Below are positions 1 to 54,965 of a stretch of 54,965 nucleotides of DNA, piece after piece. Positions within the stretch are counted from its first letter, which is position 1; each line of letters starts with the position of its first letter. The notes beneath the pieces were generated by a model. That model ran no database searches. It was not told where the DNA came from and saw only the letters and a list, made by a program, of their open reading frames with translations. A program made the translations under genes and the position numbers. Where the stretch lies: IMG/VR virus record IMGVR_UViG_3300032085_001238. One strand, given 5' to 3'. The DNA comes from an uncultured virus (IMG/VR IMGVR_UViG_3300032085_001238). Its lineage: Duplodnaviria > Heunggongvirae > Uroviricota > Caudoviricetes.

Positions 1-274
1 CATAGAAGTTCTTACCTTTAGCTTGATATTTAAATCTTGCAAGTTTCCTTATACCGAATGAAACATTGTATGAACCCTCAACTTCTTCTGTTGTTTCAAC
101 AAATGTTCCCAAGTCTTGGTTAAAGTCAAATTGTTGTTTTGGCTCAAATGGTGATTGAACACTTACACTTGTATAAAATGTAGAATACTTTAAAAAGTTA
201 TCTACAAAATAATTACTACCTTCACTTCCTAATAAGATAGCTGTTGTTAATAAGATTGATAGTAATTTTCTCAT
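1..274 (-). CDS. Exported/signal-peptide protein, 3' end runs off the window (not in ORF track)
   Basis: ATG at 274 with AGGAGA SD; reads MRKLLSILLTTAILLGSEGSNYFVDNFLKYSTFYTSVSVQSPF... open to the window edge; basic then hydrophobic N-terminus. Confidence 0.75.
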   Translation of the reverse strand, partial: MRKLLSILLTTAILLGSEGSNYFVDNFLKYSTFYTSVSVQSPFEPKQQFDFNQDLGTFVETTEEVEGSYNVSFGIRKLARFKYQAKGKNFY

Positions 275-285
275 TTACTTTTCTC

Positions 286-702
286 CTACTGTATTTTATT
301 CTCGTGTTTATTTACTACTCTTGTTAATTCTGTTAATAAATCAACACAAGAAGTATCCACTTTATATTTTGACAAGTCCAAAAGTGGTAAAGGTTTTTCT
401 ATTTTAATGTCTTTCAGTTTGTCATTCTGAATCACTAATTTACTTCCACCTACGATAATACCATCCACTACATCATAAGTAAAGAATGTTGTAGACCAGA
501 TTCCTACTCTGACTATTCTGCCAGGTTTACCATCTACTTCTACTACATCGTCTTCGTTGTAATCATTACCCTGAAATATCATAAATCCAGCTACAAGTTT
601 TTCAATTGTAGACCTGAAGAGTAATGTTAAAATACCAACTATAAATAACCACCCGTATTCACCGAGAATTAATGAAACCTGATTTTGGATTTCATTTTCC
701 AT
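286..702 (-). CDS. Small membrane protein with an MscS-like TM3/beta-domain segment
   Basis: TM helix (YGWLFIVGILTLLF), then IEKLVAGFMI..YNEDDVVEVDGKPGRIVRVGIWSTTF, resembling the MscS 'GD.I.i.g..G.V..I.lrsT' signature; much shorter than a full MscS. Confidence 0.6.
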   Translation of the reverse strand: MENEIQNQVSLILGEYGWLFIVGILTLLFRSTIEKLVAGFMIFQGNDYNEDDVVEVDGKPGRIVRVGIWSTTFFTYDVVDGIIVGGSKLVIQNDKLKDIKIEKPLPLLDLSKYKVDTSCVDLLTELTRVVNKHENKIQ

Positions 703-757
703 ATCAGTTCTCCAATTATTGGTTATATGTTAGTGTAACCTACTTATTATCAAAAAT

Positions 758-1549
758 CTATTTGTATCCTATACCTTTACTTCTTTTTTTATTACCTTTT
801 AAAATCAAATTATGTTTAACCCACATTTTACCTATCACATTTCTTATAGGTTTCTTTATAAATTTATCTATATATTTTTTTGTCAATTTTCCAAACTTAG
901 CTTGAGCTTCTTTTGGTTTTAAAAACTTTGAATTATCAACAATTACAAAATTACTACCAAACAAAGATTGAAATGCACCTAAGTTCTTTTGAACATCTTT
1001 CCACGATTGAACCAATATGTCTTCTGGTAATCTTCTTGCTCTTTCTTGATTTCTTTGTTTAGCAACTTCTAATGATGTATTAACAAATACCATATATGTA
1101 TCATATCCAAGTTTTTCTAATTGTTTTTTTTCAGCTTTTATCTTTCCAAGATTATGACCTGTTCCATCAATAATCATTCCAAGTCTACCTTCCATATATT
1201 TATTTTTTCTATCTCGTGTCATTAACTTGGCTTTTTTTCTAACTGTCATATTTTCTGAATCTTCATCCCCACCAGCAATAGCATCAAACACTTCTTCTGG
1301 CCATTTATCAATATCTAATTTACCTGTACCGAATGTTTCAAATCCATATTTTTTTAATAAAAATTCAAACTCTGTATCTGAATTAACTGCTTTCAATCCA
1401 CTAACCGATACATTGATTTTTTTAGGAATACCAAACAATTCACCAGCAACATAAGATTTACCAGAACCTGGCCCTCCAGCCATAAAAACGGCTTTCAATA
1501 TACCTTTGTCAAAGACTCCCTCTTCCAATAATTGTTTTAATTTAACCAA
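758..1549 (-). CDS. P-loop kinase (zeta-toxin/AAA_33-like)
   Basis: Walker A AGGPGSGKS; NSD motif; IIDGTG; lid motif A.QRN.ER.R; TTG start with GGAGA SD. Confidence 0.8.
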   Translation of the reverse strand: MVKLKQLLEEGVFDKGILKAVFMAGGPGSGKSYVAGELFGIPKKINVSVSGLKAVNSDTEFEFLLKKYGFETFGTGKLDIDKWPEEVFDAIAGGDEDSENMTVRKKAKLMTRDRKNKYMEGRLGMIIDGTGHNLGKIKAEKKQLEKLGYDTYMVFVNTSLEVAKQRNQERARRLPEDILVQSWKDVQKNLGAFQSLFGSNFVIVDNSKFLKPKEAQAKFGKLTKKYIDKFIKKPIRNVIGKMWVKHNLILKGNKKRSKGIGYK

Positions 1550-1575
1550 AATGGTTCTCCTATTAATATAGTATT

Positions 1576-1591
1576 ATTCATATATAAATAT
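1576..1591 (-). promoter_or_regulatory. Putative phage late promoter (ATATTTATATATGAAT)
   Basis: One of five identical 15-bp intergenic copies, each just upstream of a minus-strand gene. Confidence 0.75.
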
Positions 1592-1604
1592 AACAAAAGT
1601 TTAA

Positions 1605-2717
1605 TTAAATGGGAATTATTGTTCTATCTAAACGAACACTACAAGAAATAAAACTTCCAGCTGCATTTAATCTAACATCAGAATTACTTATATCAGTTGT
1701 AAAATTAATTAAGTTCAAACCTGAATTTATTTGTGCATATTCCGTATTTGAAGCTGTTGAATTATGATGTAAAACCAATAATTCACTCACTTGATAATTT
1801 GAAGCACTTGTTACTTGTAAAGTGTATTTTGCTGAACGAAAACTTCCAGTATTAAAAGTATCAATTACTGATGATGAATTAGTCATTTGAACAAATTTAG
1901 TTTTAAATAAATCACCACTTGCACTTATGTTTCCACTTGCGGTTATATGATTGCCTTTTATAAAGCCAGTTGTTGTGAAGTTATTCATTGAAGCTGAATA
2001 AAATCCACCCATTGAAGCTGAATCTACTGAGAATGTTCTAGCAGTAGCACCTGTGAAAGTTCCTCCACCATTGTTTAATCCATCTCCAGCAGTTAGAGCG
2101 TTTGTTGTTGTTCCAATTGTTGTTGATGTGAACGCATTTGAACCAAGTTCTCGTGTTCCAACAATATTTGAACCATCTATCATTACAGCTGTTGCTTCCG
2201 AACCTTGATTTGATAATCCATTTAATATTAAACCAGCACTAGTTATTCTTCCACTTGAACTTATGTTTCCACTTGCAGTTATGTGATTAAATTTAACATT
2301 ATCGGTAGTTCTTAAACCTAAACCTATATCACCACTAATACCTGTGACTCCAGAGGTTGTTTTTCTTACAGCTCCTTGATTCACACTTGTAATATCTGTT
2401 AAAAATGAACCAGTTTGATTTGATAAAACAAATGGAATATTACCTTTAGTTATTGAACCTGTCACATTCAAAGAGCCTGTGAATTGATGTGTATCATCCA
2501 ATGAATTACCAAACTGTGTTGAACCTGATAATTGTTGTGTTGTGATGTTTGTTACTGATGAGGATACAATGTATTGTTGTGCAGTTAAACTTCCAGATAT
2601 TTTTAAATCACCTATTTCATTACCTGTCAAATCATATAGACGATTATCTGAACCTGTTCGTTGTAATAAATTCTGAAAGGTGTCTTGGATATTCTTATTC
2701 GTTAAATCAAACGACAT
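1605..2717 (-). CDS. Tail fibre-like virion protein (modular)
   Basis: HITASGNISxSG repeats; DDTHQFTGS block and C-terminal domain shared with 16285..17751; central block shared with 10337..16252. Confidence 0.7.
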   Translation of the reverse strand: MSFDLTNKNIQDTFQNLLQRTGSDNRLYDLTGNEIGDLKISGSLTAQQYIVSSSVTNITTQQLSGSTQFGNSLDDTHQFTGSLNVTGSITKGNIPFVLSNQTGSFLTDITSVNQGAVRKTTSGVTGISGDIGLGLRTTDNVKFNHITASGNISSSGRITSAGLILNGLSNQGSEATAVMIDGSNIVGTRELGSNAFTSTTIGTTTNALTAGDGLNNGGGTFTGATARTFSVDSASMGGFYSASMNNFTTTGFIKGNHITASGNISASGDLFKTKFVQMTNSSSVIDTFNTGSFRSAKYTLQVTSASNYQVSELLVLHHNSTASNTEYAQINSGLNLINFTTDISNSDVRLNAAGSFISCSVRLDRTIIPI

Positions 2718-2729
2718 AACTTATAACCT

Positions 2730-3287
2730 TTATACCTTTGGTAGTTTTTTAATAACTTCTCGTATGAATTTTTTTGTTCCACCTTTATATTCAATTTTAT
2801 TTGAATAGTTTTCAAGTATTGAAACAATTCTTTTTTTATCCTTTACAACCTTTTGTAATGTGATATTATTTTTTTTAAAAAATTCTACAATTTCATTGAT
2901 TGAATTAGAATCATTTTTAACATTTTTAATTTTGACTTGTGGTTTTGTAGATTCTTTTATTTGTTTTTTATTACCTTGTGATTTTACCTCAACCGTTACT
3001 TTCTTTGATGTTGATACAACAAAGTTAGATTGCCAAGGTTCAATCAAAGTATCTTCAGCTATAACTTCTAACTTTATATCACCTGTAGTGTTTTCATCCA
3101 ATAAACCTTTTAATTTTTTAATAGGAACTTTACAATTTCCATCTTTTGTTATTGTTCCTGGAAATAAAAGAGTTAAATCTTTCGTTTCAACCAATATTCT
3201 AGCACTTGAATTTTTTAAATCTGCACCTTCTAAGAATAAATCACATTCAAATGTTTCTTGTTTATCTGTGTATAATTTATACGCCAC
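2730..3287 (-). CDS. Hypothetical protein (possible Ig/BppU-like N-terminal domain)
   Basis: 185-aa ORF in a late operon; beta-rich N-half, Lys-rich C-half. Confidence 0.55.
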   Translation of the reverse strand: MAYKLYTDKQETFECDLFLEGADLKNSSARILVETKDLTLLFPGTITKDGNCKVPIKKLKGLLDENTTGDIKLEVIAEDTLIEPWQSNFVVSTSKKVTVEVKSQGNKKQIKESTKPQVKIKNVKNDSNSINEIVEFFKKNNITLQKVVKDKKRIVSILENYSNKIEYKGGTKKFIREVIKKLPKV

Positions 3288-3669
3288 TTTTTATCTCCAA
3301 TTTAACTTTTCCTATGATGGTTTCAGCTACTAACTCTACATCATCGACTTTAACTTCAACACTACCAACTTCTGTAACATCATCATAAACTTTTTCACCC
3401 TTAATTCGACAAATCAAATGAATAAGTTTTTTCTTCTTATTATCGTCAAGTTTATTTAATCTATCTTGTCTAGCTCTTCTTGAACCACTTCCAATTCCAT
3501 CCATTATTTCTTGAATGAAATTTACATCGCCCCAAGTTACATCTGCTGTTCCCCAACTAAGTATTACATTCGATGGAATGTTATCATTTTGTTGGTCTTT
3601 ACCAACTTGTAAAACATCACTATTCCATTGAATTGGAAATTTTTCAGCATTTTGATGTGTTTTTGCCAT
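3277..3669 (-). CDS. Hypothetical protein
   Basis: 130-aa ORF directly downstream of the late motif, with an AGGA SD. Confidence 0.7.
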   Translation of the reverse strand: MAKTHQNAEKFPIQWNSDVLQVGKDQQNDNIPSNVILSWGTADVTWGDVNFIQEIMDGIGSGSRRARQDRLNKLDDNKKKKLIHLICRIKGEKVYDDVTEVGSVEVKVDDVELVAETIIGKVKLEIKSGV

Positions 3670-3680
3670 TATATAGTCCT

Positions 3681-3696
3681 ATTCATATATAAATAT
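3681..3696 (-). promoter_or_regulatory. Putative phage late promoter
   Basis: Exact ATATTTATATATGAAT, 11 nt upstream of the ATG at 3669. Confidence 0.75.
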
Positions 3697-3724
3697 AATA
3701 AAAGTTAAGAAAGATTGAATTTTA

Positions 3725-4468
3725 TTAATCCACTCCAATTACTTTTCCAATATTTGCAGTAGCCACACCATTTACTTTTCCAATACTTCCAGCAGCTAAA
3801 CTTACAACTTTATGACTATAACCTGATGTAGCAAGGGTTAATTCTAATTTAGGGTCTTTACTTGTTCCCGCACTATTTGCATAAAATATTTTAATTTTTA
3901 CTTCGTTTGAAGTTCCTGGGTCAGTACCAGTTTTATCATAGTTACCTATTAAACCTGTATTTAATATTCCACTTCCTACTGCACTATTTATAGCCGTTAT
4001 ACCAGCGGAATTTATATCTATGGTATGATAACCTTCTGTGGTTGATATTTGTGTACTACCATAATTAGTCATAGTGCCAGGTCGGTCAAAATCACCAGTA
4101 TCACCATCTAAAGTATTCCAACTAACAAGATAAACCGTTGATTGGTCTGTTCCAGTATCACCAAGATTATCACTATATACTTTAAATTGAGCAGATGCTA
4201 CAGTACCTGATTCACCTGATAAATCAAATGCAAAGAAAGACCTATTACATTCCCATGTATTGGAAGTTCCTCTACCAAAAAACTTTGCATTATGAATACC
4301 CTCATCAAAACTTGCAGCACTATCATTGTGATTATTACCAGTAGAATCTCCTATCAATTGAGCCCAACTTGCCCCACCTACAATTGTACTTAGTGAGTTT
4401 TCAACATAACTATCTGGTTCTGCATCACCACCTGCACCACCAAGTGCAAATATCGTAGAATCTGGCAT
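3725..4468 (-). CDS. Virion protein with a DNRLRE/CBM96-like beta-sandwich
   Basis: RSFFAFDLS..VASAQFKVY...PKLELT pattern; C-terminal GKVNGVATANIGKVIGVD. Confidence 0.55.
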   Translation of the reverse strand: MPDSTIFALGGAGGDAEPDSYVENSLSTIVGGASWAQLIGDSTGNNHNDSAASFDEGIHNAKFFGRGTSNTWECNRSFFAFDLSGESGTVASAQFKVYSDNLGDTGTDQSTVYLVSWNTLDGDTGDFDRPGTMTNYGSTQISTTEGYHTIDINSAGITAINSAVGSGILNTGLIGNYDKTGTDPGTSNEVKIKIFYANSAGTSKDPKLELTLATSGYSHKVVSLAAGSIGKVNGVATANIGKVIGVD

Positions 4469-5035
4469 TTAAAACTCCTTCATTGGTAAATAATAAATTG
4501 TACTACCTGTAAAATAAGTATTTGAAGGTGGAGATACATTTATTGATTTATAAGTAACATTTTGTATACCATGATAATTCGACCTATTGTTTGAACGGTC
4601 GTGCCACCAAGTTACTTTTGTCCCACTTTTTGTCCAAGTGGATAAACTTGATGAAAATTGTTTTGCATTATCATCACCATAAGTATCATAAAATATTCCA
4701 TCATATGTTCCTAATGAATCTTTGACATCATACCAACTTTGAGATACAATGGTTACATTGGATTTTCCATTTGCCCATTCTACGGCTTTTGGAATTATTT
4801 CAGGATGATTTTCAACAATAATATGAGAATCAATACTATGAGAATGCATATATCCAGCTGATATTCCCATACCGAAACCTATTTCCAATATGTCTCCACC
4901 ACCTTCGGTTACATAAGCTGCAGAAGCTGACATTACATCATCTTCCCAAGACATCATAACTTCATTATCCATTCCATCTATTGTGATTTTATCAGATTCA
5001 AATACTAATGATTGTGATACATACCAATTACTCAT
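4469..5035 (-). CDS. Class I SAM-dependent methyltransferase, GAMT/RMT2-like
   Basis: VMMSWE..M, ILEIGFGMGIS, HIIVENHPEI and YDGIFYDTY match hallmark motifs of guanidinoacetate/Rmt2 arginine methyltransferases. Confidence 0.85.
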   Translation of the reverse strand: MSNWYVSQSLVFESDKITIDGMDNEVMMSWEDDVMSASAAYVTEGGGDILEIGFGMGISAGYMHSHSIDSHIIVENHPEIIPKAVEWANGKSNVTIVSQSWYDVKDSLGTYDGIFYDTYGDDNAKQFSSSLSTWTKSGTKVTWWHDRSNNRSNYHGIQNVTYKSINVSPPSNTYFTGSTIYYLPMKEF

Positions 5036-7554
5036 TAAGCACTCACTTCAACAAATGTGTTATCAGGATTAAACCAAATTTGTCCGTTTGATGCATCTAA
5101 ACAATAACCAACAACTCTAACTATATCAGTATTACCTGATGGTGCTGTAGCTGTGGCTTGTCCTGTACCACCCGTAGCTAAAAACAATACATCACCAACC
5201 GCACCAGGGTCGTGGTCTAATGTAACCGTACCTCTTAACAACATTCCATTTGTATCTGAAGCTGCTCCTAAAGCAACAGCTAATAAACCATCACAGTTTG
5301 CAACGGCGTCAGCATCAGCTAACTCCCAAGTTCCATCTGATTTGTAATGATAAATTTTACCATTATCCATTGATGTTGTTCCACCAAAGAAAACCACATC
5401 ACCTTGATGGTCAGCATCAGTATTAGATGTTTTATTAAATTTATTTGTAGTTATTGTCGCGGTTCCACTAACACCAAAATCACCTGAAGCTGATAATGAA
5501 CCTCCAGCCATTGTAAGATTATTTCCAGTCTGTGTTAAAGTTACATCACCATTATCAAAGTTTATAACTCCACCTTCAGCAAGAAATAAATCTGACCATT
5601 GTCTATTAGAAGCACCCAAAGCTAATCCATTACTTGTTGCAGGTTGTAGACTAGTAGTGTTTAATTTCATTTCATCATTGTTACCTACTCTAAATCCTAT
5701 AACATTATCAGCAGTTGCAAAATCAATTAAATCCGTAGAGTCTCTACCGATTTTTAAACCAGTATTTAGAATTGAATCTACACCTGTTACATCCCCATCT
5801 ATTCCAGTCAATTCACCAATGATATTTCCACTACAACTTATATTTCCACTTGCGGTTATGTGTGATTGAACATTTAAATCCCCACCCACATCTAATTTAG
5901 AAACAGGTGTTGTATCCGAAATACCAACTCTTGATAAACCAGCATCTCCAAATATAAGTTCATTTTCACCTGAATCCATATAGGCAAAGTTCGCATCTAC
6001 TTCACCTGTATTAAATGTATATGTATCTCCAGCTTGTGCATTAAATTGTATTCCACCTGTACTTAAAGAAATTAGGACAGATGTTGCAGTGTCAGCTCTA
6101 ACTGAATCTACATCTATTGTTCCTACATTTGTAATGTTTCCGTCACCAAAATCAGCATTACCATTTATATCTAAACTCGCGCCTTTTAGAGCTCCACTTG
6201 CACTTATATCTCCTGCAGCTGTAAAATCATTCATTGAAGCAGAAAAGAATGGAGCTAATGAAGCTGAATCTACAGAAAATGTTCTAGCTGCAGCTCCATC
6301 AAAAGTTCCACCACCATTGTTTAATCCAGCACCTGCAGTTAAAGCATTTGGTACTTTTAATACTGATAAACTATCAGATGATAATTCCATTGTCGAAGTA
6401 TCAGCTGAATTTGTGTTTAACATTGTTCCTTCAACTGAATTTGCTGCAATTGTCACTACACCACCATTAGTCATTGTCACATCACCACTTAATGCTGCGG
6501 CAGTAAAACCAGTTCCATCACCAATTAAAATTTGAGTGTTTGTTACTGCTTTGAATGATGGGTCACCTGTACTATTTGCATCTCTTACAAGAACTGTATT
6601 CGCAGCTGCATGTGCTAATTTTGCAAGAGTTATTGATTCATCAGCAACAGTAGCACTTACATTTGATAATCCAGCTCCATCACCACTAAATGAAGAAGCA
6701 GATACGAACCCACTTGCACTTATGTTTCCAATAACTTCTAATTTTTCACCGGGCGTTGATGTTCCAATACCAAGATTTCCTGTTGAGCCAGTTAACATCA
6801 TTTTCTCAGTAAAATTATACGCACTTCCATTATTTATACCAAATTTTATACTTCCTTTCGCTGATAAATGAACATCTGCTTTATTTCCTAAGGCTTCTAC
6901 AATATAATCATTTCCTGTTCCAACAGTAAAAGTATGTGATTTATTACTCGCACCAGTGGTTTCAATAACCAAAGAATTAGCACTTGATACACCACTATCA
7001 TCAGCCTCACCAACCGTAAGTCTTGATGTATTGTTTGAAGTAAATACAGTCATTGAACCTGAAACTGATAAAGTGTTTTGTGGTGTGGGTGTTCCAATAC
7101 CAACTTTTCCAAAATTACCACTACTGGTTACAATAAGTACATCCGTACCAGCAGTATTTTCTATTAAAAGATATTTTTGATTACTATCTGAACCTGATAT
7201 ATGTAATTGTGAAGTAGCTCCTGCTGTTCCAATACCAACATTACCACCACCACTTTGTAAAGCCACAGTGTTAGAACCAGATATAAAAACATTAGTGGTT
7301 TTACTTCCAAAAATAATATTTTTACCACTACCATCATCTCTAATTTCACCATTTTGTTCAAATACAATATCTACATTATTTGTTCCATCACCAATAAAAA
7401 CATCAGAAGCACCATCACCTAACAATACATCCCCAAGAACATTACTGATGACTAAATCATCACCATCAGCTTTTATTTGTCCTGAACCAGAACCAGCTGA
7501 ACTTGAAAATTGTATTAATCCCGATGAGGGTGTTATCAGTACATCACTAGCCAT
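5035..7554 (-). CDS. Tail fibre protein
   Basis: Repeated GNVGIGTxxP..L.V.G motifs, ITASGNIS repeats, modules shared with 10337..16252. Confidence 0.75.
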   Translation of the reverse strand: MASDVLITPSSGLIQFSSSAGSGSGQIKADGDDLVISNVLGDVLLGDGASDVFIGDGTNNVDIVFEQNGEIRDDGSGKNIIFGSKTTNVFISGSNTVALQSGGGNVGIGTAGATSQLHISGSDSNQKYLLIENTAGTDVLIVTSSGNFGKVGIGTPTPQNTLSVSGSMTVFTSNNTSRLTVGEADDSGVSSANSLVIETTGASNKSHTFTVGTGNDYIVEALGNKADVHLSAKGSIKFGINNGSAYNFTEKMMLTGSTGNLGIGTSTPGEKLEVIGNISASGFVSASSFSGDGAGLSNVSATVADESITLAKLAHAAANTVLVRDANSTGDPSFKAVTNTQILIGDGTGFTAAALSGDVTMTNGGVVTIAANSVEGTMLNTNSADTSTMELSSDSLSVLKVPNALTAGAGLNNGGGTFDGAAARTFSVDSASLAPFFSASMNDFTAAGDISASGALKGASLDINGNADFGDGNITNVGTIDVDSVRADTATSVLISLSTGGIQFNAQAGDTYTFNTGEVDANFAYMDSGENELIFGDAGLSRVGISDTTPVSKLDVGGDLNVQSHITASGNISCSGNIIGELTGIDGDVTGVDSILNTGLKIGRDSTDLIDFATADNVIGFRVGNNDEMKLNTTSLQPATSNGLALGASNRQWSDLFLAEGGVINFDNGDVTLTQTGNNLTMAGGSLSASGDFGVSGTATITTNKFNKTSNTDADHQGDVVFFGGTTSMDNGKIYHYKSDGTWELADADAVANCDGLLAVALGAASDTNGMLLRGTVTLDHDPGAVGDVLFLATGGTGQATATAPSGNTDIVRVVGYCLDASNGQIWFNPDNTFVEVSA

Positions 7555-10149
7555 TTATATTCTCCCACTAATTCTTTTTTTAATCGTATTAAAGTTACTT
7601 CTTACAACAGGTTTGTTTGGTGTATTTCTATCTAATCTAACCTCTGCACTTCCTGCTTTATCAAATCTAACAATTGGTTCTTTAATAAAAAAGTGTTCTT
7701 CTCTTGTATTCGTACTTGAAACTCTTACACCATAAAGTAAATAAAATCCACATTTTTGTGGTTGTATAGTTAGTGTTTTATTTTGAAAATCTCCAATACT
7801 TGCATTTGTATATGCAACATCTTCACGAAATCCAACACTTTTGTTTGGATTTGGTTTATTAGTACTTGTGTATATAGTTGTATCGTATTCACCGAGATTA
7901 TATCTACCCATTTTATAATCACCACTCATTTTTGCTGTTAATCTTGGATATGTAAAATTACCATCCGTTCCTACGGATTGTAATTCACAAGATAATCTAA
8001 CGGTTGTTCCTGCTGGAACATATACAATATCCATCACACCAGCCGCACTATCATCACCGAACTTCACTTTCCAATAACCACCATCACTTACCCATTCTTT
8101 TAAACATTGTCCTATTTGCATAGCCAATCCATCTATTTCATGATTGTATTCTTGATACACAGCTTTTCCTGTTGTTCCAGTTGTTCTATCCCATTCAGTT
8201 CTTGGATGTGACGCCATACGAAGATAATTTGAATATTGAACTGGTGTGAAACCCTCAGGTGCTGTTACATCCCATCTGTTTTTAATATATGAATCTAAAA
8301 AGTATACAGGACCAGTTCCATCACCCATATAAGGCCAATAAGTAAAACCATCCATATGGAATCTATCATTAAGTTGATTTGGTGATGAGTAAAAATCATA
8401 ATAAGGTCTACCTTGATTGTTTAACATAATCCAATGTCTTCTGTTAACATTTTCTCTTGTATGATACCATATTGTTCCATAACTTTCAACTCTTGTTATA
8501 TACATATAATTAACATCACAATAAACTTCTGAACTGTTATCTAATAAAAATCCAGTATGGTCGGAACGAGTCATATAACAACCATTGAATTTTGCATGTG
8601 CTCCATAACCCCAATTATACATATTGTAATAACCATCATATGAAACAATGTTTCTTGTTTCCATACCCCAAGAACTTCTAACCATAAATCCACGATGTGT
8701 ATCGTTAGAATTATTCGCACTACCATCCCAAGTACAATTTGTAGCTTCTGATTGATAACCATAATTCAATGTATCAGTACTATCAGGGTCTAATCCACCA
8801 TTGTATCCAGCAATACAAACTCCAGCTCTATAAAAGTTATTGTTTGTATTTCCACCTAATCCTTTGAATTGTACATCTTTAAACCTAATACGCCGCGTAG
8901 CTGCATTATTACCAAGACTACCCCAATTCTCAATATAAACAAAAACTCTATCATCAGCATCGTCACAACGAATCACACAATCTCTTGTAAGAATTGTAAC
9001 TAAACTTCCTACTTTATGAACATATCTAACTTGGTCGTCTAATGTTACTGTAGTTCCAGCAATAGCAGTGATTGTATATTTTGTGTCATAATCCCAACCA
9101 GTATTTGTATCATTGTTTACATCAATTAAAATTTCATCACCAACTGCTAAATCAGAAGCATTACCCACCACAATATCTGCAGTTGAATCAGCTGATTCAA
9201 TAGCAGTTGTTAGAGTGGTTGCATTTCTTCTAACTTGTGAACCACTTGCTGCAAAAAGTTGAGTTCCTGAAGGAGTTGTATCTGTAAGTAAATCTTTCCC
9301 ATGTCCATTTAAATGTCTTCTTTCATTTCCTGTTTGATAAATTGTTTTACCTATTAAGTTAGCTATTGTACCTGATACATTTGCATCAATTCTAATAAAA
9401 TTTCTTAAAAAGTCAATTCCAGTTATTGATACAACATTTCTATCACTACCAGTTCCAAATATTATTTTGTATCCTTCTCTAAATACTTTTGCATTATCAA
9501 CAAGTATCATTCTTGGATTTACAAATCTTTGAATTGTAGCAGTTGGAGATACGAATTGTCTGTAATAAATTTTGTTTGCACCTGCTGTTGTATCAACATC
9601 GTGAACCCAAAAACTTTCATCATCACAATGTTTATATCCTGTAAATCTTGAATACACAGAAATCCAATCACCAGCTGCAAAATTAGAAGCTGATATAACA
9701 GGTAAATAATCTTGATTGTAATCAATATAATTTGAACAACTTATAGCTGTGATTAATGCCTTATCCGTACCTTCACAAATAACTTGAGTTCGTGTTTGTG
9801 TTTCACACCATATAGCATGTTGTTCTGAATTTGTTCCTTTTAAAACTAATTCAGTATTTGCTTTCATTTCAAACTTACCAGCTGAATCGGATTCACCTTC
9901 TGTAAAATAATTTGATTCACCACCATAAATTGTAGCTCTACCATTAAGTTTAAACTGACTTCCACTTTGAAAAGATAAACAACCATGTACAGTTATATCA
10001 CCATAACCATTTGTTGGCATATCTATTGTACTAGCAGTAACACTATGTCCAGCAGCAATAGTGAAAGTATCACCATCTGCAGGTGTAGCACCACCCCAAG
10101 TTGCTGATGCTGTAAAATTACCTGATTGATTTGAGGTTAAAGCTGCCAT
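7555..10149 (-). CDS. Tailspike-like protein (G8-like N-terminus, probable parallel beta-helix)
   Basis: TSNQSGNF..SATW.G.TP.DGDT.TIAAGH.VT is G8-like; central Asn/Tyr-rich periodic region is compatible with a beta-helix; located in the fibre block. Confidence 0.55.
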   Translation of the reverse strand: MAALTSNQSGNFTASATWGGATPADGDTFTIAAGHSVTASTIDMPTNGYGDITVHGCLSFQSGSQFKLNGRATIYGGESNYFTEGESDSAGKFEMKANTELVLKGTNSEQHAIWCETQTRTQVICEGTDKALITAISCSNYIDYNQDYLPVISASNFAAGDWISVYSRFTGYKHCDDESFWVHDVDTTAGANKIYYRQFVSPTATIQRFVNPRMILVDNAKVFREGYKIIFGTGSDRNVVSITGIDFLRNFIRIDANVSGTIANLIGKTIYQTGNERRHLNGHGKDLLTDTTPSGTQLFAASGSQVRRNATTLTTAIESADSTADIVVGNASDLAVGDEILIDVNNDTNTGWDYDTKYTITAIAGTTVTLDDQVRYVHKVGSLVTILTRDCVIRCDDADDRVFVYIENWGSLGNNAATRRIRFKDVQFKGLGGNTNNNFYRAGVCIAGYNGGLDPDSTDTLNYGYQSEATNCTWDGSANNSNDTHRGFMVRSSWGMETRNIVSYDGYYNMYNWGYGAHAKFNGCYMTRSDHTGFLLDNSSEVYCDVNYMYITRVESYGTIWYHTRENVNRRHWIMLNNQGRPYYDFYSSPNQLNDRFHMDGFTYWPYMGDGTGPVYFLDSYIKNRWDVTAPEGFTPVQYSNYLRMASHPRTEWDRTTGTTGKAVYQEYNHEIDGLAMQIGQCLKEWVSDGGYWKVKFGDDSAAGVMDIVYVPAGTTVRLSCELQSVGTDGNFTYPRLTAKMSGDYKMGRYNLGEYDTTIYTSTNKPNPNKSVGFREDVAYTNASIGDFQNKTLTIQPQKCGFYLLYGVRVSSTNTREEHFFIKEPIVRFDKAGSAEVRLDRNTPNKPVVRSNFNTIKKRISGRI

Positions 10150-10340
10150 TATTCCATTTCATCCTCTGGATTTGTTTCAAACATTTTGTCATATTCTGTT
10201 GTATTACCTGCTATCTCAAATGATAACTCATCATTTGTATCAATGATTGTAGAATCCGTTACAGATAATACTATTTGTTTAACATCATTTGAAACCACTA
10301 TTTGTTTTGTAGATTTATCATAATTTATTTTTATTATCAT
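10149..10340 (-). CDS. Small hypothetical protein (possible fibre chaperone)
   Basis: Start reassigned to ATG 10340, which overlaps the upstream TGA (ATGA coupling); 63 aa. Confidence 0.6.
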   Translation of the reverse strand: MIIKINYDKSTKQIVVSNDVKQIVLSVTDSTIIDTNDELSFEIAGNTTEYDKMFETNPEDEME

Positions 10341-13300
10341 TGATGATTCCTTATTAATTCTATATCTTTTCTTGTTCCATGTATGATATAATAACAATGA
10401 ATATTTTCTTTTGTTTTAAACATACCATTTATATCTATAAATATTTTATTTTCTTTAATTTCTTTAACAAACAATTCTTGATGTTTTCCAATACTTGTTA
10501 ATTGAGTTGTAATTGTATTTTCATCAACCAACCATTCCCATTCTTTAGGTAAATAAATCACATTATCACCTTTTAATTCACCTCTATAAAATACATCATT
10601 TTGTTGTCCCTCTAAAACACCATATTCTAACTTACCACCCTCTGGCTTGTTTATTACAAATGATTTAGAACCAGCTATTAATTTACCACCAATCGTTATA
10701 GTTGAAGTACCTGAACCACTTATATTACCTAGTACTTCTAAGTTTCCACTTGCAGTTATATTTGTATTTGTTGAAATAAATCCACTTGCACTTACATTAC
10801 CTGTTATTCTTAATTCTCTCTCATCACCCATAAATTCTGCATATGCTGTTGCTCCGTGTTCAATTTGTATATTATCATCAGGAGCTAAAATAATATCTTC
10901 ATCTGCAGATATTACTAAATCCTCAGCTGCACCCGTATTTGCTTTTATGAATGTATCAGTTGAATCAAAGAATATTGCTTTGTTCTCAGCTATTGTTATG
11001 TTATCTGCAAAATTTGAAGTTCCATCCACATCAATGTTATCTAAATTTGCTGTTCCGTTTACATCAATGTCACCTTCTAAATCTATGTTACCATTAATTG
11101 TTGCATTCCCACCAATAGTTAGGTTTGAAGCACCTGAACCACTTATGTTTCCTTGAACTTCTAAGTTATCTGTGGTAGTTATATCACCTGATGCAGATAG
11201 TATTAAATCACCTCTTCTATTAATTAATTCAGTAGCACCTGCGTTGTGTTTTAAAACAAATTGTTGTGGGTCATTAGTAGCACTATCGTTTTGTGATGAT
11301 AATAAAACATCTTGGTCATTAGCCAATGAAAGTATTGAACCAGTAGCATCAGTTCCAGGAGTTACTTTTATTCTACCACCAGCAACTATCTCCAATTTCT
11401 CTGTTGGAGTAGCCGTTCCAATTCCAATATTTTGAGAACTACCTTGTGCAAACAATGTATTACTTCCACCAGCTTTAACGTGGAAGTCAATATCTCCACC
11501 ATCACCAACCACTATATTGTCTTGTGAACCATCTTCAGTAATAGTTATAAATGCTTCATTACCAGCTTTAAAAGTTAAAGTATCTGTTCCAAATGATATT
11601 AATGTATTTGTATCACCAATATGAGTTATGGTACTACCAACAACAACGGTGTTGGCTGATAATTCACCACTTGAACTTATGTTTCCACTTGCGGTTATGT
11701 GAGTTGTAGCTACATTAGATAGGTTACCATCAACAGTTATGTTACCCTTAACCTCTAATGTTGTAGTGCCCGAACCACTCATTACCAATGCTGCATCAGT
11801 TTGTGTTAAATTTATTTCACCATTATTAAAATTAATAACAGCTGCATCAGCAAGGAATAAATCAGAAAATGCAAGACCAGCTGAACCTAACGAATGACCA
11901 TCATTAGCTGCTGGAAATAAAGCTGCATTATTTAATTTTAATTCATTACCAGCGTTAACTCTAAATTGTATTTGATTGTCTGTTGTGAAATCAATTAGGT
12001 TGTCAGCATCTCTACCGATTTTTAAATCTGTTGCGAATGTGTTACCACCAATGGTAGCACTTACATTTGATAAATTTGAACCATCACCTACAAAACCACC
12101 ACTTGCACTTACGACTCCACTTGCGGTTATGTGACCAGTTACATTTATACCACCATCAGATGTTTCAAATTTTGTAGAATTGTTATGTTTTAATTCTGTT
12201 CCAGCTCCTTGTGTGAATACAGCAATTGTGTTACCATTATTTTGAGCTCTTACTCTTATTTCAGTACCATCTATATATAAAGCACCTGTTCCTTTATCTT
12301 GTATGTAACTATTTGAACCATTATGCCATATATGTAAATCATCACCAGTTCCAATTTTTATTTTTTTATTATCTTCTAAATTTATTTCACCGAATGAACC
12401 AGTTCCTGTAAGAGCAATTACATCACCACTCGCACTTATGTTACCACTTGCGGTTATGTGTGAGGATACTCTTAAATCTCCAGTAATGTCTAATGAAGCA
12501 CTTGGTAGAGCCATATTAATACCAACTGTATTATTTCCACCATCTACAAATAACATATGTGTATTAGCGTTAGACTCAACTCTAAAATCCATATCAGCAC
12601 TTAAATCATTAACAACAACAGCGTCATTAGAACCCTCTACAAGTCTAATCATTTCAACAGCACCGGCTGTAAAAGTTATTTGGTCACTTGTAAAAGCTAT
12701 TTCTGTATTTGCATCTCCTAAATGGATGATTTTCTCAGCAACATTTATATTTTTTGAGATTAAAGTACCACTTGAACTTATATCACCAAGTGCAGTTATG
12801 TCATCCGTTGATGTAATTTGTTCTGCAGTTATTGTTCCAAGAGATGTGATGTTTCCACTTGTTAAAATGTTTCCACTCGCACTTATGTTTCCACTTGCAG
12901 TTATATGTCCATTTACATTAATACCGCCATCTTTAATATCTGCTACTTCTGTATTATTAGCATAAAAGTTTATTTGATTTGTATCTTCAAAATCTATTTT
13001 AGTTTGGTCATCTTCTCCAATTTTTAAATCGGTAGCGAATATAGAAGTTATAGTTGTTTGAGCAGCTGTAATAGCTACATCATTTGCGTTTGCAGTTATA
13101 CCATCACCACCAATTACATTAACTGTAGCTGAGCCCCCAAGTGTTATAGAACCTCCACCAGTTAAACCAGTTCCAGCAGTTACGGTTACTGCATCTTCAG
13201 CTAATTTAGCAATAGGTATTTCGTCATTATCAATTTCTGCTACGATGATAGCAGCTAATCCATCGGTAACTGCATCAGCATCAAGAGTAGCTGCTTTAAT

Positions 13301-16252
13301 TGTTCCACTTGAACTTATATTTCCACTTGCGGTTATGTGTGAAGATATTGCAGCTCCTAATGCAATTGTATCAGTAGTAGCCTCCGTTAAGGTTATCATA
13401 TCTACACCACCAGCTGCAAGTGTTATTTTATCAGTAGCAAATGCTATTTTTGTATCAGTATCACCACTATGTACTACACTATCAGAGAGAAATATATCAT
13501 CACCAACCACTAAATCATCTTTAACAGTTAAATCATCAAAAAATCCATTACCACTTGCACTTATGTTACCACTTGCAGTTATATGTCCGTTGAATAAATG
13601 TGTATCTATTATCGCGTCACCAAATATATTTGAACCTTCGGTTTGGATAGTTGATGAAGTTATAAATGATGATGTGAAATGTGTTACATTAAGTTTTGTA
13701 GCTGTCAAGTCTGAAATTGTAACTGCATTAATCGTTCCACCATTTATTTGATTACCACTAATTGTGTCTGCACTTATCTGTCCAGCGATTGTATCAGCTG
13801 TAATTGAACCACCCAATACAGTTGATGTTCCAGCGATTGTAATGGCGTCTTCTGCTAATTTAGCAATAGGGATTTCATCATTATCAATTTCAGCAACAAT
13901 AGCTGCGGCTAATCCATCAGTAACAGCTGCTGCGTCAAGAGTAACGGCCTTTATAGTTCCACTCGCACTTATTTCATTAGCAGTTAAATATCCAGCTGAA
14001 CCAGTTCCAACAATAGTTATATTATTAAATCCTAATATATTTCCATTACTACCACTTATGTTTCCACTAGCAGTTATGTGAGATGATATTGCAGCCCCAA
14101 ATGAAATTGTATCAGTAGAGGCTTCTGTAAGTTTTAACAATTCTGTAGCACCAGCTCTAAATGCAATTGAATCTGTACCAAATACTATTTTTGTATCAGT
14201 ATCACCTATATGTCGAATATCACCAGCAACACTCAAAACACCTCCTACAGATAAGTCAGCTGTAATTTCAGCGTCATCCGATGAAAAAAGGTGTTCAGCA
14301 GATACTGTACCAGCACTTGAACTTATATTTCCAATAGTTGTAAAACTATTCATTGATGCAGAGAAAAATGGAGCAATTGAAGCTGAATTTACAGAAAATG
14401 TTCTTGCAGTAGCTCCTGTAAAAGTTCCTCCACCATTATTTAATCCATCACCTGCAGTTAGTGCATTTGTTGTCGTACCAATAGTTGTTGAGGTAAAAGC
14501 ATTTGAACCTAATTCTCTTGTTCCAACAACACTTGAACCATTTATCATAACAGCTGTTGCTTCCGAACCTTGATTTGATAAACCTTTTATTGTTAATGTT
14601 TTTAAAGTAGTCGTACCACTAGCACTTAAATTTCCACTAGCAGTTATCTGATTAAATTGAACATTATCAGATGAACCGAATTGAGCTGATGAGCTGATTG
14701 TGGTAGAACCTTTTAATATATTAGCTACAGTCGCTGTTCCACCTAATGTAGTTGAACCAGCTCCCCCAATTGTAATTGCATCAGAGGCTAATTTAGCGAT
14801 TGGGATTTCATCATTATCGATTTCACCAACAATAGTAGCAGCTATCGTATCATTAATTAAAGAATTTATTTGTGCTGAACTTGAAACTAATGTTTTTGCA
14901 GTAACAACTTCATTAGCACTTACTCTTGTTGAGAATGAAGCACTTGATTCTACAATTGAACCACTTATATCCGTAGCGATTTGAGCAGATGAACTAATTA
15001 CTCCTGCTCCTTTTAACCCACCTGCGTCTAAAGTCAATGTATCAAATGTTACATCACCATCAGTTCCTAATCCATTAACATCAACATCTACACCATTAAG
15101 TTTAAACTTTCCTTGAGAAGAGCCAGCAGATGAAGCACTAACTAAACCAGCTGGAAGTTGAGCTGAACTACTAAATACCCCTGCTCCTTTTAATCCCCCA
15201 GCGTCTAAAGTTAATGTATCAAAAGTAACATCACCATCAGTACCTAAACCATTTACATCTACATCGACACCATTAAGTTTAAACTTCCCTTGAGATGAAC
15301 CTGCAGCCGATGCACTAAATATTCCACTTGGTAATTGAGCAGATGAACTAAATGCTCCAACACCTTTCAATCCTCCAGCGTCTAAAGTAAGAGTGTCAAA
15401 TGTTGGGTCTCCGTTTGTTCCCAATCCATTAACATCCACATCGACACCATTTAGTTTAAATTTACCTTGTGATGAACCTGCAGCTGAACTACTTACAACC
15501 CCACCTGGTAAAGTAGCACTTACATTTGTTAATCCAGCACCATTACCCTCTAATCTACCAAATGAACCAGTTGATATTGAAGAGCCACTTACATCCCCTA
15601 AAAATTCAGTATCTTTACTAACTAATATTTTTTCACTTGAATTTGTAGTTGTAAATTTTATATAGGAGTTTGAACCTTCAGTAATGTTTAGAGCATCTGC
15701 CAAATTATCTGTAAGTGTGATTTTATTTTTTGTAGTATTACCACCAAATGTTATGTTAAGTCCTTGTGCAGCATCATCAACGACAATACTATCAGCTGCA
15801 AGAGAACCAACATTTGTAATGTTATTATCACCTAAAGATAAATTTCCAGCCAAAGCAGTAATTGTAGTTGAGCCAATTGTTCCACCATTAATTTTATCAC
15901 CACTAATTTCATCATTATCTATCTCAGCTACAATTGCTGCAGCTAATCCATCAGAAACAGCTGCTGCATCTAAAGTAGCTGCTGTGATAGTTCCACTCGA
16001 ACTTATGTCTCCACTTGCGGTTATGTTAGGAACAATTGTCGCAGTAGCTCCTCTAATAGAGGTCTTTTGTGTGGCGTTTCCAAATCTTATTTGGTCACCA
16101 TTTGCAAAATATTTTACAGATTGTTTATTACCAGCATTGAATTGAGTAGAAGTTATTGTTCCACTTGAACTTATGTTAGAACTTGCAGTTATATTGGTGG
16201 TTTCTAAACCATTTTTTATTTTAAAGTTTTTTGACACAGCTTCACTCTCCAC
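10337..16252 (-). CDS. Long tail fibre protein (1971 aa), highly repetitive
   Basis: Many HITASGNIS, AAIVAEIDNDEIPIAKLA and HxGDTDTKIxF repeats; C-terminal KSFVI.KP....L.YG.LEG....V.YRG domain typical of phage fibre termini; GTG start. Confidence 0.8.
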   Translation of the reverse strand: MESEAVSKNFKIKNGLETTNITASSNISSSGTITSTQFNAGNKQSVKYFANGDQIRFGNATQKTSIRGATATIVPNITASGDISSSGTITAATLDAAAVSDGLAAAIVAEIDNDEISGDKINGGTIGSTTITALAGNLSLGDNNITNVGSLAADSIVVDDAAQGLNITFGGNTTKNKITLTDNLADALNITEGSNSYIKFTTTNSSEKILVSKDTEFLGDVSGSSISTGSFGRLEGNGAGLTNVSATLPGGVVSSSAAGSSQGKFKLNGVDVDVNGLGTNGDPTFDTLTLDAGGLKGVGAFSSSAQLPSGIFSASAAGSSQGKFKLNGVDVDVNGLGTDGDVTFDTLTLDAGGLKGAGVFSSSAQLPAGLVSASSAGSSQGKFKLNGVDVDVNGLGTDGDVTFDTLTLDAGGLKGAGVISSSAQIATDISGSIVESSASFSTRVSANEVVTAKTLVSSSAQINSLINDTIAATIVGEIDNDEIPIAKLASDAITIGGAGSTTLGGTATVANILKGSTTISSSAQFGSSDNVQFNQITASGNLSASGTTTLKTLTIKGLSNQGSEATAVMINGSSVVGTRELGSNAFTSTTIGTTTNALTAGDGLNNGGGTFTGATARTFSVNSASIAPFFSASMNSFTTIGNISSSAGTVSAEHLFSSDDAEITADLSVGGVLSVAGDIRHIGDTDTKIVFGTDSIAFRAGATELLKLTEASTDTISFGAAISSHITASGNISGSNGNILGFNNITIVGTGSAGYLTANEISASGTIKAVTLDAAAVTDGLAAAIVAEIDNDEIPIAKLAEDAITIAGTSTVLGGSITADTIAGQISADTISGNQINGGTINAVTISDLTATKLNVTHFTSSFITSSTIQTEGSNIFGDAIIDTHLFNGHITASGNISASGNGFFDDLTVKDDLVVGDDIFLSDSVVHSGDTDTKIAFATDKITLAAGGVDMITLTEATTDTIALGAAISSHITASGNISSSGTIKAATLDADAVTDGLAAIIVAEIDNDEIPIAKLAEDAVTVTAGTGLTGGGSITLGGSATVNVIGGDGITANANDVAITAAQTTITSIFATDLKIGEDDQTKIDFEDTNQINFYANNTEVADIKDGGINVNGHITASGNISASGNILTSGNITSLGTITAEQITSTDDITALGDISSSGTLISKNINVAEKIIHLGDANTEIAFTSDQITFTAGAVEMIRLVEGSNDAVVVNDLSADMDFRVESNANTHMLFVDGGNNTVGINMALPSASLDITGDLRVSSHITASGNISASGDVIALTGTGSFGEINLEDNKKIKIGTGDDLHIWHNGSNSYIQDKGTGALYIDGTEIRVRAQNNGNTIAVFTQGAGTELKHNNSTKFETSDGGINVTGHITASGVVSASGGFVGDGSNLSNVSATIGGNTFATDLKIGRDADNLIDFTTDNQIQFRVNAGNELKLNNAALFPAANDGHSLGSAGLAFSDLFLADAAVINFNNGEINLTQTDAALVMSGSGTTTLEVKGNITVDGNLSNVATTHITASGNISSSGELSANTVVVGSTITHIGDTNTLISFGTDTLTFKAGNEAFITITEDGSQDNIVVGDGGDIDFHVKAGGSNTLFAQGSSQNIGIGTATPTEKLEIVAGGRIKVTPGTDATGSILSLANDQDVLLSSQNDSATNDPQQFVLKHNAGATELINRRGDLILSASGDITTTDNLEVQGNISGSGASNLTIGGNATINGNIDLEGDIDVNGTANLDNIDVDGTSNFADNITIAENKAIFFDSTDTFIKANTGAAEDLVISADEDIILAPDDNIQIEHGATAYAEFMGDERELRITGNVSASGFISTNTNITASGNLEVLGNISGSGTSTITIGGKLIAGSKSFVINKPEGGKLEYGVLEGQQNDVFYRGELKGDNVIYLPKEWEWLVDENTITTQLTSIGKHQELFVKEIKENKIFIDINGMFKTKENIHCYYIIHGTRKDIELIRNHQ
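14980..15510 (-). repeat. Three tandem 177-bp (59-aa) repeats
   Basis: AGSSQGKFKLNGVDVDVNGLGTxGDxTFDTLTLDAGGLKGxG x3; equivalent positions at 15117, 15294 and 15471. Confidence 0.9.
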
Positions 16253-16267
16253 TATATTGTCTATATG

Positions 16268-16277
16268 TTATAAATAT
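16268..16277 (-). promoter_or_regulatory. Possible late promoter (core ATATTTATA only)
   Basis: Core of the 15-bp motif, 15 nt upstream of the long fibre gene. Confidence 0.5.
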
Positions 16278-16284
16278 AAATTTT

Positions 16285-17751
16285 TTAAATTAATGTCCTA
16301 ACGAATTTCACACTACAACTAATAAATGAACTATTACCAAGTAATCTAACATTTGAATTACTAACATCTGTAGTAAAATCAACTAAATTCAAACCTGAAT
16401 TTATTTGTGAATATTCGGTATTAAATGCACTTGAACTATTCTGTACAACTAACATTTCACTTGATTGAATATTTGATGCACTTGTTACTTGTAATAAATA
16501 TTTACAAGTTTGAAAACTTGATGTATTAAATGTATTAATAACGGTAGATGATGCAGCTGTCATTTGAACAACCTGACCTAATAAAACAGAACCTGTAAAT
16601 TGATGTGTATCATCAACTGAATCACCAAATATCGTTGAACCACTTGAAAATGATTGTGTTATGTTTGAAACAGTTGAATTAACTATATATCTATTACCAA
16701 TTATATCACCACTTGCACTTATATTACCTGCTACTTGTAATGCTACAGTTGGAACAGATGTTCCAATACCAACATTCCCATTGGAGTCAATTCTTATTCT
16801 TTCAGTATCAGTTCCATTAAGTGTTGTAAAGAATTGTAGATTTGAATCAACTGAAGCATTAAAACCGATTGAAGAATTATATGCATTATCTTTTCCAGCT
16901 ATTATAGCACCAGCCGGCTGTGAAATTGCTCCTCCACCAGTATTATCTTTATGTTTAAATTCAATACCAGCACCTTTATCAGTTCCCGTATCAGTATTTG
17001 AATTTTCTATTGTTATTATGGAATTACCACCATCGGTATCTTTAGAAAATATAAATTCACCACTAGCTGTTATATTACCTAGTATATTATCAACACCACC
17101 AATGTTTACAGTAAAACTATCAGAACCGCTTATTTCATAAACATCTGCATCTACATCATAACCCATTCTTAATGCTACTTCTGAAATACCTCTTTCATCT
17201 ACAAATTTTACATATCTATCCGAGCCTGTATCTATTAAAATTGGAATATCAGAATTAACATCAGAACCACCTGCAAAAGTTAAAGTATCAGTAACAACCG
17301 TATTACCTAAATTTGCATTACCTTGAAATATATTTGCCTCATCATCTACTGGCAATCTAACTTGGTCTGTATAAATCCATTGGTCACTTGGTAATCCTAA
17401 AGTATTAGTTACCTTTTCACCTATGAATTTATATCTTAATAATCTATCGTATTCTGTATCTAATGATGTGAATACAATTGAACCAGTATTTTGACTACCA
17501 CTTAATGATGCACTTAGAAGTGTGTTTTGTTTAAATTTTTTGGTCGCATCAGTATCACCTGTGAATTTGATTTCATTTTGAAACGAACAAGAAACAGAAC
17601 CTGTAATTCTACCATATGCTACAGAGGCGGAAAGTGCAAAACCATCTGTAGCTGTATTGACAAAACTAGCGACAGTACCACCTTTTGTAATATAGGATGT
17701 TTTTTTACCCTCTACACTTTCTAATAATATTCTTAGATTATAAGTTGGCAT
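16285..17751 (-). CDS. Tail fibre-like virion protein
   Basis: ERIRIDSNGNVGIGT motif; DDTHQFTGS block and C-terminal domain paralogous to 1605..2717. Confidence 0.7.
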   Translation of the reverse strand: MPTYNLRILLESVEGKKTSYITKGGTVASFVNTATDGFALSASVAYGRITGSVSCSFQNEIKFTGDTDATKKFKQNTLLSASLSGSQNTGSIVFTSLDTEYDRLLRYKFIGEKVTNTLGLPSDQWIYTDQVRLPVDDEANIFQGNANLGNTVVTDTLTFAGGSDVNSDIPILIDTGSDRYVKFVDERGISEVALRMGYDVDADVYEISGSDSFTVNIGGVDNILGNITASGEFIFSKDTDGGNSIITIENSNTDTGTDKGAGIEFKHKDNTGGGAISQPAGAIIAGKDNAYNSSIGFNASVDSNLQFFTTLNGTDTERIRIDSNGNVGIGTSVPTVALQVAGNISASGDIIGNRYIVNSTVSNITQSFSSGSTIFGDSVDDTHQFTGSVLLGQVVQMTAASSTVINTFNTSSFQTCKYLLQVTSASNIQSSEMLVVQNSSSAFNTEYSQINSGLNLVDFTTDVSNSNVRLLGNSSFISCSVKFVRTLI

Positions 17752-18407
17752 TATGATTTTGCCTTACCTTTTATTGGTATATTAATAGCACTACCTTTAA
17801 CATTGTGAGTTGTACCAGTTAATGAATTTTTACGAGTTGGAACACTATTTTTACCAAATGAGAATTGTCCTAAAGCTGTTTTGGTTTCGTGTTTAGATTG
17901 TAAAACTTTTGGTGAATCAGCATTAATTAAATTTTTTCTTATGTTAATTGGAAATATACATCTATAATTCATAGCGCCAATAAATTTTTTTGGTATTCGT
18001 TGTATGTCTGCTCTTCTTCCATATCGTTTGTTTTTTAAACTACCAACAATAGTTAAAGTACCCTTTCCATCTTGAACTTCTTTATATGTTCTTAATGGGT
18101 CTTTTAATATCTCTACAAAACAAGTAGCAACACCATTACTTTGTTTTAAAGTGGTAACATCGGATTTCAATACAACATTATTACTTGATTTAAATTCAAA
18201 AAGAATACGAGAATTTTCTCTTAATTGATAATTTTGATTTTTTGAATCCAATATAGATAAGTTAAAATAATGTTTTCCAAATGATAAATTATCAGACAAT
18301 CCATTTATATTAAAAAACATTGGATTGTTTGAATTACCTTCAAGAAAAACATCAATTTCATCTAAATCATATCTATTCGCGTATGTTGCAGTGCTACTAA
18401 ATTCCAA
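17751..18407 (-). CDS. Hypothetical (probably virion) protein
   Basis: 218-aa ORF, TTG start with GGAGA SD, first gene after a late motif. Confidence 0.65.
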   Translation of the reverse strand: MEFSSTATYANRYDLDEIDVFLEGNSNNPMFFNINGLSDNLSFGKHYFNLSILDSKNQNYQLRENSRILFEFKSSNNVVLKSDVTTLKQSNGVATCFVEILKDPLRTYKEVQDGKGTLTIVGSLKNKRYGRRADIQRIPKKFIGAMNYRCIFPINIRKNLINADSPKVLQSKHETKTALGQFSFGKNSVPTRKNSLTGTTHNVKGSAINIPIKGKAKS

Positions 18408-18427
18408 GAGATTTCTCCATATAAGAT

Positions 18428-18442
18428 TTCATATATAAATAT
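18428..18442 (-). promoter_or_regulatory. Putative phage late promoter
   Basis: Exact ATATTTATATATGAA upstream of the fibre operon. Confidence 0.75.
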
Positions 18443-18521
18443 TGAATAAAGAAATTATTTGAATTTATATTTTTGATTTTTAATAATTCTTAATAATTAT
18501 TATTAAATAGAGGAATTTATT

Positions 18522-18686
18522 ATGGAAAAGAAAATAAGGTCAATATCAATATCTGAAATAATAGATAGTAAACTTATAAATGATAGTAAGTCAAGAGGAT
18601 TGACTATATCAGCAAATCTATCAAGAATATTATTTGATTATTTTAAAAACGAACCTAAAGACACAGATAGAATTTTAAAGCTTTAA
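18522..18686 (+). CDS. Ribbon-helix-helix (CopG/Arc-like) DNA-binding protein, 54 aa (not in ORF track)
   Basis: MEKKIRSISISEIIDSKLINDSKSRGLTISANLSRILFDYFKNEPKDTDRILKL: alternating strand, helix, G-x-T-x-S turn, helix; GAGGA SD; fills an otherwise empty gap. Confidence 0.75.
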   Translation: MEKKIRSISISEIIDSKLINDSKSRGLTISANLSRILFDYFKNEPKDTDRILKL

Positions 18687-21600
18687 TTCATCACCACTTT
18701 ACTCAAACCATTGTTTACATTAATTGGAATCAATGTATCCATATAATCTTTGATTGTATCCAAGTGAGTAATAATCATTGTGAAATCAAATTGAGTTCTC
18801 AAGTATTGAAATGCTCCCTGCATATTAGCAATATTATCAGAATCCAATGCACCGAATCCCTCATCTACAATTATGAAGTTTGGACGAGGTAATGTTGATA
18901 CATTGATTAATCCAATACGAATAGCAAGAGAAGATACGAATCTTTCCATACCTGATGATAATTCAAGATTCCATTTATCATCACCATAACATATAAATGC
19001 ATCAATCATTTTATCTTTCATCTCTAATTCAATATGGAAACCAGCATTCATATTTTCTAATACATTGTTGATTTCTCGTTCAATCGAAGGAATAGCTTTT
19101 GAGATTAATTCATAAGGAACACCATCTTTAGAAAGAGCTAAAAGATATAAATCATAATCCAATATCTTTTGTTCTATATCAACAAGATTTTGAATATCAT
19201 CTTCTATTTGTTGTTTTTGGTTTTTAGCAACTGATAGTGTTGATAATACTTTTTTATAATCTTTATCTATGGATATTGAATCCATTTGTAGTTTAGATAT
19301 TTTAGAAGTTAAATTAGATATTTGTTCATTTAATCTTTTATTGTTTTCAATCTTTTCTTCTAACTCATAGTATCTTTTTACATTAGATTCCAATGTAGTT
19401 AATTCACTTTCAATGTGATTTAATCTACTTTCTTGTGTAGAAATCTTACCACCAATCTTAACAGCATCGTGTTGTATTTGATTTAATTCTTCAGAGAATA
19501 TTTTAAACTCACGATTTCTTTCTTCTGCATCACCTAACTTTTCAAGTCCATATGATGACTTTTTATAATGAGCAGTTAAATTAGAATGTTCATCAAATAA
19601 TTCTTTTATTTTATTTTGTATTTCATCTTGTTCGTGTATTTGTTCTTTACCATTTTTTATACAAAATTCACAATTTTCATCGTATTTAAATTTCATTAAA
19701 TCTGCGTTGTGATGATTTAAAGATTTAGTTTTTGATTCATTAAGTTTTAAAGCATTCTCATAATCTCTAACATCTTTTTTTAGTTCTTTATATTTTTCAT
19801 AATCTTCTTGTATTTTTTCTTCATCTATTTCAGAAAGTTTCTTATGATAATCCATATACATTGGACGAAGTTGTTCTTTGTATTCTTTATCATCTTTAAG
19901 TTGAGATTCAATAGTTTGTTTTTCAGATATAAGGTTTTGTTGTAAAGTTTTTAATTCTTCAATATCATATGTTTCATCTATTTTATATAGTTTTCTAACT
20001 AAATTTATTTTATCAGATTCTAATTCGGTTAATTTATTACCAATTGATTTATCTTTTGTATTCAATTCATCTTCATCTTTTTCCATTTCAATGATTCGTT
20101 GATTAATAGTACCTAATTCTTTATATGAATCTTTCTTTTGGAATTGTCGTAACATAACTCGTTCTTCATTTGAATCGGATTTGGCTATAGTTTCGAGTTG
20201 TTCAAACACCTCAATATCCATAAAAGTAGAAAGAATTTTTTTTCGCTCAGATTGTTTCTTGTCAAGGAAGTTCATACCATTGGTTTGTAGCGATAACGAG
20301 GTAAGGATGAAGTCGTCAAATGTTCCTAACACTTTCTTGATTTCCTCATTAGTTCCCCCACCATACTGAGAATTAAAACGGGCTGCTCCACTTAAATCCA
20401 CTTCTTCACCACCTTCGTCTATCATATAGAACTTAACCTTAACTGGACACTGATGAGATACTTTACCATTCTTATGATTCACTCTTTTGTAAGTTGCATC
20501 TCTTTCAATCCAATAATCCATACCATTGATTTCTAAATTCAATTTAGCTCTGAATGTAGTTTTCTTTTTATTCATTACATCCAACGCTCGATTAGTTCTA
20601 CTACATACATCATAGATTGTATATGCAATAGCATCCATTATAGCAGATTTACCACTATGGTTAGGAGCAACTACACCAACCGTTCCATCCAATTTAGTAA
20701 AGTCTATTTTGTTTCCTTTACCATAACAAAACATATTGTCAAATTCAAATGATTTAATTTTCCAATCCACATTCCTTGTAATATCACCATCATATATTTC
20801 TGGTGAGTTATTCGTCATATCATTTATGTGTTGTACTCTTTTAATTGTTTCTTCATGTATGCCTTCAACATTTCTTTTCAAGAAATCTTCAATTAATTCA
20901 TTCTGATAATTAATATCTCTTACATCACCGATGTCCAACTTATTCTCTCTATCACCACCAATTGAAATATTATCTTGTCTTTCCGTTACAACATCTTTAA
21001 GCTTTGGATACTTCTTTCTTACATCCATTTGAATGTCTTTAATTTGTTCCAATGTTGTATTTGTATACTTTATCTTAATACTACCTTTTGGTGGTATGAA
21101 ATTCATTTTGTTTTGAATCACACCATCTACCACTTGTAGTATTTTATACCCATAATCATTCTCTACTTGATGATATTCAGCTTTTCTTTTTTCTACATCC
21201 CATAATAGAAATCCGTGACTTGGTTCTTCTGAATAATTTTGTTGAATCAAAGAACCTGGATATGCAACTCTTTCATCTACATCTAAGAATTGTCTTTTAT
21301 GTATATCACCCAACATCACCATATCATAACCTTGAAATGTATCAACCTTTACTCTATCGTCTTCCACTTGAAATCCATTATCATAAAAGTGTTTATCCAC
21401 TCCACCGTGAAATAGTGCAATCTTGTTATCACCCATATCTTTAGGGTTAGGTAAACCTGTTGTTAATTGTTTACCTTCTTTATCAATATCAAATATAGAC
21501 ATAACACCAAAGTCAACATTATCCATTGTATAAACACCTGATTGTTTCCAATAATGTAAATTAGGTGTAATCTTTTTAACTAAATCAATAATAGGAGAAA

Positions 21601-21883
21601 GTGTGTCTTCTCTTGATTTGTTATTTAAATTACAATCGTGATTACCTGGTATGATAATTGTAGGAGCAATCTTACATAATTCTAAAAAGAAGTTTGCAAC
21701 CATTCTTACTTCTTCGGGTGAGGTATCCAATTTTCCATGAACTACATCACCACCAATGTATATAGCATCTGGTTTTAAGTCTTTTAATTGTTTATATAGA
21801 TTTTTAAATACTTGTCTGTATTCTACAAATCTATGTAGTTTTCTAATATGTATATCTGCTAAATGAGCAATTGTTTTAACCAT
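18683..21883 (-). CDS. Fused SbcD/Mre11 nuclease and SbcC/Rad50 ATPase (gp47-gp46-like)
   Basis: Phosphoesterase motifs ADIH, GGD, GNHD, FHG, GDIH; Walker A PNHSGKS; coiled coil with CEFC zinc hook; SSGME signature; Walker B IIVDEGFGALD; ITH. Confidence 0.92.
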   Translation of the reverse strand: MVKTIAHLADIHIRKLHRFVEYRQVFKNLYKQLKDLKPDAIYIGGDVVHGKLDTSPEEVRMVANFFLELCKIAPTIIIPGNHDCNLNNKSREDTLSPIIDLVKKITPNLHYWKQSGVYTMDNVDFGVMSIFDIDKEGKQLTTGLPNPKDMGDNKIALFHGGVDKHFYDNGFQVEDDRVKVDTFQGYDMVMLGDIHKRQFLDVDERVAYPGSLIQQNYSEEPSHGFLLWDVEKRKAEYHQVENDYGYKILQVVDGVIQNKMNFIPPKGSIKIKYTNTTLEQIKDIQMDVRKKYPKLKDVVTERQDNISIGGDRENKLDIGDVRDINYQNELIEDFLKRNVEGIHEETIKRVQHINDMTNNSPEIYDGDITRNVDWKIKSFEFDNMFCYGKGNKIDFTKLDGTVGVVAPNHSGKSAIMDAIAYTIYDVCSRTNRALDVMNKKKTTFRAKLNLEINGMDYWIERDATYKRVNHKNGKVSHQCPVKVKFYMIDEGGEEVDLSGAARFNSQYGGGTNEEIKKVLGTFDDFILTSLSLQTNGMNFLDKKQSERKKILSTFMDIEVFEQLETIAKSDSNEERVMLRQFQKKDSYKELGTINQRIIEMEKDEDELNTKDKSIGNKLTELESDKINLVRKLYKIDETYDIEELKTLQQNLISEKQTIESQLKDDKEYKEQLRPMYMDYHKKLSEIDEEKIQEDYEKYKELKKDVRDYENALKLNESKTKSLNHHNADLMKFKYDENCEFCIKNGKEQIHEQDEIQNKIKELFDEHSNLTAHYKKSSYGLEKLGDAEERNREFKIFSEELNQIQHDAVKIGGKISTQESRLNHIESELTTLESNVKRYYELEEKIENNKRLNEQISNLTSKISKLQMDSISIDKDYKKVLSTLSVAKNQKQQIEDDIQNLVDIEQKILDYDLYLLALSKDGVPYELISKAIPSIEREINNVLENMNAGFHIELEMKDKMIDAFICYGDDKWNLELSSGMERFVSSLAIRIGLINVSTLPRPNFIIVDEGFGALDSDNIANMQGAFQYLRTQFDFTMIITHLDTIKDYMDTLIPINVNNGLSKVVMN

Positions 21884-22796
21884 ATAATCTGCCTTTTATA
21901 ATATCTGAAAATGTTGATTGTTGAGTTGTATTGAGTAACTCCCAAAATCTTGTGAAACCTAATTCTGATGGGTCTTTATCCTTCATATTTAATAAGTATG
22001 TTGAAATTCCATAATCCATTAAAAACTTACTTAACTTAATTGCGTCTTGTCTAGCATCCTCATCCAATGCCACATATATTGTTTTTACTTTTTTTTCTAC
22101 TAATCTCATAACCAATGTCTTACTTGGAAACTTACCTAATAAAGGTATAGCATTTCTTCTAATAGCAATAGCATCAAATACACCTTCAACTAAAACAATA
22201 GGTTCATTCCAATTTATAAACATCTCAAAACACACTGTATCCTTTGACATCGGTGGATTTTTGTATTTAAACTTACTATTTGGAAACATATCTCTAGCTA
22301 TAAAATAATTCAATTTACCATCAGCATCATAACTTGGAATAATAATACGATTAGAATACCCATTTGATGAACAATAACCCATAGAATAACGAAGAATATC
22401 TATTCCACCTATTCCTCTCTTCTTTAAATAACTTATGGCATTTCTATATAATGGGTCTGTTGATGGTTTCCAAAGTGGTTGATAACATTGAGGTAAACTG
22501 ACATTATATTCTGTCTTTTTATCTTTTTCATATTTAACACCTTTATAATCACCAAGTATTCTTAATACTTCTGATATGATTTGTTTAGGTGCGTTTATTT
22601 TTCTAAGTAATATTCCAATCTTATGACCACCAGCATTACAAACCCAACAATGCCACTTTTGTGTTTCAAAGTTTACTTGAAGTTTCTTTTTATGATGATT
22701 ACAAAAAGGACAATGGAAAGCATGTTCCCCACCTTTCATTTCATAACTTGGATATAAAACTTTTTCTAATAATTTAACTAATTCGTATTTATACAT
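21876..22796 (-). CDS. DNA primase (zinc finger + TOPRIM)
   Basis: CPFC...HCWVC; YLKKRGI; RIIIP; KYKNP; VEGVFDA; LDED; KDPSE. Confidence 0.88.
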   Translation of the reverse strand: MYKYELVKLLEKVLYPSYEMKGGEHAFHCPFCNHHKKKLQVNFETQKWHCWVCNAGGHKIGILLRKINAPKQIISEVLRILGDYKGVKYEKDKKTEYNVSLPQCYQPLWKPSTDPLYRNAISYLKKRGIGGIDILRYSMGYCSSNGYSNRIIIPSYDADGKLNYFIARDMFPNSKFKYKNPPMSKDTVCFEMFINWNEPIVLVEGVFDAIAIRRNAIPLLGKFPSKTLVMRLVEKKVKTIYVALDEDARQDAIKLSKFLMDYGISTYLLNMKDKDPSELGFTRFWELLNTTQQSTFSDIIKGRLYG

Positions 22797-22803
22797 CTAA
22801 GAC

Positions 22804-22833
22804 AATATACGAAACATTTAGTATTAAAGTCAA
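22804..22833 (-). promoter_or_regulatory. Sigma70-type promoter for primase
   Basis: TTGACT-18 nt-TATATT, 7 nt before the primase ATG; no SD. Confidence 0.6.
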
Positions 22834-23339
22834 GCTTTATTTTCATAAAGTGACATTACTAAACCATCGTACATATCGATATTCCTTTTATCCCAATTTC
22901 CCCGTGCAGTTTCTTTACACCATTTTTTGGTATTGTACATTTCTTCAATTTTCATTTTAACTAAATCTTTTGCTTTTATTCCCTTGACTCTAGCTTTTCC
23001 AAATACTTGTTTTCTAGCAGTCATTGGATTTATGTTATTAACTCTATAATCAAAGTGTTCTAACATAAAACAAAGTATTGCATTAAACTTAGCTAATTTG
23101 ATAATAACTTGTTGTGAAGTTCTTCCACCAGCAAATCCTGATAAACTATCTTCAATATTAATATCAAGTACATCATTAATATACGAACTTTCATTCAATT
23201 TTTCAAGCACTTTTTCAACTTTATCTTTGGGTGTTTGTTCTTTTTTGATGTCGATGAATCCCATATCGAGAATCTTCTTATCTTCTGTGAATGCATAACC
23301 GACACAAGTCGTTGATGCATCTAATCCTAATATAACCAT
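22830..23339 (-). CDS. RuvC-like Holliday junction resolvase
   Basis: ILGLDAS, INIED, P..ARK.VFG.A..K, and D..DG catalytic pattern of the RuvC/RNase H fold. Confidence 0.8.
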   Translation of the reverse strand: MVILGLDASTTCVGYAFTEDKKILDMGFIDIKKEQTPKDKVEKVLEKLNESSYINDVLDINIEDSLSGFAGGRTSQQVIIKLAKFNAILCFMLEHFDYRVNNINPMTARKQVFGKARVKGIKAKDLVKMKIEEMYNTKKWCKETARGNWDKRNIDMYDGLVMSLYENKA

Positions 23340-23346
23340 TTGTCTC

Positions 23347-24237
23347 CTAAATGTCTAATTTTATTTTAAATCTTGTATTTATCTTATCACTTTTTATAAT
23401 TGGTCTTGGTAGAGTAGCTTGAATTACAGGTGTATCATAATCACCCCTCTGATACAAATTAATTGTTGTAATATATGGTTGCCAGGCACTACTTGAAAAA
23501 GTTGATGCTACATATGGTGTTCCTAAAGTTAGTGGTTCTGTACTTCCACTCAAAACATTTCTAATTGAATAATTCATTGTTAAATTAAAATCTTGAGGTA
23601 TTAAAGTAACATTATATTCGTGAGTGGTAATTGTGTGTTGTGAATCAAATTTTAATGTATAGTTTGTAGCTAAATCAGAATATTTAACACTACCACTCCA
23701 AGAACCCGTTTCTGTAATTACTGCTAAACCTTTATCATAAAATATATTACCAACGTAATTATCAGATGATGAAGCATTTGTTATACTTTGTGAATGATGT
23801 GCATTAGTTGAATATAAATTACCAAAACCATCATCTATAATTATTGGATTAACACTATTGTTATCTGCATTAGAACCTGAAATATCTGTGAATTTAAAAC
23901 TACCCTCTTTTATTTTTTCACCATAATACTGAGATGGAATTATGATTAAAGAACTATTTGGGTATCCGTGATATTTAGTTAGAAATTGTTCACCATTCGT
24001 TGGTTTTATTGACATATTACTTGATGGAGCTGTAAATTTTGTTTCACCCTCATATTTAGGAGAACCACTTGTATAAAACATTACATTTAGTGAGTCCCAA
24101 TAGTTGGTGTTTATTGAACCAGAAGTTATTTTTTTTGATTGAACACCAAGAGATGATGTAGTAAGGTTTTGAGTATAATTTACAATATTATTTTCAATTA
24201 TAGTTGATGATTTATCAATCTCTCCAAATACATGCAT
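23347..24237 (-). CDS. Baseplate/tail-associated structural protein
   Basis: C-terminal PYITTINLY...A.LPRPI.K...KIKLD, paralogous to 24250..25350. Confidence 0.6.
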   Translation of the reverse strand: MHVFGEIDKSSTIIENNIVNYTQNLTTSSLGVQSKKITSGSINTNYWDSLNVMFYTSGSPKYEGETKFTAPSSNMSIKPTNGEQFLTKYHGYPNSSLIIIPSQYYGEKIKEGSFKFTDISGSNADNNSVNPIIIDDGFGNLYSTNAHHSQSITNASSSDNYVGNIFYDKGLAVITETGSWSGSVKYSDLATNYTLKFDSQHTITTHEYNVTLIPQDFNLTMNYSIRNVLSGSTEPLTLGTPYVASTFSSSAWQPYITTINLYQRGDYDTPVIQATLPRPIIKSDKINTRFKIKLDI

Positions 24238-24249
24238 AGCAACCTATCA

Positions 24250-25350
24250 TTAATAAGTTAATTTAACTTTTATTGTAGCTTCTGAACTAAAGTTTTTCTT
24301 CAATGGTGTTGAAAGATTTCCTACAGCTACCATATCACCAGATGCATTATATAATTGAACTGATGTAATATATACTGATGGATTACCTTTCATTGTTTTT
24401 TGTCTTACTTCATTTAATGAACCTGAAATAAATGTTGGGTTATTTGAAAAATTCATTTGACCACTTCTAACTCTACAGAAATATTGAGCACTTACTTGGT
24501 CTTCTTCATCTCTAAATTCAAGTTGAGCTCCAGTAGGTTGTAAACAATTTACAAATCTTAAAGCAGTTTTTTTATTTGCATCTACAGCTGTAGTGTATCC
24601 AAAACCTTTTTGAGAAGCTGAATCAAATGCTACAACACCATTTAGTTCAGAATGTTTACCTGGAATTGAACCTGATAATTCTCTAGCACTAAGTACCATA
24701 ATTCCCATATCAGGATAAAAGAAACCAAAGTTTTTTACTGTAGCTGCACCAGCGATAACACCGGTAGAAGATGCACTTACAATATTATATCTATCACCAA
24801 CAGGTGTAGCGGTTGGATTTGTTGTACTACTATCATCTTTTAAATATAATGCTGGAGCCCCAGCAGTTGCAGAGGTTGAACCACTTAATGCTATTTGCCA
24901 AGTTCCTTTATTAATTCTATCTTTCATATTTGAACGTCTAGCAGAAAGAACAAATATTTCAGTATCTTTTCCACTAGCAACAGCACTTGTTGTTGCTGGG
25001 GACGAAATAAAAAATCCACCAGTTACTTCTGTAGGTGCTAAAAGTAAATTAGCATATTGTTTATAAATAGCTTCAGTTGGAGCTTTAATTGCATTAGCAT
25101 CATCATCTGAACCAAGACCACCTGTACTACCAAATGCAACATTAAATTCTTCAACAGTTGGTGTTGCATTATTTGATATTCCAAAGAAATAAGTTTCGTT
25201 GGTATCTGATAATGATGTTGAAACCACATTAGCAGCTGCTAAAACTGCGGCACCATTTGAAAAATATGGACTTGTTACTTTTTCCGTTTGGGTTATTTTA
25301 TCCATACCCTCCGTTGAATCTAAACTTATATTTCCTCCAGCTATAGCCAT
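24250..25350 (-). CDS. Baseplate/tail-associated structural protein
   Basis: C-terminal YITSVQLYNASGDMVAVGNLSTPLKK resembles the second half of tail-collar/fibre-attachment domains. Confidence 0.6.
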   Translation of the reverse strand: MAIAGGNISLDSTEGMDKITQTEKVTSPYFSNGAAVLAAANVVSTSLSDTNETYFFGISNNATPTVEEFNVAFGSTGGLGSDDDANAIKAPTEAIYKQYANLLLAPTEVTGGFFISSPATTSAVASGKDTEIFVLSARRSNMKDRINKGTWQIALSGSTSATAGAPALYLKDDSSTTNPTATPVGDRYNIVSASSTGVIAGAATVKNFGFFYPDMGIMVLSARELSGSIPGKHSELNGVVAFDSASQKGFGYTTAVDANKKTALRFVNCLQPTGAQLEFRDEEDQVSAQYFCRVRSGQMNFSNNPTFISGSLNEVRQKTMKGNPSVYITSVQLYNASGDMVAVGNLSTPLKKNFSSEATIKVKLTY

Positions 25351-25371
25351 TTATATATCTCCTAATTTATT

Positions 25372-26070
25372 TTACCCAATGGATGTTGTTCTTATTGCTG
25401 TTACATTTTTAGTAACATTGTTTATTACTCTAAATGAATTATAAGCTCCAGTTTCAATGTGCACTACATAAACATTTGTTTCTTTCCCTGCAGTGTCTTG
25501 TTGAATTGCACTTAAATCAAATGCGTTACCATTAAATCCATATTGTTGAGCAAATGGGATGTCTTGTTCTTGTAAAAATTGTCTACTTGTTCCACTTAAA
25601 TTACTCATAAGTGAAGAATTTGTAGAGATAAGTGCTGGGTCTTGAATAACAAAGTAGTATTGAAATCCACCAAGTGTCACATTACCAGTAGATGTGTAAC
25701 CAACTAAATCAACAGAAATCCTAGCAGTTTGTTTACCTTCTTTAAGTGTTAAAATAGTTCCATCAGCACTGTCCAAATTACCTAATTGAATTGCAGGAAC
25801 TGATGTTGTGTTTTGATTTAATGATATTAATCTATTTCTCAGATTATATTCACTATGAACACTAGCTTCTAACATTGGTAATTTTTCAATACCTTCACCA
25901 TAAAATGCTGAACCACTTGGATGGTCTGGATTCCATAAAGTATAATCCACACCTGTATCAGAAAGTGTAAATGAAGTAATATTTAAATTACCACCATTCT
26001 TTAAAATTTCTCTACCTTTTTTTGTCAATACTGCATCAACCGTAATTGAACCGTTATCTAAATATCCCAT
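25372..26070 (-). CDS. Baseplate/tail-associated structural protein
   Basis: VLTKKGREIL...ITSFTLSD resembles the N-terminal strand-helix of tail-collar/fibre-attachment domains; AGGAG SD. Confidence 0.6.
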   Translation of the reverse strand: MGYLDNGSITVDAVLTKKGREILKNGGNLNITSFTLSDTGVDYTLWNPDHPSGSAFYGEGIEKLPMLEASVHSEYNLRNRLISLNQNTTSVPAIQLGNLDSADGTILTLKEGKQTARISVDLVGYTSTGNVTLGGFQYYFVIQDPALISTNSSLMSNLSGTSRQFLQEQDIPFAQQYGFNGNAFDLSAIQQDTAGKETNVYVVHIETGAYNSFRVINNVTKNVTAIRTTSIG

Positions 26071-26098
26071 TTTTATCTCCTAATTTCGAAATACTTTA

Positions 26099-26114
26099 AT
26101 TCATATATAAATAT
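26099..26114 (-). promoter_or_regulatory. Putative phage late promoter
   Basis: Exact ATATTTATATATGAAT upstream of the ATG at 26070. Confidence 0.75.
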
Positions 26115-26144
26115 AAATAAAATGAAAAAATACTCGAATTTAAA

Positions 26145-29100
26145 TTAACCATAAATTATTTTATTATTATTATCTATTGTTGGATTACCACTACCAACTT
26201 TTAACTCATTTTCACCACCAGTTACTTTTACTCTGTAGAATGAAGCTGTAGAATAATCTTCATATTGTACATTTAATTGACCTGGATTTTTATTTTTTGT
26301 TCCATTATTCATATTAGTTATATAATGGTCTACATATCGACTTACATGATTTCTTGGAAAAATAATATTCCCATCAGAACCAGTAGAAAAATATCTCGTT
26401 TTACCCATCATTCTTCCAGTTACAATTCCTGCACCTGTTGCAAACTTTTTACTATCATAAGTCACTGAACCATTCACATTATCCGTTAAATATAATCTGT
26501 TATAAAATCTTGATGAATTACCAAAGTCACTTGCTTTTCCAAATGAGGCTGAATAATACTCAGTATCCCCAACAGCATGAAATATAACTCTCGTATCAAT
26601 ATGATAAGTATTAAATGTTGCTTCTGAACCACTTTCAAAATAATTTATAAATTGAACATCAGCTGAACTTGTTCCCCAATTTTTATGAATATCTACAAAA
26701 GATTCATTTGCTGTTGAAGCGTAATCAATTGTTCCATCTTTTGAAGTTGGAACTGATGAATCCGTTAATGATGGTGTTGTTGTTATTGAACCTGATTTTG
26801 GTCTTTCATAAGTTGTTGTGTTTGTAACATTAGCACTTATAGAACCACTTTTTGGTTGTTCATATGTTGATGTATTTGTAACATTAACACTAGCTGAACC
26901 TGATTTTGGTCTTATGTATTCTGATGTTGGGGAACTAACTACTGGATTAACACTACCACTACGAGTATTTGGATTTGCTTCAACACTATGTTCTTCATTT
27001 TCATACTTTTGTTTTTCTAAAATAGTTGGTTTTATCTCAACACCAAAGTTAGAATTTTTATCACTAAATGTTGAACGAGCTGGAACTACTGTCTTTATTC
27101 CTTCCACAATAGAAGAATTAAACATATTCTCATGAGCTCTTATAAATTTATTTGTATCAACAGATATTGGATGTGCTTCAAAAAATTCATCTCTAAATGT
27201 ATCAAACTCATTATATGAATGAGAGTAATAGTTTCTTGGATTTCCATATAGAGTTTCTAAATTAAATCCACTTAAATTATCTATAATAAAATTGTCAACA
27301 AATGTTTGTGGTGAACGATATAATTCTAATTTTTCAGATGTTTTAAATAATGGTTTACTATTTTCTCGTGTTAATAGTTTTACAGCTGATTGGATAGGAC
27401 TTAAATCTCCAACAACATTTCTTTTAGGATTTATTAAAATATTATTGTCATTTGCTTTAGAAACATTATCTTGTAAAGTTAATTTTGTAACTTCGATTAA
27501 ATCAAATCCATATACACTTCCCGTATTAAATGTACTTCCAGCTTTTGTAAAAGTATAATCTAAATAAGTAGTTGTCGGTGCTGCATCTACAATATTCATT
27601 GTTTGTGTTGAACTTGATATTGAAGCACTTGTATAATTTTCATTTAATTTAAAATGATAAACTAAATCATTTTTATGTGAATTAATTGTATTACCAACAG
27701 TAGAAAATTTATTAAGTGTATGTTGTCTAAATTTAGATGTACTTAATGCTGTAGACCACCCTCTTATTTCTGATAGTGAACCACTAAATATCTCACCAAC
27801 AAATAAATTAGATGATGATAATGCATGTTTTGAACCACTTGACATCCAATTTTTATTAGCCAAAGCGTTTTTATCACCCGCCGTTCCACTGCCTGATAAT
27901 GACATTGTTACATAGTTATAAGTTTTTATTTTTTTACCTTCTTGAAGTGAACTATGTAATCTATATTCATTTGTAATATTAGTTGAAGTACTACTTGTCA
28001 TTCTTTGTAACATTACATTCCACAATTGACCATCTGACATATTTGAATAGTTAGTTGACATTGATACTGCGTTTGATGCTATAGCGAGAGAACCTGTAAG
28101 AGAATTACTTAATCTAAATTCAAATGATGAACTAACTCCATCAGAACTTGGGATTAATCTTAAATCCCATAATGTTTGAGCACCACTACCACTTGATTTT
28201 AGAATTGTTTGTGTATTGGTAGTATTATTGTGTTTATAAATAAATTCAAATGTATTTATATTCGCACTATCCATCCACCAATCTAAATTTAAAATTCTTT
28301 TGTTAACTGAAGAAAAGTTATAATTAAAAAGTTTTTCTTTTTTTGAAGTAAAGGAAAAACTTCCAGTTGAAGTATCTAAAGATAAATCAATACCACTACC
28401 CGATGGTGGAGTATTTACAAAAATTCTTGGGTTTGACTCCTCCGTTGAACCACCAAATTCTTGAAATTCTAAAACATCAGGTGGATAACCATAAGTGTTC
28501 AACAATGCTCTTACTGAATTTTTTGTTCCTTTTGATTTGTATATGTATAATAAATTATTTAGAGTTTTTCTCCAAGTTTGATTTTTAATATCATCAATTG
28601 AAGTTACACCAGTTAAATATTGTCCCAATGTATCTGTTAAATTACCACTAAATGGATTTATAGCTTCCCAACCCATATTGGATAATAACATTGGTAATGT
28701 GTTATCAGGTGGTGAATTTGTTTTCTTATATCCTCTTTTGTGGATTGTTCCCATTGAATCAATGTGATTTCTAATTAAATCATATTGTTCACCTTGTAGT
28801 GCAAGAAAATCTTTCATATCATTATATTCAGAACTATTTTGTATATAAAGAGGTAAATTGTTTTCAAATGAATGGATATTATCAATATCAAAATTTTCTG
28901 CTTTTGTTAATAATGCATTATACCAAGTGGTAAAATCATTTGAAGTTGTTTTATACACAGTATCAAATGGTAAAACATTATTTGGATTGTTTAAAGTTAC
29001 ATTTACATTAGTTATAAAAGATGATGTTGTTTTTCCACTACCAACATTAGCCCATCTTACAAAAAATGGGTCACCAGCTGGCATACACGAGCCGGTAAAT

Positions 29101-30968
29101 CGAATACCAGATTGTGTTATGACTGTTGTAGGATATTTACCAGTTGAATCTTTTATCGGATTAGAACCTGTTTTTGGATTGTTACTTAAAATTGTATAGT
29201 GTGTTGAACCGTTAGCAAAATTTGTTATTTTTCCAATATCAAAATCAATAGGAACACCATCACCATTGGCTACATTGGTTGGTGCCCAATATGACATTGA
29301 TGCTTCATAAATAAATCTTCTATATTCACTTCCAGTTATAGCTGGATTTTGTATAAGTTTTTGGTGAAGAGAATCGTTAGGTAATTGAACAGGTAATCCA
29401 TTGTGGGTCATATTGCTTTGAACATTATCCCATCTTAAACCAGGACCACCAAATTCACCACCCTTTGAGCTAGTAATAAATTCATCACCTTTTAATAAAA
29501 ATGATAAATAAATAGAACCACTATAATTAAACAATGGTTTGTTTTGAATTAAATTTTTACCATTAAATACATCTACTCTTGTGTCATCACCCATATTCGT
29601 TGTTGTGTGTTTATACACAACATCAAAACCATCAAATGCATTTAATTGTGTACCTTCATCACTTAGTAAGTTAACTGGTGTTGAATCAGTATAATTTTTA
29701 CCCAAACCAGGAGCTGAAGCAGTTGATTCACTCTGCCCATCATAATATAAAAATCTTTCATAAGGTGTAAACCCTTTTATTTCATCATTTATTTTTTTAA
29801 ATAAATCTGTTCTTTTCTGAACTAAGAAAGTTGAGTCACCAACTATAGCTCCCCCATTAGCTGACAATGAACTTGATATATCTGAATAATATCCTTGAAT
29901 GGTTTCTACTTTTGTTTTAAAATTTTCTAATTTCTTTTTAGCCGAACCAAAGAATGTGTGATTTTCAAAAAACCTAAAGTCTGTATTTAGATTTGGATAA
30001 TTGTATCCACTAGATGATATTAAAGTTTCAATAACACCACTATCAATAGAACCAGTTAAATCATTATAATTTTGAAATTCTACATCATTACCATCAGGAT
30101 TAATCCAATTCTCTTGTGCGTCTGATTCTAATCCATCGCCGAAGAAAACATCAGGTACTTCAGAAAAATAAAATATGTCTTGAGTTTGTGTGGTTAAAAC
30201 TTCCCTCTCAATAGTGACTGGTGATGTAGTTGAAATTGTAGTTGGTATTGCATTATAAAGTTTTAATATTAAGGATTGATTATCTTTACCATCCGTCAAT
30301 GCATCAAATTGATAATTCATTATTGGAATGTGGTCACCAGTTCCAATATTTAATACATGTTTGAATTGGTAAACACCCGTATTGTCAGTAAATTCATTTA
30401 TTAATGAATCAATAAGTGGTGTTTGTAGATTCGGGCCCGCAAGTGGTGAGTCATTTGTAATAGAGGTATCTAATACTTTTAATCTAACTTCTTTTCTTGA
30501 AGTTGAAATTTGTTTAATTACAAATGGTAATAGATATTCTTCTTGTTTTAAAAAATCAATTTGGATTCTATAATTACCTTGTGGTAATTCAAATTTGTTA
30601 AATATTTCATTTGGTTTTAAATAAACAGTTTCATCAGGATTTTTATATATTTTGAAATCATTTTGATATGGATTACTTGTGTTATTACCTGGATAATAAT
30701 CACCAATAACAATTGTATCAATTAAATTTTCTTGATTATCTGTAAATGGTGATATGTTTACTTCATATGCTGAAGTTTTTAATGTAGCAAAGAAAATAGC
30801 TTTTCCATCTATACCATTATCACTATTTGGTAAATCAACAATAGTGTTAATAGCCTCTGTTGGGTAAACAGTTAGTCTAATGTAATGTTCTTCAGTAAGA
30901 AATGCATCATCTTGAGTAACAACCAATTCTTTATCTTGTTGATTAAATTCAAATTCAAAATCTGGCAT
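26145..30968 (-). CDS. Large baseplate wedge-like protein with a LamG-like domain
   Basis: NNLLYIYKSKGTKNSVRALLNTYG is a gpI/gp7-type KGT motif; FSGSLSEIRGWSTALS...LVYHFKLNE is LamG-like. Confidence 0.65.
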   Translation of the reverse strand: MPDFEFEFNQQDKELVVTQDDAFLTEEHYIRLTVYPTEAINTIVDLPNSDNGIDGKAIFFATLKTSAYEVNISPFTDNQENLIDTIVIGDYYPGNNTSNPYQNDFKIYKNPDETVYLKPNEIFNKFELPQGNYRIQIDFLKQEEYLLPFVIKQISTSRKEVRLKVLDTSITNDSPLAGPNLQTPLIDSLINEFTDNTGVYQFKHVLNIGTGDHIPIMNYQFDALTDGKDNQSLILKLYNAIPTTISTTSPVTIEREVLTTQTQDIFYFSEVPDVFFGDGLESDAQENWINPDGNDVEFQNYNDLTGSIDSGVIETLISSSGYNYPNLNTDFRFFENHTFFGSAKKKLENFKTKVETIQGYYSDISSSLSANGGAIVGDSTFLVQKRTDLFKKINDEIKGFTPYERFLYYDGQSESTASAPGLGKNYTDSTPVNLLSDEGTQLNAFDGFDVVYKHTTTNMGDDTRVDVFNGKNLIQNKPLFNYSGSIYLSFLLKGDEFITSSKGGEFGGPGLRWDNVQSNMTHNGLPVQLPNDSLHQKLIQNPAITGSEYRRFIYEASMSYWAPTNVANGDGVPIDFDIGKITNFANGSTHYTILSNNPKTGSNPIKDSTGKYPTTVITQSGIRFTGSCMPAGDPFFVRWANVGSGKTTSSFITNVNVTLNNPNNVLPFDTVYKTTSNDFTTWYNALLTKAENFDIDNIHSFENNLPLYIQNSSEYNDMKDFLALQGEQYDLIRNHIDSMGTIHKRGYKKTNSPPDNTLPMLLSNMGWEAINPFSGNLTDTLGQYLTGVTSIDDIKNQTWRKTLNNLLYIYKSKGTKNSVRALLNTYGYPPDVLEFQEFGGSTEESNPRIFVNTPPSGSGIDLSLDTSTGSFSFTSKKEKLFNYNFSSVNKRILNLDWWMDSANINTFEFIYKHNNTTNTQTILKSSGSGAQTLWDLRLIPSSDGVSSSFEFRLSNSLTGSLAIASNAVSMSTNYSNMSDGQLWNVMLQRMTSSTSTNITNEYRLHSSLQEGKKIKTYNYVTMSLSGSGTAGDKNALANKNWMSSGSKHALSSSNLFVGEIFSGSLSEIRGWSTALSTSKFRQHTLNKFSTVGNTINSHKNDLVYHFKLNENYTSASISSSTQTMNIVDAAPTTTYLDYTFTKAGSTFNTGSVYGFDLIEVTKLTLQDNVSKANDNNILINPKRNVVGDLSPIQSAVKLLTRENSKPLFKTSEKLELYRSPQTFVDNFIIDNLSGFNLETLYGNPRNYYSHSYNEFDTFRDEFFEAHPISVDTNKFIRAHENMFNSSIVEGIKTVVPARSTFSDKNSNFGVEIKPTILEKQKYENEEHSVEANPNTRSGSVNPVVSSPTSEYIRPKSGSASVNVTNTSTYEQPKSGSISANVTNTTTYERPKSGSITTTPSLTDSSVPTSKDGTIDYASTANESFVDIHKNWGTSSADVQFINYFESGSEATFNTYHIDTRVIFHAVGDTEYYSASFGKASDFGNSSRFYNRLYLTDNVNGSVTYDSKKFATGAGIVTGRMMGKTRYFSTGSDGNIIFPRNHVSRYVDHYITNMNNGTKNKNPGQLNVQYEDYSTASFYRVKVTGGENELKVGSGNPTIDNNNKIIYG
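26785..26925 (-). repeat. About three 54-bp (18-aa) tandem repeats
   Basis: YIRPKSGSASVNVTNTST / YEQPKSGSISANVTNTTT / YERPKSGSIT. Confidence 0.85.
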
Positions 30969-33900
30969 TACAATGCTCCATTTTTATTTCCAGTTTTCTT
31001 TGGAAGTTTTATTTGTGAATTTTTTATCATACTTCTATTTTTTTGATTCTTTTTAATTCTATAATCTCCAATTAATAAACCTTTATTTATCTCACCACTA
31101 GAATCATCGATAGATTTTCCAGTTAACTCACCAGTATTTAATTCTAATTTACAACTTTGTTTTAAATCATTGTCCTGATTATCACTTATAAATATCTGTC
31201 CGATTGAACTTTCCAACGGAAAAGTTGTTTCGTCTGTATCTCCATTCCATATTTGTGAATTATATGATTCAAGTAGATACATAGGGTCATCAAAATATTG
31301 TGTATTTTTAAAATTCTCTATATTTAGTAATTGAGCCTCAATATTTATTTCCTCTACAACTACTAAACTTTTTATTTTAAATGTAGTTTTTGATACACTA
31401 TCTGATATTATTACCAATTTAGCAGGGAATATTACCTCATTATCAAAATCATCCACACCATCTTTTGCAATAAATTCAATTGTTTGAATATTATCAGATG
31501 GATATAACTCAGTTGAGTTATCATTATACCAGGGAGCGACAACACCATCGGCACCCATTAATGTAAGACGACAACTATTGAAAGTCCCTCCACTATCATT
31601 AAAACCTAAATCCTCATCATAACCATCAGCTCCATTTTCAAGTTTATATTCAATTTTATATGTTTTGTTAGGTTGAATTAGAGCTTCTTTAGAACTTAAT
31701 CTTAAAGTTGTGTAACAATTTCTTGTTTTTATAAAACTTACACTTCCACCATCTTCAGAATTTACCACCATAAAATCATTAGGGTCTGGTTCACCATCGT
31801 GTTGACAATTTTGATGACCTTCATTGTACACATCCCAATTTGTAATAGAATCCGTATATGTCATTTCTGCATCTTCAGTCCAATATATTTCTGTGTATTC
31901 ATCTTGGTCAAAATAATTATTATCTAAGTCAACTGACTCTTGTATTAAAAATGTTTCACTTGAAAATAATCCCATATAATTAAGAAATGGATATGGATAT
32001 AATAAGTTTTCTTTTGGTGTAATACAATTAAATCCAGAATAATATGAACCACCAGCACCCCATTGAATTTCTTCATTGAATACAGGTACTACTTGAGTTA
32101 CATCATTTACAAGATGTTTAAAATAATAATTACATGTATTTTGTGGTGTTATTTCAGTATAATCATTTAACCCTAAATCTTGGTATGTATTTCTATCACT
32201 TTCTTGTTCAGTAGCTACTGTACCATCGTCATTGAACTCAAGCCCCCAATAAGTAGCAGGACTATCACCCCCAGCTTCATTCCAGGGTAATGCCCCTCCT
32301 AATTCACCAGCCCAATAATGAACCCACCAATAGTCTGAATCAAAGTTATTTTGTTGGTGTCTTAAATAAATTTGACCAAGTAATTGTTCTTCATCACCTG
32401 AAGCTTCATCAAATGCTTGAATTTGATTCGTATATGCAGTTATTTGATTTCCTATGTCGGGTCTTCCATATTCATTCATCCAAATCTCAACATCAGTATC
32501 ATTTAAAAAATTATCACCACTAACATTAAATTGGTCAAAGTATATAGGAAAAGGTAAGTTTTTTAAATAATCTTCTTCTAAATAAGTTGGGTTTGGATAT
32601 GGAACAATTAAATTTTCTTCTGATAATCCTAGCAATTTATTCATATTATAACTACCAGTGTTAAAATATCTTACTTGTTCTAAATCCATTTGTTCTATGT
32701 TTTGACCAAGTTCATCATTTTCTTTAGCGTTTTGTAAAAGCCTTTCATCAATAATATCCGCATCACCTATTTTACCTCCACCCAATATATCATCAATTGA
32801 TTTTAAATATTTTGAATCCTTACTTACACCACCAATCACAGGTGTAGTATAAGGCCAAGGCAATGTTCTATAATCTTTTGCACCCAATTCACCAAAGTCT
32901 TCAAATTCACTTATCGGTATATCTAAATAAATTCTTGATGTTAATAATTTATATCTTAATGGTTCAATTTTATTAAATGGTGGAATTTGAGAATTTAAAT
33001 AACTATTATCCCAACTATCATTTTTATATGGTATATAATTAAAAACAAATATTTTTATTTTTTTAATACCAGGTGTGGTATAATTATGGTTAAAAGTTTC
33101 TGAATAATCTTTAAAAATAAATGTATTGTTATCTTGAGCTGCTGTGATTTCATTAATATCAGTAGGTTTTTTATCAAATACATTTTGAACTGATGTAAAT
33201 TCATCATCTATATCATTCCAATGAACAACACAAACTTTATAATGTGGTGATATGTTTTCTGCAAAACCTTTTTCTATAAAAACACTATTGTCTTCTGCGG
33301 CTTGTTTATATTCTGCAACATCAACTCTTAAATTAACAAATGTCGGTGATGAACAAATTTGTCTATCTAAATCATTAGTTTTAAATCCTTGTAAGTTTTT
33401 ATCCAATCTGTTATTGATTGTAACTTGTGAAAATGGTGTGAAGTTTTTTCTCCAAAGATAATTATTAGAAATTGCAGATGTAAAAGGTTCTTGAAAAATA
33501 TTAACAGACATGAAATCTACATCAAAATTATTTTCTTTAATTGGATTTCTACCTTGCATTTTGCCGATAATTTCCTGGTCTAAATTATTAAAGTCATCAG
33601 CTGCTACACCTTGTGAAACTGTAACAGTAACTGAAAGATTTGATATATACCAAGCAGGTTTATCACATTCATCATTTGATTTGTCTGGATGGCCTTCTCT
33701 TACAAAAAGTGATGTGTCGTCAGAATTAACTACAATTGGTTCTCCTGACAACTCACCAGGTGAAGCTGGAGATGTTGATGTATTTATAAAATCTCTTGGA
33801 CGTAGTTTTAAAACATAAAATCTTCTTCTTCTACTACGACCACTTTTATTTGATTTTAACCATGTGACGATTTGTATATAATTTTCTTCAGAACCAGTTT

Positions 33901-34633
33901 TTCCATCTTCTTGAAAAATACTTGTTAGTCTCTCTTCAGGAATTAGAATATCATCCTTCGGTTGAAAAGCACTGAAAGTATTTGTAGCTATTGAAGTATC
34001 CCAATTATCAACAGATGATGAAATAAAATTATCTAAACCTACTTTTAATCCTATTTCTGAATCATCTAAATAATCACCACTTTGTATTTGTAAATTTTCT
34101 GTTATATCTGGTGAAAGATTTTTAACAATATATTTGTCTCGTAAAAAATCAAATTTAGGATGGTCATTATTAGATATATTACCTGGTTGAAGTCTAAACC
34201 AACGCGCTGTTTCAATACCATCATCAGTTTCTGAACTTCCTTCACCACCACCAATAAAAAAATCTTCAATAGTTCTATATGCTCTTATATCATTATTATT
34301 ATCAAAACAATCAAAAGTTTTTCTATCACAAATAAAACCACGAAAATCACAATCTATGTGTTCATCACTAGTACTATTTTCTCTTACTTGTAAATCATTT
34401 ATTTTTATTCCACTTACTCCAACATTTCTTAATTGATTTTGTACAATATAGTCTCTTGTGGAATCCGCAGTAACACTTGAGTGTAAACTTTTATCTGAAT
34501 ATTTATCAATTGGTTTTAAAACACTATCTGATTCTTCAATAGGTTGAAAAGTATCCATATCATCATTATCATAATAATACTGACCATATGAATATGGTGT
34601 TGGTTTATTTTTAAATTGTTGTATTTTGGCCAT
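30968..34633 (-). CDS. Large acidic virion protein with a PKD-like segment, paralog of 34633..41049
   Basis: HNYTTPGIKKIKI; several blocks and the C-terminus are shared with the neighbour. Confidence 0.6.
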   Translation of the reverse strand: MAKIQQFKNKPTPYSYGQYYYDNDDMDTFQPIEESDSVLKPIDKYSDKSLHSSVTADSTRDYIVQNQLRNVGVSGIKINDLQVRENSTSDEHIDCDFRGFICDRKTFDCFDNNNDIRAYRTIEDFFIGGGEGSSETDDGIETARWFRLQPGNISNNDHPKFDFLRDKYIVKNLSPDITENLQIQSGDYLDDSEIGLKVGLDNFISSSVDNWDTSIATNTFSAFQPKDDILIPEERLTSIFQEDGKTGSEENYIQIVTWLKSNKSGRSRRRRFYVLKLRPRDFINTSTSPASPGELSGEPIVVNSDDTSLFVREGHPDKSNDECDKPAWYISNLSVTVTVSQGVAADDFNNLDQEIIGKMQGRNPIKENNFDVDFMSVNIFQEPFTSAISNNYLWRKNFTPFSQVTINNRLDKNLQGFKTNDLDRQICSSPTFVNLRVDVAEYKQAAEDNSVFIEKGFAENISPHYKVCVVHWNDIDDEFTSVQNVFDKKPTDINEITAAQDNNTFIFKDYSETFNHNYTTPGIKKIKIFVFNYIPYKNDSWDNSYLNSQIPPFNKIEPLRYKLLTSRIYLDIPISEFEDFGELGAKDYRTLPWPYTTPVIGGVSKDSKYLKSIDDILGGGKIGDADIIDERLLQNAKENDELGQNIEQMDLEQVRYFNTGSYNMNKLLGLSEENLIVPYPNPTYLEEDYLKNLPFPIYFDQFNVSGDNFLNDTDVEIWMNEYGRPDIGNQITAYTNQIQAFDEASGDEEQLLGQIYLRHQQNNFDSDYWWVHYWAGELGGALPWNEAGGDSPATYWGLEFNDDGTVATEQESDRNTYQDLGLNDYTEITPQNTCNYYFKHLVNDVTQVVPVFNEEIQWGAGGSYYSGFNCITPKENLLYPYPFLNYMGLFSSETFLIQESVDLDNNYFDQDEYTEIYWTEDAEMTYTDSITNWDVYNEGHQNCQHDGEPDPNDFMVVNSEDGGSVSFIKTRNCYTTLRLSSKEALIQPNKTYKIEYKLENGADGYDEDLGFNDSGGTFNSCRLTLMGADGVVAPWYNDNSTELYPSDNIQTIEFIAKDGVDDFDNEVIFPAKLVIISDSVSKTTFKIKSLVVVEEINIEAQLLNIENFKNTQYFDDPMYLLESYNSQIWNGDTDETTFPLESSIGQIFISDNQDNDLKQSCKLELNTGELTGKSIDDSSGEINKGLLIGDYRIKKNQKNRSMIKNSQIKLPKKTGNKNGAL

Positions 34634-37600
34634 TAAAACGCCCCATTAGACTTTTTATGTTTCATTACAATCATATTTTTTATTTTTTTATTTTCCAATG
34701 TTTCAATATCAGACTTTGGTTTATAATCAGATATAACAAATCCTTTATTATTTTCTCCACTACCATCATTTAAAACATTTGTATCAATCATATCTACTGA
34801 TAAATTTGTTAATAAGTTTTGATTTTTTTCATACTCATCAGTTATATTTCCTTCTAATGAAAATGGAATGTTGTCATTTGGAAAATCATCTTCAATGAAT
34901 TTTCCATCTAGTCCATATCTTGGTAATACAGGATAGTAATAATTATTTAACCACTCTTGTTGTGAATAAGTATCCACTACCATAGCAAAACTAACAATAT
35001 TAAAACTCATAAATGGTCCAGTATAAATTACGTTGAAATCATTTTGGTCATAATTCATTGGTCCTTCTAACATAATTCCCTCACCTTTATCAAATCCTGT
35101 ACATCCAAGTAATGGGTGACAAAACTCAACCGTGCCTGGTATAAATGTCATAAGATTATAATTTGTATTAGGGTATATTTTATCTATGTTGTTACAAAAT
35201 GTTCCTTCTTCAGTACTATAACTACCTGGACAATTAAAACCTTCACCAGCAGCTTCAGCATATGCTTCAGCCCCATTTACATATTTACTTTGACAATTTT
35301 CATCACCTTGTGCACATACCAATTGACCTATCACATCACCCGAAAAATATTCAGGTGATAATATTTCTTCAAATTCATAAAATGGTTTTGGGTCTATTAT
35401 TGGAGATGAATTAATATTAATACCCTCTCTATTATAAATAGAGTAATCTTCAGGAATAATGTTTTTCCAATATCTTGAATTATCGGGTGTTCCAATTTGT
35501 TCTAAATCTTCTTCTTCAAATCCAAGCAATTCCCATATGGATTTTGGTGTATCATAATATTTTATACTTGTAATATCTAAATCACCAATAGATTTACCAA
35601 GTTGTTCTTTAAGTGAACTAAATTGTTTTCCAGTATATTGTTCCGTTTGTCTTTCTATAGTTGGATTTATATAAACTTCAGGTGGATTATAAGTATCACT
35701 TTCACTTATTGTGGGTAAATTTACATTCCTCTCTTCATCAATATTAGTCACTATACAATCAAATGTTTCCCATTCACCCCCATCATCATCAATAGCTGTA
35801 CCAACTGCTTGTGTTACTGCATAATCACCACCATTGAAATCACCATCACCTCCAAAAACTGTAGCACAAGCATAAGTACTAATAGCAAGTTCAAGTAATG
35901 GTTGGTCAAAAAGTTCATAGTTAAGTGGCATAGAATTATAATCATCAAATGGTTTAACCAATGTAACATTAAAACCCATTCCTATATTCTTAATACCAAC
36001 AATTCCAATTTGAGCTCTTTCTTCTGACATGTTGTGTAATACAACTTCTGCTATATCAGGCCTTCCTTCAAAAACCCATCTATTATATGTTTCAACAGTT
36101 AATTCATTTTCATCAAGTATATCAAATTCTTGAAAGTATCTTGGAAATGGTAAAGTGGCTAAATATTCATCCGATGTATTTTCAGTTATTTCAAGTGGTG
36201 TTTGATAATAATTTAAAATATCAAATGCGCCACTGTCATTATATGAATCATCCATTTTTTGAAAAGCTAACTCTGTTTGTAATCTATCTGATATACGTTT
36301 ATAATTAACATCCACTAATGAAGTATTTGATAAATCTTCTAAAGAATAAAACCTAATATTTTTAACTGCTAAAAATGTAAAATCTCCATCAATATCATCA
36401 TTAACATTTTTAAAATCAATAGCTCTTATTTTAATATCACCATCTTCAGTTGTAAATTGTGCTGAAACTCTTTTATGAAAATTACCATCATTATCAATAC
36501 CCAAATCTTCAATTATTGCAGAGACTTCACGATGCTCATTAGTACTATTCCAAAATGTTATATCCAATGAATCAATTGTTCCATCATGTTTTAAATCAAA
36601 TGATTCCACATATGTAACACCAGGAATTACAGGAACATTATTACTCATAAGAAATTCTGTGTTTGTATTACCTGTTAATTCATTTACTCTAAGAGTTTTA
36701 TACCAACCATCTTCACCACCTAATTCCACTTCTATAGCTGATGTATTAGCTCCATCTGTACCGTTGTACCCGTGAAAATCTTTTGTGAGTAATTCACTTT
36801 CTACTAATAAATTATTAAATGTAGTTGTATCAATAATACCAAGATTTCTTTTTAAAGATTTATAATAAATACTTTGTTCTGAATATCCACCTATAAGTGG
36901 TAAAGTATTTTTATATGGAATAAATGAAAAACCATCAGTTCCAAAATATGTAAAGTCTTCATCTAACCCCTCATTAATGTTAATTTTTATCCTAAATTTT
37001 TTATTATAACCAACACCTAAATTACCATTATACTCTCTATCACCAGGATTTAGTGAGTATGAGTATTCCTCAGCTACTGTTATAAACATAGTTCCTTGTA
37101 CTTCATATGTTCCAGATTTTTCATAAGTATGATAAACAGCTACATCTGTTCCTATGTTTTTTGGTTCAGTTGTAAATTCAATTGGTGAACCATCACCCCA
37201 ATCCACATCAGAGATATAAAATTGTTTAAATTCAAATTCCTCTAAAAGTATTTCTCTATTTGGTGATAATGTATTGTCATATGGAAATCTTGGATAAAAA
37301 TAAAATTGTACTTCCAATGGCGCAGTTGTATCGTTAAATTCTTCTATTACTTTATCAGGATTAGTAGTTGGTTTAAATCTATCATAATATTCTGTTAAAC
37401 TTACTAATCCATAATCATTTGTTCCTTTTTTCTTTCTCACGTCAACATCTGGATGAAAATCATAAGCTTCTTTAAATTCAACATTATCTATTAAAATCAC
37501 AGAAGCATTATCTTCTAAATAAGATAAATCATCATTTGTTTCAGTATACAAATCTCCTTCAAATTTTGCATAATCTAAAGGTGTTAAATATAAATTTATA

Positions 37601-40600
37601 CCTTTGTATGAATTAAGATTATTATCGGTATTAACTTCAAACACATACTCCATTTTTTGCCATTCATTTATTTTATTATTTGTAAATGAAGCTCGTGTTT
37701 GTTTACAATATCTGTCTTCAGTCAAAATAGCAGAATAATGATTTGGATTTTTACCATATGGTGAACATTGTGAAGTTTTATATTCTTTTGTTTCTATTTT
37801 AGATTCTGCAAATGACTTATTTTGATTACTAACCTTAGAATTATCAAATTCTAAAACAGTATGTATACCTGTATTTTTTAAATCAACTCCAACACCTAAG
37901 TCAATTGTTTTCATCATAAAAGATAATTTAAATTTTTGTTTTTTTCTTCGTGCAATTTCTGGTAAATCATCTCTATCTATAAAAGTAGTAAGACCTTGTC
38001 TTGGGTCATATCCAGATACACCATTTTGTATAAGTGGTTTCAAAGTATCAACTACAATACATTTATTATGTGAAAAACATTCTAAATAACTCGCTCTCCA
38101 ATATGGTGATATGTTATTTGAATAATGGTTTAAACTAAAGTCCGTTGCAACGCTATCAATTAAAGTCCAATTCTCAGCTTCATAAATTTGTCCCCAACCC
38201 AAATTGTTCCAAGACGCGTCTGTATAGGTATATCCAACATCTCGTCCATTACCATTTTTAATACCATTTTTATAAACATATTGTTCAAATGATTCATCTT
38301 TATCATTAATAAAATTTTCAGATAGTTTGTTTTCACTATCATAAAAGAAAATACCTAATGATTCTTTACCATCATTGTCTGATAAATAATATAGTTCTTG
38401 ACTTGAATTTAATTTTAATATTGAATTACAAGCTTCCACACCAGTATTGAAAAATGCTTCAGTAGGGTCTTCGTAATTTATAGTTACAGACCCATTACCT
38501 TGTATACCAGCTTGTGCCATTTCAACCGATGAACCATCTTTACACACGGCTCTCATTTTACTAAAGTTTATATTGTTATTAAGTTCAGTATTACAATCAA
38601 AAGTTCTTACATATTGTTCTTTTGTCATATCTTCTGCTTCAGTATCACCCGCATTACCATCATATGGAGCATCAAAGTAAATAGGTGGAATGTCCATACC
38701 TTTATAATAAATTCCATCACCATCCGCGTTACCACCTGGTAAAGTCATAAATTCTATATAATCACAAGCATTTAAACCATCTTCTCGTAAATCAATTCCA
38801 CTCAATACATCTAATTCATTTTTCATCGTTGGTTCAATTTCTACATTTGGTATTTGAAAATCAGCAAAAAATGTTAGTGCTTCTACCTCACCAATAAATT
38901 CATCAACTAATTGAAGATATGAACCTCTTATACCAGCACAATCCATTTCATTAAATGAAATTGGTGGTAAGGGGAATCCAATTCTTATCAATACATCTCT
39001 GTTCAATTTTTCATCATTTATAAAAACATCTTTAATATATTCTTCACCTTCTATAGTAGCAATAATGTCGTCAACACCACTACTATCAAGTCCAAAACCA
39101 TCAGTTGGATTTGGAATTTGAGTATCTTCAGTAATAGACCTAAACCATGTTTCTATTGGGTGATTTGCAAATATGTTCATTATTATTCTAAAGTACAATG
39201 GTTTATCAAATAAAATTTGAAATGCTTCAGTAACCAATGCATCACCACCACAAAAATCAATACCTTTGGAGTGACTGTCACCTAATGTATATGTTTCATT
39301 ATCAACTTCTGGAATGTCTCCAGAACTAAATGGTGACTTGGTAAAACCTATCCCTAAATCATAATCTTCTTTTTTTCCAGTATAATCACCTACAACAATA
39401 CCCGCATTATTTTCAATATCTTGACAACTTAATTCTCTATAAATTGGTAAATTATATAATTCAGTTCCGTCCTTATCCACACCAGTTTGAAATCTATCAA
39501 ATACTTCATTAAGTACTCCAATATCATATTCAGCATCACCAAATATAACACTATCTCCATTATTTAAACCATCATTAAAATCATCCCATGTGTCTTCATC
39601 GACTACACTCGTATGAGTAATTGGTTCAAAATATCTATTCTCGTTTTCGACATCTCTATTATATTCTATAGCATTGCTTTCTGAAGAATCATCAAAATCA
39701 AACCTTGTTCTAACAAATGGATAATGGTAAAGTGATGGGGTTGTAATATCACCCTCACCTTCATCATTATAATCAAAGTTTCTAAGAATTGTATCATAAT
39801 AATAATCAAAAACAATATTGTGTCCAAATCTACCATGTGTTCCTAATGAATTAACACAATGACCATCAAAGTGTACTTTTGGAATTAAATTTTGTTCATC
39901 ATCAAATTCTTGAATACTACAATCTACTTGATTACATGCCTCTGCATTATAAACATTTCCTACATTAAGTTCACTATCACCATAATATAATTCAGTAATA
40001 CTTTCCACATCACTAAATGGAAATTCACCACCGTATCTAACTGTTCCATCGTGAGTGTTTGAAAGACAACATAAAAGATTAGGAGCGTCAGAATAAGTAG
40101 TATCTACTCCACCATATGTACAACTACCATCATCTAAACATGCGTCAGCATCAGGTGGACAACCTTCATAACAAGGGGTAGGGATGTCGGGGTCATCACA
40201 ATAGTAATTATCTGCACCTGGGTCAAAACAACCACGTATATAAGTATTAATACTGTCATCAGGAGTATCACCTGCATCACCACCGGAGTTATGAGTCAAT
40301 ATACCATTAGCGAAAAAAGTATGGTTGTCTTCAATGGTTATATCATATGTTCTAATGTATGGTTCTACAATGTGTTCAATTTCAGTAACCATTACTTCTT
40401 GTAATTCTTCACCATTGTAATGATACAATGTATCACCAACTTTTAATTGTTCGGTGTCTTTTCCTTTATTACTTTGTTTAACCCATTTATGTAATCTATT
40501 ACATCTTTCAGCATCAGCTGCTACGAATACTTTATCTTTTGACCAAAATGGATTTGCAATTGTGTTGTGAGTTTCCACACCATTGTTGAATTTTGTTTTA

Positions 40601-41049
40601 ACAGTAATGTCACCATCAACTAAATCGTGTACTTGTGTAAATAATTTAGTTACTTTTTTTAATTCTAATTTTTTTGTATGAACATTGTAAGAAAGAACTT
40701 TTTCACCAATTTTAATGTCTTCAATGTTTTTTTCCAAACCATTTGACATTTTGACTTTTGTTCCAGCAACGAAACATTCTTGATTACCACCACCACCATC
40801 TGGTCCACCACCTCCAGCAACATCACCATCACCAGTTTCTCCATCTAAACCACCTAAACCATTTCCATTACCATTATGTTTATGATTATGATGATGATGA
40901 CCATCATTATTGTGACCATCATTAGGTCTCGGTCTAGGTCTAGGTCTTGGTGTTATTTCCCCATCACCAATACCACCAAAGCCACCCTCTTCAGTTCTAT
41001 TTGTAAGTCCGCTTGGATTTATTTTATTATTATTATTTTCGTCAGCCAT
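34633..41049 (-). CDS. Giant acidic virion protein (2138 aa) with Hint domain, PKD-like and CBM-like segments
   Basis: Hint at aa 92-254; VDWGDGS...HTYEKSGTYEV is PKD-like; GCFDPGADNY...DDGSCTY motif. Confidence 0.7.
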   Translation of the reverse strand: MADENNNNKINPSGLTNRTEEGGFGGIGDGEITPRPRPRPRPNDGHNNDGHHHHNHKHNGNGNGLGGLDGETGDGDVAGGGGPDGGGGNQECFVAGTKVKMSNGLEKNIEDIKIGEKVLSYNVHTKKLELKKVTKLFTQVHDLVDGDITVKTKFNNGVETHNTIANPFWSKDKVFVAADAERCNRLHKWVKQSNKGKDTEQLKVGDTLYHYNGEELQEVMVTEIEHIVEPYIRTYDITIEDNHTFFANGILTHNSGGDAGDTPDDSINTYIRGCFDPGADNYYCDDPDIPTPCYEGCPPDADACLDDGSCTYGGVDTTYSDAPNLLCCLSNTHDGTVRYGGEFPFSDVESITELYYGDSELNVGNVYNAEACNQVDCSIQEFDDEQNLIPKVHFDGHCVNSLGTHGRFGHNIVFDYYYDTILRNFDYNDEGEGDITTPSLYHYPFVRTRFDFDDSSESNAIEYNRDVENENRYFEPITHTSVVDEDTWDDFNDGLNNGDSVIFGDAEYDIGVLNEVFDRFQTGVDKDGTELYNLPIYRELSCQDIENNAGIVVGDYTGKKEDYDLGIGFTKSPFSSGDIPEVDNETYTLGDSHSKGIDFCGGDALVTEAFQILFDKPLYFRIIMNIFANHPIETWFRSITEDTQIPNPTDGFGLDSSGVDDIIATIEGEEYIKDVFINDEKLNRDVLIRIGFPLPPISFNEMDCAGIRGSYLQLVDEFIGEVEALTFFADFQIPNVEIEPTMKNELDVLSGIDLREDGLNACDYIEFMTLPGGNADGDGIYYKGMDIPPIYFDAPYDGNAGDTEAEDMTKEQYVRTFDCNTELNNNINFSKMRAVCKDGSSVEMAQAGIQGNGSVTINYEDPTEAFFNTGVEACNSILKLNSSQELYYLSDNDGKESLGIFFYDSENKLSENFINDKDESFEQYVYKNGIKNGNGRDVGYTYTDASWNNLGWGQIYEAENWTLIDSVATDFSLNHYSNNISPYWRASYLECFSHNKCIVVDTLKPLIQNGVSGYDPRQGLTTFIDRDDLPEIARRKKQKFKLSFMMKTIDLGVGVDLKNTGIHTVLEFDNSKVSNQNKSFAESKIETKEYKTSQCSPYGKNPNHYSAILTEDRYCKQTRASFTNNKINEWQKMEYVFEVNTDNNLNSYKGINLYLTPLDYAKFEGDLYTETNDDLSYLEDNASVILIDNVEFKEAYDFHPDVDVRKKKGTNDYGLVSLTEYYDRFKPTTNPDKVIEEFNDTTAPLEVQFYFYPRFPYDNTLSPNREILLEEFEFKQFYISDVDWGDGSPIEFTTEPKNIGTDVAVYHTYEKSGTYEVQGTMFITVAEEYSYSLNPGDREYNGNLGVGYNKKFRIKININEGLDEDFTYFGTDGFSFIPYKNTLPLIGGYSEQSIYYKSLKRNLGIIDTTTFNNLLVESELLTKDFHGYNGTDGANTSAIEVELGGEDGWYKTLRVNELTGNTNTEFLMSNNVPVIPGVTYVESFDLKHDGTIDSLDITFWNSTNEHREVSAIIEDLGIDNDGNFHKRVSAQFTTEDGDIKIRAIDFKNVNDDIDGDFTFLAVKNIRFYSLEDLSNTSLVDVNYKRISDRLQTELAFQKMDDSYNDSGAFDILNYYQTPLEITENTSDEYLATLPFPRYFQEFDILDENELTVETYNRWVFEGRPDIAEVVLHNMSEERAQIGIVGIKNIGMGFNVTLVKPFDDYNSMPLNYELFDQPLLELAISTYACATVFGGDGDFNGGDYAVTQAVGTAIDDDGGEWETFDCIVTNIDEERNVNLPTISESDTYNPPEVYINPTIERQTEQYTGKQFSSLKEQLGKSIGDLDITSIKYYDTPKSIWELLGFEEEDLEQIGTPDNSRYWKNIIPEDYSIYNREGININSSPIIDPKPFYEFEEILSPEYFSGDVIGQLVCAQGDENCQSKYVNGAEAYAEAAGEGFNCPGSYSTEEGTFCNNIDKIYPNTNYNLMTFIPGTVEFCHPLLGCTGFDKGEGIMLEGPMNYDQNDFNVIYTGPFMSFNIVSFAMVVDTYSQQEWLNNYYYPVLPRYGLDGKFIEDDFPNDNIPFSLEGNITDEYEKNQNLLTNLSVDMIDTNVLNDGSGENNKGFVISDYKPKSDIETLENKKIKNMIVMKHKKSNGAF
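40288..40776 (-). other. Hint (mini-intein/BIL/PT-HINT-like) domain, 163 aa
   Basis: Block A CFVAGTKVKM..G.EKNIEDIKIGEKVLS; blocks F/G TYDITIEDNHTFFANGILTHN followed by Ser; no endonuclease domain. Confidence 0.9.
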
Positions 41050-41060
41050 TGTTTAAATCC

Positions 41061-42632
41061 CTATGATTTAAAACCACGAGCTCGTAGTAAATCTGATTTT
41101 GAAATAATTTCCACTTTACATCTGTTTCCGTAATCTGAGTTTACAACACTTTCACCTGTAGTTGGGTCTATATGATTTAACCAATAGTTTGTACTATGAC
41201 TTAAATCTATACCTGGTGGGTCGGTTAAAGGTGGTGTGTATGAACCATCCTCATCAACAGCAGGATTGAATGAAGCACATATGAAATACCATTCTTGAAA
41301 GTCTTCTGGTATGAATGTTGTTTGAGCTAATGCTATATCTCTTGTTACACTGCCAGGTAAAAGTGGGATGTCAGGTCTTTTTTGTCCACCACCTACACCA
41401 GTATGTGAATCTCTTAATACCCCATTATCCTCAACAACAAGTCTAACATAACGAGCAGTATTTGAATTTTCATATCTTGGTAAATAAATATCATTTGTTC
41501 CAGGATTATCTATTCTGTCTTGACAATAAATATCAAACTCACCCCAAGTGGTATGTACACCACCACCATGTGGATTAGGGTCATCCTTACCCAACACGTA
41601 GGTTTCTAATTTAAATCCAAATGGATTTTCATCTCTTAATGGATTTCCAAAATTAAACAATGTACCTTCTGATACCTTATCTAAAAATCTAACCCACATC
41701 GTGATAGTAAAACCCGTTGATAAATAATCTTGAGTGTTTGGATTTAATCCCTTTACAAATTCTTGATTTGTATTACGAATAATAATACCTTGATTTAAAT
41801 TTCTAAATTGTAAATATCCACTTGATTGATTTTCATACTTTGGTCTATCATCTTGTGGTAAAATAGGGTCTTCTAATATATCGGTTAGATAAGGAAGTAT
41901 TGTATTATAAATATCTTCAATGGTTCTTGTTGAATTTGTGTCATTGGCTGTACTTTTTAGTCTATGAACAAAAGCATCTTCCTCATCAATATTACTTTCA
42001 TCAGAATTATCTTGAGTATATGATATACTATTGTTTTGTTGATATTCTTCATCTCCAATCCAATTACCATTTTCATCTCTATCAACAGCCCCATCTTGTG
42101 GATTAATATCAAATTCAGGTGTTTCTGGTGGAAGTAGTGCGTTTAATTCTTGAAATAATCTAATAATTCTTGATTGTCGAGTATCACCACTTGGAAGTAA
42201 TTCATAAATATTTGTATCTAAAAATTCTTCAGCCCGTTCTATATCTACAATTGATTCTTTATTTTCTATCGGAATAAACTGACTTAAATTTAATGGATTA
42301 CCATCACCAATGACTAAATCAGTAATAGGTAAACCTCCATCTGGAAGTCCACCACCTACAATGGTTATGGTTACATTTTCATTTTGACCAAGAATATAAA
42401 TATTAAACCCAACAGAATCATCTATTTGGTCAGCTGCAGTTTGCAAATTGTCTTCTACATTCGCCTCAATATCTTTTTGAAATAGTGCTAATACATCACC
42501 ACCCGCTCCTGATTGTAATTGTCCGTTAAGAATAAATTTTTGATTATTTATAACATCTGTTGTATCAATACCATTGTGCTCTATTAAAGCTTCGGCTATT
42601 CTATCTAATAATTCTTCTACTGGAACTGGCAT
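41061..42632 (-). CDS. Virion protein with a LamG/concanavalin-like domain
   Basis: GFTITMWVRF...TLFNFG...WYFICASFN. Confidence 0.55.
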   Translation of the reverse strand: MPVPVEELLDRIAEALIEHNGIDTTDVINNQKFILNGQLQSGAGGDVLALFQKDIEANVEDNLQTAADQIDDSVGFNIYILGQNENVTITIVGGGLPDGGLPITDLVIGDGNPLNLSQFIPIENKESIVDIERAEEFLDTNIYELLPSGDTRQSRIIRLFQELNALLPPETPEFDINPQDGAVDRDENGNWIGDEEYQQNNSISYTQDNSDESNIDEEDAFVHRLKSTANDTNSTRTIEDIYNTILPYLTDILEDPILPQDDRPKYENQSSGYLQFRNLNQGIIIRNTNQEFVKGLNPNTQDYLSTGFTITMWVRFLDKVSEGTLFNFGNPLRDENPFGFKLETYVLGKDDPNPHGGGVHTTWGEFDIYCQDRIDNPGTNDIYLPRYENSNTARYVRLVVEDNGVLRDSHTGVGGGQKRPDIPLLPGSVTRDIALAQTTFIPEDFQEWYFICASFNPAVDEDGSYTPPLTDPPGIDLSHSTNYWLNHIDPTTGESVVNSDYGNRCKVEIISKSDLLRARGFKS

Positions 42633-42634
42633 AT

Positions 42635-43762
42635 TTATTTCCTTTTAACTATAAATTCAAAATCATCATCAAACACTTGTTCTTGTCCATCATCATATTT
42701 TAATTTTAACAATATTTTATAAACTCTATCAGGATAAAATCCATCCAAATATTGAATAAAATAATTTGAATTACTATCACAACTAAGTTTTGTATAACTT
42801 GTTCCTGTTAAATCTTTAAATGGAACAATAAATTCATCAGTAGCAACATCTTTAATCGCATATGAACCACTACTATTAGTTATGTATGAACCAGTCAAAG
42901 TTTGAACTGAAGTAGTAAAGGATTTTTGAATATATCTTTTCCTAGCACCAACTCTAAACTTAACTCGTTCACCTACTTTATAACTTTCTCTTAATCCTTT
43001 CATATATAAAAAGTTATCTACTAATCCACTCATTGTTAATTCATTTAATGAACCAGTAGAGAATGATGAATCATCCCACCTGACTTCAAGTTTTGGTGAA
43101 AAAATTGTATGAGTGTTTCTTGAAAAGAATTTTAAATGTCCAAAAGTAGTTTCATCTGTTTCTTGACTACCACTAAAACGAACTAACATTCCATAATTTT
43201 CTCCTCTACCTTCTAACCACATATTCATCATATCTGTTACTTCAACATTTACATCTGGTGATTGGTTTGAAAAAGTTTGAGTAGATGAACTTACAGAGTA
43301 TATAGATACACCTTGATTGTTAGTACCATCAGCTTTACTCCAAGTTAAAGCATTACCCCCAATTGGATTACTACGATTTTCCCAACTACATCCATTTGTT
43401 GTTTTTGGATTGTCTCCAAACTTACCAGTACCCTCAACCCAAGATTGTGAGATTGGTTGAATAGCTAATTTATATTCTTCAGTCATTTCTGCATTACCCT
43501 CAGCTTCAAACAACCTTAGATAATATTTAGCATTAGATGATATTGTACCATCAGCAACTGATTTTGATAGTTCAGTAAATTCCGTTCCACTAAAATTAAC
43601 CAATGCTCTTGTCTGATGGTCGAATGACGTGTTAAAAAATTCTTTTTTGACTTCAAGTATTTGGTCTCTTCCGAAGTTTTGGTCTTTGAAGGAAGTTCCA
43701 TCTATCTTACTACTACCACTTGAAATCCAATTGTCTTGTGTTGGAAAAATAAAATGATGCAT
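42635..43762 (-). CDS. DNRLRE-like domain virion protein
   Basis: RALVNF, YLRLF, PISQSWVEGTG, VEVTDMMNMW, NYGMLVR, FFSR...PKLEVRWDD. Confidence 0.65.
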   Translation of the reverse strand: MHHFIFPTQDNWISSGSSKIDGTSFKDQNFGRDQILEVKKEFFNTSFDHQTRALVNFSGTEFTELSKSVADGTISSNAKYYLRLFEAEGNAEMTEEYKLAIQPISQSWVEGTGKFGDNPKTTNGCSWENRSNPIGGNALTWSKADGTNNQGVSIYSVSSSTQTFSNQSPDVNVEVTDMMNMWLEGRGENYGMLVRFSGSQETDETTFGHLKFFSRNTHTIFSPKLEVRWDDSSFSTGSLNELTMSGLVDNFLYMKGLRESYKVGERVKFRVGARKRYIQKSFTTSVQTLTGSYITNSSGSYAIKDVATDEFIVPFKDLTGTSYTKLSCDSNSNYFIQYLDGFYPDRVYKILLKLKYDDGQEQVFDDDFEFIVKRK

Positions 43763-45996
43763 TATCTAACCCTCCCTTCTATGTTTTCGTTTGGATTTTT
43801 TAATTCAAATACAGCTGGGTTATCTGTAGTTGGTGGTAATACAATTGTACCATCATCTGAAAGAGCAGTTGCAAAATTATATTTAAAACCATAACCAGCT
43901 GTTCCCTCTCCACCTGATTGGTCTATAAATTCATCTCCTTCACGAGAATATGTGTATGTGGGTGAAGTTAATGATTCACCATCACCACTGTCTTCTAAAT
44001 AAAAATAATCATAATCTTGAGTAAGGGTTACATGCCCAATAGAACGAACTCCCTCTACACCCATTAATTCAAATTCTAAATTACTTTTATAAATTGGTTG
44101 ATTGAATTGCATGTTTTCTATTCTAAAATAATCTTTAATTTTTTGAATACAATCTAATTTTACTTTTTGTTTGTTTGCATATTTTTCAGCAACCACATCA
44201 AATATAACGCCAAAGTTTACAATGTACCCATCATTGATTGTTACAGTATCAGTCATTATTTTAAAGTTTTCTAAATAATTTTTTATGTTTGATGTTAAAG
44301 TTGTTGGTAGGCCTACACTACTGAAATGAGTGTTACCAACTAATTGTTTTTTATTATTGTATCCCAATACATAAATGTTTATTGTTCCTAATTCTAATTC
44401 TCTAGCTAAATTACTTATATCAGGTTGTTCAATATCGTCAATCTCTGATGCTAGAATGGCATCCAATCCAGAAATCACTGTTTCGATATTGCCTGTCCCA
44501 TTGATTAAGTTGTTTAAATTTAATGTAAATTGTGGTGAATTAAGGTAGTCTCGGAAAAAAGTAACACCACTATCTATATCATTAAAATAGTTTTGTAATT
44601 GTGTTAAATTAGAATCACCAAGAATTTCAGGAGCTTCTCTTGTCACATATGCTTTTGCTATGTTTCCAAACTTACTTGGTATGTTTAACACCCTAGCTTC
44701 ATAATCTTCTTTAGTCACACATCTGTTTTGTGTTGTGAAAAATGCTTTGGCTTTTTCTTTTATTTCAATTGTATCTTCTTCATCCTTACCACCACGAGCT
44801 GGATTATTGTTTGTTACACTTGTTAAAGTTGCAGTACCAAGAGCTGGTGTAATAGCTGTAATATCACTTACACCAGTTGTCAAATCTACACCTGGAACAT
44901 TTGAATTAATCCCACCACCTACACGATAAGTGATTGTTAAAGTTGTGTTGTTTGGTGTTTCACCAAGTGTTGAATATTCATTACCCAATAATGGGTCAAT
45001 AGATTGATTTAAATCATTTGTCTGTCCAGGTATTACAATACCAACTTGTTCCATATCAATATATCCCTGGTCAATAGTACCATCTGTACCATCTTTCAAC
45101 ACACCATTACCAAACACTAATGAAGTTGTATTGTCTTGATTTGTTTCACGAGTAAATCTTTTTGGTGAATTAATATAAGTTAATGAAAAAGGAACAGCAG
45201 TACCTGAATCCAATCCACCCTCCGCATCAGCATATGCTGAGGCTCTATTTATGTCGTCTGTATAGTGAATTTGAATTGGAACTTTATCTTGTGCTAAAAA
45301 GTCAACCTCATACCAATTATTATTATTTGAATCCACACAAGAAATAATATCAATAACATTTGTATCAGGTATGATTAATGTTTTAAATTTTTCAGGTACT
45401 CCAACTTGGAATGTAATTGTTTTTTGAGTTGCACTCATAGCTCTTACAGTTCTTGATAAAGTATAAGTTTCTGCTAAACCACTAATAGCGTTTGTAGAGC
45501 CAATTGTATTAGTATCACTGTCATCTTCAATTCTAAAATCAATTGGTTCTAATGTTTCAAAAGTAATATTAGAATCAGTCGATGATACTACCCCAATACC
45601 AGCATCAAATACACCCGCGTGATTATAATTTACTTTTGATGCATCACCACTACTTACATTTACATCTGACTTAAATGTTAAATCAACATAAGCAGGAACA
45701 ATTGGTTTTACTTTATAACCAAACATCTTAGCCATTGTGATTATGTTTCTTCTTTCTTCAGCCAAAGGTAATAACATTTCACGATATTGTTGGTCAACAT
45801 AAAATGATAACACATCACCAACATACGCATTCATTTCCAATAACATCATACCAGGTGATGTCTCATTAAAATCACGATATGTATTTGGAAAATAAGATTT
45901 AGCATAATTCATCAATGATTGTTTTAATGCTCCAAAATCTTTATTTAAATAATTTACATTTGATTCTTTAAAATTTTCTTTACCATAATTTGGCAT
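43762..45996 (-). CDS. Baseplate wedge subunit, T4 gp6-like
   Basis: DFGALKQSL..Y...F..Y.DFN..SPGMMLLEM.AYVGD.LSFY; FGY; VFGNG; YRVGGG..SN; QNRCVT.EDY. Confidence 0.85.
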   Translation of the reverse strand: MPNYGKENFKESNVNYLNKDFGALKQSLMNYAKSYFPNTYRDFNETSPGMMLLEMNAYVGDVLSFYVDQQYREMLLPLAEERRNIITMAKMFGYKVKPIVPAYVDLTFKSDVNVSSGDASKVNYNHAGVFDAGIGVVSSTDSNITFETLEPIDFRIEDDSDTNTIGSTNAISGLAETYTLSRTVRAMSATQKTITFQVGVPEKFKTLIIPDTNVIDIISCVDSNNNNWYEVDFLAQDKVPIQIHYTDDINRASAYADAEGGLDSGTAVPFSLTYINSPKRFTRETNQDNTTSLVFGNGVLKDGTDGTIDQGYIDMEQVGIVIPGQTNDLNQSIDPLLGNEYSTLGETPNNTTLTITYRVGGGINSNVPGVDLTTGVSDITAITPALGTATLTSVTNNNPARGGKDEEDTIEIKEKAKAFFTTQNRCVTKEDYEARVLNIPSKFGNIAKAYVTREAPEILGDSNLTQLQNYFNDIDSGVTFFRDYLNSPQFTLNLNNLINGTGNIETVISGLDAILASEIDDIEQPDISNLARELELGTINIYVLGYNNKKQLVGNTHFSSVGLPTTLTSNIKNYLENFKIMTDTVTINDGYIVNFGVIFDVVAEKYANKQKVKLDCIQKIKDYFRIENMQFNQPIYKSNLEFELMGVEGVRSIGHVTLTQDYDYFYLEDSGDGESLTSPTYTYSREGDEFIDQSGGEGTAGYGFKYNFATALSDDGTIVLPPTTDNPAVFELKNPNENIEGRVR

Positions 45997-46009
45997 TTGT
46001 TATCTCCAA

Positions 46010-46501
46010 TTAATATCCACCACCACTTGATGTATTTGATTCAATCTCTGATATATCACTACTAAAATCTAAAGTGATAGAATCCAAAGTATTTGGGTCT
46101 TGTTTAATGTTAAATAATATTTTAACTCTTATTTCATTTGCTCCTACATCTGTATTGTTATCTCTACTTAAAACTTGAATATCTCTTACTTCAACAAAAG
46201 GTAACCAAAATTCTATTTTATCTAATATAGCATCTTGTACACCAATTAAATTTTCATTGGTGATATGTTCAAATAACAATGTTCTTAAATTTAAACCTAA
46301 GTTTGGTTGAAAAAATCTTTCACCCTCATTTGTTTGTAACAAATTTCTTATATTGTTTTTTACAGCTTCAATGGTTGTTGAAGTTGTTGCAAAAAATCCA
46401 TCTTGTTCAGCACCCCTACGAATTGGTAAATCAATACCAACTTTAACATTGGTATCATTGTCTTGAATAAAAGGTTTTTTTGATATATCTTTAATAGCCA
46501 T
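46010..46501 (-). CDS. Baseplate protein, gp25/GPW-like
   Basis: AVKNNIRNLLQTNEGERFFQPNLG...I..WLPFV.V..I. Confidence 0.85.
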   Translation of the reverse strand: MAIKDISKKPFIQDNDTNVKVGIDLPIRRGAEQDGFFATTSTTIEAVKNNIRNLLQTNEGERFFQPNLGLNLRTLLFEHITNENLIGVQDAILDKIEFWLPFVEVRDIQVLSRDNNTDVGANEIRVKILFNIKQDPNTLDSITLDFSSDISEIESNTSSGGGY

Positions 46502-47043
46502 TACATTAGTCCTTCAAGGTCTTCAAGTGATAAATTTACAGTTGTATTATCTCTTTGACCATCTTCATCTTCAACATCAAAATTTTCCACAGAGTCCGGG
46601 TCTTCACCAATAACCACATAACCAACACAATCCAAACCACCATTATCTTTTCCTAAATCTAATCCAGCCAAAGCAGCTCCACCTTGTAATAAAGGTCTTA
46701 TGGCCTTTTCAATTTCACTCTCTAATTTATCTACAATTTCACCTATAGCTGGTATTGGTAGTTTTCTTAAAGCTTTTAAAATAGGAGCTTTATCTCCTAA
46801 CAATGTTTCTAATTTAATATTTACAACTTGGTCAGGTGTTTTTAAACTCTCAACCACAACGGGTGCTCTAAATTTTGTTATAGTTAAGTTAGCTTCAGAC
46901 AATGTTTCAAGAATAGCTCTAGCAGTGTAGTCAGCTTCTAAATAAATAGCCGAATTTTCACTCGTATCTAATTCAATAGATTCTTGTAATGATTCTTGTA
47001 ATGCATCTACTTTAGCATCAATTAATTTTTGTCTTAATCCCAT
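46501..47043 (-). CDS. Hypothetical protein in the baseplate operon
   Basis: 180-aa ORF, translationally coupled to the gp25-like gene. Confidence 0.7.
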   Translation of the reverse strand: MGLRQKLIDAKVDALQESLQESIELDTSENSAIYLEADYTARAILETLSEANLTITKFRAPVVVESLKTPDQVVNIKLETLLGDKAPILKALRKLPIPAIGEIVDKLESEIEKAIRPLLQGGAALAGLDLGKDNGGLDCVGYVVIGEDPDSVENFDVEDEDGQRDNTTVNLSLEDLEGLM

Positions 47044-47046
47044 TAT

Positions 47047-47445
47047 TTATTTTCCGTATTTTTGTTTTTGTTTTTGTTCAGCTTTTTCTAAAACTTCACT
47101 ATAATCTTTATTTAAAAACTGACTCATTGGGTCACTTGATGGAACAGCTTGTGGTGTATTTTTATTCATCATATCACCATATTGTTTACCCATCAATTCA
47201 CTCATTCTATCAGTTGTAAATTCTTTACCACCTAATGTTTTCCAATCATCTCCATTAGCTGTTTCATTCAATACATCATTTAATACTGAATTATTTGTAA
47301 ATGATTTTTTTTCAATTATTTTTTTAGGTTGTGGTTGAGATTGAGTTGGTTGTTTTAATTCAGTTATCACTTCCTTGATAGCCATCGCAACTTCTTCTCT
47401 AACGATTTGTCTGATTATCTGTTTTGTTGTTTTTTTCTTTTTCAT
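47047..47445 (-). CDS. Hypothetical protein
   Basis: 132 aa, GAGG SD; IIRQIVREEV N-terminal motif. Confidence 0.7.
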   Translation of the reverse strand: MKKKKTTKQIIRQIVREEVAMAIKEVITELKQPTQSQPQPKKIIEKKSFTNNSVLNDVLNETANGDDWKTLGGKEFTTDRMSELMGKQYGDMMNKNTPQAVPSSDPMSQFLNKDYSEVLEKAEQKQKQKYGK

Positions 47446-47460
47446 AATTACCTCTTATTT

Positions 47461-48822
47461 TTATGTATTACTTTCTATATTATGTTTAGCACTCAACATA
47501 GTTTCAATTATTGGTATTATTTCATTTTGAATTGCAACTGCTAATGGTTCTCCGGGTGATATATCACCAGCAAACTTACCAACAGTAAGTGGTGTCTGAA
47601 TACCTAAACTTGTAAGGACCTGTAATCTACCCATAAATTCAACAATTGTTTGTAATACATCGAATAAATCATTACCTAACACCATTTGTTGCATATCTTT
47701 TCTTGAAGGATTACCGATATTAAAATTTGATGTTTGAAAAATAACACTATCCGTATTATTTACTTCATCCCCTCCAGCTGTTGTAAATGTTAAATGTCTA
47801 CCAGCACCAATGTGTATGTCTTTAATTGATGATACAAAAATATCATCAAGTTTTGAATTTAAAGTTATTCTATCTGAATGAAATAATATTTGATTACCAT
47901 CAATACCTTTTTGTATGGTGGATACAGTTCCTGTTCCATCTTCATTAACTACTTCTTTATCTTGAAATTCTGAACCATAAAGATATATATCACTACCACC
48001 ATTTAAATCAGTAAACACATCACCTATTGTATTTGATGAATTGGTTAGACTATCAACTGATAATCCAAATTCAACATCATTGTTATCATCATCAACAAGG
48101 CCATCAAAATGTTGTCTTAATGTTCCATTCGATGTTATACTGATTAAACTACCATCACTTATACTTTCAAACTTATTACTTGGATTTCTTTTATTAGATA
48201 TAAACATATATGGATTATTACTACGACTTCCAATTCTTAAACTATTTCCATGCCTACCTTCAATCAATGTATCACCAGTTGTTTCAAAAATAGCATTACC
48301 ATAATCTAATTCTTCTTTTCTTCTTTTAGCCATTCTATCATAAGTTACATCTCTATTAAAATTTGGCCCCTCTCCTCTTATCCCTCTTGGAGACACTTTA
48401 CCCAAAGTATCATCCGAACCACCAAATGAAAATAATGGGTCAGGTCTAAATGATGGGTCATCATTCCAAGTAGCATTATTATTATCAGTATTCAGAGGAC
48501 CTAAATAATATTTTATTTTACCAATAGTACACAACAATACTGGGTCTCCTTTAGATGGTACATCATTCATTGTTCTTAATAAAGGATAATATCTATATTC
48601 TTCACCAGCACTAGCTCTTGTCTTATAGACTTTATCAGTGGCGTGGGGAAGAGCTATAATTGTATTTATACTATTTGGCCCATTATATCTTAAACTTTGT
48701 TCTGAATGTACAACTTCAGCACAATATCCAGGCACAAATTGTAAATAATAAGGAACACTTATAGGTTTACCAAGATTTCCTTTTGCAGTTAAATCTTCAT
48801 TTGTTGTAAATAAAGAGCCCAT
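47461..48822 (-). CDS. Baseplate hub/central spike-like protein (gp5/gpV-like, no lysozyme seen)
   Basis: OB-fold-like YPL....VP.KGD.V; GDTLIEGRHGNSLRIGS; QI..HSDRITLNSK; VLGN; upstream of gp25/gp6. Confidence 0.55.
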   Translation of the reverse strand: MGSLFTTNEDLTAKGNLGKPISVPYYLQFVPGYCAEVVHSEQSLRYNGPNSINTIIALPHATDKVYKTRASAGEEYRYYPLLRTMNDVPSKGDPVLLCTIGKIKYYLGPLNTDNNNATWNDDPSFRPDPLFSFGGSDDTLGKVSPRGIRGEGPNFNRDVTYDRMAKRRKEELDYGNAIFETTGDTLIEGRHGNSLRIGSRSNNPYMFISNKRNPSNKFESISDGSLISITSNGTLRQHFDGLVDDDNNDVEFGLSVDSLTNSSNTIGDVFTDLNGGSDIYLYGSEFQDKEVVNEDGTGTVSTIQKGIDGNQILFHSDRITLNSKLDDIFVSSIKDIHIGAGRHLTFTTAGGDEVNNTDSVIFQTSNFNIGNPSRKDMQQMVLGNDLFDVLQTIVEFMGRLQVLTSLGIQTPLTVGKFAGDISPGEPLAVAIQNEIIPIIETMLSAKHNIESNT

Positions 48823-49220
48823 TAATTAGTCCCCAAATCAATTGTTTTGTTTTTTGTAGCCTCAAGTTTATCACTTTCTTTCTGTAAATCATTTACAGTA
48901 TCTTGAAGTGTTCCCATTAATTCTTCTTTTTCCTCATCACTTAATAACATTGACTCATCAGAGTCACCTTGTGATTTAGAAATAATTCTTTGCAATACAC
49001 CAGCTAATTTAACCAGATGTTCATCATTACGAACAGCAGTATCCATATATTCTTTTATGATAGGAGCTACCATAACCACATCATCTATGGTTGTAATGAA
49101 TCCGTGTATTTCTGATATTAACAAATCTATTTGAACTTTACGCTTTGTAGTGTTCTCATAGATGTCCTTTGTTAAATCTTGGAAAGTTTTTCCCTCAAAT
49201 ATTTCATTATTGTCTGACAT
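48822..49220 (-). CDS. Hypothetical helical protein, first gene of the baseplate operon
   Basis: 132 aa, AGGAGG SD, directly after the late motif. Confidence 0.75.
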   Translation of the reverse strand: MSDNNEIFEGKTFQDLTKDIYENTTKRKVQIDLLISEIHGFITTIDDVVMVAPIIKEYMDTAVRNDEHLVKLAGVLQRIISKSQGDSDESMLLSDEEKEELMGTLQDTVNDLQKESDKLEATKNKTIDLGTN

Positions 49221-49243
49221 AACACCTCCTATTAGATGTACTT

Positions 49244-49259
49244 ATTCATATATAAATAT
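49244..49259 (-). promoter_or_regulatory. Putative phage late promoter
   Basis: Exact ATATTTATATATGAAT between the terminator and the baseplate operon. Confidence 0.78.
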
Positions 49260-49283
49260 TAAATTTGTAAGAAATTGTATGAA

Positions 49284-49310
49284 ATAAAAAACCCACAATG
49301 AAGTGGGTTT
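49284..49310 (-). terminator. Intrinsic terminator after the sigma gene
   Basis: Minus strand AAACCCAC-TTCATT-GTGGGTTT running into a T tract, 5 nt after the stop codon. Confidence 0.75.
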
Positions 49311-49315
49311 AGTAT

Positions 49316-50068
49316 TTAAAAGAATGAACTTGAGGTATTGAATAAAATTGAACCATTATTATAGTATTTATTTAATAGTTTTTTGTAGTGTTTTTTTAAA
49401 ACATTAACAACTGATGTTATATGTGTTGTTTCCACATCAGTCATTTCTCTAATTAAAATGTAGATTGCTTTTTTATTGAAGTTTTCTATATCTTCTCGTG
49501 CTTTCATTAAATCTATAATAGCGTATCCAATTTTTAAATCTCTATCTTTTTTAAATATAGTGTTCATATTATTATCAAAATATTCAACGATTTCATCTGT
49601 TAAAGTTATGTAGTCAGATTCATTAAACCCACTCGCTTTATGTTGCCTATCCAATGCATCCATTTTATCATGAGATTTTAATTTTTTATAATTGTTATTG
49701 TTATGGAGAATTAAATAGTTTTTAGCCACAACTGAAAAATAACTAAATGCTTTTGAACCTTTTGTGTGGTCATATTTATGCATATTCACTACCATAAAGG
49801 CTACAACTTCGTGTTTAATATCTTCAAACCCATAATCAAAATAAGTAAATTTAAAAGTATTAATTATATTTTCAGCAAGTTTATCAAAAGCTTTATGTAT
49901 TCTTGTACCATAAATTACATTTCTTTCATTATCATCAGTTGATGAATTATATTCCACAACTGCATCTTGAACCTCTTGCCCAAAATAAACTTTTCGTTTT
50001 TTCTTTTTTGTTATTTTTTTAATTTCAGCTTTAACATCATTAACTTTTTTATTTTGTTTTTTTGTCAT
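49316..50068 (-). CDS. Phage late-transcription sigma factor, T4 gp55-like
   Basis: KLAENII..FKF.Y...KYD..KGSKAFSYFSVVAKNYLI parallels the gp55/sigma region-2 motif; start moved to ATG 50068 (GAGGGAG SD). Confidence 0.72.
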   Translation of the reverse strand: MTKKQNKKVNDVKAEIKKITKKKKRKVYFGQEVQDAVVEYNSSTDDNERNVIYGTRIHKAFDKLAENIINTFKFTYFDYGFEDIKHEVVAFMVVNMHKYDHTKGSKAFSYFSVVAKNYLILHNNNNYKKLKSHDKMDALDRQHKASGFNESDYITLTDEIVEYFDNNMNTIFKKDRDLKIGYAIIDLMKAREDIENFNKKAIYILIREMTDVETTHITSVVNVLKKHYKKLLNKYYNNGSILFNTSSSFF

Positions 50069-50327
50069 TTGTAGCTCCCTCTTCAAATATCCCATCAAGG
50101 GCTAATTGAATTTGTTTTAATTGTTCAAAGAAAAAACCTGTCTCATCATCTGATTCATAATGTCCTTTAGAATCTACAAGTTTCATTTTATCCGTTGAGA
50201 ATTTTATCACTTGTTGAATTTCTAAAATTAATTCTTCGTATTGTGTTATTCTTCGTAAAGAGTAATACACCAATGTAGATGTAAAGGCACTTATTAAGAA
50301 AAACAATATTGTTAAAAATATCCACAT
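50049..50327 (-). CDS. Small membrane-anchored protein
   Basis: N-terminal hydrophobic helix followed by a helical segment; AGGAG SD. Confidence 0.7.
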   Translation of the reverse strand: MWIFLTILFFLISAFTSTLVYYSLRRITQYEELILEIQQVIKFSTDKMKLVDSKGHYESDDETGFFFEQLKQIQLALDGIFEEGATNDKKTK

Positions 50328-50335
50328 ACTATCTC

Positions 50336-51082
50336 CTAATTAGAAAACAATTCATCAAATTTATTTTTGAGATTGTCTACTTGTTTTTGTTCATCTTTTG
50401 TTTTTGGAACTTTTGTATTTATTGGTTCACCTGATTCCTCACCTCTATTCCATTGGTCGGATTCAATATGTGTAGCCATCATATCGGCTTGATGAAGAAT
50501 GTAAGCCATATTGGTTCTCAATCCAAAGTCAGGATTCCAAGACATCAAGTATGCTTTGTTAGCCTCATCATATAAACCATCCGTTAATTTAATCCCAATG
50601 TATTCCTTATCAGTAACCTTGACACCATAATGTTGAAGTAACCATAACCCTCTATCAGGTACTTTCATATATTGAAGAGCTGGATTGTGAGTATAAATCT
50701 CATCACGATTTTTTCTATGCCAGTCTGATGTTTGTGGGATATAATAGTCGTGTTCTAAATCACCAACCTTACCTAAGTCGTGATGTAAAGCAGCAAAGAC
50801 TAACTCCTCATCTGTGAAGTTAATCTCAGCTCCATTGTTTGCCCACACTTGTTTTAATTCAAGTGAGTTGCTTACAATGTGAAGAATATGTTCAACATAT
50901 CCACCGGGCATCGCGTTGTGATAATGTCCTTTAGCACTCGCCGGTGCAAACATCATTCTATCTTTGAAGTCATCATAAAACTTCATAAGGTTGTCTCTTC
51001 TATCATCACCAACATATTTATTGATGATAGCTATCAGTTCTTCCCAATTACTTTGTATTTCATTTGCTGTTAATTTTTTCAT
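50336..51082 (-). CDS. HD-domain phosphohydrolase (YhaM-like HD motif)
   Basis: PAS...YHNA.PGGYVEH...ALHHDLGK...ILHQAD. Confidence 0.85.
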   Translation of the reverse strand: MKKLTANEIQSNWEELIAIINKYVGDDRRDNLMKFYDDFKDRMMFAPASAKGHYHNAMPGGYVEHILHIVSNSLELKQVWANNGAEINFTDEELVFAALHHDLGKVGDLEHDYYIPQTSDWHRKNRDEIYTHNPALQYMKVPDRGLWLLQHYGVKVTDKEYIGIKLTDGLYDEANKAYLMSWNPDFGLRTNMAYILHQADMMATHIESDQWNRGEESGEPINTKVPKTKDEQKQVDNLKNKFDELFSN

Positions 51083-52446
51083 TATTCTCCTATATATTCA
51101 TAACCATATTTGGTAAATTTAATTTCTTTGTATTTTCTTAATGCATTTCTATAAGGACTGAATTTAATTCTAACACCCCAACCAAGATAATCTAATATAT
51201 TTTTCTTGGTTACAAAACCTTTGTCTTTAATAAAGTCTCGTATTTTTAGAACAGTTTCTGTTTCACTAATTGAATCTAATTCAAAAACATTTTTCCAACC
51301 ACCAAACCAATTAGATATTCTTTCTTCCCAAATCATATTGTCTGCTAAATCACTTGTATCATATGTGATTGGATTATCCAACATCTCATTAAACCTTTTA
51401 ATAAAATCATTTCTATCATCGTATAAATAAGGATATGGGTTTTTAGCAACACTCGTCATCTCAGGATAACATAGTTTGTTTGGTAATAAATAAGGAACAC
51501 CGACTGAGAATCCGTCAGTTGTTGAGATACTCCAAGCAGAATATGTTTGAAATGTCCCTACTCCAAATTTCATAGTGGATAAGAAGTCCATATATTCATC
51601 ACGACTTTCACAATTAACTTTTTCATTCCACGGCCTATCAACTTGTGTTAGTGTTGTGTATACTTTGAAGTCTTGTCTTTGTTCCCATATTTCATCACAT
51701 ACTTTTACAAACCATTCCCATCCAGTATAACCAGCGCCTCTATGATTGAATACAACTGTTTTGTCTTTGTAATCTTTTCTTATATTAACTCTATCAACAC
51801 CAAGATAATGTGGTTGTATAATTTTTTGTAATCTATCCAACACTCCTTGATTCCAATGTTTACTTGCTTCTTTGATTGTCAATTGTTTCAACCAATTACT
51901 ATTCACTCCACACTCGTCTTGCATTAATAAACCAGCTACACTTAAATACAATGCTCTCGCTGGGTCATCTTTATGCATTCCACCTCTGTCCCCATAGGGA
52001 GCATTTTGTGGAACTTCAAACCAATGAGAATAACCAATAAACTTTGGTGATAGATTTGAATTATTGTTTAGACAATTTGCTATCTGTAAAGTATGTTCAG
52101 GTAAATGAGTATAAACAATATCAAAATCATTTCTCTTCCAATCAACATGTTTCATAAATTGTTTTGTATTGAAGTGTTGTCTCATTGTATTGATATAACT
52201 TGGTAACTCATATATTCTTTGGTCAACATTTGGGAAGTCCAATGATTGAACAAATTCAGGTATTAGTAAAGTGAAATGAACTTTCCATCTTTTACTTATG
52301 AATGGTATTGTATGTCTTAATACTTCAACCAAACTATCTGCTTCTAAATTTTTTCTATATGTGTAATTACCATAAAGTAATATCTTATAATCATATTGAG
52401 TACTTTTATTTTTATCTACAAAGTAATCACTTACATCTTTTATCAT
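51082..52446 (-). CDS. GT-B fold glycosyltransferase (GT4-like)
   Basis: FDIVYTHLPE, VVFNHR, WSISTTDGFSVGVPYLLP..LCYPE; start at ATG 52446 (GGAGG SD, ATGA overlap). Confidence 0.75.
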   Translation of the reverse strand: MIKDVSDYFVDKNKSTQYDYKILLYGNYTYRKNLEADSLVEVLRHTIPFISKRWKVHFTLLIPEFVQSLDFPNVDQRIYELPSYINTMRQHFNTKQFMKHVDWKRNDFDIVYTHLPEHTLQIANCLNNNSNLSPKFIGYSHWFEVPQNAPYGDRGGMHKDDPARALYLSVAGLLMQDECGVNSNWLKQLTIKEASKHWNQGVLDRLQKIIQPHYLGVDRVNIRKDYKDKTVVFNHRGAGYTGWEWFVKVCDEIWEQRQDFKVYTTLTQVDRPWNEKVNCESRDEYMDFLSTMKFGVGTFQTYSAWSISTTDGFSVGVPYLLPNKLCYPEMTSVAKNPYPYLYDDRNDFIKRFNEMLDNPITYDTSDLADNMIWEERISNWFGGWKNVFELDSISETETVLKIRDFIKDKGFVTKKNILDYLGWGVRIKFSPYRNALRKYKEIKFTKYGYEYIGE

Positions 52447-53825
52447 GCTACCTCCGATTCTATTTTTGGTCTGTTGCAATCTTTACAACTAACAAAAGTA
52501 TTTTCTTCTGTAGTTTTTCCACCATGCGTCCAGGCCTTCTTGTGTGCTTTTATAACATCATCCAAGTTTATGTCTTTACCACAACCTTGACATTTCTTAT
52601 CAGCTTTAAACCACATATCCATAGCTATAGTGTCTGACACAACTCTCTTTGGGTCAACCACAGTAACACCATCACATTTTTTTAACTCTTTTAACAAGTA
52701 ATATAATCTTAATTGTAAACCACTACCACTAGCATCAAGTCTTGTTTTTTGATGGTAGTTTGTTTCCTCTATACCTTGTTTTTTTTGTTTGTCTGATACT
52801 TTACTTAGTTTTTGATGAGTATTAAAAAACCACTCTCTGAATTTATGATTGTGACTTATATTAATACCATTTTTATTATGTGAACAATATTCTATTATCA
52901 TCATTAAGTTAAGTAATACACCAAGATTAATAATCTTTCTATATTTTTTATCTTCTATCATTAGAAAAATTTGCTGTAAAATTTTATTTATTTTTTTATC
53001 TAACTTAAAGTTTTTTCTATAATTTATATTTTGATATAAATCATCAAGTGTTTTTTTAATTACACCATTTTTCTTTCCAGAACCCTCAATGTATGCAACT
53101 ATTTTTGCAAGTGCTTCATCTTGTAACATTTTTTTAAATTTTAAATTTATATATTCGCCATTTAATGATTCATCTCTTGAAAACAATTTATGTGGTTGAA
53201 GTCTAGCAGTATTTCTAATATAATCACCAGCAGATGAAACTATTGCATTTCTTTTCTCTTGTGCTGTCATATTATTCAAATCATTTAAATCAATAAATAA
53301 TTTATGAATAACCTCTTCATCCATTGAAAAACATGCCACACAACTTAAATTTTTAGTTACAAACTTTTCAGCTATATCTGGATATTTATTTTGAATTTGT
53401 GTAAAGCTCAGTCCACTAATATCAACTGTTTCGTGATAATCATTACCAAAATCAATACGAACTGATGTACCTATTGGTGTTTCAAATTTATCGTTTAGAA
53501 AATCAACACAAGTTCTTGACCTTTGTTGACCATCAATCATTTCTGATAGGTAATTATAAAATCCTTTATCATCGACAGCTGAATTAAATGGTTCTATGGC
53601 ATTAACTCTGACATATAGATTTGGAATAACCATTTCAGTTGACAGTATATTTTTTATAAGTTTTTGCTGCCACTTCTGTCTATCTTGAGCGATATAGTCT
53701 CTTTGGTATTGTGGATTCATATTAAGTTTGTTGTTTTCAAACAACTCTTTGATTTGCCCGATTGGGACTTCTATTTTAGTTTGCTTCATTTTAAAGCTCC
53801 TCTTGTTTGTTATTGTAATTTCCAT
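52443..53825 (-). CDS. DUF262 (ParB/Srx-like, GmrS-type) protein with a C-terminal HNH domain
   Basis: PQYQR, W...LI, IP, IDGQQR, F..LN; C-terminal CQGC...H...W..GG.T..EN....C..CN; alternative start at 53789 with AGGAG SD. Confidence 0.85.
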   Translation of the reverse strand: MEITITNKRSFKMKQTKIEVPIGQIKELFENNKLNMNPQYQRDYIAQDRQKWQQKLIKNILSTEMVIPNLYVRVNAIEPFNSAVDDKGFYNYLSEMIDGQQRSRTCVDFLNDKFETPIGTSVRIDFGNDYHETVDISGLSFTQIQNKYPDIAEKFVTKNLSCVACFSMDEEVIHKLFIDLNDLNNMTAQEKRNAIVSSAGDYIRNTARLQPHKLFSRDESLNGEYINLKFKKMLQDEALAKIVAYIEGSGKKNGVIKKTLDDLYQNINYRKNFKLDKKINKILQQIFLMIEDKKYRKIINLGVLLNLMMIIEYCSHNKNGINISHNHKFREWFFNTHQKLSKVSDKQKKQGIEETNYHQKTRLDASGSGLQLRLYYLLKELKKCDGVTVVDPKRVVSDTIAMDMWFKADKKCQGCGKDINLDDVIKAHKKAWTHGGKTTEENTFVSCKDCNRPKIESEVA

Positions 53826-53860
53826 TCAAATTAATAACTCCTCGTGAGTTATTTTGAATG
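53823..53860 (-). promoter_or_regulatory. Stem-loop covering the first SD and AUG of the DUF262-HNH gene
   Basis: CATTCAA AATAACTC-ACGAG-GAGTTATT(AAT)TTGAATG: 15-bp stem with a 3-nt bulge. Confidence 0.55.
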
Positions 53861-53919
53861 AAGTTAATTTTATTAACATTAATACATATGTATTTATTTT
53901 TCAAAACCATTGATTTTTT

Positions 53920-54965
53920 TTATCTTCCAACTTCACCTAAATATTTTTCTTTACATTGTTCCCAAGTCATATTCAATATATCCGAGTAATATAACATCTC
54001 AGGCTTTAATCTATTTTCTGTATGTAACTTGGTATATCTTTTTATTGCTTTTCTTTTCCACCATTTGTTAATGTATTCAGAACCTTGAGCAAACTTTGGT
54101 CTCATAACTAATTCATCAGCACCAATTTCATTTCTTAAAAAGTCTCTTCCGTTTTCATAAAATGAACTAAAGTAAACTCCTCGTTTAAATCCGTGATTGT
54201 AATGTGATTTAACAATTCCTAATTCTTTAAACATATATGAAATCAATGTTTGTTTAACTCCAGTAGGAGGACCATTCACTCCTTCTTTAGGTGTCATAAT
54301 TTTTTTATAATCATCAGCTCTTTCATCTTTCATCCAATCAAGCCAGGGTTTATAAACTGAATCATCAGGCTTCAATGCAATCTTACCAGCCGACTCACCA
54401 AGAGTTTTCCATACAGGTATTCCATTGTACATTGAATGAACACCATACAATGCTGTAGTGGTTAATCCAACTAATTCATCACCATAAGTTTTCTTCCAAT
54501 GAGCTCTTAATGATTCATCAGTTAATAACATAGCCACTAACTTACCACCAAGAAAGTTAAATCCAAATGGTTGAGTTGCTACAATGGATGTTCCAATACT
54601 TGTACATCTTAATTTACCATCTTTAAATTTATTATCTTTACTCCACCCAATGTAATCATCTCTAACACCAAGTGATGTAATATCTGAACCTAATGACATC
54701 ATACCTAAAACTTTATTAGTATTTCTATCTTTAGCAATTACTTTAATGTTTCTACCTGGATTAGCTACATATTCCATTGAATGGATAAGTCTTCTAAGAA
54801 GTGTCCAATTCTCAACTGATTGTTGATTCTTACTATCTACGATTTCAACATAAGGGTCAAGGTTTTCTATTTCCGATATTGTTAAATCTAAATTATTTAT
54901 ATCTGTTGGTTTCCATATCTTCTGAGAGAATATATCAAACTTATAAGCATACTTTTGAAAGTCAG
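53920..54965 (-). CDS. DUF4338/DruA-like protein, 5' end truncated by the window
   Basis: PGR.I...., LG..SLGS.....RD.YIGW, PFGFN.LGGKLVAML, YG..L....TT.LYG..S.YN; the frame stays open from 54777 to the window edge. Confidence 0.75.
   Translation of the reverse strand, partial: DFQKYAYKFDIFSQKIWKPTDINNLDLTISEIENLDPYVEIVDSKNQQSVENWTLLRRLIHSMEYVANPGRNIKVIAKDRNTNKVLGMMSLGSDITSLGVRDDYIGWSKDNKFKDGKLRCTSIGTSIVATQPFGFNFLGGKLVAMLLTDESLRAHWKKTYGDELVGLTTTALYGVHSMYNGIPVWKTLGESAGKIALKPDDSVYKPWLDWMKDERADDYKKIMTPKEGVNGPPTGVKQTLISYMFKELGIVKSHYNHGFKRGVYFSSFYENGRDFLRNEIGADELVMRPKFAQGSEYINKWWKRKAIKRYTKLHTENRLKPEMLYYSDILNMTWEQCKEKYLGEVGR

Follow-up and report, generated by a model that had tools for sequence, protein, structure and literature searches.

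The locus considered here lies at the end of the window, i.e., the whole 54,965-nt stretch of viral DNA that was analyzed, where four minus-strand ORFs recovered at 50336–54965 encode a DUF4338/DruA protein, a fusion of DUF262 with an HNH domain, a GT-B glycosyltransferase (GT), and an HD-superfamily phosphohydrolase (Table 1). The initial annotation had described four co-oriented genes, the last three with overlapping stop and start codons, and both points hold, with the DUF262 stop and the GT start sharing ATGA at 52443–52446 and the GT stop overlapping the HD start at 51082; the gap between DUF4338 and the DUF262 ORF is 94 nt. The late sigma gene that was said to follow is not confirmed: a 92-aa ORF intervenes, and no family match supports this label for the conserved 259-aa ORF in question, the only match being a sub-cut-off DUF1151 in Pfam, with none in PHROGs or NCBIfam. 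A C-terminal aromatic pair is found in 35 of 54 homologs of this ORF. No tRNA genes were found in the window. The four genes are real, yet they are not one machine; the core is the pair of DUF4338 and GT.

Table 1. Features of the locus and its downstream neighbors (window coordinates).
Feature	Position	Strand	Remarks
DUF4338/DruA gene	53920–54965	-	5' end beyond window edge; conserved core gene
DUF262-HNH gene	ORF 52443–53825	-	likely start 53789; in-frame upstream ATG at 53825
His-Me finger (HNH) domain	52443–52592	-	catalytic His about 52542–52544
Swap-slot insert, about 1.46 kb	52454–53914	.	DUF4338 stop / GT start junction
GT-B gene	51082–52446	-	454 aa; GT4-like
GT C-terminal winged-helix-like domain	51085–51270	-	residues about 396–450
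HD-superfamily phosphohydrolase gene	50336–51082	-	phrog_5889, phrog_28876
Conserved 92-aa ORF, without family	50049–50327	-	between 259-aa ORF and HD
Conserved 259-aa ORF	49316–50098	-	aromatic pair at C-terminal end
Terminator-like hairpin	49289–49310		directly beyond 259-aa ORF

The junction between DUF4338 and GT behaves as a swap-slot. Among 49 GT loci with DUF4338 upstream, the slot is empty in 28, holds DUF262-HNH in 6, and holds other nucleases or modifiers in 15, the cargo including TAGT, a PLOD-type GT, Mom, N6/N4 methylase, EndoVII, GHKL, and ParB-like proteins. In the closest loci, DUF4338 abuts GT wherever DUF4338 is visible (13/13), and DUF262 is found in 0/25. The insert is absent from the related locus L003, which is 96–97% identical on both flanks, and contigs that skip 52447–53897 or 52447–53919 occur in 4/4 seawater runs from four studies, in each of which insert-bearing contigs are also present. 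A misassembled insert was rejected, since contigs of 1573 nt span both insert junctions with zero differences in two runs. DUF262-HNH is optional cargo, polymorphic within one seawater population. A promoter scan returned 33 sites against 36.5 expected, and no promoter is therefore claimed for the insert. Outside the slot, the DUF262-HNH clade occupies at least four genomic positions. Strict co-travel with one GT clade was rejected because the neighboring GTs are 35–100% identical to that of the window, most of them belonging to the 76–100% clade. Of the proposed juxtaposition of defence domains with a phage GT, the part concerning DUF4338 stands, as it travels with GT, whereas DUF262-HNH is only an optional companion. 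As for a ParB-like domain serving as a targeting subunit, a fused ParB_N was seen in 8 of the 28 long DUF4338 homologs that were scanned, but DUF262-HNH cannot be a required subunit since the slot is so often empty.

The HD hydrolase named initially is present, with matches to both PHROGs listed in Table 1, a Pfam HD match below cut-off, and the H...HD...D metal motif in 59/59 homologs. The gene follows GT in most marine relatives and occurs in 5/5 large relatives, in two of which (G002 and G003) it lies about 80 kb from GT and in one of which (G009) there is no GT; it also directly follows DUF4338, with no GT, in L138, L144, L148, L165, and L173. HD is a separate core gene of the lineage and not part of the module. 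Co-occurrence across relatives thus retains DUF4338 and GT as traveling together, whereas neither DUF262-HNH nor HD is tied to the pair, and the claim that the four genes form one system is not upheld.

DUF4338 matches Pfam DruA with 78.7 bits (cut-off 27). The protein is 398–400 aa long in relatives, and the window copy lacks about 50 N-terminal codons; the structure was consequently modeled from the full-length L003 homolog, which is 98% identical over the shared part (pLDDT 80.7). Mu Mom (8bv8) is the top match of the model in both Foldseek (E 2.1e-3) and VIA (Z 10.4, rmsd 4.0, 169 aligned), and the match to Mom/GNAT that had been asked about is thereby found at the level of predicted structure: the modeled DUF4338 has a GNAT fold and is Mom-like. 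At the sequence level, no Mom (PF25680) match was found in Pfam at E 0.1, and profile comparisons with Mom were not significant (probability 6%), giving no reliable mapping of Mom R111, S124, and R151; the conserved residues of DUF4338 itself are R124, S146, D147, R154, K194, and R314. DUF4338 has been called a GNAT earlier (PMC10853773). Mu Mom is described as a Gly-tRNA(Gly)-dependent N6-adenine modifier in a report that also states that GNAT substrates are not predictable from structure (PMC13219725). Cultured phages with DUF4338 homologs include Pelagibacter phages Mosig and HTVC008M and Synechococcus phage S-CAM9. A borrowed Druantia defence is not supported and Druantia identity was rejected: DruE, a YprA-family helicase with DUF1998, is described as the core of Druantia type I, DUF1998 was found in 0/5 related records and in 0/3 that are at least 90% complete (the control was positive in 8/14 genomes), and many relatives have DUF4338 placed between the clamp and clamp-loader genes.

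An atypical tRNA-Gly gene, in which 9 of 21 pairs are changed on both sides, precedes DUF4338 by about 50 nt in 18/18 pattern matches, all from related phages; it is absent from the closest relatives of the window. In G011, a canonical Mom gene likewise has a tRNA-Gly about 65 nt ahead of it, and two to three canonical Mom genes are carried by 10/14 related records. The tRNA-Gly ahead of DUF4338 in these relatives therefore points to Mom-like glycyl transfer.

The window GT has no match in Pfam, PHROG, NCBIfam, PADLOC, or PDB sequences, the last searched with the single sequence and with a profile; among 93 homologs, 13 match Glycos_transf_1 and none matches the AGT/BGT family. The model (pLDDT 92) adopts a GT-B fold, scoring highest in VIA against BshA and sucrose-phosphate synthase (Z 25.5), with T4 alpha-GT at Z 17.5. 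The predicted fold is nearer to small-molecule and glycan GT4 enzymes than to T4 alpha-GT, so that the proposed relation to DNA glucosyltransferases is borne out for GT-B architecture but not for a fold that singles these enzymes out. Most GT-B structural matches stop near residue 391, beyond which the model continues with three helices and a two-strand hairpin. TFIIE_beta is matched by 2/93 homologs (best E 5e-4), and an Atlas search with the tail gave no usable match (best 0.79); we infer that this winged-helix-like tail may bind DNA. The GT gene was not found in any cultured phage; a structurally close viral protein from phage Kitkat (gene 88, assigned by length only) has HNH, ParB-like, and methyltransferase neighbors.

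The GT also carries an N-terminal aromatic peptide resembling the terminal motif of polymerases, which is present in 33/35 PolB, 40/87 GT, 32/88 DUF4338, and 0/60 HD proteins against a background of 2–4%. T4 alpha-GT is reported to co-purify with gp45 (PMC13216743); complex prediction for the clamp of a relative and residues 1–30 of its GT gave a score of 0.02, which speaks neither for nor against an interaction. With respect to the acceptor, the search for an hmC pathway covered five large relatives. Tet_JBP and C5 methylase were each found in 0/5, although a divergent enzyme could escape detection, and a thymidylate-synthase-fold gene is present once in 4/5 and lacking in the fifth, with no second copy. 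Given that these relatives show no TET, C5 methylase, or second thymidylate-synthase-fold gene, the GT acceptor is probably not T4-type hmC, contrary to the T-even-type target suggested at first.

Fusion of DUF262 to HNH is confirmed by Pfam matches above cut-off to GmrSD_N (40.9 bits) and HNH (26 bits). The DUF262 part is a ParB-fold NTPase in which QR, DGQQR, and FxxxN are present in the alignment, followed by a helical region and a zinc-finger HNH with K-A-H / N / N. The substitution of KAH for the usual xDH, noted before, is present but does not appear to signal decay. In a quick version of the homolog tree, K-[AG]-H occurs in 22/22 close homologs with HNH and D-H in 83/86 distant ones; in the window protein, Ala replaces Asp/Glu before the catalytic His, and the His and Asn are kept in all 22 homologs, as are the His-Me finger hallmarks, i.e., the strand-1 His and the helix metal-binding Asn/His. 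Where HNH is a separate gene, it likewise retains the His, both Asn, and an invariant Lys. The domain is under purifying selection (dN/dS 0.10–0.36 where measurable), with a constraint equal to or above that of the rest of the protein, and KAH is best read from these alignments as a conserved variant. A dispensable HNH was rejected: 12/34 close homologs lack the domain, but a separate downstream ORF of 83–87 aa supplies it in 6 loci. The helix Asn is described as mostly the sole direct metal ligand of His-Me finger nucleases, among which active enzymes with DRGH exist (PMC5714182); in Eco94GmrSD, the Asp that is missing from the window HNH is essential, D507A abolishing activity (PMC4619093). 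A prokaryote genome scan gave no match to the DUF262-HNH clade, a single-sequence viral scan found nothing, and cultured phages yielded only weak N-terminal DUF262 matches, in enterobacterial phages.

We propose that, in a large T4-like phage group, the locus forms an island for DNA hypermodification that contains a swap-slot for optional cargo, a reading that we consider slightly likelier to be right than wrong. The predicted GNAT DUF4338 would acylate phage DNA in the manner of Mom, the transferred group most likely being glycine donated by Gly-tRNA(Gly), and the GT-B enzyme would bind DNA via its winged-helix tail, probably recruited to the replisome, and glycosylate either a base or a pre-existing mark other than T4-type hmC. 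The marked DNA would resist host restriction and any nuclease that the phage picks up, and it is for this reason, we propose, that the DUF4338/GT junction hosts interchangeable optional cargo. The NTP-regulated DUF262-HNH, with its variant conserved active site, may cut DNA that is without phage marks or is otherwise marked, i.e., the host chromosome or co-infecting phage DNA. The likely DNA-marking pair and the swappable cutting gene between them, carried by only some members of one seawater population, suggest a mark-self, cut-others weapon. Counting against this proposal are the occurrence of DUF262-HNH after a sigma-like gene without a nearby GT, the weakness of the Mom match, which other GNATs nearly equal in VIA (within 1–2 Z; 10.4 for Mom vs 10.0), the lack of the polymerase-like motif in slot nucleases, the upstream tRNA-Gly in only 10/87 DUF4338 loci, the missing tail in some distant GTs of 372–379 aa, and the absence of GT from 1/3 near-complete relatives. 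A more elaborate version, which we regard as unlikely, is phage-against-phage restriction through a two-step, sugar-bearing purine mark, co-circulating GT alleles, and phage-only DUF262-HNH readers. With a dedicated non-ribosomal tRNA-Gly as donor, DUF4338 or Mom would modify adenine with a carbamoylmethyl group derived from glycine, the winged-helix GT would glycosylate this group at the fork, and different GT alleles would give different marks, read by the K-[AG]-H DUF262-HNH, so that self would be defined by sugar type.

The nuclease may instead be a selfish, homing-type endonuclease beside a GNAT and GT that mark DNA, cutting insert-free alleles near the DUF4338/GT junction in co-infection and copying itself in. 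Such homing, to which we assign a low probability, would fit the clean insertion that is polymorphic within populations, the GIY-YIG and EndoVII genes of the same neighborhood, and the two GT allele classes on one backbone (93–100% in 15 loci and 48–53% in 18, none between). Relative to L003, the final 150 nt of DUF4338 carry 17 differences and other parts of the gene 0–7, which also agrees with homing, but this rise is not seen against L016; moreover, the clade sits in several positions, and non-nuclease modifiers occupy the same slot. An NTPase DUF262 with intact motifs is not known as a usual part of homing endonucleases. Slightly more doubtful is a catalytically silent or weak DUF262-HNH that acts as a reader or decoy and binds and shields marked DNA, positions modifiers, or poisons host GmrSD-like enzymes; the replaced Asp in 22/22 close homologs, the effect of D507A in Eco94GmrSD (PMC4619093), the modified-DNA-sensing role described for DUF262 (PMC12065111), and the ParB_N-DUF4338 fusions speak for it, whereas the retained His, both Asn, and Lys, also in the separate HNH gene, a constraint on HNH at least equal to that on the rest of the protein, and the slot left empty in 28/49 loci speak against it. 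It is also improbable that the targets of the GNAT and GT are virion or host proteins, cell-surface glycans, or tRNA rather than DNA bases, with nucleases merely using a tolerant site. The best GT structural matches are indeed glycan and small-molecule enzymes, no known acceptor-making pathway was found in the five large relatives, GNAT structure does not predict substrate (PMC13219725), and LPS-type GTs occur in marine phages; the winged-helix-like tail, polymerase-like peptide, replisome synteny, neighboring DNA modifiers and nucleases, and setting of the Kitkat relative favor DNA. Far less credible than any of these is a dedicated modification-restriction operon of all four genes that descends from Druantia and GmrSD and in which HD provides modified nucleotides: co-orientation, overlapping codons, and HD next after GT in most marine relatives agree with it, but it is contradicted by the co-occurrence data, by the optional DUF262-HNH, by the lack of DUF1998 in the related records, and by an HD that is unlinked to GT or without it in large relatives.

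In the literature searched, the phage DUF4338-GT pair and the DUF262-HNH clade appear undescribed, although a 2013 base-modification survey may list them. Under the proposed reading, the defence-system protein DUF4338/DruA acquires a role that can be tested, that of a Mom-like transferase dependent on tRNA. As the acceptor of the GT family is seemingly not hmC, a widespread group of phages may possess a DNA base that is new, and a GmrSD-like enzyme segregating as a phage allele in one population lets inter-phage restriction be studied as a natural experiment. Should the nuclease prove to be no more than selfish cargo, the slot would be an ordinary hot spot for insertions, and the GNAT-GT pair would carry the interest.

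Compared with known systems, DUF4338 shares with phage Mu Mom the GNAT fold, phage encoding, and, in relatives, an adjacent tRNA-Gly gene, but Mom has 241 aa and DUF4338 about 400 aa, it belongs to Pfam DruA and is paired with a GT, and related genomes carry canonical Mom genes besides it. Druantia type I DruA (PF14236) is of the same Pfam and PADLOC family; however, Druantia includes a DUF1998 helicase, whereas no DUF1998 was found in the five related records and DUF4338 sits in a replisome or modification-island context. T4 alpha-glucosyltransferase (PF11440; PDB 1y6f) has the GT-B fold in common with the window GT and is reported to bind the clamp (PMC13216743); the window GT carries the polymerase-like terminal peptide and differs in its extra C-terminal domain and the lack of an AGT match among homologs. 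Genomes can make hmC with dCMP hydroxymethylase or with a C5 methylase and TET, and the search of the five relatives found no such pathway. GmrSD likewise joins a DUF262 with QR, DGQQR, and FxxxN to a His-Me finger (PMC4619093) and occurs in fused and split forms, both also seen in the window clade. Canonical GmrSD identity was nevertheless rejected: the GmrSD nuclease, which cleaves sugar-modified hmC DNA in an NTP-dependent way, is DUF1524 with (E/D)-H-N-N, while the window enzyme, of about 450 aa and phage-encoded, has a PF01844 HNH with K-[AG]-H, without an acidic residue before His, and DUF1524/GmrSD_C matched neither the window at E 0.1 nor any of 120 homologs. Menshen NsnA (PMC12065111) is matched in PADLOC by residues 12–342, i.e., DUF262 and the helical domain, but NsnA is followed by the ABC-ATPase NsnB and by NsnC, whereas the window enzyme has its own HNH and neighbors DUF4338 and GT. 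A further parallel is provided by the Mom-REase fusions of jumbo phages, for which a GNAT modifier and a nuclease are predicted to modify self and cut non-self (PMC7824862); there the two are fused, whereas in the window the nuclease is separate, optional, and exchangeable, DUF4338 takes the place of the GNAT, and there is an additional GT.

The window represents part of a low-GC phage genome; its genes include baseplate, primase, RuvC-like and SbcC-like ones, and the sequencing runs that cover it best are seawater metagenomes. The four co-oriented ORFs and the stop/start overlaps described in the initial annotation are all present, and no family was found that supports the identity of the ORF at 49316-50098 as the late sigma gene; it is referred to here as sigma-like.

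Features of the window and of related loci and proteins
Feature	Location	Strand	Remarks
DUF4338 ORF	53920-54965	minus	first of four, 5'-truncated by window; Pfam DruA 78.7 bits
DUF262-HNH ORF	52443-53825	minus	second of four; Pfam GmrSD_N 40.9 bits, HNH 26 bits
GT ORF	51082-52446	minus	third of four; no family match
HD ORF	50336-51082	minus	fourth of four; matches to two HD-type PHROGs
188-aa ORF	4469-5035		methyltransferase-like motif ILEIGFGMG (by eye), amid large structural-type genes; no PHROG match
P-loop protein, 263 aa	758-1549		GGPGSGKS; ATPase and polynucleotide-kinase PHROG matches
DG[QK]HR family	L043:8449-10122, L047, L048, L057, L081:1462-3132, L083, L096		same slots
Cargo modifiers ending N-x-F-F	L063:6204-6989, L081:494-1303, L072:844-2004		
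415-443-aa family	L045:2152-3480, L046, L106, L112		in slot or after GT; weak N-terminal homing-endonuclease PHROG match
DUF4338 fused to ParB_N (8) or UDG-superfamily domain (1)	P0366, P0368, P0371, P0377, P0387, P0389, P0401, P0497, P0386		
Tandem DUF4338 paralogs, 394 and 361 aa	L153:5971-8227		
Canonical Mom gene	G011:C1:31458-32269 (L266)		low-scoring tRNA-Gly(TCC) ~65 nt upstream
Split DUF262-HNH	L200, L201, L202, L213, L215, L218		382-410-aa gene plus 83-87-aa HNH gene, after sigma-like gene

The junction between DUF4338 and the GT is a slot with exchangeable cargo. Among 25 close loci retrieved with the GT as query (93-100% GT identity), none carries DUF262, and wherever DUF4338 can be seen (13 loci) it directly overlaps the GT start. 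A 1.46-kb block (52454-53914) is absent from the close relative L003, in which both flanks are 96-97% identical to the window. Wider scans covered the best 80 of 249 GT loci and the best 80 of 551 DUF4338 loci, a sample biased to close relatives. In 49 distinct GT loci (window included) with DUF4338 at most 5 kb upstream, the slot is empty in 28, holds DUF262-HNH in 6 and holds other cargo in 15; 54 more GT loci without DUF4338 in that range were excluded. The other cargo includes TAGT, PLOD-type GT, Mom with EndoVII, GHKL proteins, ParB-like proteins and a DG[QK]HR-motif family, phage proteins of 515-600 aa that mostly keep this motif and, on the C-terminal side, carry a degenerate HNH-like one (xSH, xAH, xGH, xDH). 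Modifier cargo (TAGT, PLOD-type GT, N6/N4 methylase) ends in N-x-F-F, as the polymerase does; nuclease cargo does not.

The slot is also polymorphic within populations. Insert-bearing and insert-skipping contigs occur together in all four runs compared, which come from four studies and one of which may be the window's source sample. The skipping contigs join 52446 to 53898 or 53920, and in two runs a 1573-nt contig spans both insert junctions with zero differences. In X11, the assembled contig set of one run, a contig end at 53921 translates like the beginning of TAGT cargo, which hints at a third allele. All five large relatives have HD; it lies ~80 kb from the GT in two genome records (G002 and G003), and in another (G009) HD is present and the GT was not found. 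A fixed operon of four genes, as first proposed, is contradicted by the optional DUF262-HNH and the unlinked HD, and is very improbable.

The GT model (pLDDT 92) displays a GT-B fold across residues 16-391. Its best structural matches are BshA and sucrose-phosphate synthase (Z 25.5), above the GT of phage HY126 (20.4) and T4 alpha-GT (17.5); therefore, the fold by itself does not reveal the substrate, nor does it point to DNA glucosyltransferases in particular. Residues 396-450 form a hairpin after three helices with conserved W, G, Y, R and R; this tail is missing in some distant GTs, and 2 of 93 GT homologs match TFIIE_beta, a winged-helix family. A terminal hydrophobic-x-x-aromatic-aromatic motif (interior background 2-4%, computed for this strict form) is found at the PolB C-terminus (33/35), the GT N-terminus (40/87) and in DUF4338 (32/88), and in neither HD (0/60) nor DUF262-HNH (0/4); a looser aromatic pair occurs in 84 of 88 DUF4338 proteins. 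In T4, gp45 is reported to co-purify with alpha-GT (PMC13216743). The GT has homologs in 24 of 33 records, including two of the three near-complete ones, and one backbone, defined by HD identity of at least 74%, carries two GT classes (15 loci at 93-100%, 18 at 48-53%, no intermediates). These classes, ~50% identical, alternate between L071-L093 and L003-L016; in L191 and L192 (records G007 and G008), a single internal TAA stop marks the GT as broken or split. The T-even-like hmC target envisaged earlier is unlikely in its T4-type form, judging from the gene sets of five large relatives rather than the window's genome, because these lack both Tet_JBP and C5 methylase and contain no more than a single thymidylate-synthase-fold gene.

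A structure model built for the complete DUF4338 homolog of L003 (pLDDT 80.7) shows a GNAT fold; PMC10853773 had already named DUF4338 a GNAT. As the initial annotation had asked, Mu Mom is the top match (Foldseek E 2.1e-3; VIA Z 10.4, rmsd 4.0, 169 residues), with the next GNAT close behind (Z 10.0). According to PMC13219725, Mom uses Gly-tRNA(Gly) as the donor of the glycine that it places on N6-adenine, and it requires R111, S124 and R151; no mapping of these residues onto DUF4338 was obtained. Canonical Mom genes, two or three each, occur in 10 of 14 related records, the four others being at most 42% complete. A large clade displays the order PolB, clamp, DUF4338, clamp loader, and of 28 long homologs hand-picked among 150 listed, eight carry ParB_N (seven over the cut-off) and one a UDG domain. 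The locus is not Druantia, to which DUF4338 had been linked, because DUF1998 was found in none of five relatives.

A tRNA gene lies within 400 nt upstream of DUF4338 in 10 of 87 loci, and the 11 tRNAs found in this way are without exception tRNA-Gly; this upstream region lacks a tRNA in the window's closest relatives. A pattern derived from these tRNAs matched 18 viral contigs, related phages rather than independent events, and DUF4338 follows in all 18. The tRNAs retain G1-C72, C2-G71, G3-C70 and U73, with atypical A8 and U14, a TCC or ACC anticodon (ACC in 3/18), and changes on both sides in 9 of 21 pairs. The 51-63 pair is variable and sometimes mismatched; such a T-stem would weaken EF-Tu binding. 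In alignment A7 (L234-L251), the atypical tRNA-Gly lies ~50 nt upstream of DUF4338 between a conserved AT-rich promoter-like stretch and a short, likewise conserved GGCCAGC-type element, and L210 has an additional tRNA-Gly immediately upstream of the first.

The HNH site of the candidate nuclease is variant and maintained. From 197 DUF262-HNH homologs, 120 were listed, 34 close and 86 distant. DGQQR is kept in all 31 close homologs spanning that site, and the KAH noted earlier belongs to a K-[AG]-H pattern that all 22 close homologs having HNH show together with the helix Asn, against D-H in 83 of 86 distant ones. An apparent loss of HNH in the 12 close homologs without it is countered by a separate ORF, still K-A-H, in six loci. 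The dN/dS is 0.12-0.36 for HNH in five pairs (one further pair gave 0, and for another the ratio was undefined), 0.10 and 0.21 for split HNH ORFs, and 0.19-1.11 for the first 200 codons of DUF262-HNH. A nuclease-dead reader or decoy would match the inactive D507A of Eco94GmrSD (PMC4619093). Against this, in His-Me fingers the sole direct metal ligand is mostly the helix Asn, an acidic residue ahead of the His is a frequent aid, and DRGH is found in NucA-type enzymes (PMC5714182). The reader or decoy is quite unlikely, and the protein is a candidate nuclease of uncertain activity.

A selfish, homing-type nuclease would suit an optional insert but is judged improbable. GmrSD_N matches 2 of 14 related records and none of three near-complete ones. 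Viral and metagenome scans gave 39 DUF262-HNH loci, several from the same phage; 30 of them adjoin DUF4338, GT, Mom or a sigma-like-region gene of this phage group, eight have no informative neighbour and one is a weak match; none was found in the prokaryote genome scan. Separately, 109 enterobacterial phage records, mostly Klebsiella phages, weakly match the N-terminal DUF262 part (E about 4e-4; e.g., OK631812.1 145945-146340, annotated hypothetical). Substrates other than DNA, which the GT fold would permit, are likewise unlikely. With odds slightly better than even, we propose that DUF4338 would glycylate phage DNA with Gly-tRNA as donor and that the GT may attach a sugar at the replication fork; these marks would protect from host restriction and let any slot nuclease hit DNA that is unmarked or marked otherwise. 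The proposal goes beyond what is observed: predicted folds, co-occurrence, optional status and motif conservation.

No literature was found on a DUF4338-GT pair with swappable DUF262-HNH, in a search that left supplements and a key 2013 survey outside. What this analysis adds is the K-[AG]-H clade, the split arrangement of its members and the polymorphism inside populations. Protecting self and cutting others was predicted earlier for phage Mom-REase fusions (PMC7824862); in contrast to those fusions, the present locus has a DUF4338-GT pair and, as a separate gene, a DUF262-HNH that can be swapped and is polymorphic within populations, a variant on the same theme.
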